A stretch of DNA of 61,832 nucleotides from an uncultured Clostridia bacterium (lineage in GTDB: Bacteria > Bacillota > Clostridia > Christensenellales > CAG-314), in assembly GCA_947630425.1 (NCBI GenBank), contig CANRHN010000004.1:1-61832 (forward strand). The letters run 5' to 3'. The translations under genes were made by a program, and so were the position numbers. Positions 1 to 61,832 of this stretch are shown here, piece after piece. The notes beneath the pieces are model-generated. The model was not told the origin of the DNA. It did not search any database and saw only the letters and a program-made list of their open reading frames with translations. Position 1 is the first letter of the stretch. Every line of letters starts with the position of its first letter.

Positions 1-3000
1 ACCGTCAAGGTGAAGGTCTTGCTGCCTTCGTAGTTTTTGTCCTCTATGGTGACTGTTACCGTGTAAACCTTGCTTTCTGTGATGGAAGCAGGATCTACCT
101 TGGCGGAAAGAGTACCTTGTCCGTCAACAAGCAAAATTGCGTTTGCCGTCAACGGGAGCGGGTCTCCGTTGTAGGTGTAGGGTTGCGGTTCTTGTTCGTT
201 GAAGGGCTCTCCGTTCACATTGAGTATGAACACAACTTCTTCGTCCGTCAACTGCTTTTTGTGTACCGTGTAAGTACCCGCTGTTCCGCCTTCGTAACTG
301 CCTGTAAAGGTTACGGTATAGTCGTTGTTGTCGTAGCTTGCCTCTATTGCGTACTTGCCTGCGTCACTAATGGACGGTTTGGTGAGTTGTACGTTCAAAA
401 CGCTTGTGTTTTCGCCGTAAGCCATTGTAAAGTCGCTTGCAAGCTTCCAACCGTCGGAAGCGAACTTGTAGTTGTGGTTTTCCTCGTAGCTCCAAGTGTC
501 GTTCTGATCTTCCACTTCCACCGTGATGGGACGAGCAGTTACCGTGTAGTTGCCTGTTTCGCCCTGCACCAACGTGTAGTTGGCAAGGTCGTTCTTTTTG
601 ATGTTGATTGTAATTGGGTGATTGCCTACGTGCGGCTGTCCTTCAAAGGCGTCGCAAACGAGTTCTACATAGGCGCTGTCAATAATGACTGTGCCTTTGT
701 CTTTTTCCACAATGCCTTCCACGCTGAATTGAGGAACGTTGACATTCTCTCCGTAGACGGAAGTTGCTCTCTGCAAATTTACGTTTACGGTCAGGGTGGC
801 TTTGCCGATGTTCAGCACCGCTGTTTTCTCGCCCTTAAAGTTGCCCTTACCCGTTACCGTCAGAGTGACTTGTCCTGCGCTTGTTCTGTCGCCGCTGCGG
901 TCGTCCGTTACGGTGTACTCCGAAGAGTCAAGCGTAAGCGCGCCTGCCTTTACAACCAACGTGGGCATTTGAACCTCGCCGTTGTAGGTATACCCGCCTT
1001 GAACGGTAACGCTGTCAATCGTGGTTTTTTCAATTTGAATGGTCGCTGTCTGACGTCCCGTAAAGTTGCCTTTTCCTTCAACCGTGAACACCACCGTGCC
1101 CTCGTTTGTTACGTCGCCGCGGCGGTTGTCCGTCACGTTGTACTCCGAAGAGTCGAGCGTAAGCGTTCCTGCCTTTACAACAAGCGTGGGCCGCTTGGGT
1201 TGACGGTCAAAGACAAAGCTTTGTTCTTCAACCTTTACGCTGTCGATTGTTGCCGCAGTGATGTTGAATGTTGTTTGCGCGCTGCCCGTGTAGTTACCCT
1301 TGTTTGCGGTAACGGTCACGGTGACCGTGCCCACATTGGTAAAGTCGTCCTTGTCCGCACTGTAGGTCACGGTGTACTCGCTTGGCGAAAGTTTCAATTC
1401 GCCTACGCTTACGGAAGAAGGAACGGGCTTGTGTTCGTTACGGTCGAAGGTGACGTTTCCCACTCCGCCAATCGTTGCGCCTGCAATGCTCTTGGCTGTA
1501 ATTTGGTAACTTACGGAAACTTCGCCCTTGAAGTTGCCTTTGCCCGTAACTGTGACGGTGACAGTGCCCGCGTCGGTACAATTGCCGCCGAAAGTTACTT
1601 TGTAGTCGTCGTCAAGCTGCAGCGTTTTTCCGCCGAAGGTTACAGTGGGTTGTTGCTGTTGGGCAGCTCCGTTGTACTCAACGTCCTTGGGCGCTTGAAC
1701 GTTGGAATTTTCCAACGCAACCGCTTCTACCACAAACATGGCTTCGACCCATTGCACTTTGTAGTTGCCGCTGTCCTTGCCACTCACCTCGTGAGTGATT
1801 GCCGTGCTGCCAACGTCGGTAAGCTGGGCAGAGCTTAACGTAAAGGTAACAACGTCGCCATCGACAATTGCGTCGGCTGCCAAGTCGTAGTACTCCGCGC
1901 CGTTTTTCGCCTGTTGCGCGCTTCCGTTGTAAGGCACTTTTTGCTCATGAACGGTTACGGTTACTTCCTTTTGCTTGATGTTTACTTGACGACGCAACGT
2001 TTGCGGGTGGTAGCTTTCCAACGTCAAGGTTATTTCCACGTCGTAAGTGCCAACAGCTTTGGGGTTGCCCTCAATTTGTTGACCTTGTTGTTTGTACACA
2101 ATGACCACATCGGTGCTGTCGGGCGCGCCCTTGACGGTGACAGTGTGTTCTTTGCCGTCGTAGGTAACTTCGCCGTCGCCTTCTGTCGTCACGCCTGCAA
2201 ACACCTGCGCCGTTACCGTGTAAATGCCGTTGTTGAGTTTGACTTCGTAGTTGGAAAGTTGTCCTCTTACACCCTCATCCAAGGTGAGAATGATGTTTAT
2301 TTGGTCGTTTGCTTTGGCGGACGCAAGGTCGGATTCGAGCGCGGCGTGCAAACCGCCTTCCAGCGTTTGCTTGTCCGTGCCGTACATTTCGCCCGCAATC
2401 TGCCAAGTAAGCTCAAGCTGATCTTCGCCCTCGGGGGACTCTTTGTTGTCCGCCGTTACCGTTACCTGTGCGGGGGTAATTTCGAAGGAACTTTGTACCG
2501 TTCCGCTGAAGTTGCCCTTGAACGTAAGCGTAAAGTTGACCGTGCCAACGTTTGTGCGGTCGGCGTCTGCTGCATAGCCAAGCGTGTAGTCGTTTGCCGT
2601 TACAGTGAAGCCTTGGAGCGAAACGCTGAAGGAAACATCCTTTTGCGTGTTGTCGTACACATAGCTTCCGCTGACGTTTACCGTCGCTTGAGAAGCGTCT
2701 TTGGCTTGGATCGTGAAGGAGATCACTTTTTCTCCCGTGTAGTTGCCAACGCCTTTGACAGTGACCGTGCCGTTTTCCGCAACGTTTGTGTTGCCGCCGT
2801 AGCTGACGGTATAGTCTTTGTCGTTGCCAAGCACAAGCTCGTTGCCGTCAAACTGCACCGTCACGTCGGGACGAATTGCGCTGCCCGTGTAGGTGTAGGT
2901 TGCGTTCACTCCCGTAATTTCCACTTCGGGGTCGCTTACATTCTTTGCCAAAATGGTAAAGCTGCCTTTTGCCGAGCCTTGGTAGTTACCCTTAAAGCTG

Positions 3001-6000
3001 ACGGTCACTTCCACTTTGCCCGCATTTACAAGTCCGTCGGGGCTGAACGTTACGTCGTAGTCTGTTTGCTCGACAAGGGGCACTTCAAAGCCCTCAAGCT
3101 GCACTTTGACAGTAGGCGTTTGCTTTTTGCCGTTGTAGGTGTAGCTGCCCTCGACGGAAACGGTGGCTTTAGACATATCTTTGGCAGTAATATCGAAGCT
3201 AAGCTCAATTGTGCCCGTGTAGTTGTTTGTGCCGCTGATGGTGATTGTGCCGTTTTCCTCTACCGTGGTGTTGTTGCCGTAGTTGACGGTATAGTCTTGT
3301 TCAAAGTTCAACGTGCGTTGTTTGAGCGTTACGGAGTAGATGACAGGCTGTATGGCTGCGCCCGTGTACTCCTTGTCGCCCTGGTCCCAAGACACTTCCG
3401 CTTCGTGAAGAGAAAGAGGATCGATTGTAAAGTGCAACGTGACTGTGCCTTGCACGTTGTCGCCGATACCCGTCACCGTTACAGTGGCTTGTCCGGCGTT
3501 GGTGTTTTCCGAATAGTTCACGGAGTAGTCGCTACCGTAAGCAAGCGCGTTGCCGTTAATCGTTACGGTGACGTCCTTGGTGATTGCCGAACCCGTGTAT
3601 GTTTCGTTGCCCGTGTTGCAGCTTACGTTTTCTTGAGTCAACGTGGCTTTTTGCACTTTTATTTTCAGGGTGAGACTGCTGTTGCGAGAGGCAGACACGT
3701 CCGAACTGCTTGCAAAGAAACCTTTTGACAACGTTACCGTAATGTCGTAGCCGTCCGCGTTTACGTTTTTAATTGTTTGGTGAGCCAAAGTTGCGCCCGC
3801 TTTTGACAGGTCGTAGTCGCCAAACAGCTTGGAAATGGCAGCCAACAGCTCTTCGTCCGACAAGTCCGCGCCCGTAAAGGTGATGTCGCCCCAGCTCTCG
3901 GGAGTGTACAGCAACTCGCGCGTTTCTTCCTGCGCGCAGCCCAACTCCGTGCATTTACGGGTGATTGTTGTGTGCTTGCTTGACTCGTCGGGGAGATCGT
4001 CTCCTTCTTGATAGGTCCAATCGTAAACGTGTTCGCTGTGTTCCAACGCCCAAGCGCCTTGCAAACCTGCAGCATCGTCTGTCTTTTTCTCTCCGAGTGT
4101 GTGACCCGAGCCATGTCCGCTTGGCTTTACGCCTGCTGTAGCCGTTTCATATTTGAACGTAATTCCGGGCAACGTAAAGCCGGCGGCATTGGTGACGCTT
4201 TTGTACGTGCAACCCTCTTTCAGTTCTGCCATTGTGTTGTGTGCAACATCCCACACGTGCGCAACCAATGTGTACTCTGTGTAGTTGCAGGAATATTCGG
4301 TGGAAACGCCGTCAAAAAGACTTGCTTGCAGCGTTACGCCCGTGCCGACAACTATCTTTGCCGTGCCCGTTGCGTCGTTTGTTTGTACTGTGCCGACAAA
4401 TGTTGCGCCGTCCTGAATGTTCAGCGTGCCATTGACAACGAGGCTTGCATAGGGCTTGTACCCCGCATCCTTAAGTTGAGTTCCTGTGGGGTAAGTACGC
4501 TTGTCTAATTCCGGAATGTAGAAACTGTCATAGATGTGCAGTCCCGCCCCGCCGCGCACATTGAGAGTTGCGCCGCTTTCGACGGTGAGTACCGAACCGG
4601 GCATCGCCTTGTAGGGGTAGAGAATGTCGAACGTGCCGCTTTTTAACGTGATTTCGTAGTTGTACGGAATGGAGAAGTACACCTTTGTGGTGTTTATTCC
4701 AAGCGGAAATTCCATATAACCGGCATAGGCGTTGCCTGAAATTTCAATCGTCGTCTTGCCCGCGTCTTGCGCATTGTTGCCGCTTCCCATGTTGGGTTTC
4801 AAATGGTCGTCGTCATAGACGATGTGTGCATACGCGTCAAAGTTAAGAATTATAAGCGCGTTGTTTTCAAAGTAGTCTATGCCGTCCCTACTATCGTTGA
4901 CATAGGAGATGAAGGGCTGCTCAATTGTCGTGATACTCGAAAGGAAGAAAAGACTTGCGTGTCCCCACAGTTCTGCGCCGTGACGAATGGTAAAGCCGCC
5001 CTTGTTTTGCACGTTGATCATGGCGTACATTTTGAAGGGAGTTACGCCCGCATTGAAGGATGCTTGCGTGTTTGTACCGCCGTTGTAGTCAAGTATCATA
5101 AAGGGCTGAGTAAGTTTGCCGCCAGACGTCACGTCGATACTGCCTTCGCCCGTTACGCGCCCGTACAAATTGAGATGTCCGCCCTTTCCGACGGTAACTT
5201 TGGTTTTTGCGTCTTCCAAGATGAGTTGTGAATAGTAGCCGGAAGTAAGCCCTTGTGCAACCTGTTCGGGGTAGTGAAGCACGCCGCCGACAATAAGATT
5301 GCCGTTGATTGTGTTTTCTCCGTTGAGCGTAAGGACGTAGATCGGGTCTTTGTAAATGCTGTCCGAATTCCAAGAAACGCGTGTTTGCGCAGTTGTTGCA
5401 GTGCCCACTGCATAGTAGTCGCCCGCACGGTTAAAAGGAATTACAAGATTGACGTTAGACGGAAGGTTGATTGAGGACAAGGTAACGCTGTCAACCACAA
5501 CAACATTTTTGTCGCTTCCGACTGCCGCGGCAGTAAATGCCGTTTCAACTTCGTCCAACTTGTAGAATTTGTTACCGTTACGCACGGCATAGGTATATTC
5601 ATCGTCAATGACAGCGACTATTTTTACAAAGCCAGAACCGAGAGCAATGTGATATTCCGTTTCAAAAGATACGAGTTGCGCTTCGTTCACATTCCATTCA
5701 ATATCTTCACTCGTTGCACTGCTCGGTTCTTTGCTGCTTGTTCCGTGGATTAGTTTCCAACCGTAGAAACGATGTCCGTCAGTGGGTTGTGCTTTGAACG
5801 TGAGCGTAGTGCCGGCGGCAACCTTCCCCGCCTTTTCTGCGCCTGTTACTAAAACTTCGCTATCTTGCGCATTTTCTCCTTCAACGCCCCACTCTGCATA
5901 CGCGTCGCCCGTAAAGAATGTTACATTACGAATTGTGAAGCGGTTTTCGACCTTTGAACTTCCCGTAGCAACCACAAAATAGACTGTATCACTCTCCAAG

Positions 6001-8084
6001 GCACTTGTTGTACCAAGCGGTACAGTTACTTTAAGCCAACCACCATTTGTCGTTTTTTCAATTTGCGTAACTTCAAATGCAGCAGAAATAACACCATTCG
6101 TAGAATCTTTCCACGCAAACGGTTCATCGGGATCAGAAGAAGCTAAATTGTATATATGGTGTTCAAAAATAGGTGGCGTACTATTTTTCTTGTTCGGCAC
6201 AAATCCATGCGTCGTACCTGTCTTGACATTGGCAGAGAAGTGCGTACTAGCCAATGTTCTTGTTAAATCGATTGGATCAAGAGTATAGCCCAACCAACCA
6301 TAACGATAGTTGCCATTATTATTACCCTCTACCAAAATTTCAAAGGAAAGGCTTCCTGCTTCTTCTGCTTGAAATCCAATATAGGACGTTGCCCTCGTGC
6401 CGCCGCCACCTGTAAGTGAAGAAGAAAACGCATAGGCTTCTCCGTCATTGTAAGCAGGGTCAAAATACCATGCATCGGCATCTTTCGTGAGTACCGTAAT
6501 CGGATCGGAAGCGGAAGAAACAACATCGTTTATTGAATTGTGGGGAGATTGAATGCTGATTTCGTATGTAAACGAAGTCGCATAATACTCTGTACCATAG
6601 TTCGGCGCAATGACTACTGTCGAATTTTCTTTTGTATCTACGAGATTGAAACCGTACTTGCCGTCAACAAAAGTGTAGCCTCTGTCACCTGCGCCTTCAC
6701 CGGTATCTTCAACCGCACCAAGCGGTTTTCCATTCAATGTAATGGTAAATTCCTGATTTGCAACTTCCTTCTTGGCGGGCGACTGCTTAATTGAAAAGAG
6801 CAAATTGCTCGTTACGCCATAAGGAAGTGTGAGTTTGTCGCCGTCATGAATTTCGACCGTATCTTGACTTCCACTTATGGTTTTTGTGAGCGTCACGTCC
6901 GGAAGAACAGCAATCTCTTGGAAATCTACGATAATTTTATTTACATGCGGTTGATTATACTCCCAATAAATTCCATCTGTTTCGATATTAGAAGTCAACC
7001 AACTTTCATCCTTAACAGACGAACCCGCATCCAAATTGTTTATTTTCGTTTCATCAAAATAGCCGACAAAATGCGTGCTTGTCTTTTTGTTGGGGTCGAT
7101 TGTCGATGTTATGGTTTTGGGAACAGCCAAGAAATTGGTTTTTGTTCCCTGTGCCAACTTAAACGGAACTCCGCTGTCAATTCGAGTTCCACGTGCCAAA
7201 ATTACTTCTTGAGACAATTCTCGTTGCACTCCGTCCATATAGTAAACATCGCAGAAATCTTCGTTGTATTCCAATGTAATTTCCGTTTTGTTCTTGAACA
7301 AATCAGAGGAAACCGTCGAGAATTGATTAAAGAAAAAACTGCATGCGGCATCCATATTAGAACATGTAAGCCATATTTCCACTCGATGATAACCATCGCC
7401 GTGAGTTCTCAAAAGTGGTATAAATTGTTTCCAATCCTGACCATAGCTATAATATGTTATTCCATCTATGTCTACCTTTACTGTGCCGGTATACCCGTAT
7501 TCACTAGCAACATAAGTACTACTCTCGAAGTAAAATGAGAAATATCTATCACCCGTAAATTCCAAAACTACGGCAGGCGTATTCATTTTAATGCCTATAA
7601 CTTTTGATATTTGCAAAGTATATGTTTTGTCATCTTCTTGCTCCGGAGTGTCGCTTTCCGTCCAATAGCTCGCATCAAACGAAACTGTGGGAGCAGCTTC
7701 GTCGTTCTTTTCAAAGAACTTTGCGTTTAAGGTTGCTTCGGCTGCGGGCATGGTGTAAGAATAGGTCGCTTCGTACGAAAGCGGCGTGTTTACGTCCGTT
7801 TCGTACCAATATGCGAACACGTAGCCCTCTGAAGGCAACGCTTTGAGCGTTACGGTTGCGCCGGATTCCACAGACTTTTCGACATAAGCGTCCGTTGTGT
7901 TTCCGGACGGATCTCCCTCGTCGATTTGCACGGTGCCGTTGCCTTGGGTAACAGCTTTTAGCGTAAATTGTTCCGCGTGAGCTTCACTCGGAAAAATGGC
8001 GGTTACGCCCAGCACCACAAGCGAAGCGGCAAGCAGCACACACAACGTAACAAGCGTCCATTTCCATTGTCTTGTTTTTGTCAT
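1..8084 (-). CDS. Giant secreted/surface adhesin-like protein, at least 2,694 aa, truncated by the window edge (signal peptide, divergent InlB B-repeat-like domains, many MBG/Ig-like stalk repeats)
   Basis: Not in the ORF track because the frame has no stop inside the window. Manual reverse-complement translation from ATG 8084 (RBS GGAGG upstream) starts MTKTRQWKWTLVTLCVLLAASLVVLGVTAIFPSEAHA-EQFTL (SPase I-type signal) and stays open to base 1. No track ORF in 1-8084 uses this frame, consistent with no internal stop. Repeats include YTGSAITKDVTVTINGNALAYGSDYSVNYSENTNAGQATVTVTG, ITPAQVTVTADNKE and YDGKEHTVTVKG. Domain names are from motif recall. Confidence 0.9.
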   Translation of the reverse strand, partial: MTKTRQWKWTLVTLCVLLAASLVVLGVTAIFPSEAHAEQFTLKAVTQGNGTVQIDEGDPSGNTTDAYVEKSVESGATVTLKALPSEGYVFAYWYETDVNTPLSYEATYSYTMPAAEATLNAKFFEKNDEAAPTVSFDASYWTESDTPEQEDDKTYTLQISKVIGIKMNTPAVVLEFTGDRYFSFYFESSTYVASEYGYTGTVKVDIDGITYYSYGQDWKQFIPLLRTHGDGYHRVEIWLTCSNMDAACSFFFNQFSTVSSDLFKNKTEITLEYNEDFCDVYYMDGVQRELSQEVILARGTRIDSGVPFKLAQGTKTNFLAVPKTITSTIDPNKKTSTHFVGYFDETKINNLDAGSSVKDESWLTSNIETDGIYWEYNQPHVNKIIVDFQEIAVLPDVTLTKTISGSQDTVEIHDGDKLTLPYGVTSNLLFSIKQSPAKKEVANQEFTITLNGKPLGAVEDTGEGAGDRGYTFVDGKYGFNLVDTKENSTVVIAPNYGTEYYATSFTYEISIQSPHNSINDVVSSASDPITVLTKDADAWYFDPAYNDGEAYAFSSSLTGGGGTRATSYIGFQAEEAGSLSFEILVEGNNNGNYRYGWLGYTLDPIDLTRTLASTHFSANVKTGTTHGFVPNKKNSTPPIFEHHIYNLASSDPDEPFAWKDSTNGVISAAFEVTQIEKTTNGGWLKVTVPLGTTSALESDTVYFVVATGSSKVENRFTIRNVTFFTGDAYAEWGVEGENAQDSEVLVTGAEKAGKVAAGTTLTFKAQPTDGHRFYGWKLIHGTSSKEPSSATSEDIEWNVNEAQLVSFETEYHIALGSGFVKIVAVIDDEYTYAVRNGNKFYKLDEVETAFTAAAVGSDKNVVVVDSVTLSSINLPSNVNLVIPFNRAGDYYAVGTATTAQTRVSWNSDSIYKDPIYVLTLNGENTINGNLIVGGVLHYPEQVAQGLTSGYYSQLILEDAKTKVTVGKGGHLNLYGRVTGEGSIDVTSGGKLTQPFMILDYNGGTNTQASFNAGVTPFKMYAMINVQNKGGFTIRHGAELWGHASLFFLSSITTIEQPFISYVNDSRDGIDYFENNALIILNFDAYAHIVYDDDHLKPNMGSGNNAQDAGKTTIEISGNAYAGYMEFPLGINTTKVYFSIPYNYEITLKSGTFDILYPYKAMPGSVLTVESGATLNVRGGAGLHIYDSFYIPELDKRTYPTGTQLKDAGYKPYASLVVNGTLNIQDGATFVGTVQTNDATGTAKIVVGTGVTLQASLFDGVSTEYSCNYTEYTLVAHVWDVAHNTMAELKEGCTYKSVTNAAGFTLPGITFKYETATAGVKPSGHGSGHTLGEKKTDDAAGLQGAWALEHSEHVYDWTYQEGDDLPDESSKHTTITRKCTELGCAQEETRELLYTPESWGDITFTGADLSDEELLAAISKLFGDYDLSKAGATLAHQTIKNVNADGYDITVTLSKGFFASSSDVSASRNSSLTLKIKVQKATLTQENVSCNTGNETYTGSAITKDVTVTINGNALAYGSDYSVNYSENTNAGQATVTVTGIGDNVQGTVTLHFTIDPLSLHEAEVSWDQGDKEYTGAAIQPVIYSVTLKQRTLNFEQDYTVNYGNNTTVEENGTITISGTNNYTGTIELSFDITAKDMSKATVSVEGSYTYNGKKQTPTVKVQLEGFEVPLVEQTDYDVTFSPDGLVNAGKVEVTVSFKGNYQGSAKGSFTILAKNVSDPEVEITGVNATYTYTGSAIRPDVTVQFDGNELVLGNDKDYTVSYGGNTNVAENGTVTVKGVGNYTGEKVISFTIQAKDASQATVNVSGSYVYDNTQKDVSFSVSLQGFTVTANDYTLGYAADADRTNVGTVNFTLTFKGNFSGTVQSSFEITPAQVTVTADNKESPEGEDQLELTWQIAGEMYGTDKQTLEGGLHAALESDLASAKANDQINIILTLDEGVRGQLSNYEVKLNNGIYTVTAQVFAGVTTEGDGEVTYDGKEHTVTVKGAPDSTDVVIVYKQQGQQIEGNPKAVGTYDVEITLTLESYHPQTLRRQVNIKQKEVTVTVHEQKVPYNGSAQQAKNGAEYYDLAADAIVDGDVVTFTLSSAQLTDVGSTAITHEVSGKDSGNYKVQWVEAMFVVEAVALENSNVQAPKDVEYNGAAQQQQPTVTFGGKTLQLDDDYKVTFGGNCTDAGTVTVTVTGKGNFKGEVSVSYQITAKSIAGATIGGVGNVTFDRNEHKPVPSSVSVGELKLSPSEYTVTYSADKDDFTNVGTVTVTVTANKGNYTGSAQTTFNITAATIDSVKVEEQSFVFDRQPKRPTLVVKAGTLTLDSSEYNVTDNRRGDVTNEGTVVFTVEGKGNFTGRQTATIQIEKTTIDSVTVQGGYTYNGEVQMPTLVVKAGALTLDSSEYTVTDDRSGDRTSAGQVTLTVTGKGNFKGEKTAVLNIGKATLTVNVNLQRATSVYGENVNVPQFSVEGIVEKDKGTVIIDSAYVELVCDAFEGQPHVGNHPITINIKKNDLANYTLVQGETGNYTVTARPITVEVEDQNDTWSYEENHNYKFASDGWKLASDFTMAYGENTSVLNVQLTKPSISDAGKYAIEASYDNNDYTVTFTGSYEGGTAGTYTVHKKQLTDEEVVFILNVNGEPFNEQEPQPYTYNGDPLPLTANAILLVDGQGTLSAKVDPASITESKVYTVTVTIEDKNYEGSKTFTLT

Positions 8085-8163
8085 AGTTCCTCCAATTTGC
8101 TTTGCATTTGTATTTTTGTAAAATGTATATAGTATATGGACGGGCAAACAGCCCGTACTGTTA

Positions 8164-8200
8164 ATGATACCCCCCCCCCCCCCCCCCGACGATTTGTCAA
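8164..8200 (-). promoter_or_regulatory. SigmaA-type promoter of the giant gene with a G18 homopolymer in the -35/-10 spacer (candidate phase-variable promoter)
   Basis: The minus strand reads TTGACA (8200-8195), aatcgtc + G18 (8187-8170), TATCAT (8169-8164). The spacer is 25 bp and would be 17 bp with G10. Confidence 0.75.
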
Positions 8201-8331
8201 CAAATTAAGGCATATTTAAGTAAAATTTTTTCAAATTTTTTTTCAGCAAAGGCGGAAAATTTTTCAAAAAGTTGCAAAAGCACAAAAAGGAACGCTGTTG
8301 CGCTAAACATATTTTGGAAAAAGGACATCAA

Positions 8332-8369
8332 AAAAAGGCGTAAAAAACATAGTTTCAATTCGCCTTTTT
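8332..8369. terminator. Inverted repeat, possible bidirectional terminator downstream of the ecf-truA operon
   Basis: aaaaaggcg ... cgccttttt arms with A/T tails. Confidence 0.4.
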
Positions 8370-8407
8370 ACAACTATTCATTTTGGTTGATGGTTATGCT
8401 TTTTTGC

Positions 8408-8427
8408 GCAAAAACACAACATGGGGT
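8408..8427. repeat. Partial copy (right arm) of the ACCCCATAT...ACATGGGGT palindromic repeat
   Basis: gcaaaaacacaacatggggt matches the loop and right arm of the copy at 12758-12788. Confidence 0.5.
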
Positions 8428-8437
8428 AAAAAAACGC

Positions 8438-8779
8438 CTATTTGTCAAGCTCGGAATGTTTGCCAAGACTTTTTCGCTTTGCTGCGTCCACCACCAAAAG
8501 CAGCACAAGCAACGGGCTGAAAACAACAAAAATCACATACACCGCTGTCACTTCGATAGCCGTACACCATTGGCGAAAACCTTTTACGGAAGTTTTGCCG
8601 CGACAAAAAATCAACGCGACAAAGGGCTGGGCGACAAGTGCAAACGCCGCCGCACCGAAAAGAACGTAGCTTGCAACGGGAAACTGCCGCAGCAAACAGC
8701 CCGCCGTCACCGCGCAGGCGACAACAAGCAAAAACAAAACATAAAAAATTGTCCGACACAAAAGATCCTTGTTTTTCAT
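8438..8779 (-). CDS. Hypothetical membrane protein (113 aa, about 3 TM)
   Basis: ATG ORF co-oriented directly after truA, with three hydrophobic stretches. Confidence 0.6.
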   Translation of the reverse strand: MKNKDLLCRTIFYVLFLLVVACAVTAGCLLRQFPVASYVLFGAAAFALVAQPFVALIFCRGKTSVKGFRQWCTAIEVTAVYVIFVVFSPLLVLLLVVDAAKRKSLGKHSELDK

Positions 8780-8809
8780 ACGTTACCTCACAAAAAGCAC
8801 TCGCATTGT

Positions 8810-9544
8810 TCAGTAATATACTTTTTCCAACGTCAAGCCCTTGGCAGGCATGGTTTTGAAACGCAGCTTTTTTCCGTGGAGCATGTCGTTGACGTCGTTA
8901 AGATCGAACTTGCCCCTACCCACTTCTACAAGCAAGCCGCACATCACGCGAACCTGATTGTACAAAAAGGCGTTTCCGTTTACGCGAAGGCTTACCACGC
9001 CGTCGCCGTTGTCAATTACGTCAAAACTGTTTACCGTGCGCACAGTGCCTTTCAGATTGCTGCCCGTTTTTTGAAATTCCGCAAAGTCGTGAGTGCCCAC
9101 AAGCAATGCCGCAGCCCGTCTCATTGCGTCCACGTCAAGCGGCTTGTACACCTGCGCATGATTTACGTCCAAGCTCGGTCTGCGCGTTGGAGAAACGTAC
9201 AGGCGATAGCAATAGGTTTTGGATTTGGCGGAAAAGCGCGCGTCAAAGTCGTCGTTTACAACTTCCGCATTTGTTACGGCAATGCTCGGCGGAAGCACGG
9301 TGTTCACGCCCAAACACAACTTGTAGCAATTGACGGATTTGTCGGTAACAAAATGCGCCACCTGTCCCGTGGCATGCACCCCCACGTCGGTGCGCCCCGC
9401 GGCATAAATTCTTACAAATTCGCAGCCGAAGTACTTGCCCAACGCCCTTTCCACGGCGTCCTGCACGGAGTTGCCGTTTTTTTGGCTTTGCCATCCGCAA
9501 AAATCCGTGCCGACATATTCGATTGTAAGTTTTAGTTTGCTCAT
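8810..9544 (-). CDS. truA: tRNA pseudouridine(38-40) synthase TruA
   Basis: YVGTDFCGWQ and AAGRTDVGVHATGQV (catalytic Asp) motifs. Start placed at MSKLKL (9544). Follows ecfT as is typical in Bacillota. Confidence 0.95.
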   Translation of the reverse strand: MSKLKLTIEYVGTDFCGWQSQKNGNSVQDAVERALGKYFGCEFVRIYAAGRTDVGVHATGQVAHFVTDKSVNCYKLCLGVNTVLPPSIAVTNAEVVNDDFDARFSAKSKTYCYRLYVSPTRRPSLDVNHAQVYKPLDVDAMRRAAALLVGTHDFAEFQKTGSNLKGTVRTVNSFDVIDNGDGVVSLRVNGNAFLYNQVRVMCGLLVEVGRGKFDLNDVNDMLHGKKLRFKTMPAKGLTLEKVYY

Positions 9545-9545
9545 A

Positions 9546-10394
9546 TCAGTAGTACAGCCAAGCGACATCAACGCTCCATTGCTTGCTCATTCCGTAAAGA
9601 AGAAACACTCCCGTGAAGAAGGCTATCATGACAAACGCACCAACAAGGTCGCGCCAGGAAAGCTTCATAACTCGCATACAGGTACGCTTGGTTGCGCCCT
9701 CGTAGCAACGGCTGTTCATGGCGTTGGCAAGCTCCTCCGCACGGCGGAAGCCCCCGACCAACAGCGGTATCAAAATGGGAATAAACGCCTTTGCGCGTTT
9801 TATCAATCCGCCCGTGTCAAAGTCGGCTCCGCGCGCCTTTTGAGCGCGAATAATTCGGTCCGTTTCCTCTATCAAGCTGGGAATAAAGCTGAGCGTCAAG
9901 CTCATAATGAGCGCAAACTCGTGTACGGGAAATTTGACTATGCGCAACGGCTTAAGCAAACTTTCCACTGCGTGCGTAAGATCGACGGGGGTGGTCGTCA
10001 AAGTCAAAACACTCGATCCGATCACCAAGTAGACCAACCTAAGAAAGATTTTTGCCGCGCTTTTTAGACCCGCAACGTAAATTTCTATCTTCCACCAAGA
10101 CCACAACGGCTGCTCGCCATCTTCGCCTTTGGTAAAAAATATGTTGATTATGGCGGTAAGCAAGAGCAAAACGATGATGCCTTTGATGGATTTAAGCACC
10201 GACTTGAGCGGCACGCGCGCAACAAAAATGATTGCAAGCAGCAGCACCGTGACAAAGCCGAACACGACAAAGCTCTTTACGAAAAATATGCCCACCATAA
10301 ACAACAGCGTAAGTATCAATTTGATACGCGCGTCCATTTTGTGTACAAAGGAGTTGCCGGGGTAGTACTGACCGAAGGTGACGTCTCTAAGCAT
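9546..10394 (-). CDS. ecfT: ECF transporter transmembrane component EcfT
   Basis: FGQYYPGNSFVHKMDARIKL N-terminus, AQKARG and AMNSRCY motifs. Confidence 0.95.
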   Translation of the reverse strand: MLRDVTFGQYYPGNSFVHKMDARIKLILTLLFMVGIFFVKSFVVFGFVTVLLLAIIFVARVPLKSVLKSIKGIIVLLLLTAIINIFFTKGEDGEQPLWSWWKIEIYVAGLKSAAKIFLRLVYLVIGSSVLTLTTTPVDLTHAVESLLKPLRIVKFPVHEFALIMSLTLSFIPSLIEETDRIIRAQKARGADFDTGGLIKRAKAFIPILIPLLVGGFRRAEELANAMNSRCYEGATKRTCMRVMKLSWRDLVGAFVMIAFFTGVFLLYGMSKQWSVDVAWLYY

Positions 10395-11298
10395 TGCGCG
10401 CCTCCTTCAACGCCACTACTGCGGCGCAAACATCCTCTACCGTCCTGCAATTTTCGGGAACGACAAAGCCGTTTTTTTCCAATTCGTTGCAAAAAGCCGC
10501 CATAGCGGGCACTTCGAGGTTCATTGCCCGAATTTCCTCTTCTTTGCGGAACAGCTCTCGCGGGGGCAGATCGTAAGCAAGCGTTCCCTCGCGGAAAACA
10601 AGCACGCGATCGGCGTTTTCGTACACCTCGTTCATGTCGTGAGACACCATCAGCACCGTCACGCCGTCGCGTTGGTTTAGCTGACGCACAAGAGACAGCA
10701 CTTCCAGCTTGCCGCGCGGATCTAATCCCGCAGTAGGCTCGTCCATCACAAGTATTTGCGGCTTCATTGCAAGCACGCCCGCCAAAGCCACTCGACGCTT
10801 TTCTCCGCCCGAAAGATCGAAGGGGGACTTGTCCTTTACCTTGTCAAAATCCAATCCGACAAGTTCCAACGCGTCACGCGCCATTTGTTCGCGCTTGTCG
10901 CTTTCCACGCCGAAATTTTTCAGTCCGAAACACACGTCCGCAAGCACCGTGTCGGCAAACAGCTGATACTCGGGGTACTGAAACACCATTCCCACCTGCT
11001 GCCTCAACGCTTTCAAATCGGGCTTTTTTGCCGAAAGGTCATGACCGAGTACGTTCAGATACCCGTCCTGCACGCGTATAAGCGCGTTGAGATGTTGCAC
11101 AAATGTGGTTTTGCCGCTGCCCGTGTGCCCGACGATTGCCACAAACTCGCCGTTACATACCGTCAAATTGATGTTGTCAAGCGCACGTTTTGCAAAGGCG
11201 GATTTGGCGTTGTAAGTAAAGTTGAGATTTTGCGCAAATATCGCCGCGTTTTGCGGCACTTCGACGGCGGGGGCGGTCACTTTTGCAGATTTCGACAT
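10387..11298 (-). CDS. ecfA2: ECF transporter ATPase EcfA2
   Basis: Walker A GHTGSGKTT, FQYPEYQLF Q-loop, LSGGEKRR, DEPTAGLD. Confidence 0.95.
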   Translation of the reverse strand: MSKSAKVTAPAVEVPQNAAIFAQNLNFTYNAKSAFAKRALDNINLTVCNGEFVAIVGHTGSGKTTFVQHLNALIRVQDGYLNVLGHDLSAKKPDLKALRQQVGMVFQYPEYQLFADTVLADVCFGLKNFGVESDKREQMARDALELVGLDFDKVKDKSPFDLSGGEKRRVALAGVLAMKPQILVMDEPTAGLDPRGKLEVLSLVRQLNQRDGVTVLMVSHDMNEVYENADRVLVFREGTLAYDLPPRELFRKEEEIRAMNLEVPAMAAFCNELEKNGFVVPENCRTVEDVCAAVVALKEARNA

Positions 11299-12128
11299 AC
11301 GTCACCTCCCAACTTGAGAGCGTCCGTTTCCCTGACGGACACGTCAAAGCCCGCTTCGGCAAGCGCGCGCGCCAATTCCGCTGTACGAGGGGCACGCAAC
11401 CCCGCGTCCTCCAAAAGCCGCTTGTCTTGGAAAATTTCCGTAGGAGTGCCAATCTTCACCACGTGTCCGTTGTTCATCACAACAACTTGGTCGCAATCAA
11501 GCACTTCTTCCATAAAGTGCGTGATGAGCAAAACGGTCATTCCCTGCGCGTTGAGACGGTGAGCCACCTCCAACACTTCCTTTCGCCCCTGCGGGTCCAG
11601 CATCGCCGTGGATTCGTCCAACACCAAAATTTTGGGACGAATTGCAAGCGCGCCCGCAATTGCAATGCGCTGTTTTTGTCCGCCGGAAAGTCGGTGCGGC
11701 GAACGCTTGGCAAACTCCGTCATGCCCACCTGCTCGAGAGCCTCGTTGACGCGCTCCACAATTTCCTTTTGCGGAACGCCGAGGTTTTCGGGACCGAACG
11801 CAACGTCCTCTTCCACTATGCTTGCCACCATCTGGTTGTCGGGATTTTGAAAAACCATTCCGACGTTTTTGCGTATTTCAAAGATGTTTTCCTTTTTGGC
11901 GGTATCCAATCCGAACACGGTAACAGTGCCGCCTTTGGGGATCAGCAAGCCGTTGAGCAATTTGGCAAGCGTGGATTTGCCGCAACCGTTGTGCCCTACA
12001 AGCGCGACAAAAGCCCCCTCGTTTACAGAGAGAGTGACACCCTCGACGCCTATAGCCGAGCCGACCGTGCCGTCGTCGTTGTACGCTTTGTAGTAGTAAC
12101 TGACGTTGTTGAGGTTGATAACTTCCAT
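11277..12128 (-). CDS. ecfA1: ECF transporter ATPase EcfA1
   Basis: GHNGCGKST, FQNPDNQ, LSGGQKQR, DESTAMLDP. Start placed at MEVINL (12128). Confidence 0.95.
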   Translation of the reverse strand: MEVINLNNVSYYYKAYNDDGTVGSAIGVEGVTLSVNEGAFVALVGHNGCGKSTLAKLLNGLLIPKGGTVTVFGLDTAKKENIFEIRKNVGMVFQNPDNQMVASIVEEDVAFGPENLGVPQKEIVERVNEALEQVGMTEFAKRSPHRLSGGQKQRIAIAGALAIRPKILVLDESTAMLDPQGRKEVLEVAHRLNAQGMTVLLITHFMEEVLDCDQVVVMNNGHVVKIGTPTEIFQDKRLLEDAGLRAPRTAELARALAEAGFDVSVRETDALKLGGDVCRNLQK

Positions 12129-12237
12129 AATCGAATTTATTGTATCAAATAAATACTTTTTTGGCAACAAAATTGCGTGTACCGATATGCAGTCGCACAA
12201 AACGTTGCACCTGACAGCAAAGCTCTTTGCGCTTTTG

Positions 12238-12270
12238 CCAAAAACAAATCCCTCGGGAGCTGCCCGAGGG
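12238..12270 (-). terminator. Intrinsic terminator of rnpB
   Basis: 8-bp stem ccctcggg/cccgaggg followed on the minus strand by atttgtttt. Confidence 0.75.
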
Positions 12271-12285
12271 ACTTGACAAAAACGT

Positions 12286-12610
12286 AAGAGTTCAGTCTGT
12301 AAGCCGAGTTCTGTATTGGACGGTTATCTGTCTAGCACTGTCGTTACCGACAGCGTCAAGCGAATATGTCGAGATGCCGAGCAAGCATTTTGTCTCATTT
12401 CTTGCACCGAGTGGGGTTTACATGAACGCGTTGTCACCAAAACGTTTGTAGGCTCTTACCCTGCATTTCCACCCTTACAGTTTGCACTGCGGTATATTTC
12501 TGTTGCACTTTCCTTGAAGTCGCCTTCACAGGCCGTTAGCCTGCACTCTTGCTCTGTGGTGCTCGGACTTTCCTCGTGAGTTGCCCCACGCAACCGTCTG
12601 GCTGTCTCTT
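12286..12610 (-). ncRNA. rnpB: RNase P RNA (bacterial, type A-like)
   Basis: The minus strand has the P4 signatures GAGGAAAGTCCGAGC near the 5' end and ACAGAACTCGGCTTACA near the 3' end, plus internal AGTGCAACAGAAA, GGTAAGAG and GTAAACCCC motifs. The ends pair (aagag...ctctt). A promoter and a terminator flank it. Confidence 0.95.
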
Positions 12611-12618
12611 ACCGTTTG

Positions 12619-12647
12619 ATTTTACCGCAAGAGAAAATTTTTGTCAA
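12619..12647 (-). promoter_or_regulatory. SigmaA promoter of rnpB
   Basis: TTGACA-17 bp-TAAAAT immediately upstream of the RNA. Confidence 0.8.
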
Positions 12648-12757
12648 TCAAAAACGATTTTTTTGCCGAAAGGACAAAACGCAACGCGACGTCCTTGTTT
12701 CTGCACGCAAAAAGCCGTAAAACCGCGGTTCAATTGCTTTCACCATTCAAAACAACA

Positions 12758-12788
12758 ACCCCATATTGGCAAAAACGCAACATGGGGT
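12758..12788. repeat. Palindromic intergenic repeat copy (REP-like)
   Basis: accccatattg-gcaaaaacg-caacatggggt. Confidence 0.7.
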
Positions 12789-12809
12789 CGAAAAAATTGC
12801 AAGAATATG

Positions 12810-13451
12810 TTACCGTAAGGTCTCCGTAGCCACACCGTTCAGGTAGTCGTCCGCGGGCACATTGTCCGCATAGGCGGCGAGCTTGGTGACGCGGTAATCG
12901 CCCGAAAGACCGTGTTTTTTCATCAAGTGCAACACAAGTCGGTCGGGACGCAAATTTGCGTTGCCAATTGCAAGGGTAACGAGCGCAGTATCGTCGTCCA
13001 CGCGCTCGACGGCAAAAATTTTTTCCGAAACGTCCTTGGTTACGGGCGCGCCGCGTTCATCAACGATGATGGAGTAAGCGGGAGCGGTAATTTCTTCTGC
13101 CACCTTGCCCAACCCATTGGCTTGCAGCCGATACTGCGCGCGATTAAACGTTGCCGCCAAATTGACGTTGGCGCACCATTGTCGCACAAAGCAAATGCCC
13201 GCAGGACTTGCGTCGTTGAGACGGTCGATGATGTTTGCAGTTTGTGCAGTGCGCACGGAAACATACTCCGCAAAAGATTCCACTCCCAACGCTATGGGCG
13301 GCGAAAAGCCCAATTCCATGTGAGGGTTGTAGCCCTTGGAGTACTCCGCGTCCACTCCCGCGCGACGCAAAAGGTAGGTAACGGCGCGCAAATTGTCTAC
13401 GTGCGACACCAACGCGGCAGATTCGGTTTTTGTAAATTTGAATATAAGCAT
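12810..13451 (-). CDS. TIGR03936/DUF2344 radical SAM-linked protein
   Basis: LRRAGVDAEYSKGYNPHMELGFSPPIALGVESFAEY resembles the family signature. It lies directly downstream of the radical SAM gene. Confidence 0.85.
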   Translation of the reverse strand: MLIFKFTKTESAALVSHVDNLRAVTYLLRRAGVDAEYSKGYNPHMELGFSPPIALGVESFAEYVSVRTAQTANIIDRLNDASPAGICFVRQWCANVNLAATFNRAQYRLQANGLGKVAEEITAPAYSIIVDERGAPVTKDVSEKIFAVERVDDDTALVTLAIGNANLRPDRLVLHLMKKHGLSGDYRVTKLAAYADNVPADDYLNGVATETLR

Positions 13452-13527
13452 AGTTTTGAAAAATGCGTTTCGTCGTTGATTTACGGCGTTTTGACGGAGC
13501 TGCTTGCTGTCTGACGACAGGGCGGTT

Positions 13528-15339
13528 TCAATCCGCGTTTTTTACGTTTCCGTGCGAAGCGTTACAGTAACCGTACTTTTTGAGACCGCAACCGTTGCAC
13601 TGTTTGTTGCAAGAGGGGGTTGTGGTTCCATTCATCGCTTTGTCAAATTCGCTTTTGAAGTAACTTTTTGTAACGCCTATATCAACAAAGTCCCAAGGTA
13701 AAACCTCGTCCGTTTGCTTTGCTCCGACAATATACGCCACGTCTGTGCCGCACTGCTCAAACGCCTTGCGATAGTGCCCGAAGTCGAACATTTCGCCCCA
13801 CGCGTCAAACCGCGCGCCGTCTTTGTAAGCAAGGTAGAGCGCGTCGGCAATGCTCCTGCCTCCTCGTGCCAACACCGCTTCCATAACGGAGCTGTCGTAG
13901 TCGTTGTAGCTGAATTCGATACCGCTCTTTTTGCAGGAATCCATCAAATATTTTTGCTTGGCAACAATGTCGTCCCTGTCGGCAAAGGCGCACCACTGAA
14001 AGGGCGTAAAGGGCTTGGGAATGAAGGTTGACGTGGAAACATACAGCCGCAGCGGCTTTGTTGACGTACGCAGCTTTTTGTACAACGCGCGAATACGGCA
14101 TGCCAAGCGGTAAATTTCTTCCACGTCCTCCATCGTCTCGGTGGGCAGCCCCAACATAAAATAGAGCTTGACGGAGGAGTACCCCTCCTTAAACGCCTCG
14201 GTAAGGGTGTCGAAAATGTTTTCTTCGGTGATATTTTTGTTTATCACGTCACGCAGACGTTGCGTGCCCGCTTCCGGCGCAAAGGTGAGGGAGCTTTTGC
14301 GGTTGCCGCTTGCCATTTTGCCACGAAAACTATCCAGCCGCATGCTCGGCAGGTTGAGTTGCACGTGACGCTGTTCCGCGTAGGGGTAAAGCTTTTCCAA
14401 CAGCGGCATCAGCTCGCTATAGTCGCTTGTGGAAAGGCTGTTGAGGGACAGCTCGTCGTAACCGGTGCTTTCCAGCAAATCCCTGCAAAGCTCAAAGGCG
14501 TTTTCCGCGGTGCGTTCCCTTACGGGACGGTATATAAAGCCCGCCTGACAAAATCTGCAACCGTTGGCACAGCCTCTGAACAGCTCCGCGACAGCGCGGT
14601 CGTGCACTATCTCCATGCTCGGCACAAGCTGAGTTCTCGGGGTAAACACGGTGTTCATGTCACTTTCGATGTTGCGCCACACTCGACGGTCGGGAACTTT
14701 CAGCACTTTGTCCCCGTCGTACAACGCAGGGTGCAACGACGGAACGTAAATGCATTCGTAGTGTTCGTCTACATAGCGCAAAAAGTCGATTTTTTTGACC
14801 CCATGTTCTGTTTTTTGCTTTTTGTAGTCCTCGATTATCTCCTTCCACGGAGTTTCGCCCTCTCCTACAAAAAAGAAATCGAAGTACTTGTACATCGGCT
14901 CGGGATTGACCGTACACGGTCCGCCGCCCACCACAAAGGGCATGTCCTCGCCGCGTTGTTCGCTCAAAACGGGAATGTCCGCCAATTCCAACATATAAAA
15001 TACGTTGCTGTAGCACATCTCGTACTGCATGGAAAAGCCCACAAAATCAAACTCCTTAAGCGGGCGTTGGGTTTCCAGACTGCAAAGGGGCAAGCCGCGC
15101 TCTTTCAGATAGCTTGCGTAATCGGCAAAGGGCGCGTAACAGCGTTCACACACCACTTTGTCTAAGGAATTGAACAAATAGTACAAAATGCGAACGCCCA
15201 AATTGGACATTCCCACCTCGTAGCTGTCCGCCACGCACATACAAAAACGCACGTCGCAGCTTTTGTTCATATCGGGCGTGTTGTACTCCCCGCCGAAATA
15301 TCGGTATGGTTTTTGAACGGTATCCGTTAGTTTTGTCAA
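13528..15339 (-). CDS. TIGR03960-family B12-binding radical SAM protein
   Basis: PYRYFGGEYN N-terminus, RGCANGCRFCQAG (CxxxCxxC), TFAPEAGTQRLRDVINK. TTG start with an AGGAG RBS overlapping the hexokinase stop. Confidence 0.9.
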   Translation of the reverse strand: MTKLTDTVQKPYRYFGGEYNTPDMNKSCDVRFCMCVADSYEVGMSNLGVRILYYLFNSLDKVVCERCYAPFADYASYLKERGLPLCSLETQRPLKEFDFVGFSMQYEMCYSNVFYMLELADIPVLSEQRGEDMPFVVGGGPCTVNPEPMYKYFDFFFVGEGETPWKEIIEDYKKQKTEHGVKKIDFLRYVDEHYECIYVPSLHPALYDGDKVLKVPDRRVWRNIESDMNTVFTPRTQLVPSMEIVHDRAVAELFRGCANGCRFCQAGFIYRPVRERTAENAFELCRDLLESTGYDELSLNSLSTSDYSELMPLLEKLYPYAEQRHVQLNLPSMRLDSFRGKMASGNRKSSLTFAPEAGTQRLRDVINKNITEENIFDTLTEAFKEGYSSVKLYFMLGLPTETMEDVEEIYRLACRIRALYKKLRTSTKPLRLYVSTSTFIPKPFTPFQWCAFADRDDIVAKQKYLMDSCKKSGIEFSYNDYDSSVMEAVLARGGRSIADALYLAYKDGARFDAWGEMFDFGHYRKAFEQCGTDVAYIVGAKQTDEVLPWDFVDIGVTKSYFKSEFDKAMNGTTTPSCNKQCNGCGLKKYGYCNASHGNVKNAD

Positions 15340-15349
15340 AAGTAAACTC

Positions 15350-16600
15350 CTATTTCAACGTCATTGTAGCCATCAACGTGCCTACCAGATTAAGATCCTC
15401 TCCCTGCAACAATTTGTAACGAATGTCGTATCTGTTCAAAATGTCGGCAAGATACTTTTCAAAGTACTCGCGGTAGCCGCACAGCTTGTTGAAGGTCGTG
15501 CCCTCCGCCACCACCGCCACGGGCAATGTTTTGTCTTTGCAGGAGGCAATGGCAAGCGCGGCGTTGACGATCGCTCCCATTTTGGCGGCGCGCCGCACCA
15601 ATTCGTCGCAAAGTTCTTTGGCAAATTGTTCGTCGCTTTCGCTTGTAAACATGCCGTGCAGACCGTTTCCCGCCAAAAACTCGCTTACGTCCTTGAGGTT
15701 TACGGGCTGAATGTGCGTTTCCGACTCAAAACACTTTTCCTCTCTCGCCACGCGAAACGCCTCGTAAATCACGTCGGCAAGGTACTTGCCGCTGGTCATC
15801 TTTTCAAAAAGCTGCTTGTCGGGAACGGCGGTGCGCGCTATCGTCGTGCGGTCGAAATCCCCCTGACAAAATCCGTCGAAATTTCCGCATTCCGTGTTGA
15901 CAAGCATTTGTCCCGCAGGCAGATTGCGCACCTTGGCGATGTTTTCCGTGTTTTCCACGTAGCACACGTTTGTGCCCGTGCCGTAAATATAGCCCAAGTA
16001 GGCGGAGAACCTTTCGTTGAAACTTGCCATTCCCCCCAAAAGCGTTGCAACCGTGTCGTTGAGAATTACAATACGTCTGTCGGCGTCGTCGTACTTTTTG
16101 CAGGCGGCAAGCGTTTCCCGTCCCACCTTTGTGCCGATAACTTCGGGAGCTTTTACTTCCTTGCTGAACATGACCACCGTGCCGTCCACGTCCGCGCCCA
16201 TATCGACCTGATAGGAAAAACAAAAGCCTATGTCCCGCGCCTCGCCTAGCAAACGGGAAATGTTGGCGGCTATCGCGTCGTAAAACTCCTCTTTGGTCAA
16301 AAACTTGTCCGAAGCGGGCATCGTTGTTTTGCGCAAGCCTTCTATCACCGCCTTGCCTTGAGCGTCAAAGTAGCCCGTTGCGCTGCGAAAGTTTGTGCCG
16401 CCCGCGTCAATCAAAATACGCTTGACGCCCGTTTGTATGTTGCTGCGGTCGGCGTTCATGATGTAAGTGGGGATCATGGGCATTCCGCCTTTACCCTGCA
16501 AGCCGAGCCGCATTTGCTCCCAAAACTTGTCGAGCGAACCGTTTTCGTCTATGCAATCGACACTCTGACCGTGCTTGTACAAAAATTCCTTTGCCGTCAT
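15350..16600 (-). CDS. Hexokinase (eukaryote-like hexokinase family)
   Basis: IDAGGTNFRS, GFCFSY, ILNDTVATLL, GTGTNVCY, NTECGNF and FEKMTSGKYL match the hexokinase_1/2 motifs. Confidence 0.9.
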   Translation of the reverse strand: MTAKEFLYKHGQSVDCIDENGSLDKFWEQMRLGLQGKGGMPMIPTYIMNADRSNIQTGVKRILIDAGGTNFRSATGYFDAQGKAVIEGLRKTTMPASDKFLTKEEFYDAIAANISRLLGEARDIGFCFSYQVDMGADVDGTVVMFSKEVKAPEVIGTKVGRETLAACKKYDDADRRIVILNDTVATLLGGMASFNERFSAYLGYIYGTGTNVCYVENTENIAKVRNLPAGQMLVNTECGNFDGFCQGDFDRTTIARTAVPDKQLFEKMTSGKYLADVIYEAFRVAREEKCFESETHIQPVNLKDVSEFLAGNGLHGMFTSESDEQFAKELCDELVRRAAKMGAIVNAALAIASCKDKTLPVAVVAEGTTFNKLCGYREYFEKYLADILNRYDIRYKLLQGEDLNLVGTLMATMTLK

Positions 16601-17541
16601 ACATTGTCCTCCAAAACGTCGTTAACGCATATAACTTTTATCAAACCTTGTTCCTGCAATTCGGCAACGCGCTTTTCGCGCATTTCGTCCTGTTGAGTGG
16701 GCTGTTTTACGCGAACATAGTAATTGCCCTTGAACAGCTTTGCCGTGTAGCGTCCGCCGTGTTCGACTATCTCCGTAAGCACCTGCCACAGCTCGTCGCT
16801 TTGCGAAAGCTCCAGCGACCTTGCCAAACAAAACGCCTTGTTTCCGTAGGCGTTGTCCTTGCGACGAACGTTGGCTACAAACCGCTTTATATGCTCGATT
16901 GCCTGTTGCGTGACGTTTTTGCGGGAAGTTTGCCCTTCCAGCGAAACAGAGCGAGTCAGCTCGAAATTGACGTTTGTCCCCCACCGCACCTTGTATTTTT
17001 CCACAAGACCGTTCAAATCCAAGCCGCTTTGCTCTACCAGATATTTGAGCGTAAGCAAAGACGCGTAAGCGTCCTCCTCGGAGTTGTGCTGACAAAACGT
17101 AAAGCCTATTTCGTCGGCGATTTTAGACAACCCCTTTACCTCGCTTTCGCCCTTGTACAGCCTGTACAGCAATTGAGAACAAACAAACTTAAACTCTATG
17201 CAGGGCAGACGGTAGCGTTCGCAAGCCTTGTTGAGCATTCTCACGTCGCTGTCTACCGCGTGCCCCAGCACAATGTACTGCGGGTCGGTGAGCAACGCTT
17301 TCAGACGGGGATAAACATGTTTGAAGTCGGGAGAGGAAGCAAGCAGCTTTTTGTCGAGGTGCAAATCAATACCCACGTTGGCGCGCGTTCCGTTGAGATT
17401 GTACTTGGTGCGCGGATTTATCCAAATATTTTCGCGGCTCAAAACGTTAAAATGTTCGTCGGCAATCACCACCCCAACGCTGCACACGCTGGAAAGCATA
17501 TAACCGTTTGCCGCTTCTATGTCGAATGCAAGATACTTCAT
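16597..17541 (-). CDS. DEDDh 3'-5' exonuclease (DnaQ-like) with a possible C-terminal BRCT-like domain
   Basis: ExoI FDIEAAN, ExoII GHAVDSDVRML, ExoIII HNSEEDA. Confidence 0.8.
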   Translation of the reverse strand: MKYLAFDIEAANGYMLSSVCSVGVVIADEHFNVLSRENIWINPRTKYNLNGTRANVGIDLHLDKKLLASSPDFKHVYPRLKALLTDPQYIVLGHAVDSDVRMLNKACERYRLPCIEFKFVCSQLLYRLYKGESEVKGLSKIADEIGFTFCQHNSEEDAYASLLTLKYLVEQSGLDLNGLVEKYKVRWGTNVNFELTRSVSLEGQTSRKNVTQQAIEHIKRFVANVRRKDNAYGNKAFCLARSLELSQSDELWQVLTEIVEHGGRYTAKLFKGNYYVRVKQPTQQDEMREKRVAELQEQGLIKVICVNDVLEDNV

Positions 17542-17669
17542 TACAAAAAACCCTGCCTATACTTTAACATCTTTGCAGGGTTTTTGCAAGGAAAAAAACA
17601 AAATTGTAATTGTTGGAGTGCGCCTCGCCGCCTTGGTCTCTCCGCCTGTTGCGGCAAAAAACAAATTCG

Positions 17670-18086
17670 CTACTCGTCCGAGCTGTCGTTTGTTATCTCC
17701 GACTGCTTTTGTTTGCGCTTTTTGACGATAAATTTGATTGCGACAACCAATTGCCACACACCCACCGCCAACAAAAACACCGCAAAGCAGTAACGAAGCA
17801 CGCTGTCGCTTGCAATGTCCGCAACAAGCGCGCCCACAACGGCAAACGCAATGGCGGGAACTATCAACCACCAAATATGTTTTGGCTTGAGCAGCTTGTT
17901 TTTGGCATGGAATATCAGTGCAACGCAACACATTGGCAAAAAGCTTATCAGGTTTATCGCCTGCACCGTCTTTTGCGGAATTTCGAGAAAACTCAACAAC
18001 GGCACCAAAACCGTTCCACCGCCCATGCCCATTCCGCCCACTATGCCCGCAAGCGCACCGAACAATATCAAAAGAAAAATTTTCAT
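17670..18086 (-). CDS. TauE/SafE (TSUP) family half-transporter
   Basis: GALAGIVGGMGMGGGTVLVP motif and about 4 TM. Start placed at MKIFLL (18086). Confidence 0.85.
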   Translation of the reverse strand: MKIFLLILFGALAGIVGGMGMGGGTVLVPLLSFLEIPQKTVQAINLISFLPMCCVALIFHAKNKLLKPKHIWWLIVPAIAFAVVGALVADIASDSVLRYCFAVFLLAVGVWQLVVAIKFIVKKRKQKQSEITNDSSDE

Positions 18087-18094
18087 GCTTCCAC

Positions 18095-18460
18095 CTAAAA
18101 AAACATTTTTATGCCGCCGGCAATCAGCACCAACGCAAAAATTATTTTGACCACATTGCCTTTCAGCTTGCTCAGCAACAGCGCACCCGCCACGCCTCCG
18201 ACAACGACTCCCAGCGTTGCCCACAGGGTCGGAATCCAATCTACGCTGCCCTTGACAAGGTACACTATCGCCGACACCGCAGTCAGCGGCAAAATGACGA
18301 GCAGTGCCGTTGCCTGAGAGTATTTTTGGTGCAATTTGACAACGGCAAGCAGCAACGCGACGATCAGCACGCCGCCACCGCCGCCGAGAAATCCGTTTAC
18401 AAAACCCGCCGCCGCGGAAAAAATTACCAAGATCCACTTACTTTTTGCCGTCAAATTCAT
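18095..18460 (-). CDS. TauE/SafE (TSUP) family half-transporter
   Basis: AGFVNGFLGGGGGVLIV motif and about 4 TM. Paired with the downstream half. Confidence 0.85.
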   Translation of the reverse strand: MNLTAKSKWILVIFSAAAGFVNGFLGGGGGVLIVALLLAVVKLHQKYSQATALLVILPLTAVSAIVYLVKGSVDWIPTLWATLGVVVGGVAGALLLSKLKGNVVKIIFALVLIAGGIKMFF

Positions 18461-18595
18461 TTTTGTTTCCTAAATTTTCCGTAGATTGCCATTATTTGAT
18501 TGATTTTTATTTTAGTTTGTATTAAAATAAAAGCACGTATGTATTGAGGTCTACCGAAATACGCAAAAACACTTTTGAAAAGGTACTTAACAGCT

Positions 18596-21355
18596 ATGAA
18601 CAAAAAAACGAAAACAACAGTACAACCGTTGTCGGAGAACACGCGCAGAGCGATAATTATCACGGCGATAATCGTGGTTGCAATTATCATACTCTCCGTT
18701 TCGTTGGCGTTGATACTCAAGCCCGCCAAGGTCACTCCTGCCGACAACGACCCGAGCAGCACGGGAAGTTCGTCGCTTACCATACGTAACGGCGATTTCT
18801 ACTACACCGGTTCGGATGACACGGCGTATCCCAAGACGGCGCAAAACTGGTCGAGATACGGCTACAAAGCGGTAGCCGGTTCTTCTCACGACTTTGAATC
18901 CATCTCCACCAACGACAAGGCGGTAATGGGTATTGTCACCACAAATACCGACGCGGACAAAGGCGACACTTGGAGTACGGTTTCGGAAGATTTGAGGGTA
19001 GAAGGCATCACCGCGACCAACCCCGGCAAACACGGTAGAGACGGAGATATCGAAGAACCGGATGACGACAACGTTTACATGATCGCCACCAAAGAGGCAA
19101 CCGCCGTAAGCATTCTTTCGGACAGCTTCAGCGTGTCGAGCGGCAAGTCGGTAAAGATTACGGTTTGGATCAACAACTCGCAACTGACGGGTGACGCCGT
19201 TGTTATGCTGCAAAAATCCACCGTTTCCGCCAAGTCGGAAAATTGGTATGCTTACAATGCTCGCGTGGAGAAAGCCGACGCTTGGCAAAAGCTCGAGTTC
19301 TACGTCTTCAACCGTGAATCCAGCACAAAGTACATTCGTCTGAGCGTGGGTGTTGGCAACGTGTACAGCGGAGAGGAAAATGATCGCGACAAGTTCGAGC
19401 TTGTCGATGACCAACCCATAACAGCCGAAGGCGTCCTTTTTGTAGATGACATCACCTACGAAGAAGTTACCGCAAACGACTACCGTACCGTTGTGGACGA
19501 TCCCGCGGCAAAGGACAGCACGCTGTACAAAATCATCGAAAACGAAGATATCGAGGACGAAACTCAATACCTCACTTGGGAAACCCTCGGCGGCAGTTCC
19601 ACCACATACACCACCGCAGAACAAGTAGCTGCCGAAATGAAATACTCTCCCTTCACTGACAGAGACGACTTCTACAAGACGGTGAAAAACGATACCGACG
19701 AGTCCGACAGCGGCGAGTCGGAAGAAACTCCGCCAACGGAACGCGAACCGTCCGGCTTTACGATGTACGGCATAAATCACAAAGGCGGTAAACCCGACGG
19801 CGTGATCGGCTTCCGTCTTGACGCAAGCTCCCTAAACGGAGATGACAACAAAAACATAAACACGCTGTACAGTCTGTGGAAAAAGGATCACCACCACATC
19901 AGCTTTTGGGTGAGGGTAAAACAAGAGGACAACAAGGTTGCAAAAGCCAACATTTACGTTCAATCCTACAACACGGACACGGGCGAATATGAGGACGTCG
20001 ACAACAGCAAATGGGTTTCGCAGGTAGGTAGCCAAGAAATCGAGACCGACTCCAACTGCGGCTGGGTGAAATACGACATCTATCTCAAGCCCGCCACAAC
20101 GGAAAAACAAATCAGCATTCTCGTGACGTTGGGCAGCAAAGACGGCAAGTACTCCGAATCCGACGTGGAAAACGGATTGTTCCCCGAGGGAACGCTGTAT
20201 GTCACAAGCCCTGCTTACGAAAAACTTTCTTCAAAAGACTACAACAACGCTTCAGGCGGAACTTATTCCAAAAAAATCGACCTTATAGGCGTTTCCGCTA
20301 CAACCAGCGTTACAAACGGCAGCTTCAGCGACCTTAACAACACAGGAACACAACCCTCCGGTTGGAGTCCCGCGTTTGCAGGCGACAACATGCTTTACCG
20401 TGACGGCAGAGGCGACGACAAAATCGATGGACTCGACAGAGTTTACAGCGCGGTAAAGGACAGCAGCGTTGTGCGTAACTTCGAGCAAACCTACGGTTGG
20501 GACGACGAACAACAAAACGTGTTGCTTGTCAGAAACAGCACAGCCACAAGCTTCGGTTACTTCTCCGATGAAATTACGCTTTCCGCGCATACCGTGTACG
20601 TTTTGTCTGCGTTGATCAAAAACGACGGCGGACAACCCCACTTCTACCTGCTCAACACCGACGCTTCCTTGGAAAGAAATGACCGCGTCATAGCTGAAGG
20701 CATCACAGGCATTACCGCCGCCAATGAAAGCGCGCTCAACTACGGCAAGACGAGCGACGACTTGGAAAACAGCTGGGCTCGTTACTACATCATTGTTGTA
20801 ACAGGCGACGAATCGCAAACCGTGCGCCTTGCGCTGTTCAACGGCAAGATAGACGGTAGCGAATTGACAACAGGCAGCGTATACTTCGATCAAATTGGCA
20901 TGAAGAGCGTCGGCACTTACTCCATGACCACGGACGAAGCCGATGAGGACGCGGAAAAGTACACCGTAACGTGGAATTTGGGCGGCGACAGCTACATTTT
21001 GAATGGCGAAGAGCTTTCCATCAAAGATCTGCTCAAAAAAGATCAAATCGACATGCTCGTCGAAGTTGGCGCATTGGAGTTGGAAGCGGACGAAACTACC
21101 AAGGACGGCGCACTTTCCAACTTGACGACGTTGCAACCCGATAAAAGCGCTTGGAACACCATGCTGAAAATACCCGAAGATACGGAGGACGAGACAACGA
21201 ACGAAACCGAAGTCGAACCCGAAGAAACAAAAACTCCCGTTGATTGGGGTCTGTTGTTCTCCGTTATTTCAAGTGTCGCGCTTGTTGCGGCATTACTCGT
21301 GGTGCTTGTCGTAAAACTGTTCAAAAACAGAAAAAATCAAAAGAGAGCTGCTTAG
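18596..21355 (+). CDS. Large acidic surface protein (about 919 aa) with N- and C-terminal TM helices and possible CBM-like modules
   Basis: N-terminal AIIITAIIVVAIIILSVSLALIL, C-terminal WGLLFSVISSVALVAALLVVLVV followed by a basic tail. Modules start IRNGDF and VTNGSFSD. Start placed at MNKKTK (18596). Confidence 0.85.
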   Translation: MNKKTKTTVQPLSENTRRAIIITAIIVVAIIILSVSLALILKPAKVTPADNDPSSTGSSSLTIRNGDFYYTGSDDTAYPKTAQNWSRYGYKAVAGSSHDFESISTNDKAVMGIVTTNTDADKGDTWSTVSEDLRVEGITATNPGKHGRDGDIEEPDDDNVYMIATKEATAVSILSDSFSVSSGKSVKITVWINNSQLTGDAVVMLQKSTVSAKSENWYAYNARVEKADAWQKLEFYVFNRESSTKYIRLSVGVGNVYSGEENDRDKFELVDDQPITAEGVLFVDDITYEEVTANDYRTVVDDPAAKDSTLYKIIENEDIEDETQYLTWETLGGSSTTYTTAEQVAAEMKYSPFTDRDDFYKTVKNDTDESDSGESEETPPTEREPSGFTMYGINHKGGKPDGVIGFRLDASSLNGDDNKNINTLYSLWKKDHHHISFWVRVKQEDNKVAKANIYVQSYNTDTGEYEDVDNSKWVSQVGSQEIETDSNCGWVKYDIYLKPATTEKQISILVTLGSKDGKYSESDVENGLFPEGTLYVTSPAYEKLSSKDYNNASGGTYSKKIDLIGVSATTSVTNGSFSDLNNTGTQPSGWSPAFAGDNMLYRDGRGDDKIDGLDRVYSAVKDSSVVRNFEQTYGWDDEQQNVLLVRNSTATSFGYFSDEITLSAHTVYVLSALIKNDGGQPHFYLLNTDASLERNDRVIAEGITGITAANESALNYGKTSDDLENSWARYYIIVVTGDESQTVRLALFNGKIDGSELTTGSVYFDQIGMKSVGTYSMTTDEADEDAEKYTVTWNLGGDSYILNGEELSIKDLLKKDQIDMLVEVGALELEADETTKDGALSNLTTLQPDKSAWNTMLKIPEDTEDETTNETEVEPEETKTPVDWGLLFSVISSVALVAALLVVLVVKLFKNRKNQKRAA

Positions 21356-21378
21356 CCGAAAAAGTTCATAGTTTGATC

Positions 21379-21413
21379 AAAAAGGCGTAACCGAATGGTT
21401 GCGTCTTTTTTTT
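21379..21413. terminator. Terminator between the convergent surface-protein gene and aroK
   Basis: aaaaggcgtaacc-gaat-ggttgcgtctttttttt. Confidence 0.75.
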
Positions 21414-21509
21414 GTCTCTATGTTTGTGCATACGCCGGATGTTGCAAATGTCGGAATGCAGAAGCAAACAGAATATATTTGAAGTAAAACCAAATTGAAG
21501 TTTGAAAAG

Positions 21510-22001
21510 TTAATTTTCAAGTCGTTTTGCCACAAGATCCGCCGTCTCGCGCGCGGAAAGTCCGTCGGTACACACCGTCACGTCGGCAAAACGACGGTAA
21601 ACACGCTCGCGTTGAGAGACAAATTGTCGAAGCTGTTGCTCATTCAAGCCCTCTAAAAGCGGTCTGCCGCCATTGAGTCTGCTTGCTACCGTTGTCGCCT
21701 CTGCGGTCAAGCACACCACCTTTGAGCCGCGTGCAAATTCGGCAAAATTTTGACAAAGCACACTGCCGCCGCCGCAAGCTATCACTGCGTTGTCGATCGA
21801 AAGGCTGTGCAACACCTCATTTTCCAATTTGCGAAAGCCCTTTTCGCCGCTCTCGGAAAATATTTGCGTTACGGTTTTGCCTACAGCGCGTTCCGCTTCG
21901 GCGTCCGTATCCACAAATTTCTTTCCCAATTTTTCGGCAAGCAATGCGCCCACGGTCGTTTTGCCCGTTGCGGCAAAACCAATCAAAATTATGTTGTTCA
22001 T
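21510..22001 (-). CDS. aroK: Shikimate kinase
   Basis: LIGFAATGKTTVG Walker A, DTD, GEKGFRKLE, ACGGGSV, RPLL. Confidence 0.92.
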   Translation of the reverse strand: MNNIILIGFAATGKTTVGALLAEKLGKKFVDTDAEAERAVGKTVTQIFSESGEKGFRKLENEVLHSLSIDNAVIACGGGSVLCQNFAEFARGSKVVCLTAEATTVASRLNGGRPLLEGLNEQQLRQFVSQRERVYRRFADVTVCTDGLSARETADLVAKRLEN

Positions 22002-22438
22002 TGTTTTTCAGTAGGTTTTGTAGCGCAAATCAAACAGTTCAATGCGTCAAAATAGCTTTGAACGCCCTTTCCCATAAAACGAGCCATACAAACGTCCGTC
22101 AGCACGTCCACACGGCGAAAGCTCTCGCGTGCGTTTACGTCGGTGAGATGAACCTCGACAACGGGGACGTCTATGCACTCGATACAATCCCTCAACGCGT
22201 AGCTGTAGTGACTGTACGCGCCCGCGTTGAAAACAACGCCGTCGCAATCCGTTTGTTGCAGTATGTCTACCAACTCGCCCTCGCTGTTGCTGTGACGACA
22301 CACCACCTGCACATTGCGTTCCTTGCCGTATGCGCAAACCTTGTTTTCCAATTGGCAAAGCGTTTCCGTTCCGTAAAGGAACGGGTCGCGCTTGCCCAGC
22401 ATGTTCAGATTGACTCCGTTTAGCAGTAAGATTTTCAT
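21998..22438 (-). CDS. aroQ: Type II 3-dehydroquinate dehydratase
   Basis: LNGVNLNMLGKRDPFLYG, SNSEGELVD, NAGAYSHYS, EVHLTDVNARESFR. Start placed at MKILLL (22438), overlapping the upstream stop. Confidence 0.95.
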   Translation of the reverse strand: MKILLLNGVNLNMLGKRDPFLYGTETLCQLENKVCAYGKERNVQVVCRHSNSEGELVDILQQTDCDGVVFNAGAYSHYSYALRDCIECIDVPVVEVHLTDVNARESFRRVDVLTDVCMARFMGKGVQSYFDALNCLICATKPTEKQ

Positions 22439-24435
22439 TTTATATCTTCCATATCCTTTACAAAAGCATTGTAGTCCGTTTGAACGGGTGTGCCCGTCCA
22501 CAACGCAAAGCTCTTTGCGCCCTGGTGAAACAGCATCTCTTTTCCGTTTGCTACCGTCAGTCCGCGTTGCTCCGCCTGCCGCCGCAAACCGCTTGCGCCA
22601 TTGTAGTCTGCAATCAGAACAAATTTACAGCTTGGCGGCAAAGTAAGGCTTTGCTCGAAATCGCACTCGGGCACAAAGCTCAACACTCCGACGGGATCTT
22701 GTAATGTTTGTGGCAAGGAGTACTTTTTTTGCAGCGACATTGCATGCGTCGAAGTGCGGTTTAACACGCGCAGTTTGCAATCGTATTTAAGCAACTCGCA
22801 TATAACCGCCTCGGCAGCGCCGCCCGCGCCCACGATCCAAAGCGGCTGTCCCTCAAAAGCTATGCCGTGAAAGCGCAACGATTGCACCACACCGTAGCCG
22901 TCGGTAGACGTGACGTTTTTGCCGCCGTTAAACACGGTGTTGACAGAGGGCAGACTGCTTTTGAAAATGCTTGCGACGCGCTTTTTGAAGGGCATAGTCA
23001 CGTTTACGCCGTCAAATTGCTCAATTTCTTTCAGCAAAACTTTGTCGCTTGTTTGTTTGGGCAAGCAAACGGTTTTGTAAATGCAGCACACGCCCGATTG
23101 CTTTGCCAAGTGAGCGTGCAGCGCGGGCGAAAGGCTGTCCTCTACTTTTGTGCCCACAAGCCCCAGCTTAAGCGGAACAATGCCCAAACCTTTCAAAAAC
23201 TCCGGGTCGGAAACTTCAAAAGGCGTGCTGTCCACACAACCGCAACCCGTAGCCACGGAAAGTACCGTCTCGCACATTGCAATCCGATGATCGTCAAGGC
23301 TTGTAAAAAACTTGCCTTTGGGCACTGCCCCGTCGGAAATCACGGTCAAATTTTTGCCGTCAAAGGAACACTGTTTGTTACAGACGTTTGCAATGCGAGC
23401 GATTGCCTCGAGACGATTGCTTTCCTTGTTGGCAAGCTCTCCCACTCCGCAAAACACGTGCGTACCCCCGACGAACAACGCCATGGTCGCCAACAGCGGA
23501 ATTTCGTCTATACCGTCGCACGCATCCTGCTCCGAGGCAAAAAACGGGTGCAAAACGCTCGGTTCGACGATTATGTCTCCTACGCGTTCGCCCAACACGG
23601 TGTGCAAATTACAGTAGCTTATGGTTGCGCCGCTGTTTTGCAGTACCCTGTAAAAGCCCAACCTGCGTTCGTTTAGCAGAACATTGCAAAAATGCGCGCG
23701 TTGTCCCGTCAACAATGCCAAAGCGACGGAATAAGCCACTGCGGACGGGTCGTTGGGAATGGCAAATTCAAAGGCTTTTGGACGAGATTTTTGAACTACT
23801 ACGGTGTTGCCGTCCACTCTGACGTCGGCTCCCAACTCGCCGAGTAACAGCTCGGTGTGGTTGCGCGTGGGACGTCGTTCAACATAGCGCGTTTGTCCTT
23901 CGGCAAAAAGTCCCGCCAAAATGACCGCGCTCTTTACCTGCGCGGAATGAACCTGCGACTCCACCGTCGCGCCGTGCAGCTTGCCTCCGCGCGTTTCAAA
24001 CAAACAGTCGGGCGCAAAGGCAATGTCTGCTCCCATTGCTCGTAAGGGCTCTACAACGCGCGTCATCGGGCGTTTTGAAAGACTCTCGTCTCCGCAAAAA
24101 CGCGCCTTTACGCCCAAACCGCAAAACAACCCCGCAAGCAAACGCGCCGTCGTGCCGCTGTTGCCGCAATCGATTGTCAGCTTCTGCGGCAAATTGCGCA
24201 TACGGGGCGTGACAATTACCGTGTTTCCGTTAGTTGCGGTTTTTTCAAGCCTTACACGCGCCACGGTGTTTTTCAAGGCGGTCAACGTGCATAACACATC
24301 GCTTGACAATGTGACGTTGTGCAAAACGCTCACTCCGTCCGCTATCGACGCGGCAATGAGCGCGCGGTGCGTCAACGATTTGTCGCTGCACCGAACGTCC
24401 GATTCAAGATGAAATTTGTCGTTGAATGTGATCAT
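22435..24435 (-). CDS. aroA: Fused EPSP synthase (AroA) and shikimate dehydrogenase (AroE)
   Basis: AroA motifs DKSLTHRA, GNSGTTARL, RPM, SAQVKSA, RNHTE, IDEIP, KESNR, DHRIAM. These continue in frame into AroE motifs SLSPALH, NVTMPFK, NTV, TDGYG, GAGGAA, NRT, MLFHQGAKSF. Confidence 0.92.
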   Translation of the reverse strand: MITFNDKFHLESDVRCSDKSLTHRALIAASIADGVSVLHNVTLSSDVLCTLTALKNTVARVRLEKTATNGNTVIVTPRMRNLPQKLTIDCGNSGTTARLLAGLFCGLGVKARFCGDESLSKRPMTRVVEPLRAMGADIAFAPDCLFETRGGKLHGATVESQVHSAQVKSAVILAGLFAEGQTRYVERRPTRNHTELLLGELGADVRVDGNTVVVQKSRPKAFEFAIPNDPSAVAYSVALALLTGQRAHFCNVLLNERRLGFYRVLQNSGATISYCNLHTVLGERVGDIIVEPSVLHPFFASEQDACDGIDEIPLLATMALFVGGTHVFCGVGELANKESNRLEAIARIANVCNKQCSFDGKNLTVISDGAVPKGKFFTSLDDHRIAMCETVLSVATGCGCVDSTPFEVSDPEFLKGLGIVPLKLGLVGTKVEDSLSPALHAHLAKQSGVCCIYKTVCLPKQTSDKVLLKEIEQFDGVNVTMPFKKRVASIFKSSLPSVNTVFNGGKNVTSTDGYGVVQSLRFHGIAFEGQPLWIVGAGGAAEAVICELLKYDCKLRVLNRTSTHAMSLQKKYSLPQTLQDPVGVLSFVPECDFEQSLTLPPSCKFVLIADYNGASGLRRQAEQRGLTVANGKEMLFHQGAKSFALWTGTPVQTDYNAFVKDMEDIK

Positions 24436-24457
24436 AAAAATTTTTCCGAGGCTCGCG

Positions 24458-25390
24458 CTACTTCAAAAGTAAAGCTTTGACCTTGTCAAAAGAAACGCGC
24501 ATAAGCTCAAACCTCGGAGGAAGCACAAATCCGATACCGTCAAGGTTTTTCTTGTCCTGCAAAACGGCATTGAGTATATTTTCGGTAAGAGGCTGTATTT
24601 CAAACTCCTTTCTTACTTTCTCGCTCCAAAAATCGGCATAACCCTTTTCGCACAATCCGAGAGCCCGGGCAAGCAGCGTTTCATAGTAAATTCCGTTGGC
24701 AACGGCAATACCATGCGGCAAATTCAATGCCAATTCCATTGCGTGTCCTATCGTGTGACCGAAGTTGAGCTTGTTGCGCTCTTTCTCGCAAAAGGGATCG
24801 TTTTTGCAAATTTCCAGCTTGTATTTGGCGCAACTTACCGCCAAATCTTCAATTCTCGTCAAACCGTCGCAAAACAAGGCGTCGTCGCTTAACATACGGT
24901 ACTTGAAAAGCTCGCCCTTGCCGCTTTTTAGCTGTTCTTCGTCCAATGTGCCGAGAAAGCATGCGTCAATCAGCGTGTCGCAGTTGAAAAAATAACTGCC
25001 GACGGCGTTTTTTACGCCGCACATGTTTACCGCTGTTTTGCCGCCGACACCGCTATCTGCCATGGCAAGCAAGGTTGTGGGCACGTGCAGCAGCCTGACT
25101 ATGCCCCGTTTGTATATGCTGCACGCAAACCCCACGGTATCTCCTATGCTGCCGCCTCCTACGGCAACAACGCGACTGTCGGCGTTCAGCTTGCGTTGCA
25201 AAAACCATTTGCACAATTTTTCTACCCACTCAAGGCTTTTGGCTTGCTCCCCGCGAGGAAGCAAAAACACATTGTCCCCGTCAATTTCGTAAAGTTGTGC
25301 AATGTTTTCGTCCGTTACAACGCTGTCATGCGCGTAATCGGACAAATTGAAGGGCTTGTACTCTATCGTCCAATCGTTTATGTTTTTCAT
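24458..25390 (-). CDS. aroB: 3-dehydroquinate synthase
   Basis: GGGSIGD, PTTLLAMADSGVGGKTAVN, GELFKY, LNFGHTIGHA, LPHG. Confidence 0.92.
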   Translation of the reverse strand: MKNINDWTIEYKPFNLSDYAHDSVVTDENIAQLYEIDGDNVFLLPRGEQAKSLEWVEKLCKWFLQRKLNADSRVVAVGGGSIGDTVGFACSIYKRGIVRLLHVPTTLLAMADSGVGGKTAVNMCGVKNAVGSYFFNCDTLIDACFLGTLDEEQLKSGKGELFKYRMLSDDALFCDGLTRIEDLAVSCAKYKLEICKNDPFCEKERNKLNFGHTIGHAMELALNLPHGIAVANGIYYETLLARALGLCEKGYADFWSEKVRKEFEIQPLTENILNAVLQDKKNLDGIGFVLPPRFELMRVSFDKVKALLLK

Positions 25391-26433
25391 AATTTGTTTT
25401 GTTTAAGCATTTGATTTGCTATCACATACGCCAAAATGTTTTCCGCCACCACCCCTACGTTGGGCACAACGCAGGTGTCGGCGCGTTCGTAATGCTGTTC
25501 AACGGTTTGGTGCGTAACGGCGTCCACCGTTTGAACGCCCTTTACGGTGGGTACAGGCTTGACCGTCAAATGAAAAAGTATGTCCTGCCCCGTGGTAATG
25601 CCGGAAACAATGCCGCCGCATTTGTTTGTTGCATAGACGATTTTCCCCTCCTCGACCGTCAATTCGTCGTGGGAGGAAACGCCGTCCGAGCTTGCGTACT
25701 TGTCCCCGATACCGAACTGTATGCCTTTAACGGAAGGAATTCCCAACATGTTGGCGGCTATCACCGCGTCCAAACGTTCGCAATAGGGGGCAATTTCTCC
25801 TATACCCATGGGAACGCCCGTTGCGCCTACGGCAACAATTCCGCCAAGACTGTTGCCCTTTTCGCGCGCCTTGTCTATCGCTTGGCACATGAGACCCGTG
25901 GCATAGCGACAGGGACAATGCAAAACGAAAAAGTGCGGCTCTTTTTCGGAACGCCCGAAAACGTAACGGTTGCGAGACGCGATCCCGCCGATTTTTTCCA
26001 CATAGTGGTAGGTGTAAATGCCCTGCGCGCTCAACAGAAGCTTACAAACAGCACCCAACACAACATAACACACACTGCTACGCGCGCTCGTCAACTCGGC
26101 AATTTGTCTGACGGACATGTCGTCGAAACGCGCCTGCCCCACAACGTCGCCGTGTCCGCTGCGCAACGCCGTAAATTCGGGACGCGTCTCCTTGGATTTG
26201 TTCGCAACAAAAAAGCGCAGCTCGCCGCGTACCGTTACGATGTCGGAATCCGCCCCCTCAAAACGTACTACGTCGTCGAAATTTTGACGACTGCTCCTGC
26301 CGTAGCCCTGTTTTCGCAGAGCAAGCTGCTTGTTCACCTCGCTTACGGAAAAAGAAAATCCGTCGGGCAAACCCCGAACGGTTCCGCCGTAGCCCTCGCC
26401 GTGAGAGCTTCCAAAAAATGAAAAGGTTATCAT
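25387..26433 (-). CDS. aroC: Chorismate synthase
   Basis: FGSSHGE, RKQGYGRSSR, RSGHGD, N-x-CGGIVSGITTG, KPVPT. Confidence 0.9.
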   Translation of the reverse strand: MITFSFFGSSHGEGYGGTVRGLPDGFSFSVSEVNKQLALRKQGYGRSSRQNFDDVVRFEGADSDIVTVRGELRFFVANKSKETRPEFTALRSGHGDVVGQARFDDMSVRQIAELTSARSSVCYVVLGAVCKLLLSAQGIYTYHYVEKIGGIASRNRYVFGRSEKEPHFFVLHCPCRYATGLMCQAIDKAREKGNSLGGIVAVGATGVPMGIGEIAPYCERLDAVIAANMLGIPSVKGIQFGIGDKYASSDGVSSHDELTVEEGKIVYATNKCGGIVSGITTGQDILFHLTVKPVPTVKGVQTVDAVTHQTVEQHYERADTCVVPNVGVVAENILAYVIANQMLKQNKL

Positions 26434-27644
26434 TTTTCACCCCAATTTGCAGGCATCGTACGGTTCTCAGACATCCACACGCTATCCTTGAGCTTTACGT
26501 TGCTTTCGGAAAAATACATGCTTACCCTGCCGTCGGTGCAGCCGAAAACAATGTCGCCGTTAAACGCCTTGCAGCCTACAGTTTTCAACAAGCCCGTTTT
26601 CGACCTTTTTACCTTTGCCAGATTTGTGACAAAAACATTGTCCGTATATGACGAAATGCGATCGACAAAATCCTGCGTGGGAAAGGTCTTTTTGTTGTCT
26701 TGAGTGTATTCCACGCTGCCCGCCACGCAACAAACGCAAACATACTCGGGGCGTATTTTAGACAACAACACCTCGTTGGACGATGTGCGCGAACCGTGAT
26801 GAGCCCCTTTGTAAAGGGTCATCTGCGGCAAATCGGGGTTGTATTTTACAAGGGAAGCCTCGCCGTCCTTTTGCAAATCTCCCGTAAGCAAGCAATGAAT
26901 GCTCCCCGCGTTCAATGTGAGGCACACCGAGTAGTCGTTTTCCGTGGAAGTGTAAGTTTCGTAGTATTCCTGATAAAGTATCTCCATTGTGACGCCGTTG
27001 CCCAAGTCGTAAATGCGTTTTGCGCCCCTTTGCTCGCGCACGCACTCCAACGCGCTGTAGCACTTGGCTCCCTCTGCAATTTCCTTGTCGCGCGCGTCGC
27101 AGTAAGAATAGTATTTGTCCGTCGTTTTGTTGGTTTTGGCAAATTCTATTATCGTTTTGCACTCGTATCTTTCAAAAATCCCCGGAGAGGCTTTTGTGCC
27201 GTAAAAACCGGAAATGTGATCGCCGTCGGCATGAGTTACCACAACGTACTCCAAAATGCCGTCCTTGCAAAATCTTCTTATGTACTCGTCGATGGCGTTT
27301 GCGCTTTTGTCTCTCGGACCTGCGTCGATAAGAATGTCGTTTTCGCCCGCCTTTACGTAAATGCAGTCTCCGTTGTATTCGCCGCACTGCAAAAAGTGCA
27401 CTGACAAATCCTCGTTTGCAATGCGTTTTACATTGTAGAGCTTCTTATCGTATTTGTGTAAGCCGAAAATACCGCTAAACCAACCCGAAAAGTAGCCGAG
27501 AACAATGAGCGTAGTCAGCACCAACACCGTAAAAACGGCAAGACAAATCGCAAGCAGCTTTTTCTGCTTGGGAGAAAGCCTGCGTTTTGCTACAGGCGCG
27601 TCATCGGGCATTGGAATTGGATCGTTTTGTTTGTTATGAGACAT
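26430..27644 (-). CDS. Membrane-anchored ComEC/Rec2-like metallo-beta-lactamase-fold hydrolase
   Basis: N-terminal TM, GDCIY, LIDAG, THADGDH, ENDYS, TGD, AHHGS. The stop overlaps the aroC start. Confidence 0.85.
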   Translation of the reverse strand: MSHNKQNDPIPMPDDAPVAKRRLSPKQKKLLAICLAVFTVLVLTTLIVLGYFSGWFSGIFGLHKYDKKLYNVKRIANEDLSVHFLQCGEYNGDCIYVKAGENDILIDAGPRDKSANAIDEYIRRFCKDGILEYVVVTHADGDHISGFYGTKASPGIFERYECKTIIEFAKTNKTTDKYYSYCDARDKEIAEGAKCYSALECVREQRGAKRIYDLGNGVTMEILYQEYYETYTSTENDYSVCLTLNAGSIHCLLTGDLQKDGEASLVKYNPDLPQMTLYKGAHHGSRTSSNEVLLSKIRPEYVCVCCVAGSVEYTQDNKKTFPTQDFVDRISSYTDNVFVTNLAKVKRSKTGLLKTVGCKAFNGDIVFGCTDGRVSMYFSESNVKLKDSVWMSENRTMPANWGEK

Positions 27645-27704
27645 AATTCAACGAGAAAAAGTTTTTTGGCATATATGTACATACGTGCAGCTGTTGCAAG
27701 GAAA

Positions 27705-29744
27705 TCAATTTGCCCATGCCGCGGGCAATGTGCGATTGTCCTTGAACCACTGCGTATCTTTGAGTTTGGTGTCGTTGTTGGAGCCGTGAATTTCTATCAC
27801 GCCGTCAATGCAGCTGAACACGATGTTGCCGTTCATCGACATGGCTTGATCGACGCTCCAACGTCCCGAGGACGATTGTTTCAACGTGCATTGTGTAGTC
27901 ACATAAACCTTGTCTGTATACGGTGCAATTCTGTCAATAAAGGTCTGTGAAGGGAAGGTATTGGGAAGAGCCTGCGTATACTCGGTCGATCCCGCCACGC
28001 AACTTACGCAAACATATTCCGGCGTAATTTTGCTAAGAAGCACTTCGTTTGCAGATGTAGGCGAACCGTGATGTCCCGCTTTATATAATTGCATGTGCGG
28101 CAAATCGGGATTGTTCTCAACAAGAGACTTTTCGCCGGCTTCTTCCAAATCACCAAGGAACAAGTAGTGATTGTCGCCTTGAGTAAACATGATGCACACC
28201 GAATAGTCATTTTCATTCGACGTGTCTGTTTCGTAAAATTTTTGATACAAAATTTCCATTGTTATGCCTTCGGCAAGCTCGTAAACGCGTTGCGCGCCGT
28301 TTTCGTTGTTGTAGCACTCCAAGGCGGTAAACACATTTGTACCGCTATTCTTTTTGTTCTCGCAACGAGTAAGGAAATTGTTCAGAACGTTTGTGTTTTT
28401 ACCTGTTCTGGCAAATTTTATGATGTTTTCGCACTCATACGCGTCCAATATTCCCACAGCTTTTGTTGTGCCGTTAAATGCCGCAATATGATCTTCATCT
28501 GCATGTGTCGCTATCACATACTCCAAAACACCGTCCGTACAATATTTATCAACATATTGCTTGATTGTAGCCGCACTTCCCCCTGTGGAACCGGCGTCAA
28601 TAAGTATGTCGGTGTCGCCGGCTTTTATATAAATGCTATCACCGTTGGATTTGTTTCCCAACTCCATAAAATGTATCGACATGTCCGCAACTGTTCCGTC
28701 TACAACAGCGATTTCCACGTAAAAGCTCTCGGTTACGTTGTTGTCGGTAAAGGAAATTTCCCACGTTTTAACGCCCACCGAAGTGCTGTCAAAATGTCCC
28801 GTGGTAAAGTTGTTTACAACCTTGCTTGAACCGTTGCTGTAAAAAGCCGTGACAACAAGCAATTTTACGTCGGGCTGCTCGCCCAAAAGCACCTTTTGCC
28901 CCGTGTACTCCGCCTCGATTTTCGTCAGCACAACGGGCAGAACTTCGATTTCGATTGTGGTTTGGTAGGGCGCGCCGCCCGTAAGCGTGTCAAAGGAGAT
29001 TGTGACGGTCTGCTGTCCTGCTTCGGCAAGTACCTTGGGCGTGATGGAAAAATCCTCTACCACCCGACTTCCGCCGTTTTCAAGCTTCGCCGAAATGCGG
29101 AAATCGCTGTTTTGCAATTCATCTCCGACGTACTTTTTGCCGCCCACAAATTGCACCTCCGCGCCTGTCACGGCGGGCATCTTGACAGACACCTTTACGG
29201 TGGTTTGTACCGTGTTGCCGTCGGTAAAGGTGATTACAACATCCTTTTCTCCGGCGGTATCGAAGGGCGCGCCCGCAATGTTGTAGTTTTCCACAACCTT
29301 GACGGTATTGTCCTCGTAGTGAGCAGTCACGACAAGCGACGAACGCTCCAAACTTTGACCGACAAACAAATCGCCGCCCGTATAGACCGCGTCTATCGAC
29401 ACAACCGCGGGTTTTTCGACAGTAACGGTCAATTGTGTGCTTTGGGTTACGCCGTCACCGTCGGTATAGCTGACGTCAACGGTTTTGTCGCCGTAAGAGG
29501 ACGTATCCAATTCGCCTATCACGCAATTTTCCGTCACGTCAACATCGGTGCCGTTGTTGTAATGGGCGGTAACGGTGATGTCTATGTCATCGACAGACCC
29601 TCCGACGATCACTCTGCCGCTGTAGCTTGCCTCTATCGACACAACGTGAGCAAGGGCATTGCAAGCGACAAGCATTGTGCAGACAACCGTCACAAGCACA
29701 AGCAGCATTGCAAGCGTCAATTTTTTCAGAAAACGTTTGTTCAT
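27705..29744 (-). CDS. Lipoprotein with four Ig-like repeats and a ComEC-like MBL hydrolase domain
   Basis: Lipobox LVAC. Four repeats of about 78 aa (e.g. VVSIEASYSG...VTAHYNNGT). C-terminal domain has THADEDH, ENDYS, LGD, GHHGS and is paralogous to 26430-27644. Confidence 0.85.
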   Translation of the reverse strand: MNKRFLKKLTLAMLLVLVTVVCTMLVACNALAHVVSIEASYSGRVIVGGSVDDIDITVTAHYNNGTDVDVTENCVIGELDTSSYGDKTVDVSYTDGDGVTQSTQLTVTVEKPAVVSIDAVYTGGDLFVGQSLERSSLVVTAHYEDNTVKVVENYNIAGAPFDTAGEKDVVITFTDGNTVQTTVKVSVKMPAVTGAEVQFVGGKKYVGDELQNSDFRISAKLENGGSRVVEDFSITPKVLAEAGQQTVTISFDTLTGGAPYQTTIEIEVLPVVLTKIEAEYTGQKVLLGEQPDVKLLVVTAFYSNGSSKVVNNFTTGHFDSTSVGVKTWEISFTDNNVTESFYVEIAVVDGTVADMSIHFMELGNKSNGDSIYIKAGDTDILIDAGSTGGSAATIKQYVDKYCTDGVLEYVIATHADEDHIAAFNGTTKAVGILDAYECENIIKFARTGKNTNVLNNFLTRCENKKNSGTNVFTALECYNNENGAQRVYELAEGITMEILYQKFYETDTSNENDYSVCIMFTQGDNHYLFLGDLEEAGEKSLVENNPDLPHMQLYKAGHHGSPTSANEVLLSKITPEYVCVSCVAGSTEYTQALPNTFPSQTFIDRIAPYTDKVYVTTQCTLKQSSSGRWSVDQAMSMNGNIVFSCIDGVIEIHGSNNDTKLKDTQWFKDNRTLPAAWAN

Positions 29745-29754
29745 GGTTACTCCG

Positions 29755-30564
29755 TTACTTCAAGCCCAACAATTTTTTGATTTCGGGCATCTTTTGTTTG
29801 GCTGCGCGGTAGCCCTCTTCTACCATTTCGTCTATGCTGTCGAGACTTGCGCGGCTAAACTGCCTTAACTCGGGTTCTATTACAAGGTCGCTGTTTTGCA
29901 ACCCCTTGTACATTGTGGATTTTGTTGTGATAGACCAAGCGGCAAACAACAAATCCCTCAATTTGCGCGAATCCGTACCCTCTCCGCGATGACAGTTGAG
30001 GTCAACGCCAATCACGATTTGCGCGCCCATTTTCCTGCAGACGTCGGCGGGCATGTTGTTCAGCAGACCGCCGTCCATCAGCACCATTCCGTCCGACTCA
30101 ACAGGCTTGAACAATGCGGGCACGGCGCAGCTTGCGGAAACGGCTTTGGCAACGTTACCGCTTGTAAGCACCACCTCGTTGCCGCTCAACACGTCTACCG
30201 CCACGGCTGCAAAAGGCGTACTCAATTCCTCAAAGGTTTTGTCAACGAGCAATCTGTTGACCACGTTGGCGATGTTGGCGGAATCGGAGTTGATCCACAA
30301 CCGCCGCACAAGTTCTTTGCGTTGCACCCGCTTGGCTTCCTGTATAATCACATCCAAGCCCACGTCCGCGCAGTACAACGCGCCTATCAAACTGCCTGCG
30401 GACGTTCCCGCAACACAGTCGAAGGCAATGCGCTCTTCCTGAAACGCTTTCAGCACTCCTATATGCGCAAATCCGCGCGTACCTCCGCCCGAAAGCGCCA
30501 AACCCAACCTGTGCTTGAGCTTGACGGTGTTGGAAAATTTGAATGGAACATACTTCTTTTTCAT
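29755..30564 (-). CDS. Patatin-like phospholipase
   Basis: LSGGGTRGFAHIG, GTSAGS (GxSxG), DGG. Start placed at MKKKYV (30564), with TTGCAA-17-TATAAT upstream. Confidence 0.9.
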   Translation of the reverse strand: MKKKYVPFKFSNTVKLKHRLGLALSGGGTRGFAHIGVLKAFQEERIAFDCVAGTSAGSLIGALYCADVGLDVIIQEAKRVQRKELVRRLWINSDSANIANVVNRLLVDKTFEELSTPFAAVAVDVLSGNEVVLTSGNVAKAVSASCAVPALFKPVESDGMVLMDGGLLNNMPADVCRKMGAQIVIGVDLNCHRGEGTDSRKLRDLLFAAWSITTKSTMYKGLQNSDLVIEPELRQFSRASLDSIDEMVEEGYRAAKQKMPEIKKLLGLK

Positions 30565-30685
30565 AATGTCAATGACAGTGTGATAAATTATATATATTAT
30601 ACTACAATACCTTTGGCGTTGCAAGCGCAATTTTTTGTATAAAAACACGGCAAAGCAATTTGCTCTGCCGTGACTGTAGGAAAAA

Positions 30686-31228
30686 TTATTTTTTGAAATA
30701 GCGGTTGTACAGCCCGAGAAATGCTTTTCCGTGACGAGCCTCGTCGCGCGCCATTTCGTGTACCGTGTCGTGAATGGCGTCCAAACCGAGTTCCTTGGCG
30801 CGCTTGGCAAGCTGCGTTTTGCCCATTGTTGCGCCGTTTTCCGCTTCGATACGCATTTGCAGATTTTTGGCTGTGCTGTCCGTTACGACCTCGCCGAGCA
30901 ATTCGGCAAACTTTGCGGCGTGTTCCGCTTCTTCATAAGCGGCTTTTTCCCAATACAAGCCTATTTCGGGGTAGCCCTCGCGAAAAGCCACGCGACTCAT
31001 GGCAAGATACATGCCCACCTCGCTGCACTCTCCGTTGAAGTTGGCTCTCAAGTCGTCGATTATGTCCTGAGGAACACCTTGAGCAACTCCCACCACGTGT
31101 TCCGCAGCCCAACTCATTTCGTCGTTTTGAGCAACAAACTTTTCCTTGGGGGCGCGGCATTGCGGACATCTTTCCGGCGGCGTGTCACCCTCGTAAACAT
31201 AGCCGCACACTGAACATACAAATTTCAT
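30686..31228 (-). CDS. rbr: Reverse rubrerythrin (N-terminal rubredoxin domain; NADH peroxidase-like)
   Basis: CSVCGY...CPQC followed by diiron motifs ECSE, EAEH and EARH. Start placed at MKFVC (31228). Confidence 0.92.
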
Positions 31229-31279
31229 ATTTACTCTCCTTGAATTTTTTTTGCGCAAAACACCCATGCGCAGGGCTGT

Positions 31280-31387
31280 TTACTCTTCCGGCGAAAACTC
31301 TTCTGAACCTACTCCGCAAAGAGGGCACACCTCGGGAGGCGTGTCGCCTTCGTGAACATAGCCGCAAACATTGCAAATCCACTTCAT
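31280..31387 (-). CDS. 35-aa stand-alone rubredoxin-like protein (missed by the ORF track)
   Basis: MKWICNVCGYVHEGDTPPEVCPLCGVGSEEFSPEE*, with CxxC...CxxC, a strong RBS (AAGGAGAGG) and TTTACA-17-TATTAT upstream. Confidence 0.85.
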   Translation of the reverse strand: MKWICNVCGYVHEGDTPPEVCPLCGVGSEEFSPEE

Positions 31388-31595
31388 AAAAGACCTCTCC
31401 TTTTGAAATTTTTATTTGCTGTTATAATATCATTTTTGTAAAGTTTTGTAAATAATCAACGAAATAATTTTTGAAAAAAACTTGCAAAAAAGAATATCCC
31501 AATGTACAATTAAACTGTATGATGCAACAAATTGTTTTTTCGTTAAGCACGCGGCAAGCAAAAAGTCCGCGTTTTGACAAACAAAGGAGAAGTTT

Positions 31596-32639
31596 ATGAG
31601 CAAAAACAAACAACTCGCTCCCCCAAAACCTGCCGACGGGGCAAAAGACAAGAGCGACAAAATGACAATCTACGAATACGAACAAAAGTACACTCACCGC
31701 CAGAACGTACGCGGAGCGCGCCTGTTTTTGGGAATGTTTGCAAGTCTTGTGGGCGTGTTGCTGTTTGTGTGCTTGTTTTTCCTCACCGCGCGCGTTTACG
31801 ATATAAACGAATACGCAGGTTACGCCGTCGGAGCGGCATGCGTTGTGCTGTACATTCTGGTGTTCATTGTGCCATTGGCAAAAATTCTCAAAACGGGCGC
31901 GTTTGTCACCAACGTCAACGTCCATACCGCGCGTGAAGCGCAACGCCACAACAAAAAACTGCGCCACGACATTGCGGGAAAAATTATAGATTTGACCGCC
32001 AAGGTGGACGGCGTGGGCTGGTACGACAGCGAAGCCGTGGGACGGCTTGCAATTGCCCTCAAAGTGGGCGACGAGGAAAAGCTCAAAGCCGCGCTGACCG
32101 AACTGTACCAAGGCTCTGTCAAAAAATCCGCCAAAGATCTGATAATGCGCAGCTCTGTCAAATGCGCCGCATACTCCGCAATTTCGCAAGCGGCAAAAAT
32201 AGACACTGCGTTGGTTATATTTTTGAATTTGCAGCTCATAAAGGACATTGTGTTTCTTTACGGCTTTCGCCCGTCAGACGCAAGAATGGCAAAAATCGTT
32301 GCGAAAGTGCTGCAAAACGCCTTGATTGCCTACGGTTTGGGCAGTATGAACATCGGTCGTAGCGTTGTGCAGACAATGGGTTCTGCCGTAAAAGGAATAC
32401 CGCTGCTCGGAAACGCCATTGCCGCCATTGTAGACAGCTCCGTACAAGGACTTGCCAACGGCACGCTGACGACGGTGATCGGCTACCAAACAATACGCTA
32501 CCTCACCACGGAATACCGTTTGCAAAACATTTTGGACGGCGTGGACGTGTCGGAAACAGCCGAAGAACTACAACAGGCTTGCGGCGAATTGGAACAGGAG
32601 CTGAAAACGAAAAAGCACTCGGCAAAAGCCGCCGTTTAG
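31596..32639 (+). CDS. YcjF/DUF697-family membrane protein
   Basis: Two N-terminal TM helices, then AISQAAKIDTALV...QLIKDIVFLYGFRP and QGLANGTLTTVIG, recalled as DUF697-like. Confidence 0.7.
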   Translation: MSKNKQLAPPKPADGAKDKSDKMTIYEYEQKYTHRQNVRGARLFLGMFASLVGVLLFVCLFFLTARVYDINEYAGYAVGAACVVLYILVFIVPLAKILKTGAFVTNVNVHTAREAQRHNKKLRHDIAGKIIDLTAKVDGVGWYDSEAVGRLAIALKVGDEEKLKAALTELYQGSVKKSAKDLIMRSSVKCAAYSAISQAAKIDTALVIFLNLQLIKDIVFLYGFRPSDARMAKIVAKVLQNALIAYGLGSMNIGRSVVQTMGSAVKGIPLLGNAIAAIVDSSVQGLANGTLTTVIGYQTIRYLTTEYRLQNILDGVDVSETAEELQQACGELEQELKTKKHSAKAAV

Positions 32640-32662
32640 TCGGTAAAATAACGAAAACATGC

Positions 32663-32693
32663 ACCCCATATTCTGCTTTTGCAGATATGGGGT
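32663..32693. repeat. Palindromic intergenic repeat copy, probably a bidirectional terminator
   Basis: accccatattctgc-tttt-gcagatatggggt-cgttttttt, between convergent genes. Confidence 0.7.
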
Positions 32694-32703
32694 CGTTTTT
32701 TTG

Positions 32704-32949
32704 TCAGGACATATACTTGTTTTTGGTTGCCTCGCCGCCTCGAATGTATCTGACTTGCCAATTGTCGTTGAGAATTTGCGCGATCAATCGGTAACGCTCG
32801 GGGTCCAGCAAGGGCAACCTTTCGGAGAGGTCCTTGTGCGCGGTGGACTTGCTCACGCAAAACACGTCGGCAACGGCGCGCACCGTACACCTGTGCGCAA
32901 TGAGATAGTCGGCAACGTCCACCACTCGTTCGCGTATGTATTCCTTCAT
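32704..32949 (-). CDS. spoIIID: Sporulation transcriptional regulator SpoIIID
   Basis: YIRERVVDVADY, TVRAVADVFCVSKSTAHKDLSERL and IRGGEATKNKY match the SpoIIID pattern. Confidence 0.88.
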   Translation of the reverse strand: MKEYIRERVVDVADYLIAHRCTVRAVADVFCVSKSTAHKDLSERLPLLDPERYRLIAQILNDNWQVRYIRGGEATKNKYMS

Positions 32950-33143
32950 TACCCGCTCCGAAGCTTTTTTGCTATATTAAATGCTTCTTTGCGACAAATT
33001 ATTACAAAATTTGCTTTGAACAAAATTTTTGTATGCTTTTGGACGTATTCGCGCCGTTTTCGCCCGAATTTCGGCAAAAACAAAGGCTCGTCAAACCGAC
33101 AAGCCACTGTAATTGTAAATTAAAATTTGTTGCGCCAATCGCT

Positions 33144-34145
33144 TTACCATTGGTTTTGAGCGTGTTCGCAAAACGCCACAAAGGGCGGAACGGTCAGCTT
33201 GACGCCGTTGTCGAGAATGACGTAGCCGCTCCACATTCCGAAGGTTTGGCAGCATTTGTTGTTCACCCACAAAACGCGCGTGTGCGTGTGATTGTTGAAA
33301 ATCGGCTCTACTTCAAAAACAAAACGCTCGTCCTGATCCACATAGCGGTAGCTTTCGCCCAGCTTTATTTCCTGCACTTCGCCCAACTTGTACAGCTTGT
33401 TGTCGTAAAAAAAGGCGTTTTCGGTGGCTGCCGAGGTGTCTCCGAATCCCCACCCGATGTTGAAGCCGAAGCTCTTGCCGTTTACGTTTGTTCCGCCGTT
33501 ACCCCACACCCATTTGTGACGGTAGGGCCAAATACCTCTGCCCCAATCCAGCAAGCCGAACCCGTCGGTAATTTGATAGGCGACATCCTGTATACGCACG
33601 TAACCGTTGACGACAAAGCAATTTTCTTTGTAGTTGAGATACCACTGCTTGGGCTTGTCGAAGGGCGTGGCTATCACCATTTTTTCCTTTGACTTGCTGA
33701 CGTTGGTAAGCATAAGGTACACTTCCGCCTTGATACCGTGGTAGTCGTTGGCGGTAAAAGCCAAACGACGAAATTTGTCCGTCGTTTCAAACTGCACGTG
33801 AACGTTGCGGGAAAAGTACTGCAACGTGTTTGCCACCTCGGGGTTGGCGGGCATGTCGCGTTTGAAGGACGGTTTTACCGTTGCAAGCTTGCTTATAACG
33901 TGGCGTTGCCCGCTCGCAAGGTCAATCAGCGTTGCAGCGCACTGCATGGCGTAGGAGACATGCCCCAACGTCAACTGCAACACGTACCTGCCGTCAAAGT
34001 GAATTTGGTAAAAATCCCACTCTTTGAGGCGTGGCGAACGAACGAGCTTTTTGTCTAACACAAAGTTCATGTGGCGGGAGTACCCTGCGCGAAGCAGTCT
34101 GCCGCGATCATCCAACAATTTTTCTGCCGTAACAATTTCTTTCAT
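33144..34145 (-). CDS. DUF2804-family protein
   Basis: LLDDRGRLLRAGYSR, RLKEWDFY, YLNYKENC, LDWGRGIWPY, WVWGNG, GFNIGWGFGD, TENAFFY. Start placed at MKEIV (34145). Confidence 0.8.
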   Translation of the reverse strand: MKEIVTAEKLLDDRGRLLRAGYSRHMNFVLDKKLVRSPRLKEWDFYQIHFDGRYVLQLTLGHVSYAMQCAATLIDLASGQRHVISKLATVKPSFKRDMPANPEVANTLQYFSRNVHVQFETTDKFRRLAFTANDYHGIKAEVYLMLTNVSKSKEKMVIATPFDKPKQWYLNYKENCFVVNGYVRIQDVAYQITDGFGLLDWGRGIWPYRHKWVWGNGGTNVNGKSFGFNIGWGFGDTSAATENAFFYDNKLYKLGEVQEIKLGESYRYVDQDERFVFEVEPIFNNHTHTRVLWVNNKCCQTFGMWSGYVILDNGVKLTVPPFVAFCEHAQNQW

Positions 34146-34963
34146 TTGTCCTTCTTGACTGTAAACAATGCCAAAAGGCGAACAAGCAGCTCCAAAATTT
34201 CCACATACAGGTATATGAGGCTGCTTGTAAGACTGAACGCCAACACCCATTCAAAACTCTTGTCTGCGCCCACGCGCACCATTTCGTCTATGTTTTGAAT
34301 GTCCCAAAACACCGTTATCGTTGCAAACAGCACGCAAAAGAAGGAAACTCCCGCTTGCACTGCCAAAATCAACAAAACGTTACCGGTTTGTTCGGCAACA
34401 AGGTACAAAATGGGAACGCAAATCAGTTCCACCAACAAAAAGCTTATCAACCCAATCACAAGCCCCAAGGCGAAGCGATTGCCGATACGCACTTTCAACA
34501 CCTTGTACAACACAAGGCACATTGCAAACACAATGCCCGTACCCAACAAAGCGGCAAGGGAAACTCCGGGCAAGAATATGTTCATAAATCCTGCCATAAA
34601 CCCCAAAAACACGCCTTGACACACGCAGTAAATGGGTCCGAAAACCTTGGCTGACGCAGGGCTGAAAAGCATAACTATGCTTCCCACAAGCATCACAACG
34701 CCGGCAACGCCCGCGCCTATAAGCAATATTATCAAGGACGACAACAAAAAATCTGCGCTTACTTCCCCCTCTGCGACTTTGAAAATGGTCAACCACAGCG
34801 CAACCTCTGTTACAATGGCAATGCCTATTGTCAACAGAACCATAAATATGCTTTTTCCGACAACACCCTTGTACGTTGAGGGAGTGGTTTCCACCGCCAT
34901 TCCGCCACGGCTTTGCATACGCGTCCAACGACGCATGTAGGGATTTCCATATCTGGTGTACAT
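34142..34963 (-). CDS. Bax inhibitor-1/YccA family membrane protein
   Basis: About 7 TM. YCVCQGVFLG and WVLAFSLTSSLIYLYVEILELL C-terminal motif. GGAGG RBS before ATG 34963. Confidence 0.8.
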   Translation of the reverse strand: MYTRYGNPYMRRWTRMQSRGGMAVETTPSTYKGVVGKSIFMVLLTIGIAIVTEVALWLTIFKVAEGEVSADFLLSSLIILLIGAGVAGVVMLVGSIVMLFSPASAKVFGPIYCVCQGVFLGFMAGFMNIFLPGVSLAALLGTGIVFAMCLVLYKVLKVRIGNRFALGLVIGLISFLLVELICVPILYLVAEQTGNVLLILAVQAGVSFFCVLFATITVFWDIQNIDEMVRVGADKSFEWVLAFSLTSSLIYLYVEILELLVRLLALFTVKKDK

Positions 34964-35069
34964 AGCGACCTCCTTTATGAATATGTCAACTTTGTCGATA
35001 CGATTGTTGTCAATTTTCTCTTTATATAGTATAACATACAAATCAAATATAAGCAAGGTTATTTTTTAC

Positions 35070-35098
35070 TTGACAAAATTGCCCCCGAAAACTACAAT
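35070..35098 (+). promoter_or_regulatory. SigmaA promoter of glyQS
   Basis: TTGACA-17 bp-TACAAT, 27 nt before the start codon. Confidence 0.75.
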
Positions 35099-35125
35099 GA
35101 AAGAAACAATTTTTGGAGAAAATTT

Positions 35126-36514
35126 ATGGCAGAATTGACAATGGAAAAGCTGGTAAATCTGTGCAAAGGACGCGGATTTGTTTATGCCGGAAGCGAAATT
35201 TACGGCGGACTAAGCAACTCGTGGGACTACGGTCCGCTGGGCGTGGAGATGAAAAACAACATCAAACAGGTGTGGTACCGCAAGTTTGTAAAGGAAAACC
35301 CCTTAAACGTCGGTATCGACTCGGCGATACTCATGAACCCCAAAACATGGGAGGCAAGCGGTCACTTGGGAGGATTTTCCGACCCGTTGATGGACTGCAA
35401 GGGCTGCAAAACACGTTACCGTGCCGACAATCTTATAGAAGAGTACCAAGCCAAACACGGCGTGGACGTGCCCGTTGCCGCCATGAACGACGAACAAATG
35501 AGCGCGTACATTGCGGAACATCAAATACACTGCCCCGTTTGCGGCAAGTGTGATTTTACCCCCATACGCAAATTCAACTTGATGTTCAAAACCTTTATAG
35601 GCGTAACGGAAAACAGCACTTCCACCGTCTACCTTCGCCCCGAAACGGCGCAGGGCATTTTTGTCAACTTCAAAAACGTTTGCCGCACCACTCGCAGAAA
35701 GCTGCCCTTCGGCATCGGGCAAATAGGCAAATCCTTCCGAAACGAGATCACCCCCGGCAATTTCATTTTCCGCACACGCGAATTCGAGCAAATGGAGCTG
35801 GAATTTTTCTGCAAACCGGGTACGGATTTGGAGTGGTTTGACTATTGGAAAAACTTCTGCAAAAATTGGCTGCTTGCGCTGGGCATGAAAGAGGAAAATT
35901 TGCGTCTCAGAGACCACGACAAGGAAGAACTATGCTTCTACAGCAAGGCGACGACTGACTTCGAGGTCAAATTCCCCTTCGGTTGGGGCGAACTGTGGGG
36001 CATTGCGGACAGAACGGACTACGATTTGACCCGTCACTCGGAAGTAAGCGGCGAAACGTTGGACTACACCGACCCGCTGACGGGCGAAAGGTACATTCCC
36101 TACGTTATCGAGCCGAGCTTGGGCGCGGACAGAGCGTTTTTGGCATTTCTTGTCAACGCATACGACGAGGAAGTTGTGGGAGAGGGGGACACGCGCGTGG
36201 TACTGCACCTGCACCCCGAGCTTGCGCCCTTCAAAGCGTGCGTTTTGCCGCTCTCAAAAAAGCTCGGCGAAAGTGCCACCGCACTGTACAACGACTTGCT
36301 CAAGGAATTTACCTGCGACTACGACGAGGCGGGCAGCATAGGCAAACGCTACCGCAGACAGGACGAAATCGGCACTCCGTTTTGCATAACCGTGGACTTT
36401 GACACGGAAAACGACGGCTGCGTGACGGTACGCGACCGCGACAGCATGCAACAGGAGCGCGTGCCCATCGCCCAACTAAAAGACTACCTCAAGCAACGAA
36501 TTTTCATCTACTGA
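35126..36514 (+). CDS. glyQS: Glycine--tRNA ligase (alpha2, eukaryote/archaea-type)
   Basis: [57 protein letters not shown]. Confidence 0.97.
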
Positions 36515-36573
36515 GCGACAAAGGAGCGTCAAGTCCATCATACCGACGAACGTTTGGACGAAAACAAAGGAGA

Positions 36574-36605
36574 GGGGCTGTGCAAATTTAACTTTGCACA
36601 GCCCC
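36574..36605 (+). terminator. Hairpin after glyQS
   Basis: Perfect 13-bp stem ggggctgtgcaaa/tttgcacagcccc. Confidence 0.7.
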
Positions 36606-36834
36606 ATTTATGCGTTTTTCCCAACCTCGTGCGCGCAGTCGAAAGAGCGCATTCTGTTTTTGCGGTGTTTTTTATCGTGCCGTTACAAGCCTCGTCGCCG
36701 ACTTTATTTTTCGAATATCCTTGTTTGTTGACAGTCGGCGGTTTCTTTTTATCACGTAATGCGGCGCAAAACCTTGTTGCAAATTTTGCAAAAATCTGTT
36801 AGAATAAAACCTATGCTACAACGGGAGAACAACT

Positions 36835-38979
36835 ATGGATATCAACCAAAAAATTTGTGAAGAATTGCAAGTTGCAAAATGGCAGGTACAAGCGGCGGTC
36901 AACCTTATCGACGACGGAAACACCATTCCGTTCATTTCTCGTTACCGCAAGGAAGCTACGGGCGAGCTGAATGACGAACAGCTACGAAAGTTGGAAGAAC
37001 GGCTGACGTACTTGCGCAATCTGGAGGAAAAAAAGGCGCAGGTGCTGAAAAGTATCGAAGAACAGGGACAGCTTACGGACGAACTGCGCGCAGAAATCGA
37101 GGCTGCCGAAACGCAAGTTGCCGTGGACGACCTCTACCGCCCCTACCGTCCGAAGCGTCGCACTCGCGCCACAATTGCCAAGGAAAAGGGGTTAGAACCT
37201 CTTTCCAACATCATTTTGTTGCAAATGACGGAAGTTCCCGTGCTGCAAACAGCCTTGGAGTACGTAGACCCCGAAAAAGGCGTAAACACCCCCGAGGAAG
37301 CCGTTGACGGCGCGCTCGACATCATTGCGGAGTACTTAAGCGACAACGCAACCTACCGCACGGCGATACGCGACTTGACCTACCGCTTGGGCAAGCTCAC
37401 CTCCGTTGCCAAAAAGCCCGAAGTCAAAACCGTTTACGACAACTACTACAACTACGACGAACCGATAGAAAAGATACAAGGACATCGCGTGCTTGCCGTA
37501 AACCGCGGCGAAGCGGAAAAAGTGCTTACCGTAAAGGTGGCTGCGCCCGTGGAACTCATCAACGACTACCTTGTGCGGCATGTGATAACGCGCAAAAACG
37601 TACACACCGAGGAGCTGCTGAAAAAAGCCATTGCCGACAGCTACACGCGCCTGATAGAGCCGAGCATTGCCACGGAAATACGCAACATCCTGACGGAAAA
37701 GGCGGAGGACGGAGCTATTGCCGTGTTCGGTAAAAACCTCGAACAGCTTTTGATGCAGCCACCCATTGTCGGCAAGGTCGTACTCGGCTGGGACCCCGCA
37801 TTCCGCACGGGCTGCAAACTTGCCGTTGTTGACGCCACGGGCAAGGTGCTTGACACAACCGTCATCTACCCCACCGCGCCCACCACGCCGGAAAAAATTG
37901 CGCGAGCAAAGCTGACGTTGCAATCTCTTATAAAAAAGTACAACATTTCTTTGATTTCCCTCGGCAACGGCACAGCCTCTCGCGAAAGCGAACAAATAAT
38001 TGTGGATTTGCTGCGCGAAACGGGCTTGCCCGTGCAGTACGTAATCGTCAACGAAGCGGGCGCAAGCGTCTACTCGGCAAGCAAACTTGCAACGGAGGAA
38101 TTCCCCGAATTTGACGTCGGACAGCGCAGCGCGGCAAGCATTGCGCGCAGATTGCAGGACCCGTTGAGCGAATTGGTCAAAATCGACCCCAAATCCATCG
38201 GCGTCGGGCAGTACCAACACGATATGAACCAAAAAAAGCTGGGCGAGGCGTTGAACGGAGTTGTTGAGGACTGCGTAAATCGCGTCGGAGTGGACCTTAA
38301 CACGGCAAGCGCGCCGCTGTTGCAATATATTTCCGGTATCAGCTCTGCCATTGCCAAAAACATTGTTGCCTACCGCGAAGCGCACGGGCGTTTCAAAAAC
38401 CGCGAACAGCTGCTCAAGGTTGACAAGCTGGGAGCAAAAGCGTACCAGCAATGCGCGGGATTTTTGCGCATTGTCGGCGGCGACAACTTCCTCGACGCCA
38501 CAAGCGTTCACCCCGAAAGCTACGAAGCCACGCTCAAACTTATGAATTTGATGCACATTGCCCCCGACAACATCGGCAACCTACAGGGACTGAGCAAAAC
38601 GCAAATCAACTACGCAAAACTTTCAAAAGAGCTGAATGTGGGCGAGCTTACCCTGAAAGACATTGTGTCGGAGTTGGAAAAGCCTGCGCGCGACCCCCGT
38701 GACGAAATGCCCAAGCCCATTCTGCGTAGCGACGTACTCGAAATGAAGGACCTGAAAGAGGGAATGATTTTGAAGGGCACAGTGCGCAACGTGATAGACT
38801 TTGGCGTGTTTGTGGACATAGGCGTACATCAGGACGGGTTGGTACACATTTCTCAACTGTCCGCGACAAAATTTGTAAAACACCCGCTGGAAGTCGTAAA
38901 AGTGGGCGACATAGTAGAGGTAAAGGTGCTTTCCGTAGATCTCGACAAAAAACGAATTTCCTTAACCATGAAGCTATAA
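36835..38979 (+). CDS. tex: Tex-family RNA-binding transcriptional accessory protein
   Basis: GNTIPFISRYRKEATG, DPAFRTGCK, NEAGASVYSAS, DPKSIGVGQYQHD and a C-terminal S1 domain. Confidence 0.95.
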   Translation: MDINQKICEELQVAKWQVQAAVNLIDDGNTIPFISRYRKEATGELNDEQLRKLEERLTYLRNLEEKKAQVLKSIEEQGQLTDELRAEIEAAETQVAVDDLYRPYRPKRRTRATIAKEKGLEPLSNIILLQMTEVPVLQTALEYVDPEKGVNTPEEAVDGALDIIAEYLSDNATYRTAIRDLTYRLGKLTSVAKKPEVKTVYDNYYNYDEPIEKIQGHRVLAVNRGEAEKVLTVKVAAPVELINDYLVRHVITRKNVHTEELLKKAIADSYTRLIEPSIATEIRNILTEKAEDGAIAVFGKNLEQLLMQPPIVGKVVLGWDPAFRTGCKLAVVDATGKVLDTTVIYPTAPTTPEKIARAKLTLQSLIKKYNISLISLGNGTASRESEQIIVDLLRETGLPVQYVIVNEAGASVYSASKLATEEFPEFDVGQRSAASIARRLQDPLSELVKIDPKSIGVGQYQHDMNQKKLGEALNGVVEDCVNRVGVDLNTASAPLLQYISGISSAIAKNIVAYREAHGRFKNREQLLKVDKLGAKAYQQCAGFLRIVGGDNFLDATSVHPESYEATLKLMNLMHIAPDNIGNLQGLSKTQINYAKLSKELNVGELTLKDIVSELEKPARDPRDEMPKPILRSDVLEMKDLKEGMILKGTVRNVIDFGVFVDIGVHQDGLVHISQLSATKFVKHPLEVVKVGDIVEVKVLSVDLDKKRISLTMKL

Positions 38980-38995
38980 AAACAAAAAAATGCGC

Positions 38996-39026
38996 ACCAC
39001 ATATTGACAAAATCGCAACATGGGGT
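38996..39026. repeat. Palindromic intergenic repeat copy, probable terminator of tex
   Basis: accacatattg-acaaaatcg-caacatggggt, flanked by aaaaatgcgc and gcgttttt. Confidence 0.7.
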
Positions 39027-39069
39027 GCGTTTTTACTTAAGCTTGTTCAAACGTTAAATGACGTTGAGC

Positions 39070-39101
39070 AAAAAAACGGGAGCGAAACGACCGCTCCTTT
39101 T
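39070..39101 (-). terminator. Terminator after the hypothetical membrane gene
   Basis: ggagcg/cgctcc stem with a T-run on the minus strand. Confidence 0.6.
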
Positions 39102-39113
39102 GTTTTGCAAAAT

Positions 39114-39560
39114 TCAATTTTCGGAAGCTTTGTCGGCGGCGTTTACGCTTTGCTCGTACTCGCGCTTTTTGCCGACATGAAAACATATTGCTTCCGTTGT
39201 GACCACAAGCACGGTGTGGAACAACGCAAACGCCACAGGAGCAATCCACAGTTCCGTCAAATCGACACCGTATTGGTAAAGCACAGGTACAACCGCCCAC
39301 AATGCCGCCGTCAGCAAGTAGCCGACAATGTGCAGCACAAACATGGGTACAATCACTCCGAAATTCCTTACGTTGCCCGTTTCCTTTTTGTTGCCGATAC
39401 CCACAAACAAAAACGAGGGAAATTTGACGCGAATTCGACGGAAATATCGGGGGTCAATTCTCGAAAAACGTTGCCGCAACGGCACCAACAAGCATGTGCA
39501 AACGGAAGCAAGCAGTGTTACGCAAACAACCATAGAAATCAACCAAGGTTCGTTGTTCAT
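39114..39560 (-). CDS. Hypothetical membrane protein (148 aa, about 3 TM)
   Basis: ATG with a GGAGAGG RBS and hydrophobic segments. Confidence 0.7.
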   Translation of the reverse strand: MNNEPWLISMVVCVTLLASVCTCLLVPLRQRFSRIDPRYFRRIRVKFPSFLFVGIGNKKETGNVRNFGVIVPMFVLHIVGYLLTAALWAVVPVLYQYGVDLTELWIAPVAFALFHTVLVVTTEAICFHVGKKREYEQSVNAADKASEN

Positions 39561-39653
39561 AGTGTCCTCTCCAACAAAATTTAACTGTATTGTACATCAA
39601 AAAGCAAAATAACACAACATTTTTGCAAAGGTTGCGTCAAATTTGCAGCAATA

Positions 39654-41114
39654 TTATTGCTCCGAGTCCGACGGCACATCGTTTGCTTGTTCTTCGGGCA
39701 AATCTTCCTTGACGTCCACGTGAATTTCCGCAAGTTTGGCGGCGCGGAATTTTTTGTTTTCGCGCTGAACAAAGTAGGTGGGAACAAACATCAACGCAGC
39801 CACTATCGCCGCAAACAAAAACAGTTCAAAGGGGTACACGTGATTATTGACCTCGTAGCCGTCTTTAACCTGCGGAATGGGAAAGTAGCCTTTGGCGGGC
39901 GCAACGCCGAACTTCTTTATTTCAGGACCGAAGCCGTTGATGATGAGCGGGCAGAAAATGCTGGCAATTATCATAGGCAACGTGACGAAGATAATTATGC
40001 GCACGCCCTGAAAACAGCCCGCTTTTTCCGCGGGGGTGTAGTCGCGAGCGGTGGCGTTGAACAAGCCTGCGGAAAGCAACGACGCGCTTTCCACCAAAGT
40101 ACCGCCCAAAATGAACAGCACGTAGGTCGCCGCGACGTTGCAATTTACAAATTTGATAAAGTACACCAACAAGCCGCCCAACGCGCCTGCCGCCGCAACA
40201 GGGTAAAAGAATTTGTCCTTGCCGAACTTGTCCATCAGCTTGCCGCCCACCACCGCCATTGCGGCAGACAGCAAAATTACCGCGGCAAGCGGCAACACAA
40301 AGTTGTCGCCAAACCCCAAGGTGTACTGCAAAATCATAATCATATACGGTTGCCACAATTGCATTGCCAAACCCGAAAGCATCATACCTATCAGGCAGAT
40401 GTAAATCATCTTGTGTTTTTTGACGTTTTGAGGACGAAATCCGTACACAACTTCCGAAAGGTACTTGCCCGATTTGTCCGGCTTTAGACGAGGACTGTCT
40501 TTCAGCAAAAACAAGCCCGCAACACCGGAAAGTGCGGTCATGCCACCAAGTATGATGAAAAACCACGTCCAATGTCCGTTTGTCGTCAAGCCGTTAAAGG
40601 CGACAAAAATTATCATCAGCGCGGCAACGGGCATAATGGAAAGCACCACGTCAACAAATCCGCGGTTTGTTATGTCGGTGACGTCCGTTACCCAACTGCT
40701 GAACGCCGCGTCGTTGGAGAGGCTGCCGAACAACGTCATCACGCAATCCATCACCACAAACACCACAACAACCCACACAACATCCGACGCGGCAAAATGT
40801 TCGTCGCCGAAAAAGGCAAAGCTCGCCGTGACCAAGCCCCAAATGATGTACCCCCAAGATATAAACACCTTGCGCTTGCCCAATCTGTCGGAAAGCACTC
40901 CGCCGAAAATGGTAACAAGGGCTGCCACCACCGCGCTTGCCGCTACCGTTGCGCTTGTAGCCCAACCGTCTGTTGTTATTTGTTTTTGAATATAGGTGGA
41001 AAAGTACATGTTCTCCACCATCCAGGCAAGCTGTCCCATCAATCCGAAAATGATGATAGAAAACCAAATGCGCGTGCCCAGCTTGTTGGATTTTTTTACA
41101 ATTGCTTCTGCCAT
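39654..41114 (-). CDS. MFS transporter
   Basis: About 12 TM, GVLSDRLGKRK and GKLMDKFGK motif A copies. Confidence 0.9.
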   Translation of the reverse strand: MAEAIVKKSNKLGTRIWFSIIIFGLMGQLAWMVENMYFSTYIQKQITTDGWATSATVAASAVVAALVTIFGGVLSDRLGKRKVFISWGYIIWGLVTASFAFFGDEHFAASDVVWVVVVFVVMDCVMTLFGSLSNDAAFSSWVTDVTDITNRGFVDVVLSIMPVAALMIIFVAFNGLTTNGHWTWFFIILGGMTALSGVAGLFLLKDSPRLKPDKSGKYLSEVVYGFRPQNVKKHKMIYICLIGMMLSGLAMQLWQPYMIMILQYTLGFGDNFVLPLAAVILLSAAMAVVGGKLMDKFGKDKFFYPVAAAGALGGLLVYFIKFVNCNVAATYVLFILGGTLVESASLLSAGLFNATARDYTPAEKAGCFQGVRIIIFVTLPMIIASIFCPLIINGFGPEIKKFGVAPAKGYFPIPQVKDGYEVNNHVYPFELFLFAAIVAALMFVPTYFVQRENKKFRAAKLAEIHVDVKEDLPEEQANDVPSDSEQ

Positions 41115-41140
41115 GACGCTCTCCGAATGATTTTTTGTAT

Positions 41141-41169
41141 ATTATACCATATTTGCCGCCGCATTTCAA
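41141..41169 (-). promoter_or_regulatory. SigmaA promoter of the MFS gene
   Basis: TTGAAA-17 bp-TATAAT with an extended -10 TG. Confidence 0.75.
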
Positions 41170-41295
41170 TAACCGCGCCGACTTTTGCGCTGCGCAAAAT
41201 GCCACAGTTTGGCGGCGTAAACGTCACTTCGCCCCCCCCCCATTCAACACTATCGAGTGAAAAGCTCCTTTGTGTCGAAACTCATATTATATAAA

Positions 41296-41329
41296 AAGAT
41301 ACCGACTTCGGGCGGGAAGTCGGTATCTT
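41296..41329 (-). terminator. Terminator of the IscU-like/GGGtGRT operon
   Basis: Perfect 14-bp stem aagataccgacttc/gaagtcggtatctt, followed by a T-run on the minus strand. Confidence 0.8.
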
Positions 41330-41408
41330 AAATGTTGTAAACTTAACCGTTGATTGCGCATGCGTTACGCAGTAGCAAGCAATCAACCGCCGCACTGTGG
41401 GCGGAAAC

Positions 41409-42407
41409 TTACTTTGACAATGCTACTGCCACCGAGCAGGCGACGGTTGCGCCCACCATCGGGTTGTTGCCCATACCGATCAATCCCATCATTTCCACGT
41501 GCGCAGGAACGGAGCTGCTGCCCGCAAACTGAGCGTCACTGTGCATACGTCCCAACGTGTCGGTCATTCCGTAGGATGCAGGACCCGCAGCCACGTTGTC
41601 GGGATGCAAGGTACGTCCCGTACCGCCGCCGCTTGCCACGGAGAAGTACTTTCTGCCGTTTTCATGACACCACTTTTTGTAAGTGCCCGCAACAGGATGT
41701 TGGAAACGCGTGGGGTTGGTGGAGTTGCCCGTGATGGAAACGTCCACTTTTTCGTAACGCATGATGGCGACGCCTTCGTTTACGTCGTCCGCGCCGTAGC
41801 AACGAACCTTTGAACGCTCGCCGTCGGAGAAGGGGACTTCGCGAACTATCGTCAATTCGCCCGTGTAGTAATCGTACTTGGTTTGAACGTAAGTAAAGCC
41901 GTTGATACGAGAAATGATATATGCGGCGTCCTTGCCCAAGCCGTTCAAAATTACGCGAAGAGGCTTTTTGCGCGCTTTGTTGGCGTTACGCGCAATACCG
42001 ATTGCGCCCTCGGCGGCTGCGAACGATTCGTGACCGGCAAGGAATGCAAAGCAGTCCGTTTCTTCACGAAGCAGCATTGCCCCCAAATTGCCGTGTCCGA
42101 GACCTACCTTACGTTGATCCGCCACGCTGCCGGGGATACAAAACGCTTGCAATCCCAAACCGATACTTTCCGACACTTCCGCGGCGTTTTTGAAGCCTTT
42201 TTTGTAAGCGATGGCGCAGCCGAGAGTGTACGCCCAAACTGCGTTTTCAAAAGCGATAGGCTGTACGCCCTTGACGATTTCTTCCACGTTTACGCCGTGA
42301 GAAAGGCACAAATCGCGCGCTTCTTCGAGACTTTTAAGTCCGTACTTTTGGAGTTCGGAGTTGATTTTGTCTATTCTTCTTTCATAACCTTCAAATCTTA
42401 CTGCCAT
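41409..42407 (-). CDS. GGGtGRT protein (function unknown)
   Basis: Contains SVASGGGTGRTLHPDN, GHESFAAAEGA and QFAGSSSVPAHVEM. Confidence 0.92.
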   Translation of the reverse strand: MAVRFEGYERRIDKINSELQKYGLKSLEEARDLCLSHGVNVEEIVKGVQPIAFENAVWAYTLGCAIAYKKGFKNAAEVSESIGLGLQAFCIPGSVADQRKVGLGHGNLGAMLLREETDCFAFLAGHESFAAAEGAIGIARNANKARKKPLRVILNGLGKDAAYIISRINGFTYVQTKYDYYTGELTIVREVPFSDGERSKVRCYGADDVNEGVAIMRYEKVDVSITGNSTNPTRFQHPVAGTYKKWCHENGRKYFSVASGGGTGRTLHPDNVAAGPASYGMTDTLGRMHSDAQFAGSSSVPAHVEMMGLIGMGNNPMVGATVACSVAVALSK

Positions 42408-42421
42408 AGTTGTTTTCCTCC

Positions 42422-43114
42422 TTACTCGTTACGCGGAACAATGTATTTGGCGGCGTTTTCAAAACGACCGTAGTTTTTCTTTGCCTTTTGAAGAGCTTCG
42501 TTGGCGTCCATTCCCTCGGAAATGTGCTTCATCAGCACGCCGAGATTGACGTACTCGTAGCCGATTATCTCGCCGTTTTCGTCAAGCGCAAGACGAGTGA
42601 CATAGCCCTCTGCCATTTCCAGATAGCGAGGACCTTTGGCGGATGTGGAATACATTGTGCCCACCTGACTGCGAAGCCCTTTGCCGAGATCTTCCAATCC
42701 CGCGCCGATGGGCAGTCCGTCGTCGGAAAATGCCGATTGCGTACGTCCGTATACGATCTGCAAAAACAGCTCGCGCATTGCAACGTTGATCGCGTCGCAA
42801 ACAAGGTCGGTGTTCAACGCTTCGAGAATGGTCTTGCCCGGCAAAATTTCCGCAGCCATAGCGGCGGAATGGGTCATGCCAGAGCATCCGATTGTTTCCA
42901 CCAACGCTTCCTGAATGACGCCGTCCTTGACGTTAAGGGTCAGCTTGCAAGTGCCTTGTTGAGGCGCGCAGCAACCGCAGCCGTGCGTCAGACCGCTGAT
43001 TTGATTGATTTGCGTTGCGGCTACCCACTTGCCCTCCTCGGGAATGGGAGCAGGACCGTGATTGCAGCCTTTCTTTACGCATTGCATCAATTCTACTTCG
43101 TGTGAATATTGCAT
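42422..43114 (-). CDS. IscU/NifU_N-like Fe-S scaffold-fold protein (GGGtGRT partner)
   Basis: HGCGCCAPQQGTCKLTLNVKDG, TIGCSGMTHS, DLVCDAIN. GGAGG RBS before ATG 43114. Confidence 0.8.
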   Translation of the reverse strand: MQYSHEVELMQCVKKGCNHGPAPIPEEGKWVAATQINQISGLTHGCGCCAPQQGTCKLTLNVKDGVIQEALVETIGCSGMTHSAAMAAEILPGKTILEALNTDLVCDAINVAMRELFLQIVYGRTQSAFSDDGLPIGAGLEDLGKGLRSQVGTMYSTSAKGPRYLEMAEGYVTRLALDENGEIIGYEYVNLGVLMKHISEGMDANEALQKAKKNYGRFENAAKYIVPRNE

Positions 43115-43301
43115 AGAGAATGTCCTCCGATAAAAAATTTCATATAAAAAAAGTATATCACACTCTACTTTATTAGGCAAGATTTTACAAAAAAAATAAA
43201 CAGTATAGGTTTGTTTTATGTCAGAAATAAATTTTACTAATCTGCCGTCACAATTACGGGCATGCCCACATTGCAAATTGCCGCCGTCGGGCGCAAACGC
43301 C

Positions 43302-43817
43302 TCAATTCCAATCCAATTGGCAAAGCGAATTGCCGTCGGGCGATTTGAGCGTTGCGCCCTGCTCATCCAACGTCATATAGCACGGCACGCCGTCACGAGC
43401 GCGCGCAAGCGATCCGACGTTGAGCGCGTATATGCCCCTAAAACACCGCAGCTGCCCCACGTGAGTATGCCCGTATATCAGCGCGTCGCCCTCTTTGAGA
43501 AAGGGCGGGACGCGCATTGCGTTGTACCTGTCGCCGTGCGTGAAAAACAACGTTCTGCCAAAGTGATACATCAGCGCGTTGTCCTCCATTTCCGTTTTCA
43601 ACACGCTTGCCGCCGTTGCGAAGTCGTTGTTGCCCTTTACAAGGTACAACACGCCCTCTAAACTTTCAACCATGTTTGCCACGTCGCCCACGTTTGACCA
43701 ACCGAACAAATCTCCGCAAATTACCGTTTTGTTCGGCTTTTCTCTTTGGGAAATCGCCACTGCGTCCGACAGAGCAGCCAAGCTGCCGTGAAAATCGGCA
43801 AAAACAAGTATCTTCAT
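43302..43817 (-). CDS. YfcE-family metallophosphoesterase
   Basis: ADFHG, CGD, KGNND, THGD, GHTH, NVGS. Confidence 0.88.
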   Translation of the reverse strand: MKILVFADFHGSLAALSDAVAISQREKPNKTVICGDLFGWSNVGDVANMVESLEGVLYLVKGNNDFATAASVLKTEMEDNALMYHFGRTLFFTHGDRYNAMRVPPFLKEGDALIYGHTHVGQLRCFRGIYALNVGSLARARDGVPCYMTLDEQGATLKSPDGNSLCQLDWN

Positions 43818-44107
43818 AACTCGATGTGTTCGATGCCCTCTTTGTCACTGCGCTTGTACACCACAAATCTGTTGCCGATACACAAAACCGGTTCGCAGCC
43901 GAGCAAATTGCAAACTTCCTCGCACATAACGCGCGCGGGGATTTCGCAGCTTTTCAGCGCGGCAACCTTGACCAATTCTCTGTGGAGAAGCGCGACTTCT
44001 ATTTCCTTGACGATGTTTTCCGTCAGCTCCTCTTTTCCGACGGTGACGATAGGCTTCAGGGTGTTGGCAAGAGATTTCAATTTGCTTCTTTGTTTGGTAG
44101 TAATCAT
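43814..44107 (-). CDS. yhbY: YhbY/CRM-domain RNA-binding protein
   Basis: TTKQRSKLKSLANTLKPIVTVGKEEL, HRELVKV, IGNRFVVYK. Start placed at MITTK (44107). Confidence 0.9.
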   Translation of the reverse strand: MITTKQRSKLKSLANTLKPIVTVGKEELTENIVKEIEVALLHRELVKVAALKSCEIPARVMCEEVCNLLGCEPVLCIGNRFVVYKRSDKEGIEHIEL

Positions 44108-44138
44108 TTTTCGCTCCTTTGTGACGTTTTGGCGGCAA

Positions 44139-45401
44139 TCAATCCACAAACTCGAATTCGATGTCGCCCACGATAACGGTGCTGCCGTCGGTTGCGCCGT
44201 TTTTACGCAAGGCGGCGATGACGCCCCTGTCGCGCAAAACCTTTTGAAAGTAAGCAAAGCTGTCGTAGTCGTCCAGATTTACCTTGCGACTGAGCATTTC
44301 CACCAATCCGCCCGTCACCTCGTAAACGTCCTCGCCGAGTACGTCAACGGCAAAGTCGTCGCCAAGCTCCTTTTGCAATTTTACGGGGGTGTAGACCATC
44401 GGTTCAAGAGGGGGCAACGTTTTCAAAATGTCCGCAATCGCAGCAATAAGCTCGTCCACACCCTCGTGTATAAGCGTCGTTGTGGGAATGATTTGATACT
44501 TTTTCGCGTACTTTGCACGGAAACGCTCAAGATTTGCTTGGGCATTGGGCATGTCCATTTTGTTGGCGACCACAATCATAGGCAAGCTTTCGAGTTGCTT
44601 GTCGTAGCTGTAAATTTCGTTGTTTATCAGCTCAAAATCGCTGATGGGGTCGCGATTTTCGTACCCTGAAATGTCCAAAACGTGTACCAACAGCCGCGTT
44701 CTTTCGATGTGCCGCAAAAAGCTGTGCCCAAGTCCAGCGCCCTCGCTTGCACCCTCAATCAGCCCGGGTATGTCCGCCATTACAAAAGTTTGATCGTGGT
44801 AGCTGACAACGCCGAGGTTGGGGCTGAGCGTGGTAAAATGGTAGTTGGCAATTTTCGGCTTGGCGTCGGAAACAACGGACAAAAGCGTGCTTTTGCCAAC
44901 GTTGGGAAATCCCACCAAACCCACGTCCGCAATGGTTTTAAGCTCCAACGTGACCTCGTACTCCTGCGTTTTGACACCGTGTTCCGCAAAAGAAGGAGAC
45001 TGACGGCGGGAAGTTTTGAAGTGCCAATTGCCTCTGCCGCCCTTGCCGCCCTGCAAGATAACTTCGCGCTGTCCGTCCTCGAACATGTCGGCAACAATGT
45101 CTCCGTCGGCGTTTTTTACCACCGTTCCGACGGGAACTTTGACGATCACGTCGCTGCCCTGCTTGCCGAACGAACGCTGTCTGCCGCCGTTTTCGCCGTC
45201 TCCCGCGCGAAAATGCTTTTGATAGTGGAAAGCGTTAAGCGTGTTCTCCGAGGTGGTCGCGACAAAAATCACGTCGCCGCCCTTGCCGCCGTCGCCGCCG
45301 TCCGGACCGCCGTTGTTGACGTACTTTTCGGTGTGTAAACTTGCGGACCCGTTGCCGCCGTTACCGGATTTTATAAAAATTTTTACTTTGTCGATAAACA
45401 T
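44139..45401 (-). CDS. obgE: GTPase ObgE
   Basis: MFIDKVKI, GGPDGGDGGKGG, GFPNVGKST, DIPGLIEGA, NKMD and the C-terminal Obg domain. Confidence 0.97.
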   Translation of the reverse strand: MFIDKVKIFIKSGNGGNGSASLHTEKYVNNGGPDGGDGGKGGDVIFVATTSENTLNAFHYQKHFRAGDGENGGRQRSFGKQGSDVIVKVPVGTVVKNADGDIVADMFEDGQREVILQGGKGGRGNWHFKTSRRQSPSFAEHGVKTQEYEVTLELKTIADVGLVGFPNVGKSTLLSVVSDAKPKIANYHFTTLSPNLGVVSYHDQTFVMADIPGLIEGASEGAGLGHSFLRHIERTRLLVHVLDISGYENRDPISDFELINNEIYSYDKQLESLPMIVVANKMDMPNAQANLERFRAKYAKKYQIIPTTTLIHEGVDELIAAIADILKTLPPLEPMVYTPVKLQKELGDDFAVDVLGEDVYEVTGGLVEMLSRKVNLDDYDSFAYFQKVLRDRGVIAALRKNGATDGSTVIVGDIEFEFVD

Positions 45402-45406
45402 GATTT

Positions 45407-46591
45407 TTACCCGATTTTTTCAAATTTGCTTTGCGCCGTTTTTGCGCAGGAAAGCGCGTCCGCAACGGCTTGGGCGACCGTTTTGCCGCCGACCGCGTCG
45501 CCGCCGATATATACGTCAGACAACAGCTTGCCGTCCGACGTTACCTGCCGCAACAACGTTTTGTCAAACGAGCTGCCCAACGCGGAAACAACCGCGTCGA
45601 AGGTAAGCACGCAAAGCTTGTCCGTCAAAACAAGCTTGTCCCGCCCTTCGCTCAAGGTCCCGGCAAGCGTAAGTTGAATTTTACCGTCCCTCTTCGACAG
45701 CTCGGTCGGAGCAACGTTGAAAACAAAACGCACGCCTTCCGACTCGGCAGAAGCGATTTCTTTGGCAAAAGCGGGCATATCTTGTTTTGTGCGACGGTAC
45801 ACAACGGTGACGTCCGCACCCGCTTTTTTGGCAAGTCGCGCGCAGTCCATAGCGGTGTTGCCGCCGCCTACGATTGCGATTGTTTTGCCCTTCAAAGAGG
45901 GATTTTTTTGCCAAAATTCGCCGCCCATGTCAAGAAAAACAGAATATGGGGTGGCAAAACATTCGCCGTCCACGTTCATTTTGCGCTCGACATTTGCGCC
46001 CGTTGCGACAAACACAACGTCGTAGCTGTCGGCAAGCTGCCGCAAAACGTCACTGTTTACCGCCTGTTTGACAAACCTGAATTTGCCCTCGATTTGCTGC
46101 TCTATGCGCGTTACGGCTTGCTGCGGAAGTCGAAACTCGGGAATAAGCCTCAAAGTTGACAGCGGTCTGTTCGGTTCGTAAATGGTGACGTCCGCGCCCT
46201 GCTCGTACATTTTTACCGCAAACGTCAACCCGGCAACGCCCGCGCCCACGACCGCAACGGATTTTTTTTCTGCGCGCGTGTCCAAACGCAAAACAGCGTA
46301 GGGATTTTTTGCAAAAACTTCCCTTTCCACCATTCCCATACGAACAGCCGCGCCGCGTTTGTTCAGAACGCAATTGCCCTGACAATTTTGCTCGTGCGGA
46401 CACACGTAGCCGCAGATCTCCCCGAAAGGATGTCTGAAAAGGCGCACCGCTTCCTCTTGCCTGCCCTGCTTTACAAGCTGCAAAAATTGCGGCACGTCAT
46501 TTCCTATCGGACAAGCAGCTGCGCACTGCGATTTGGGACAATGCAAGCAGCGACTGCTTTCTTCAATATAATTGTTGGCTGTATCAGACAT
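45407..46591 (-). CDS. GltD/NfnB-like Fe-S flavoprotein oxidoreductase
   Basis: RCLHCPKSQCAAACP, CGYVCPHEQNCQGNC, GAGVAG, GGGNTAMDCAR, GGDAVGG. Start placed at MSDTANN (46591). Confidence 0.85.
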   Translation of the reverse strand: MSDTANNYIEESSRCLHCPKSQCAAACPIGNDVPQFLQLVKQGRQEEAVRLFRHPFGEICGYVCPHEQNCQGNCVLNKRGAAVRMGMVEREVFAKNPYAVLRLDTRAEKKSVAVVGAGVAGLTFAVKMYEQGADVTIYEPNRPLSTLRLIPEFRLPQQAVTRIEQQIEGKFRFVKQAVNSDVLRQLADSYDVVFVATGANVERKMNVDGECFATPYSVFLDMGGEFWQKNPSLKGKTIAIVGGGNTAMDCARLAKKAGADVTVVYRRTKQDMPAFAKEIASAESEGVRFVFNVAPTELSKRDGKIQLTLAGTLSEGRDKLVLTDKLCVLTFDAVVSALGSSFDKTLLRQVTSDGKLLSDVYIGGDAVGGKTVAQAVADALSCAKTAQSKFEKIG

Positions 46592-47213
46592 TTTTTTCAT
46601 TGTAGTACTTGCAAAACTCTCGCACGGAGCAGCTGCCGCAAAGGGGTTTTTGCGCCTTGCAAACATACCTGCCGTGCAGCAAAATGTAGTGATGACTGTC
46701 CGCCCATTGCTCGCGCGGTATTGCTTCCATAAGCTGTTTTTCCGTGTCGAGAACGTTGTTTGCTTGCGCAATGCCCAAACGGTTGGAAACGCGAAAAACG
46801 TGCGTATCTACGGCTATCGCCTGTCCGCCGAAGCCGACCGCATACACCACGTTCGCCGTTTTGCGCCCCACTCCCGAAAGGGTCTGCAAATCGTTGAGAT
46901 TGTCGGGAATACTTCCGCCGAACCGTTCCACCACGTCCTGCGCCATCTGCTTGAGATGAGCCGCCTTGTTGTGGTAAAATCCGCAAGAGCGAATCAACTC
47001 CTCAATTCGTTCAATGGGCATCTCCGCAAGCGCGCCCACTGTGGGAGCTTCCGCAAACAGCGCGGGCGTAACAAGATTTACGCGCTTGTCGGTGCATTGC
47101 GCGGACAATATAACCGCCACAATCAGCTCATAAGGCGAGTTGAAGTGCAATTCGCTTTTGGCATTGGGAAAATCTTTTGAAAGTCTTTCTAAAATTGCTT
47201 TGGTGTCTGCCAT
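46584..47213 (-). CDS. nth: Endonuclease III
   Basis: LSAQCTDKRVN, HhH LSGVGRKTANVV, VDTHV and the C-terminal CKAQKPLCGSC...C cluster. Confidence 0.95.
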   Translation of the reverse strand: MADTKAILERLSKDFPNAKSELHFNSPYELIVAVILSAQCTDKRVNLVTPALFAEAPTVGALAEMPIERIEELIRSCGFYHNKAAHLKQMAQDVVERFGGSIPDNLNDLQTLSGVGRKTANVVYAVGFGGQAIAVDTHVFRVSNRLGIAQANNVLDTEKQLMEAIPREQWADSHHYILLHGRYVCKAQKPLCGSCSVREFCKYYNEKNV

Positions 47214-47348
47214 GTTTTTCTTGCTGAAAGGGAAAGGGTACAACAATACCGCTTACGTCGGCGCGTCGTTTTTTTTGACAAACGCGCAAATATCTACGAA
47301 TATCATTATACCCTATTTGTCGTAAATTTTCAAGAGTTTGCGCTCTAT

Positions 47349-47597
47349 TCACAAGCGTGTGAGCGTTCCGCCCGAGTAGCTGTTGCGAAACAGGAAAAAC
47401 CCCACAAAACTTTCGCCGACAAGCGCGTCGCGTACCCGAGGAAAATCGGCGCGCGCAATTTTAACGGACAGACCGCAGCCTACGCCCGCAGCGCGAGGCG
47501 TGGAAACAAGCGCGCAAGTCACCCCGTTGTTTTGCAAAAAATTGTAAGCGCGTATCGTCATGTTACGCGAACGGTACACAGCCAAAACATATTCCAT
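47349..47597 (-). CDS. DUF3343-family protein
   Basis: LVSTPRAAGVGCGLSVK motif. Start placed at MEYVL (47597), with an AGGAG RBS. Confidence 0.75.
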   Translation of the reverse strand: MEYVLAVYRSRNMTIRAYNFLQNNGVTCALVSTPRAAGVGCGLSVKIARADFPRVRDALVGESFVGFFLFRNSYSGGTLTRL

Positions 47598-47708
47598 AGC
47601 TTTCTCCTTATGTAAAAACGTGGTCGGCAACATAGCTGTGGCATACGGCAAAAATATTCCCATAGAATATATTACTGACAAAATTCAAAAAAGTGTGTGG
47701 AGAAAACC

Positions 47709-48842
47709 ATGATTTACCTTGACAATGCCGCCACAACCAATTACAAACCGCCCGAAGTGCTGAACGCCGTGATGGAATGTCTTACAAAGTACCCCTTTAA
47801 TCCCAATCGCAGCGGCAACAAGCTGGCTTTGCAATTGCAACAAAGACTGTACGAAACGCGGCGCAAGCTGCATCTGATGCTGAACAACGACAGCGAATTG
47901 CATGTTGCCTTCACCTCGGGTTGCACTGCCGCTCTCAACTTGGCTATACTCGGAACGGCTCAACGCGGACACATCGTAATCACGTCCACGGAACACAACT
48001 CCGTTCTGCGACCCGTGATGCAGCTCAAAAAGAAGGGCTACGTCGAAGTCTCCGTTGCTCAGCCGAACGCAAACGGAGAGGTAACGCCCGAGGAAGTGGA
48101 AAGGCTTTTACGTCCCGACACCTACCTTGTGTGCGCGTCACATGCAAGCAACGTTACGGGCACGGCGCAAAATGTGGCGGAAATCGGGCGCGTAACGCGC
48201 CGACGCAACGTAAAATTGCTTGTGGACTGCGCTCAAAGCATGGGCTACATACCGTTGGATATGGAAAAGTGCAATGTAGACATGGTAGCCATAGCCGCTC
48301 ACAAGGGCTTGCACGCCATGCAGGGGGCTGGAGCGTTGATATTCAACAAAAGATCCATTCCGCGCCCTATAACCTTTGGGGGAACGGGAACGGAAAGCCA
48401 CCTGTACTTTCAGCCCTCAACCGTGCCCGACGCGTTGGAAAGCGGCACGCTGCCCTGCCCCGCCATAATGGCTATGAACGCGGGATTGGATTGGTGGCTT
48501 GCCAATTGGAAGCATAACCGCGAGGTCGTTACGGAAATGCAAAGCACCATTCTCGACGGTCTCAAAAAAATTCACGGCGTAACGCTCTACTCCCGAAACA
48601 ACAAAAGCGGAATTGTCGCTTTCAACGTGGGAAAGCGCGACAGCACGGAAATTGCCGATTTGCTTTCCGAACGGTTCGACATTGCGGTTCGCGGCGGCTT
48701 GCAGTGCGCACCGCTAATGCACAAGTACCTCGGCACTTCGGAGCAAGGCGCAGTAAGGGCTTCCGTAAGCTGCATAACGGAAAAAGAGGAATGCTACTCC
48801 CTGCTGAACGCGGTAGAACAGCTTGCCAAAACAAGTATCTGA
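47709..48842 (+). CDS. Cysteine desulfurase-family aminotransferase class V
   Basis: IYLDNAATT, EHNSVLRP, HASNVTG, DCAQS, AAHKGL (PLP Lys), RGGLQCAP. Confidence 0.9.
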   Translation: MIYLDNAATTNYKPPEVLNAVMECLTKYPFNPNRSGNKLALQLQQRLYETRRKLHLMLNNDSELHVAFTSGCTAALNLAILGTAQRGHIVITSTEHNSVLRPVMQLKKKGYVEVSVAQPNANGEVTPEEVERLLRPDTYLVCASHASNVTGTAQNVAEIGRVTRRRNVKLLVDCAQSMGYIPLDMEKCNVDMVAIAAHKGLHAMQGAGALIFNKRSIPRPITFGGTGTESHLYFQPSTVPDALESGTLPCPAIMAMNAGLDWWLANWKHNREVVTEMQSTILDGLKKIHGVTLYSRNNKSGIVAFNVGKRDSTEIADLLSERFDIAVRGGLQCAPLMHKYLGTSEQGAVRASVSCITEKEECYSLLNAVEQLAKTSI

Positions 48843-48856
48843 ACAGGCGTCTGAAC

Positions 48857-48885
48857 AAGCAACCTTAAACAAGGTTGCTTTTTTT
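48857..48885 (+). terminator. Terminator after the cysteine desulfurase gene
   Basis: aagcaacctt-aaac-aaggttgctt-ttttt. Confidence 0.8.
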
Positions 48886-49005
48886 GACGTGTTGGGTTAT
48901 AATAACTGACGGTAGCAGGGCTTGTCGTAATTTTCCGCATGCGAGTACGCTTGCGACAATTCGGCGAACACATAAAGCGCGAAAAATCTGCCGCTCGGAG
49001 CAACA

Positions 49006-50172
49006 ATGTCATATACAATCTATCTCAAAAAGGGAAAGCAACACCGCATAATCAACGGACGTCCGTGGGTCTACGCCAACGAGACGGCGCGCATTGTCGG
49101 CAAAGACAAAAACGGCGCGCTGGCAAAGGTATGCACCTTTGACGGCGACTACGTGGGAAGCGGCTTTATCAACCACGCTTCCAAAATTCTTGTACGCATA
49201 CTGATACGCGACGGTCGCGAGGACGCGGACAACGTGATAGCCGAGCGCATACATCTTGCCAACCAACGCCGAAAGGAACTCGGCTACGACAACTGTTACC
49301 GCGCGATATTTGCCGAAGCGGACGGTCTGCCCGGACTTGTTGCGGACAAGTACGGCGATTACCTGTCGGTGCAAATTTTGTCGTTGGGCATGTACCTGCG
49401 CAAAAAAATCATTGTGGACGCGCTTGTAAAGGAATTTGCGCCCAAGGGAATTTACGAACGCTCGGACGTGTCCGTTCGCACAAAGGAAGGCTTGCCCGAG
49501 GAAACGGGCGTGCTGTACGGCGAAGTGCCCGATTGGATTCCCGTTACGGAAAACGGTTTGAAAATGGTCGTCAACGTGCGGAACGGACAAAAAACGGGTT
49601 ACTTCCTCGACCAAAAGGAAAACAGACTTGCGTTGCGCCGCTACGCCAAGGGCGAGGTGCTGGATTGCTTTTGCAACAGCGGCGGATTTGCACTGAACGC
49701 GGCAATGAAGGCAGCTCGCGTTACCGCCGTGGACGCGTCGGAGCTTGCGCTGCAAAACGTGCGTTTGAACGCCGAGCTAAACGGATTTACCAACATCGAA
49801 ACGGTGTGCGCGGACGTGTTCGAGCTGTTGCGCGCCTACCGCAAAGAAGCGCGAACGTTCGATTGCATTGTGCTTGATCCGCCCGCATTTGCCAAGACGG
49901 CAAACGAAACGCAAGACGCTTTGCGCGGCTACACGGACATAAACTCTTTGGCTCTGAAGCTTGTCAAAAGCGGCGGTTATCTTATCAGCTGCAGCTGTTC
50001 TCACTTTGTTTCGCAGCCTGCGTTTGAAAAAATGCTTGCGGAAGCGGCTTTGCGCAGCGGAAAGCAGGTCCAATGCCTCGAGGTGCGCTCGCAATCGCCC
50101 GACCACCCCACCTTGTTTGCGGCTGACGAAACGCACTACCTCAAATGCTTTGTGCTGAGAGTGTGCAACTGA
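49006..50172 (+). CDS. RlmI-like class I SAM-dependent rRNA methyltransferase (PUA domain)
   Basis: GRPWVYANE, EADGLPGL, GQKTGYFLDQKENR, VLDPPAF. Confidence 0.9.
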   Translation: MSYTIYLKKGKQHRIINGRPWVYANETARIVGKDKNGALAKVCTFDGDYVGSGFINHASKILVRILIRDGREDADNVIAERIHLANQRRKELGYDNCYRAIFAEADGLPGLVADKYGDYLSVQILSLGMYLRKKIIVDALVKEFAPKGIYERSDVSVRTKEGLPEETGVLYGEVPDWIPVTENGLKMVVNVRNGQKTGYFLDQKENRLALRRYAKGEVLDCFCNSGGFALNAAMKAARVTAVDASELALQNVRLNAELNGFTNIETVCADVFELLRAYRKEARTFDCIVLDPPAFAKTANETQDALRGYTDINSLALKLVKSGGYLISCSCSHFVSQPAFEKMLAEAALRSGKQVQCLEVRSQSPDHPTLFAADETHYLKCFVLRVCN

Positions 50173-50197
50173 AAGAACGAATTGTAGAACTACACAC

Positions 50198-50230
50198 AAA
50201 AAAAAGCACCGAAAGTTCCGGTGCTTTTTT
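50198..50230. terminator. Bidirectional terminator
   Basis: aaaaaagcaccg-aaagttc-cggtgctttttt between convergent genes. Confidence 0.8.
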
Positions 50231-50242
50231 GAATGTTGATTT

Positions 50243-51871
50243 TTATTCTTCGGTATGGTCGTTGTTGTCGTCGGAATTTGCGTCCTGACCGTTTGCGTTG
50301 CTTGCATTGTAACGAGCGTCAGACGTTGCTTGCTTGGGTTTGATGCAAAGAAGAACAACAATTCCCACTGCGGACAAGCCTGCGATCACGTAAAGCACAA
50401 TCTTCCATGCGGCAACACGCGCGTTGGTTTGGGCTTGCTCGGGCGCATAAGTCACCCTCAACAACATTTCGGGATGATACTCAAGTTCGTCGCCCGCTTT
50501 TGCAACGCCACGGTTGTGGTAAGTATCTTCTACCGTGTAAACGATTTTGTAAACAGCCTCGTCCCTTACGTCTTCGGCAAGCGGAGTGATTACGCCGCTT
50601 GTGGAAATGTTGTTTTCGTAGCCTTTGGTAACCTTGTCAGAGCTTTTGCTGCTGTCGAAAATCAACAGCCAACCGTCCTCGGCTTCCTTGACATCCTTGC
50701 CGACGTTTTTGTAAACAAGGTACGTCACTGTGGTGCTTGAGCAATCGGTGATGTCGAGAGAGGTTGAAACAGAATAGTTTGTGCCGACGACAAGTCCGTC
50801 ACGCACTTTGTTTTCCTGAGTTGTCGAAAGCTTGATTACCGGAGCGGTGTTGTCTTTGGTCCAATAAGCAAGTCTGCATTTTGCTCTTTCGTCCTCGATC
50901 TCTTGGTCGGAGTACGTTCCGGCGTCAATCATTTCCTGCGCCTTGTCGTAGGTGGTTGCAAGAAGGTCCTCTTCCTTGAAGCTGTACCCCGAGACGCTGC
51001 CTTTTTCGCCGTCAACAACGCCGAAACGGAAGAACCATGTGCCGTAGCTGGTAAGGCTCAACGTGCCCGTAACCTGACAGCGACTCCAATCCTCGATGTC
51101 CTCGTTTTCCGAACCGCTGGGGCTGATATAGAACAGATAGATGTAGTCGTCGTGAACAACCGCTTTCTCCGCTTCCTCTTCTGTTTCCTTCCAAACTGCG
51201 GAAACGGTGATGTTGTGCGCAGGCATTGCGATATCGGCTCCTGCGGCAAACACGCCGACAAGGTGTACCGGCAGCTCCGGAGTTTCCTCTCCCTCTACGG
51301 GCGTGTAAGAAATCTCCCAACCCGCAAAGTAAGCGCGAGGCTTTTTCTCCGTTTGCGGCTCGGAGTCGCCGCCGTCGGACGAATCACCTTCTACGGGAAC
51401 ATCGTCCTCTATCACTATGGGCGCAGAGTGCAATTTGAAATGCTGAGTTTCCTTGTAAGAATCATCGGAAACAGTGGTATTCGTGTACTTGTTATCTTCC
51501 TCAACGGGATTTTTCAAGTCGTAGGTAACGGTATACTCGGTTTCCTTTCCTTCAAGATCCGCTTTGGGCTGATATCTGTAGTTTATGCCGGGGAAAATGT
51601 CGTGTACCTTTTGCGCATCCTCCCACCACTTGTTTGCAAACATAAACTCACGGTTCATTTCAAGATAGAAGTCGTCGCCGCGTTGTTCGCCGTCCTCGTT
51701 ACCCTTGTACTTCAAAACATGGTTTTGGTAAGCTTCCAAATCGAAGCTTACCCTACTTGTTTCGGAGCCGCCCGTAGACGGGTCGGGTTCTTCGGCAAAC
51801 GCCACTGCGGTCACTGTAAACAAGCTGACAAGCAGTGCGATCACTATCAAAATACTAAAATATTTCTTCAT
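50243..51871 (-). CDS. Hypothetical acidic secreted protein with a C-terminal TM anchor (about 542 aa)
   Basis: Signal peptide MKKYFSILIVIALLVSLFTVTAVAFA-EE, GGAGG RBS, C-terminal WKIVLYVIAGLSAVGIVVLLCI. TTGACA-17-TAAAAT upstream. Confidence 0.85.
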   Translation of the reverse strand: MKKYFSILIVIALLVSLFTVTAVAFAEEPDPSTGGSETSRVSFDLEAYQNHVLKYKGNEDGEQRGDDFYLEMNREFMFANKWWEDAQKVHDIFPGINYRYQPKADLEGKETEYTVTYDLKNPVEEDNKYTNTTVSDDSYKETQHFKLHSAPIVIEDDVPVEGDSSDGGDSEPQTEKKPRAYFAGWEISYTPVEGEETPELPVHLVGVFAAGADIAMPAHNITVSAVWKETEEEAEKAVVHDDYIYLFYISPSGSENEDIEDWSRCQVTGTLSLTSYGTWFFRFGVVDGEKGSVSGYSFKEEDLLATTYDKAQEMIDAGTYSDQEIEDERAKCRLAYWTKDNTAPVIKLSTTQENKVRDGLVVGTNYSVSTSLDITDCSSTTVTYLVYKNVGKDVKEAEDGWLLIFDSSKSSDKVTKGYENNISTSGVITPLAEDVRDEAVYKIVYTVEDTYHNRGVAKAGDELEYHPEMLLRVTYAPEQAQTNARVAAWKIVLYVIAGLSAVGIVVLLCIKPKQATSDARYNASNANGQDANSDDNNDHTEE

Positions 51872-52088
51872 TGTTCCTCCGAAGGGTCTCAAGACCCAAC
51901 TTTTCGTGCGCGACAAAAAACGTGCGTCTTTTACCGCATATAGTGTTATTTTACATTTATTCCAAAATATTGTCAACTACTTGTAAATATAAAATAAACA
52001 AATTGTGCAAAAACACAATTTTCCGACGTTGCATAGTATGAAAATGAGGCAATGCCTTTTTTACGCAAGAACGGCAAAGGAGCAACGT

Positions 52089-52598
52089 TTGAGGGTTTTT
52101 ACGGTTGCGGTGACGGCGATAGTCGTGTCGCTGGATAGCTTTATGGCGGGGTTCAGCCTTTCGCTAAACAAGCGTGCCGATTGCACGTTGCCGTCGGCGG
52201 TTGCGCTGATAACGCTGCTGTTGTGTTTGCTCACTTCCTTTGCGGGAATGGCTCTGCAGTACATCGACGAACAATTCGTCGATTACTTTGGCGGAGCGTT
52301 GTTGTTTTTGCTTGCCGCGTTTGCGCTGTTCAAAAAGGAAGAAGTGCGCAACAACCTTGCCTCGGTAAGCGTGGGAGAAAGCCTCGTTATAGGCGTCGCG
52401 GTGGGTATGGACGCCGCAATTGCCAACCTTTCCTTTGTCGGAGAGGGCTTGGAGTGGGTGACGCCCATAGTTTTTGCCGTGACCCACTACCTGACGGTAA
52501 CGCTTGGGCAGGTGTTGGCAAAAAAAGTGCGGCTTGCGCACACAAACATTGTGTCTGCCGTGCTGCTTGCCACACTTGCCATTACAAAATTGTTTTGA
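52089..52598 (+). CDS. MntP/YtaF-family membrane protein
   Basis: VSLDSFMAGFS and AVGMDAAIA repeats. TTG start after AAAGGAG. Confidence 0.75.
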   Translation: MRVFTVAVTAIVVSLDSFMAGFSLSLNKRADCTLPSAVALITLLLCLLTSFAGMALQYIDEQFVDYFGGALLFLLAAFALFKKEEVRNNLASVSVGESLVIGVAVGMDAAIANLSFVGEGLEWVTPIVFAVTHYLTVTLGQVLAKKVRLAHTNIVSAVLLATLAITKLF

Positions 52599-52680
52599 AA
52601 AGCGCAAAGCCCGATGTGATCAAATTGCCCTGCGTTTTGCGAACGAACAAAAACCGTTTTCAAACAAACGAGCCTTTACT

Positions 52681-53466
52681 TCAATCCAAACCGTCGCTCG
52701 TTGTGGGATTGACAAAGAGCGGGACGCCGTCGCTGTCGCCGTCGTCGCTGTCGGAAAACTGCTCCACGTACTTGGCGATATCGAAACGTCCCCAAGGCTC
52801 TGTTTGGGGCGGGTAAGAGACAAAGACCATGTGTTCCTTGGAAACGGGGTGGTCAAACTCCAGCCTGTACGCCCACAAAGCCAAATTGCAACCGCGCTGC
52901 ACGTCGCCGCCGTAACGAACGTCTCCGAAAACGGGACAGTTGATGGCGGAAAACTGCACGCGTATCTGATGACTGCGCCCCGTGCCCAGCTGCACCTTGA
53001 CAAGCGTCAATTTGTCGCGCTTTTCCAACGTCTCGTAGCTAAGCTCCGCGCGTTTTGCGTCATGGTCTCCAAACGTTGCGACATAGACGTTGTTGGTCAA
53101 GGCGTTCTTTTTGAGGTAGTTTACCAAAGTGCCCTTGTGTTCGCGAGGCGCGCCGACCACCGTTGTAAGATACTGCTTGGTCATTTCGCCCTCCGCTATC
53201 TGACGGGAAAGCCTCTCCGCCGCCTTGCTGTTTTTTGCAAACACCATCACGCCTCCCGTAGGACGATCCAATCTGTGAACAAGCCCCAAGTACACGTTGC
53301 CGGGCTTGGAGTACTTTTCTTTCAGGTACTGCTTGAGCAACGTCAGCAGGTCGAGGTCTCCGCTTTGATCCGCTTGGCTGGGAATGTTTTGCGGCTTGAC
53401 CACCACAAGCACGCTGTTGTCCTCGTGCAAAATCGCCACGTCGTCCATTGTAAAGGTTCTACTCAT
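52681..53466 (-). CDS. RluA-family pseudouridine synthase
   Basis: VVVKPQNIPSQ, VHRLDRPTGG, GTGRSHQIRVQ, LWAYRLEFDHP. Confidence 0.92.
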   Translation of the reverse strand: MSRTFTMDDVAILHEDNSVLVVVKPQNIPSQADQSGDLDLLTLLKQYLKEKYSKPGNVYLGLVHRLDRPTGGVMVFAKNSKAAERLSRQIAEGEMTKQYLTTVVGAPREHKGTLVNYLKKNALTNNVYVATFGDHDAKRAELSYETLEKRDKLTLVKVQLGTGRSHQIRVQFSAINCPVFGDVRYGGDVQRGCNLALWAYRLEFDHPVSKEHMVFVSYPPQTEPWGRFDIAKYVEQFSDSDDGDSDGVPLFVNPTTSDGLD

Positions 53467-54325
53467 GTTTTTCTCCTTTGGTCCACAAGCCGCTTGCGCC
53501 GCAAGGAAGCACCGTTCCTTCGTCCGTGGGCAGCCCCACCTCGTAGGACGTCACCTCGCCGCGCGGAAAGCTAAGCTTGAGCAAATTGCTCAACACTGCC
53601 GGTTGAAGTCCCGTTGTGTAGCTGTTGAGCAGCACAAACAACGGGTCGTCGGAAAGCACCTCGGCGCACAAACGCAAAAAGTCGTGTATGTCCCGCTCGA
53701 GCTTCCACTCCTCGCCGCTTGCGCCGCGACCGAAGCTGGGCGGATCTAACACAATTGCGTCATAGCGGTTGCCGCGACGTATTTCTCGCTTGACAAACTT
53801 GCGACAATCGTCCACGATGTAGCGCACGGGCTTGTCGGAAAGCCCCGAAAGGGCAACGTTGTCCTTTGCCATTTCCACCATGTTTTTGGCGGCGTCCACG
53901 TGACAAACGCTTGCTCCCGCCGAAAGACACGCCACCGTTGCGCCGCCCGTGTAAGCAAAAAGGTTAAGCACGCTTATCGGTCGGTTTGCGCGCTCAATCA
54001 AATCTGTCATGGTTGCCCAATTTGCCGCCTGTTCGGGAAACAACCCCGTATGCTTAAAGTTCATCGGGCGCACGCGGAATTTGAGATTTTTCCACCCCAC
54101 CACCCAATTTTCGGGCAATTTGCGTTCGAACTCCCAATGTCCCCCGCCACTCGAGGAACGAATGTAGCGCGCGTCCGCTTTGCATAATTCGAGAAGGGGA
54201 CGCTCGGCGTGCCAAATGACCTGCGGATCGGGGCGCAGCAACACCACGTCCTTCCACCGCTCCAATTTTTCGCCGTCTCCCGTGGCAATTATTCTGTAAT
54301 CCTTCCAATCGTTGTTGATTTTCAT
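53459..54325 (-). CDS. Class I SAM-dependent methyltransferase (RlmI/RlmK-related, PUA-less)
   Basis: GDGEKLERW, FKHTGLFPEQ, LNLFAYTGGA, IVLDPPSFGRG. Start placed at MKINND (54325). Confidence 0.85.
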   Translation of the reverse strand: MKINNDWKDYRIIATGDGEKLERWKDVVLLRPDPQVIWHAERPLLELCKADARYIRSSSGGGHWEFERKLPENWVVGWKNLKFRVRPMNFKHTGLFPEQAANWATMTDLIERANRPISVLNLFAYTGGATVACLSAGASVCHVDAAKNMVEMAKDNVALSGLSDKPVRYIVDDCRKFVKREIRRGNRYDAIVLDPPSFGRGASGEEWKLERDIHDFLRLCAEVLSDDPLFVLLNSYTTGLQPAVLSNLLKLSFPRGEVTSYEVGLPTDEGTVLPCGASGLWTKGEKHE

Positions 54326-57300
54326 TTTGCTTTGGTGAGATGCAGAGTAAATTTTTCGCCGTTGACGTCCCACTCCTTGGAGTAAGAACCGCTTTTAGCC
54401 GGCAAAACGCTGTCCGCAAGACAGCCGTTGGCAATTTCCGCGGCGTTGTCGGCAAACACCTTTGCAAGGTGAGCGTCCGCCTCGTAGCCCACGTTGATGT
54501 GGTCGGTCACGACAAAATCACATTCCTTGCGCATGGTTTGAATTTTGCTCACGATCTCCCGCACAGTACCCTCTTCTATAAGCTCCGGCGTGAGAGTGAC
54601 GTCCAACGCAACCGTGTCGCCGTGGTCGGACACCACCGAGTAGCCTTCCTTGTTTTTGGAGGAAATGAGCAAATCGCTTTCCTCCACTTCCACCTTGTCC
54701 GTTCCCAAATCGAGAACATACTTGCCGCCGTTTTTTACGCATTCCACAATTTCGCGCGCTTTTGAACCGATGTTTGCAAGCGTTTCGCGAATTTTGCCCA
54801 GCAGCTTTCCGTACTTGGGTCCAAGGGTTTTTAGCTGCGGTTTTATTTCGTAGTCGGCAAAACGGTCGGCGGAATCCACCGTCACAAGCTCCTTTACGTT
54901 CAGCTCGTTTTTGATGATTTCCGACATTTCTTCGTCTATCTTGCTGTTTGTTGCAACGTACATTCTGGAAAGGGGCTGACGGTTTTTGACGTTGGCGGCA
55001 TTGCGCGCGCTACGTCCCGACACCACCAAATCCAACACCTTTTCCATTGTTTGGTTGAGATGTTTGTTTATGCGTTTTTCGTCCGCCACGGGGAAGTCGC
55101 ACAAATGCACGCTGCGCGGAGCGTCCTCAAAACAATTGGCGGTTATGTTTTGGTAAATGCTTTCCGTAACAAAGGGGACAAAGGGCGCGGCAACCTTTAC
55201 CAACGCGTCCAGCACGGTGTACAGCGTCATATAAGCCGCTTCCTTGTCCGAGGTCCATTCGCTGCCCCAATATCTTTCGCGGCTGCGGCGAACGTACCAA
55301 TTGGAAAGCATGTCGGTAAAGCGTTCTATAGCGCGGGCGGATTCGGTAATTTCGTATTTATTTAACCCCATGTCCACCGTTTTGACAAGTTGATTGACTT
55401 CGGAGAGTATCCACTTGTCCATCAGAGTAAGCTTGCACTTGCGCAAATCGTACTTGCTCGGGTCAAAGTCGTCTATGTCGGCGTAGAGTACGTAAAAGGC
55501 GTAAGTGTTCCACAACGTGCCCAAAAATTTACGCTGCATTTCGCTGACCGCTTCGTCGTAGTAGCGGCTGGGCAGCCACGGAGAGGACGCCGTGTAGAAG
55601 TACCACCTTACCGCGTCTGCGCCCTGCTTGTTGAAGCTGTCCCACGGGTCCACCACGTTGCCCTTGTGCTTTGACATCTTTACGCCGTGTTCGTCCCCCA
55701 CCAAGCCCAACACAATGCAGTTTTTGAAGGGAGCTTTGCCGAACAGCAACGTAGAAACGGCAATCAGCACGTAAAACCAACCGCGAGTTTGATCCACCGC
55801 CTCGCTGATAAAGTCGGCAGGAAAGTTTTGCTCGAAAAGCTCTTTGTTTTCAAAGGGGTAATGGAACTGCGCATAAGGCATCGAACCGCTGTCAAACCAG
55901 CAGTCGATCACTTCCGGCGTGCGAACAAACTCGCCGCCGCAGTCGCACTTCCAAGTGCATTTGTCTATAAAGGGACGGTGAAGCTCTATGTCTTGGCTGC
56001 AACCGCATTTTTCCGCCAACTCGCGGCGACTGCCCACAACGTGTACCTTGCCGCATTTGTTGCAGATCCACACGGGAAGCGGCGTTCCCCAATATCTGTC
56101 GCGGGAAATGCCCCAATCGATGACGTTTTCGAGGAAGTTGCCCATACGTCCGCTGCCGATTGTGGGCGGAATCCAATTGATCGTGTTGTTGACGCGTATC
56201 AATTCGTCGCGTATGGCGGTGGTCTTGACGAACCAAGACTTGCGCGCATAGTAGATGAGCGGAGTGTCGCAACGCCAACAATGCGGGTAGCTGTGTTCGA
56301 ACATCAGCTCTGCCTGAAGCAAACCGCGCGATTTGAGATCCCTCAAAATCAGCTTGTCCGCATCCTTGCAGAACACGCCCGTCAGCTCTCCGCAGCCCTC
56401 GACAAACCTGCCGTCCTCGCCCACAAGCTGCACCAAAGGCAAGCCGTAGCGACGACCTACGTTGGCGTCGTCCTCGCCGAATGCGGGCGCAATGTGCACT
56501 ATGCCCGTGCCGTCGGTAAGCGTGACGTAGCTGTCGTTGGTAACGTAGTAACAGTCATGACCCGCAACGTCGGCGTAGCCGAACAGCGGCTTGTAGTGAA
56601 CGCGTTCGTAGCTGCTTCCCTTGCGACAATCCACCACCGTGTAAGAGCCCTCCTCAAAGTGCTTGGAAACAAGCTCTTTGGCAAGAATGTAACGCGCGCC
56701 GTCCTTTTCCACGGTTACGTAGTCGAAATCGGCGTTCATGCACAGCGCAACGTTGCTCGGCAACGTCCACGGGGTAGTCGTCCAAGCAAGAAAGTAGGTG
56801 TTCGGCTCGTCAACAAGCTCAAAGCGCGCAACGGCGGATTTTTCCTTGACGTCCTTGTAGCCCTGCGCCACTTCGTGAGAGCTGAGCGCAGTGCCGCAAC
56901 GCGGACAGTAGGGTACAATTTTGAAGCCCTTGTACAGCAGTCCCTTGTCGTAGATGGTTTTGAGCGCCCACCACTCCGACTCGATATAGTCGTTGTCGTA
57001 GGTGACGTAAGGGTGTTCCATGTCCGCCCAATATGCCACGCGCTCGGAAAGAGCTTCCCACTCGCCCTTGTACTTCCACACGGATTCCTTGCATTTGGCA
57101 ACGAAGGGCTCGATACCGTAGGCTTCTATCTGCTTTTTGCCGTCGATACCCAACTGCTTTTCCACTTCCAATTCTACGGGCAAGCCGTGAGTGTCCCAGC
57201 CCGCCTTGCGCAGCACCTTTTTACCCTTCATCACCTGATAACGCGGGATCAAATCCTTGATTGAACGCGTCAAAACGTGCCCGATGTGCGGCTTGCCGTT

Positions 57301-57450
57301 GGCTGTGGGCGGACCGTCGTAAAAGGTAAAATTGCCCTCGCCCTTTGCGGCGGTTTGCTCGAAAATTTTGTTTTCCTTCCAAAATTCGAGAATTTTCAAC
57401 TCTCTGTCGACAAAGTTCAGCGAACTGTCGACCTTGGTATACTTGGACAT
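54322..57450 (-). CDS. ileS: Isoleucine--tRNA ligase (type 2)
   Basis: YDGPPTANGKPHIGH, WDTHGLPVE, WTTTPWTLPSN, DWGISRDRYWGTP, KMSKHKGN. The long C-terminus lacks the type-1 zinc finger. Confidence 0.97.
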   Translation of the reverse strand: MSKYTKVDSSLNFVDRELKILEFWKENKIFEQTAAKGEGNFTFYDGPPTANGKPHIGHVLTRSIKDLIPRYQVMKGKKVLRKAGWDTHGLPVELEVEKQLGIDGKKQIEAYGIEPFVAKCKESVWKYKGEWEALSERVAYWADMEHPYVTYDNDYIESEWWALKTIYDKGLLYKGFKIVPYCPRCGTALSSHEVAQGYKDVKEKSAVARFELVDEPNTYFLAWTTTPWTLPSNVALCMNADFDYVTVEKDGARYILAKELVSKHFEEGSYTVVDCRKGSSYERVHYKPLFGYADVAGHDCYYVTNDSYVTLTDGTGIVHIAPAFGEDDANVGRRYGLPLVQLVGEDGRFVEGCGELTGVFCKDADKLILRDLKSRGLLQAELMFEHSYPHCWRCDTPLIYYARKSWFVKTTAIRDELIRVNNTINWIPPTIGSGRMGNFLENVIDWGISRDRYWGTPLPVWICNKCGKVHVVGSRRELAEKCGCSQDIELHRPFIDKCTWKCDCGGEFVRTPEVIDCWFDSGSMPYAQFHYPFENKELFEQNFPADFISEAVDQTRGWFYVLIAVSTLLFGKAPFKNCIVLGLVGDEHGVKMSKHKGNVVDPWDSFNKQGADAVRWYFYTASSPWLPSRYYDEAVSEMQRKFLGTLWNTYAFYVLYADIDDFDPSKYDLRKCKLTLMDKWILSEVNQLVKTVDMGLNKYEITESARAIERFTDMLSNWYVRRSRERYWGSEWTSDKEAAYMTLYTVLDALVKVAAPFVPFVTESIYQNITANCFEDAPRSVHLCDFPVADEKRINKHLNQTMEKVLDLVVSGRSARNAANVKNRQPLSRMYVATNSKIDEEMSEIIKNELNVKELVTVDSADRFADYEIKPQLKTLGPKYGKLLGKIRETLANIGSKAREIVECVKNGGKYVLDLGTDKVEVEESDLLISSKNKEGYSVVSDHGDTVALDVTLTPELIEEGTVREIVSKIQTMRKECDFVVTDHINVGYEADAHLAKVFADNAAEIANGCLADSVLPAKSGSYSKEWDVNGEKFTLHLTKAK

Positions 57451-57486
57451 GTAAGTTCTCCTTGTAAATTTTTTCCGAAATTCAAC

Positions 57487-57730
57487 AAAAAAGCGGCGCG
57501 TCAGAAAAACACGTCGCTTGACTTGTCACCATTTCCAACAGGTACGTCTGCACAGATGATCATACGTGCAGGTTATACCGTGCGCCGAGATAACGGAACG
57601 CTGCCGTACTTGCCTACTTGTTTTTCGGCAAGTCTACTTGCGAGGTGATAGCTTTCGGAGCAATGAGACGCGCCTTTCAGCAAACGGTGCGCTCTCTGTG
57701 CGCATTGACTTCCGCAGTCTTGTCCTCGCT
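57487..57730 (-). promoter_or_regulatory. T-box riboswitch leader of ileS (Ile specifier)
   Basis: On the minus strand: AGAGAG (57697-57692), GCTGA (57681-57677), candidate AUC specifier (57649-57647), antiterminator bulge UGGU-GAC (57531-57525, complementary to ACCA), and terminator AAGCGACGTG...CGCGCCGCTT followed by U-run (57519-57487). The bulge deviates from the UGGNACC consensus. Confidence 0.7.
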
Positions 57731-57799
57731 CGGACGTATTTGATATTTGTTTACTCTATTCTATCAAATTTTTTACCGCATTGCAAGCAAATTTACCAA

Positions 57800-58462
57800 T
57801 TAAAAAATTACTTCGCGGGCGCGCTGCTTGGTTTCCTCCGACGCGGAGAACGGAATACGGGTCGTATAACCTGCGCGTGCGGCGACAATCATCTTGGTGG
57901 GCCATGCAAAAATGTCGCGATTCCACTGATTTACCGTGTCGTTGTACAGCTCGCGAGCCGCCGTAATTTCCTTTTGCAGGTAGGCGTTTTGGTTCATTGC
58001 CTGCTGAATGTCCTCGTGCGCTTTTAGCTCGGGGTAGCGTTCCAACGCAACGTTGAGCTGCGCGTGCAGGTTGTCAATTTGGCTGTTTACGGCGCTGCGT
58101 TCCTCCTCGCCGATGTGTCCGCTACGCAAAGCGGCAATCTGCGTAAAGGTGGATTTGTCAAGCTCAATGGAGCGTTCCAAAATTTTTGCGGTGTTCTGTA
58201 GCACCACCACGCGCTGTTCAAGGTAGTTGTCTATCTGCGAGGCGTCGTGTTGCAGCTTTTGTTGCAGCTGTTGCAGGTAGTTTTTCGCCTTTATTTTCAA
58301 AAACAGAAACACAATGCCGGGGATGATACCCAACACCCACAGCACAATTTCAAAAATCGTGCTGCCCACGCCCACCTTGACGGGGAGCTGTTTTTGAATG
58401 ACGTTTACGTCTTTGCCTTCGGGATTTACCGGACCGGTCAATTCGTCAAGTTCGTTTGCCAT
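57800..58462 (-). CDS. lemA: LemA family protein
   Basis: N-terminal TM, ALERYPELKA, EITAARELYNDTVNQWNRDIFAWP. Confidence 0.9.
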   Translation of the reverse strand: MANELDELTGPVNPEGKDVNVIQKQLPVKVGVGSTIFEIVLWVLGIIPGIVFLFLKIKAKNYLQQLQQKLQHDASQIDNYLEQRVVVLQNTAKILERSIELDKSTFTQIAALRSGHIGEEERSAVNSQIDNLHAQLNVALERYPELKAHEDIQQAMNQNAYLQKEITAARELYNDTVNQWNRDIFAWPTKMIVAARAGYTTRIPFSASEETKQRAREVIF

Positions 58463-58546
58463 TTTTTTGTCTCCTTTTATGTTTTGTTGAAATTACATGC
58501 AAAAACACGGTTTTTGATGTCGGTTTTTGCAAAATTACCGTTGTTG

Positions 58547-60268
58547 TTACAAAATTTTTGCCTTGATACCCGCAACGAATATGGACGCGTCGCCGCACTC
58601 GGCGTTGAACTGCTCGCGCGTGATGGGCAGCGATTGCATTTCCACGTCCGTTTCCTGCTCCAATGGAACAAAAAGCGTCCAAGGCACGGGCACGTCGTAG
58701 GTTCTGCCGTTACTGCACCACACGGGCACGTAGTCCACCTGCGGAATTGCCTGAAAGCTGTGGGCGGTCACATGCGCCACGGTGGAATTTTCTCCCACGG
58801 TTGTCGAAGCCTTCAAAATGATGTCCGTAGCCGTTTCGGGGTGCGCAAACAACTTGCTGTCAAAATTGTTTGCCACTGCTTCCGCTTCCCAATCGCCTAT
58901 GTTGCTCGGCTTTTCGCAAACGCCGAATTTTTCCGCAGGCGCGTCTTGGGTGTAGAGCGGAACGGAAAACAGCGGCGCAAAGTCGAAGTACACGGAGCTG
59001 AAGTACTCGCAGTTGAATTTTACAAAATTTTCTCGCGCTTTTGCCAAATCGTAACCCACAAACGTCATGGGGTTGGCGTCCACCGCAAGGCGCGAGCTGT
59101 GCGCGGAGCTTATCACATTGACGGGTCCCGACTTTGTAAAGTAAAAATCGTCGCCGTAGGGCAAACTTCTGAGCAGCTTTACCGTGTTTTGTTGAGCAAG
59201 GGGCGTAAACATCAACCGAAATTGCAATTCGTTGTCGCGATCGTCCGCGCCGAACAGCACCTCGAACTCGCTGTTTGCAAGCTTGTTGTACGTTCCACCA
59301 TTGGAAACAGCCTCGCGCGCCTTTTTTTCCAACGCCTTTTCGCCCTTTTTGACAATGGATTCTATCTTTTTGTCGTCGGCGTTCGGCGGGACGGTCGGCT
59401 TGCGCGAAAAGTGCAATTCCGTCGCCGCGTCACAGCCGTAAAACAGGTAGGTTACGGGAGAATATACGGGCATGGGCTTTACCACCGTTGCGGTGAGCGT
59501 TTCGGAATGAGTTACCGTGTGCGAACCGTTGGAGTCGTGGACGGTCTCCGTCCAACTGACCGTGCGAAAGCCCGTGTACGTGTGCGCTTCTATGCTTTGG
59601 CGCAAAAACCTTGCAAACAAAAAGGGTCTGCCGTTGCTGTTGCCGCTTTTTACCCACAACGCCGAGCTGTCCTCGTCGTAAGCGGCAAGGGCGCAGCGTT
59701 GGTGAAAATAGTTGAGCTTGTCCTCGTCGAAGTACTTGTCAAAGCATATCTGCGGTACGGTTTTGTATATCAGCCCGTCGGGAATGTTCCAATCGTACTT
59801 GGCGTTTAGCGGTTGCATCTGCTTCCAAGCGCGCTGCTCCACTTCGGCAACGTTGGCTTTGTGCTTGTTTACAAGCTCGTCGGCAAGCCTTACGCGCTTG
59901 TTAAGCACCACGCAAACAACGACGATCAACGCCACCGCAACGGCAACGCACACGCCCAAAACAACAAGCCCCACCCACCGAAGCGGATCGCCCCACAGCA
60001 CAATGCAGGTAACAATGCCGGCAACAAAAAGCAACACGGCAAGCACAATCAAAAAAGCGCGCAAGCCCTTTTGCTTTTGCAGAGTTCGGTTGGCATTGTT
60101 AAGCTTGGCGACCTCCTTGTTCCGCTCCGCCATAAGCAATGCGTTTTCTTCCGACGACACGCCGGAAGCGCGGACCAGCTCGTCAAAGTACTGCTCGCAA
60201 AGCTCCTTGTGCTTGTCGCGAAATTCGTTAAAATAGGCATTGACAGGCTCCAAAATGGACTCGTTCAC
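58547..60268 (-). CDS. LemA-associated membrane protein, MAG1210-family-like
   Basis: ILEPVNAYFNEFRDKHKELCEQYFDELVRASGVS N-terminus, 2 TM, LANSEFEVLFGADDRDNELQFRLMFTPLAQ. Family assignment is from memory. Confidence 0.65.
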   Translation of the reverse strand: MNESILEPVNAYFNEFRDKHKELCEQYFDELVRASGVSSEENALLMAERNKEVAKLNNANRTLQKQKGLRAFLIVLAVLLFVAGIVTCIVLWGDPLRWVGLVVLGVCVAVAVALIVVVCVVLNKRVRLADELVNKHKANVAEVEQRAWKQMQPLNAKYDWNIPDGLIYKTVPQICFDKYFDEDKLNYFHQRCALAAYDEDSSALWVKSGNSNGRPFLFARFLRQSIEAHTYTGFRTVSWTETVHDSNGSHTVTHSETLTATVVKPMPVYSPVTYLFYGCDAATELHFSRKPTVPPNADDKKIESIVKKGEKALEKKAREAVSNGGTYNKLANSEFEVLFGADDRDNELQFRLMFTPLAQQNTVKLLRSLPYGDDFYFTKSGPVNVISSAHSSRLAVDANPMTFVGYDLAKARENFVKFNCEYFSSVYFDFAPLFSVPLYTQDAPAEKFGVCEKPSNIGDWEAEAVANNFDSKLFAHPETATDIILKASTTVGENSTVAHVTAHSFQAIPQVDYVPVWCSNGRTYDVPVPWTLFVPLEQETDVEMQSLPITREQFNAECGDASIFVAGIKAKIL

Positions 60269-60317
60269 AATTGTCTCCTTTGTCCGCGCTTTGGGCGCGG
60301 CTTTTGCCCTTCATCGT

Positions 60318-60346
60318 ATTTTACCACCATTGCTTTGGCTTGTCAA
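60318..60346 (-). promoter_or_regulatory. SigmaA promoter of the MAG1210-like/lemA operon
   Basis: TTGACA-17 bp-TAAAAT. Confidence 0.75.
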
Positions 60347-60455
60347 TAATTGTCGATTGAGGGGCGTCAAGTCAATCAAATCGCCTCGCGTTTGGTCGGT
60401 GGCTCTAATGGCTTGCCATAGAGCCAAAAAAAACGCCGCAAAAGCGACGTGAAAA

Positions 60456-60662
60456 CTACTGTTTTTTGTTAAGTTTGCGTTGGTTGCCTTGCTCGTCCAC
60501 AACATACACGTTGTCGAGGGTGGCTTCGGTCGCGCGCCGCCACTCCGCAATGTACTCGCGACGAAGGCGAAATTGCTCGGCTTTTTCCTCCTCCGTCAGC
60601 CCATCCGCCGTTTTGGACTTGCGCGCAAGTTCGTTTATTCTGTCGATTTTGCTCTGTTCCAT
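60456..60662 (-). CDS. DUF896 (YnzC-like) protein
   Basis: KIDRINELARKSKTADGLTEEEKAEQFRLRREYI. Confidence 0.9.
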   Translation of the reverse strand: MEQSKIDRINELARKSKTADGLTEEEKAEQFRLRREYIAEWRRATEATLDNVYVVDEQGNQRKLNKKQ

Positions 60663-60682
60663 AAGTGCCGCCTTTTTAGCAA

Positions 60683-60711
60683 ATTATACCACCGCGCCGC
60701 CCGATAGTCAA
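60683..60711 (-). promoter_or_regulatory. SigmaA promoter of the DUF896 gene
   Basis: TTGACT-17 bp-TATAAT. Confidence 0.7.
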
Positions 60712-60729
60712 CAAAAAGGGAAGGGCGTA

Positions 60730-61773
60730 TTAGTTTAGCCTGTAATATTTTGTCGCCCGTCCTGTGCCTTCGCGCCGAAGCTCCTGCATTTCCACGAGTT
60801 TGCGAAGCGCGCCCTCTATGGAGCTGACGGAAAGCGACGGACAAAGCTCCATAATGTCCTGTTTGCCAAACCTTCCTATCTTCTGTTTTGTTGCTCTCCT
60901 CACCATTTCCAAGGCCGAAATTTTCGCTTGCACCAATTCAAACCTGTCCTCAAAGTCTTTGTATGCGGAAAGAATTGTGCCGAGCAGATATTTGATGAAG
61001 GGCGTCGCGTCGTCCGCACCCTCGTGCCAACCCACTTGGCTCGCTTGCAAAGCGCGGTAGTACAAATCTTTAGTTTGGGCTATTTTGGTTTCCAGCGAGA
61101 TGTACTTTCCCACATAAAACCCGCTTTGATACAGCAAAAGCGTGGTGAGAAGCCGACTCATTCGTCCGTTGCCGTCATTGAAGGGGTGGATGCAAAGGAA
61201 GTCGTGAATGAACACGGGAATGGCGACAAGCGGTTCTACTTGGTGATTGCCGATTGCTCTGTTATATTCTTCGCAGATACGATTGAGAGCTTCGGGCGTT
61301 TCTAACGGAGCAAGGGGCGTAAACAACGTTTCCGTATGCCCGTCCGGAAAAGTTGCGGCAATATAGTTCTGAACGCTCTTTGTCCGTCCCGCATACGGAT
61401 TGTTCATGCCGTACATTACTTTGTGAAGCTGCAAAATATAATTTTGCGTGATGGGAATGACGTCAAAATTTTCGTGAATAATCTTTAACGCATCCCGATA
61501 CCCCGCAATTTCTTCTTCGTCACGATTTTTGGGCGTCGTCTTTTCAAGCGCAAGCTGCTTGAGTCTGGTGCTTGTTGTCACAATGCCCTCGATAGCGTTG
61601 GAAGCTTCGGTACTCTGTATTTTTGCGATTTCGACCAGCTTGTTGAGTTTTTCGGGCTGTTGTTTCAAGTACAATTCCTGTTTTCCCGCCTCTTTATAGA
61701 TAGCTGCAACATAACCCAACACGTCGCCATCCCACTTTTGGTCCTTGATTGCAGAGTAATTAAAATTGCGCAT
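60730..61773 (-). CDS. Fic-domain protein (class II, with N-terminal inhibitory motif)
   Basis: Catalytic HPFNDGNGRMSR, inhibitory SNAIEG (S/T-x-x-x-E-G/N) and a C-terminal wHTH-like segment. Confidence 0.9.
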   Translation of the reverse strand: MRNFNYSAIKDQKWDGDVLGYVAAIYKEAGKQELYLKQQPEKLNKLVEIAKIQSTEASNAIEGIVTTSTRLKQLALEKTTPKNRDEEEIAGYRDALKIIHENFDVIPITQNYILQLHKVMYGMNNPYAGRTKSVQNYIAATFPDGHTETLFTPLAPLETPEALNRICEEYNRAIGNHQVEPLVAIPVFIHDFLCIHPFNDGNGRMSRLLTTLLLYQSGFYVGKYISLETKIAQTKDLYYRALQASQVGWHEGADDATPFIKYLLGTILSAYKDFEDRFELVQAKISALEMVRRATKQKIGRFGKQDIMELCPSLSVSSIEGALRKLVEMQELRREGTGRATKYYRLN

Positions 61774-61832
61774 TTGCCCCCACCTCGTTGTGTTTTCCCT
61801 TATATCTTAGACAATTTTAAGGGAAAAGTCAA

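What the first reader, a model, noticed from the sequence alone, without database searches (positions are those of the whole stretch)
8084..8200. Poly-G contingency switch in the promoter spacer of a giant adhesin gene
Seen: on the minus strand, about 80 nt upstream of the ATG at 8084, a perfect -35 (TTGACA) and a near-consensus -10 (TATCAT) are separated by aatcgtc + G18, a 25-bp spacer. Five other consensus promoters listed here (rnpB, glyQS, MFS, MAG1210-like, DUF896) have 17-bp spacers, and G10 would give this one the same. Established: homopolymer length changes in promoter spacers cause phase variation of surface antigens (e.g. Neisseria porA, Mycoplasma vlp). Inference: this is a slipped-strand ON/OFF or rheostat switch for a very costly surface protein (at least 2,694 aa), captured OFF here. 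I do not recall such switches being described for this type of gut Clostridia lineage.
Basis: partly seen in the sequence, partly recalled or inferred. Interest (0 to 1): 0.8.

Follow-up and report, generated by a model that had tools for sequence, protein, structure and literature searches.

The report
Hypervariable poly-G promoter switch, giant adhesin
A run of 18 G's stretches the promoter of a giant surface-protein gene in an uncultured gut Clostridia bacterium; near-identical strains carry 6, 12 or 18 G's, so it is very probably a classical slippage switch, one of about 14 in this genome, in a group where such switches seem not to have been described.

Summary
On the minus strand, TTGACA (8200-8195), aatcgtc, G18 (8187-8170) and TATCAT (8169-8164) lie 80 nt upstream of a 2,694-codon open frame.

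The tract is hypervariable. Two other assemblies of the same species match 3.35-3.47 kb of the window with 0 and 4 mismatches but carry G12 and G6. A 93%-identical strain has G11, and a fourth contig breaks inside the tract.

Ordinary promoters of this genome use a 17-bp spacer (101 cases, against 20 at 16 bp and 16 at 18 bp). Two paralogous adhesin promoters have the same boxes with 7 nt + G10 = 17. G18 gives 25 bp, so the promoter is predicted OFF. That step is inferred.

The tract is not a one-off. G/C runs in the genome are bimodal in length. About 14 of the 23 runs of 7 nt or more sit in promoter spacers, mostly before lipoprotein, LRR, zinc-ribbon membrane and giant adhesin genes. Three more are intragenic. 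The motif occurs in 37 of 47 genomes of the genus and patchily across the order.

The mechanism is the known Neisseria porA/opc kind in a new lineage.

The parts
8195..8200 (-). -35 hexamer TTGACA
   Evidence: Read. The same hexamer with the same upstream sequence occurs at the paralogous promoters C11:362 and C18:12774.
8188..8194 (-). Non-G part of the spacer (aatcgtc, 7 nt)
   Evidence: It is identical in the conspecific contigs L097, L099 and L023.
8170..8187 (-). Hypervariable poly-G tract, G18 in this assembly (C18 on the plus strand)
   Evidence: Conspecific assemblies with otherwise identical flanks have G6 (L097) and G12 (L099). L023 has at least 9 G and then the contig ends. A 93%-identical strain (L102) has G11.
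8164..8169 (-). -10 hexamer TATCAT, directly abutting the G run
   Evidence: TATCAT or TATNNT lies flush with the G run in most of the 59 sites read in nine other species and in the homologous genes.
8201..8262 (-). A/T-rich upstream region with A-tracts, UP-element-like
   Evidence: About 50 nt of it are 94% identical to the regions upstream of the C11 and C18 paralogous promoters. The UP-element function is inferred.
8085..8157 (-). Predicted 5' UTR (TSS inferred near 8157) with a 5'-terminal hairpin at 8140-8156 and the RBS GGAGG at 8089-8093
   Evidence: fold -12.5 kcal/mol, z = -0.9, not significant. No Rfam family reached its gathering score. The TSS is inferred from the position of the -10.
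3..8084 (-). Giant surface-protein gene, at least 2,694 aa, cut by the contig start. It has a Sec signal peptide, an InlB B-repeat (Flg_new_2) domain, a central Gly/Thr/Asn-rich region and MBG-type repeats.
   Evidence: The paralogue on C18 (2,513 aa) ends about 130 aa after the point where C4 breaks and has a C-terminal hydrophobic anchor. The adhesin function is inferred from this architecture.
8403..8403 (.). Boundary of a strain-variable segment. In three 98%-identical strains homology ends here, and a 149-aa lipoprotein gene plus a peptidase M29 gene follow instead of the promoter and adhesin.
   Evidence: The alternative neighbours map to the end of own contig C11 (40309-37789).
8438..8779 (-). 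Upstream 113-aa ORF with no family match, used as the anchor to find conspecific contigs

Best explanation
The G run is a slipped-strand (simple-sequence) contingency tract that forms most of the spacer between a consensus -35 and a near-consensus -10 of a sigma-A-type promoter.

Replication slippage changes the number of G's. This changes the -35/-10 distance while the -10-proximal sequence (GGG-TATCAT) stays constant. With 7 fixed nucleotides, G10 gives the 17-bp spacer that this genome's ordinary promoters use, G9 and G11 give 16 and 18 bp (reduced activity), and anything else is effectively OFF.

In this assembly (G18, 25 bp) the giant surface-protein gene is predicted to be silent. The other alleles sampled give 13, 19 and 19 bp and are also predicted silent or weak.

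The locus is one of about 14 promoter-embedded and 3 intragenic G tracts in the genome. Together they should let each cell line express a different subset of lipoproteins, LRR proteins and giant adhesins.

Shown here: the anatomy, the hypervariability between near-identical strains, the 17-bp preference of ordinary promoters, and the genome- and genus-wide recurrence.

Inferred: that transcription depends on tract length, that switching is fast and reversible within a clone, and that the protein is an adhesin.
For: - Anatomy.
- Hypervariability at this locus: L099 matches window 9290-5932 (3,353 nt) with 0 mismatches and one gap, the tract (G12 against G18). L097 matches 3,470 nt with 4 mismatches and one gap (G6). 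L102, a 93%-identical strain, has TTGACA-aattcgat-G11-TATCAT. L023 ends inside the tract.
- Hypervariability at other loci of the same species: C33 locus, G10 five times and G9 once; C16 locus, G9 against G10; C9 locus, G9, G9 and G10, all with identical or near-identical flanks.
- Spacer optimum: ordinary promoters of the form TTGACA...TAtaaT number 101 at 17 bp, 20 at 16 bp and 16 at 18 bp, with about 4 at other lengths. G-tract promoters are spread over 14-25 bp, with four each at 17 and 19 bp.
- Paralogous promoters C11:362 and C18:12774 have the same boxes with 7 nt + G10 = 17 bp.
- No alternative canonical promoter upstream of the gene.
- Non-random placement: G/C run lengths are bimodal. 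About 14 of the 23 runs of 7 nt or more lie between a -35 and a -10. Downstream genes are lipoproteins (6 of 13, against about 8% of all genes), BspA-type LRR, collagen-like, zinc-ribbon membrane and giant Sec-signal proteins.
- Conservation: homologous MTKTRQWKW-type genes in eight other species carry TTGACA-N6-9-G8-11-TATCAT. The motif TTGACA-N0-11-G8 occurs in 37 of 47 genomes of the genus, with 3 hits in total for the reversed-pattern control, and in 53 of 301 genomes of the order.
- Classical translational phase variation coexists in the genome: C5:14033 G8 splits a 1,627-aa lipoprotein gene, and G9 would restore the frame.
Against:
- None of the four or five sampled alleles is in the predicted ON range, so an ON state of this promoter has not been observed.
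- The conspecific assemblies have only 2-3x coverage, so each length rests on a few reads and may be off by 1-2.
- Across the genus the G run is about 9 nt whatever the length of the non-G part, so total spacers peak at 18-19 bp rather than 17 bp. Either most loci sit in low states, or the optimum for G-rich spacers is shifted, which would move the predicted ON length.
- G runs lie on the sense strand about 15 times more often than C runs. Pure spacing does not predict this.
- Mismatch repair is present in the genus, so the high instability is not explained by loss of MMR.
Confidence: 0.75

Rival explanations
1. The tract is a hypermutable but functionally neutral homopolymer. The gene is transcribed from the -10 alone, from a -10 helped by the G at -14, or from another signal, so tract length does not matter and the length differences are mutational noise.
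For: - The lengths 6, 12 and 18 look unconstrained.
- The G-run length does not compensate for the length of the non-G spacer across the genus.
- The effect on transcription was not measured.
Against: - A neutral run would be broken by point mutations. Instead, uninterrupted runs are kept at the same place in promoters of homologous genes in at least 9 species.
- G/C runs of 6-7 nt are almost absent from the genome, while runs of 8-10 nt are concentrated in spacers between consensus boxes.
- Ordinary promoters show a strict 17-bp rule, so a perfect TTGACA would be pointless if spacing were irrelevant.
Confidence: 0.1
2. The number 18 is an assembly or sequencing artefact. The true tract in this strain is shorter, for example 10-12, because Illumina chemistry and assemblers handle long G runs poorly. 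The 'OFF' call for this genome would then be wrong, even if the switch is real.
For: - Reads could not be checked.
- Contigs often break at these tracts: own C12 end, L008, L023, L095 and several genus genomes.
- G18 is the longest tract seen anywhere in the genus.
Against: - The tract is internal to a 61.8-kb contig, with unique sequence on both sides.
- An 18-nt run is shorter than the usual assembly k-mers, so reads spanning both flanks must have carried about that many G's (inference).
- Independent assemblies show that the locus really ranges from 6 to 12 or more.
Confidence: 0.15
3. The G run acts through a structure or a bound factor rather than through spacing. It could be a G-quadruplex or A-form stretch on the non-template strand, or the site of a poly-G/C-binding regulator, with run length modulating that interaction.
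For: - There is a strong strand asymmetry: on the forward strand, where each site is counted once, about 123 G-run sites against about 8 C-run sites in 47 genomes.
- The run is nearly always flush against the -10.
- G15 or longer could in principle fold into a quadruplex (own knowledge).
Against: - Typical runs of 8-10 G are too short for an intramolecular quadruplex.
- No candidate binding protein was identified.
- The asymmetry can also be explained by the G at -14 of the extended -10 region, or by descent from a common promoter cassette.
- The run always lies between two consensus boxes, which points to spacing.
Confidence: 0.05

Closest known systems
Neisseria meningitidis porA (poly-G) and opc (poly-C) promoter phase variation (van der Ende et al. 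1995; Sarkari et al. 1994, cited from own knowledge; opc spacing mechanism summarised in PMC13742949)
   Same: A G/C homopolymer lies between the -35 and the -10 of a surface-protein promoter. Slippage changes the spacer length and gives high, intermediate or no expression. Strains carry different lengths.
   Different: Here the host is a Gram-positive-type, uncultured gut Clostridia commensal. The run lies flush against the -10. About 14 promoters per genome carry one. Alleles at this locus span 6-18 G, far outside the functional window. The effect on expression is not measured here.
Treponema pallidum tpr and tp0126 poly-G tracts upstream of the promoter or TSS (Giacani et al., own knowledge; see also PMC7864442)
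   Same: Poly-G runs of variable length lie in front of several paralogous surface-protein genes. Length differs between and within strains and sets the transcription level.
   Different: Different phylum. In Treponema the tracts are not uniformly placed between consensus sigma-70 boxes. Here the placement is stereotyped.
Mycoplasma hyorhinis vlp poly-A promoter-spacer switches (Yogev et al. 1991; Citti and Wise 1995, own knowledge)
   Same: A family of lipoprotein genes, each with its own homopolymer in the -35/-10 spacer, gives combinatorial surface variation in a small-genome Firmicutes-related organism.
   Different: Poly-A rather than poly-G. A wall-less pathogen. A single clustered gene family rather than dispersed, unrelated surface genes.
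Campylobacter jejuni poly-G phasome (e.g. PMC13317227)
   Same: The genome has a bimodal G-run length distribution, with about 20-30 runs of 8-13 G controlling surface structures.
   Different: Campylobacter tracts are mostly intragenic (frame shifting), and the organism lacks MutS/MutL mismatch repair. Here most tracts are in promoter spacers, and MutS is present in 43 of 47 genomes of the genus.
Invertible promoters of Clostridioides difficile and gut Bacteroides (reviewed in PMC11868660)
   Same: Stochastic ON/OFF control of surface and other genes in gut anaerobes. The same genome also has a candidate inverton according to an earlier, unchecked note.
   Different: That mechanism is recombinase-mediated inversion, not slippage of a repeat.

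Membership tests
Promoter-spacer homopolymer contingency locus (porA/opc type) | An uninterrupted homopolymer lies between recognisable -35 and -10 hexamers. | tested here: met
   TTGACA-aatcgtc-G18-TATCAT. The boxes score 11 of 12.
Promoter-spacer homopolymer contingency locus (porA/opc type) | Tract length differs between otherwise (near-)identical strains. | tested here: met
   G18, G12 and G6, with 0 and 4 mismatches in 3.35 and 3.47 kb; G11 in a 93%-identical strain. Three other loci of the species vary by one G.
Promoter-spacer homopolymer contingency locus (porA/opc type) | Several lengths coexist within one population, with reversible high-frequency switching. | not testable with these tools
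The only indirect hint is contigs that break at the tracts.
Promoter-spacer homopolymer contingency locus (porA/opc type) | Transcription level depends on tract length, with an optimum at the canonical spacer. | not testable with these tools
   Inferred from the 17-bp optimum of ordinary promoters and from the paralogues with G10 = 17 bp. No RNA data.
Promoter-spacer homopolymer contingency locus (porA/opc type) | The controlled gene encodes a surface-exposed or host-interaction product. | tested here: met
   Signal peptide plus Flg_new_2 and MBG domains. The paralogue has a C-terminal anchor. Exposure itself is inferred.
Multi-locus phasome | Many independent hypermutable tracts per genome, over-represented relative to expectation. 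| tested here: met
   Bimodal run-length distribution with 22 runs of 8 nt or more. About 14 are in promoters and 3 are intragenic. The motif is in 37 of 47 genomes of the genus, with near-zero hits for the reversed control.
Campylobacter/Helicobacter-type MMR-less poly-G hypermutability | Absence of MutS1/MutL mismatch repair. | tested here: not met
   The MutS_I domain is in 43 of 47 genomes of the genus. It is missing from the own MAG only as part of a roughly 40-kb unassembled block that also holds pheT.

The most novel reading that the evidence does not exclude
An uncultured, small-genome, mismatch-repair-proficient genus of gut Clostridia, and patchily other families of its order, controls much of its surface proteome through a stereotyped promoter design. 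In this design a sense-strand G run of 8-10 nt lies flush against the -10 of a consensus sigma-A promoter. There are roughly 5-30 such promoters per genome, so each lineage shows a combinatorial, heritable but reversible set of lipoproteins, LRR proteins and giant adhesins. This would be an SSR-based counterpart of the Bacteroides inverton system, so far undescribed for commensal Firmicutes. The strand bias and the -10-flush placement would then reflect a design rule: G at -14 is kept constant, and only the -35 distance varies.
Probability: 0.55. Interest if true: 0.7.

Novelty: new member of a known kind. Interest (0 to 1): 0.55.

Why it matters
Phase variation in gut commensals is currently known mainly from invertible promoters (Bacteroides, C. 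difficile). If abundant uncultured Clostridia also vary their surface through dozens of slippery promoters, three things follow.

- Strain-level metagenomics will misread expression potential, because identical gene content can hide different ON/OFF states.
- MAG assemblies will break at these sites.
- Host-microbe and phage-microbe interactions of these organisms will be heterogeneous within a clone.

The locus also gives a concrete and easily testable case. It has three natural alleles (G6, G12, G18) on an otherwise identical 3.4-kb background in front of a gene of about 2,800 codons, and that gene is absent altogether from other strains.

Tried and rejected
- Two scans of JGI metagenome contigs. 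The exact promoter with a variable gap gave nothing. The shared upstream 24-mer gave one chance match without a G tract.
- Search for conspecific N-terminal fragments of the adhesin: only one 38%-identical protein. The genome-contig scan gave one 53%-identical homologue, from a rabbit MAG.
- Loss of mismatch repair as the cause of instability. The own MAG has no mutS or mutL. However, the whole syntenic block of about 40 kb, including the essential pheT, is missing just past the end of contig C21. This is an assembly gap, and the rest of the genus has MutS. Rejected.
- Known RNA element in the 5' UTR: no Rfam family reached its gathering score, and the fold is not significant.
- Structure or family naming of the protein beyond Pfam: no PDB or NCBIfam match.
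- Compensation between the non-G spacer length and the G-run length across species: none is apparent by eye in the tables. This weakens any claim that the assembled states are tuned to 17 bp.
- First TruA look-up with my own start codon failed. It was solved through cluster members.
Full report
**1. Observation**

Reading the minus strand gives TTGACA (8200-8195), aatcgtc (8194-8188), 18 G (8187-8170), TATCAT (8169-8164), GGAGG (8093-8089) and ATG (8084). The spacer is 25 bp. The frame from 8084 down to base 3 is open for 2,694 codons and leaves the contig, since the window is contig C4:1-61832 of a 48-contig, 1.44-Mb, 49% G+C genome.

The protein starts with a Sec-type signal peptide. It has an InlB B-repeat (Flg_new_2) domain and MBG repeats but no PDB or NCBIfam match. 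A 2,513-aa paralogue on C18 shares the last part of the sequence at 88% DNA identity. This explains the contig break. The paralogue continues for about 130 aa into a C-terminal hydrophobic anchor.

The consensus scan finds no canonical 16-18-bp promoter on the minus strand between 8900 and 7900. No known RNA family lies in the leader. A 5'-terminal hairpin (8140-8156) is present but not statistically remarkable.

**2. The tract is one of a class**

G/C homopolymer lengths in the genome are bimodal:

| Run length (nt) | 5 | 6 | 7 | 8 | 9 | 10 | 12 | 18 |
|---|---|---|---|---|---|---|---|---|
| Number of runs | 806 | 20 | 1 | 3 | 7 | 10 | 1 | 1 |

Printing all 23 runs of 7 nt or more in G orientation and scoring the boxes gives the following.
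- Twelve runs lie between a perfect TTGACA and a TAnnnT -10. Eleven are read as poly-G and one (C5:25198) as poly-C.
- Two more are likely promoter tracts: C16:33366 with a TTGACG -35, and C12:40076 at a contig end.
- The total spacers of the twelve scored promoters are 16 (1), 17 (4), 18 (2), 19 (3), 20 (1) and 25 (1).

The genes downstream are:
- six lipoproteins, including BspA-type LRR, collagen-like and Flg_new/Big_2 proteins;
- giant Sec-signal proteins of 8,649, 2,513 and at least 2,694 aa, plus the C11 paralogue, whose gene runs off the contig start;
- two zinc-ribbon membrane proteins;
- one ABC ATPase and one membrane protein.

A lipobox occurs in 6 of 13 of these genes, against about 8% of crude gene calls genome-wide.

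Three further tracts are intragenic. C5:14033 (G8) splits a lipoprotein gene into 101 and 1,518 aa, and G9 would give 1,627 aa. C20:17071 (G9) is in frame. C10:43119 affects only the C-terminus.

**3. What spacer the polymerase wants**

Ordinary promoters (TTGACA plus at least 5 of 6 of TATAAT, no G run) are distributed as follows: 16 bp 20, 17 bp 101, 18 bp 16, every other length from 12 to 26 bp between 1 and 8. The rule is therefore sharp.

Two paralogous adhesin promoters (C11:362 and C18:12774) share about 50 nt of upstream sequence with the C4 promoter and have 7 nt + G10 = 17 bp. Hence G10 is the predicted optimum at this locus, and G18 is predicted OFF. This step is inference. No expression data exist.

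**4. Decisive comparison: the same locus in other samples**

The identical 113-aa protein encoded just upstream (window 8438-8779) served as the anchor. It led to seven further contigs.

| Contig | Source | Match to the window | Tract or outcome |
|---|---|---|---|
| L099 | ERZ27249386, 3.2x coverage | 3,353 nt (9290-5932), 0 mismatches, one gap | G12 |
| L097 | ERZ27249395, 2.3x coverage | 3,470 nt, 4 mismatches, one gap | G6 |
| L102 | ERZ27249136 | 93% identical | TTGACA-aattcgat-G11-TATCAT (19 bp) |
| L023 | ERZ27249389 (found earlier) | same promoter | stops after 9 G |
| L096, L098, L101 | three Logan contigs | 98% identical | lack promoter and adhesin altogether |

In the three Logan contigs homology ends at 8403. 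A 149-aa lipoprotein gene and a peptidase M29 gene follow, and these map to the end of own contig C11. The seventh contig, L100, diverges from the window just after the 113-aa ORF into a different arrangement. The adhesin region is therefore a strain-variable insert.

The tract is thus the only indel in about 3.4 kb between near-identical genomes, and it differs by 6 and 12 nt. That is the signature of a hypermutable repeat.

Other loci of the same species also vary:
- C33 locus: G10 in five assemblies and G9 in one;
- C16 locus: G9 (own) against G10, and a Logan contig that starts one base after the tract;
- C9 locus: G9, G9 and G10.

All these assemblies have 2-4x coverage, so the lengths may be off by one or two. 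A range of 6 to 18 cannot be explained by errors of that size.

**5. Conservation**

Homologous genes with the N-terminus MTKTRQWKW in eight other species of the genus carry TTGACA-N6-9-G8-11-TATCAT, giving total spacers of 16-19 bp.

The motif TTGACA-N0-11-G8 occurs in 37 of 47 genomes of the genus. There are 123 sites on the forward strand alone, where each site is counted once. The reversed-pattern control gives 3 hits in total. In the order the motif is found in 53 of 301 genomes and 32 of 150 genera, patchily, again with a near-zero control.

I read 59 sites in nine species.
- Most are TTGACA + 9-10 nt + G8-10 with TATNNT directly after the run. Spacers are 17-19 bp, with the mode at 18.
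- A second class has the run directly after the -35.
- Downstream genes are again mostly lipoproteins and zinc-ribbon membrane proteins.
- Orthologous promoters differ by one G between species, for example G8/G9, G9/G10 and G9/G9/G10.

C runs in the same position are about 15 times rarer: about 17 sites in all, 8 on the forward strand.

**6. Mechanism and caveats**

The best reading is the classical one. Slippage in the run changes the -35/-10 distance and so sets the promoter ON, dim or OFF. G18 is a deep OFF state.

All sampled alleles (13, 19, 19 and 25 bp) lie outside the predicted ON window, and some strains lack the gene entirely. This fits a costly gene that is usually silent. Once silent, the tract can drift freely, and the longer it is the faster it drifts.

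Four things remain unexplained:
- the three lengths differ by exactly 6;
- the G run is almost always on the sense strand and flush with the -10 (it may supply the G at -14 of the extended -10 region, or reflect a shared cassette);
- the modal total spacer in the genus is 18-19 bp rather than 17 bp;
- runs of 6-7 nt are nearly absent from the genome.

Mismatch repair is not lost in the lineage. MutS_I is found in 43 of 47 genomes of the genus. The own MAG lacks mutS and mutL only because a block of about 40 kb that also contains pheT is unassembled.

**7. Comparison with what is known**

The mechanism matches Neisseria porA/opc, Treponema tpr/tp0126 poly-G and Mycoplasma vlp poly-A promoter switches (own knowledge; opc is summarised in PMC13742949). 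The genome-wide pattern resembles the Campylobacter poly-G phasome, but here the tracts are promoter-based and the lineage is MMR-proficient.

Two recent reviews list only inversion systems for Clostridia and gut commensals (PMC11868660; PMC13742949). Four full-text searches found no description of promoter poly-G switches in gut Clostridia.

Earlier unchecked notes of this scan report similar promoters in other uncultured gut Firmicutes and in Saccharibacteria. They are leads, not evidence, but they suggest the design is widespread.

**8. Verdict**

Hypervariability is shown; the effect on expression is inferred. This is a new member of a known kind, and it gains interest from its scale and its lineage.

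The organism can only be described as an uncultured Clostridia genus with small genomes. The one named relative is a rabbit-gut MAG.

Noticed in passing
window 41232-41241: A second G10 run (minus strand) lies about 85 nt upstream of the MFS transporter gene's own TTGAAA-17-TGgTATAAT promoter and just after a terminator. It is not in a recognisable spacer. A tiny frame, GTG TTG AAT GGG GGG GGG GCG AAG TGA, runs through it.
   Followed up: partly
window 8403 and own contig C11:37789-40309: The promoter plus giant adhesin is a strain-variable insert. Three 98%-identical strains go straight from the 113-aa ORF to a 149-aa lipoprotein gene and a peptidase M29 gene, which in this genome lie at the end of contig C11.
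   Followed up: partly
own genome C5:14033-14040, C20:17071-17079, C10:43119-43127: These are intragenic G runs. G8 splits a 1,627-aa lipoprotein gene (OFF here; G9 would restore the frame). G9 is in frame in a 467-aa membrane protein (one G more or fewer truncates it to about 135 aa). G9 near the 3' end of a 1,546-aa lipoprotein gene changes only the tail.
   Followed up: yes
own genome, after the end of C21 (27,406); G004:C8:52.7-92 kb: A block of about 40 kb that is syntenic in a relative is missing from this MAG, although CheckM-type completeness is 97.5%. The block holds miaB, mutS, mutL, miaA, a mutS2-like gene and pheT. This is an assembly or binning gap, not a gene loss.
   Followed up: yes
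own genome C2:24139-24147 and C2:24175-50253: An 8,649-aa Sec-signal protein gene sits behind a TTGACA-8 nt-G9-TATATT promoter with a 17-bp spacer, predicted ON. A homologue in G053 has G10, which gives 19 bp.
   Followed up: partly
contig ends: own C12:40076-40087; L008:1-11; L023 end; L095 start; G054:C10, G054:C15, G169:C53, G295:C77: Many contigs of this genus and of conspecific assemblies end exactly in or next to a promoter poly-G run. This suggests that the runs break short-read assemblies, either through length heterogeneity or through poor read quality.
   Followed up: no
own genome C11:530-970 and many other contigs: The region just upstream of the C11 adhesin promoter consists of a dispersed repeat family present on more than 15 contigs. 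It is probably the two-hairpin repeat described in earlier notes on this genome.
   Followed up: no
window 8441-8779 against L023:666-881: The small upstream ORF is 113 aa in most strains. In one conspecific contig it is 72 aa, because of an internal deletion of about 100 nt (window 8560-8660).
   Followed up: no
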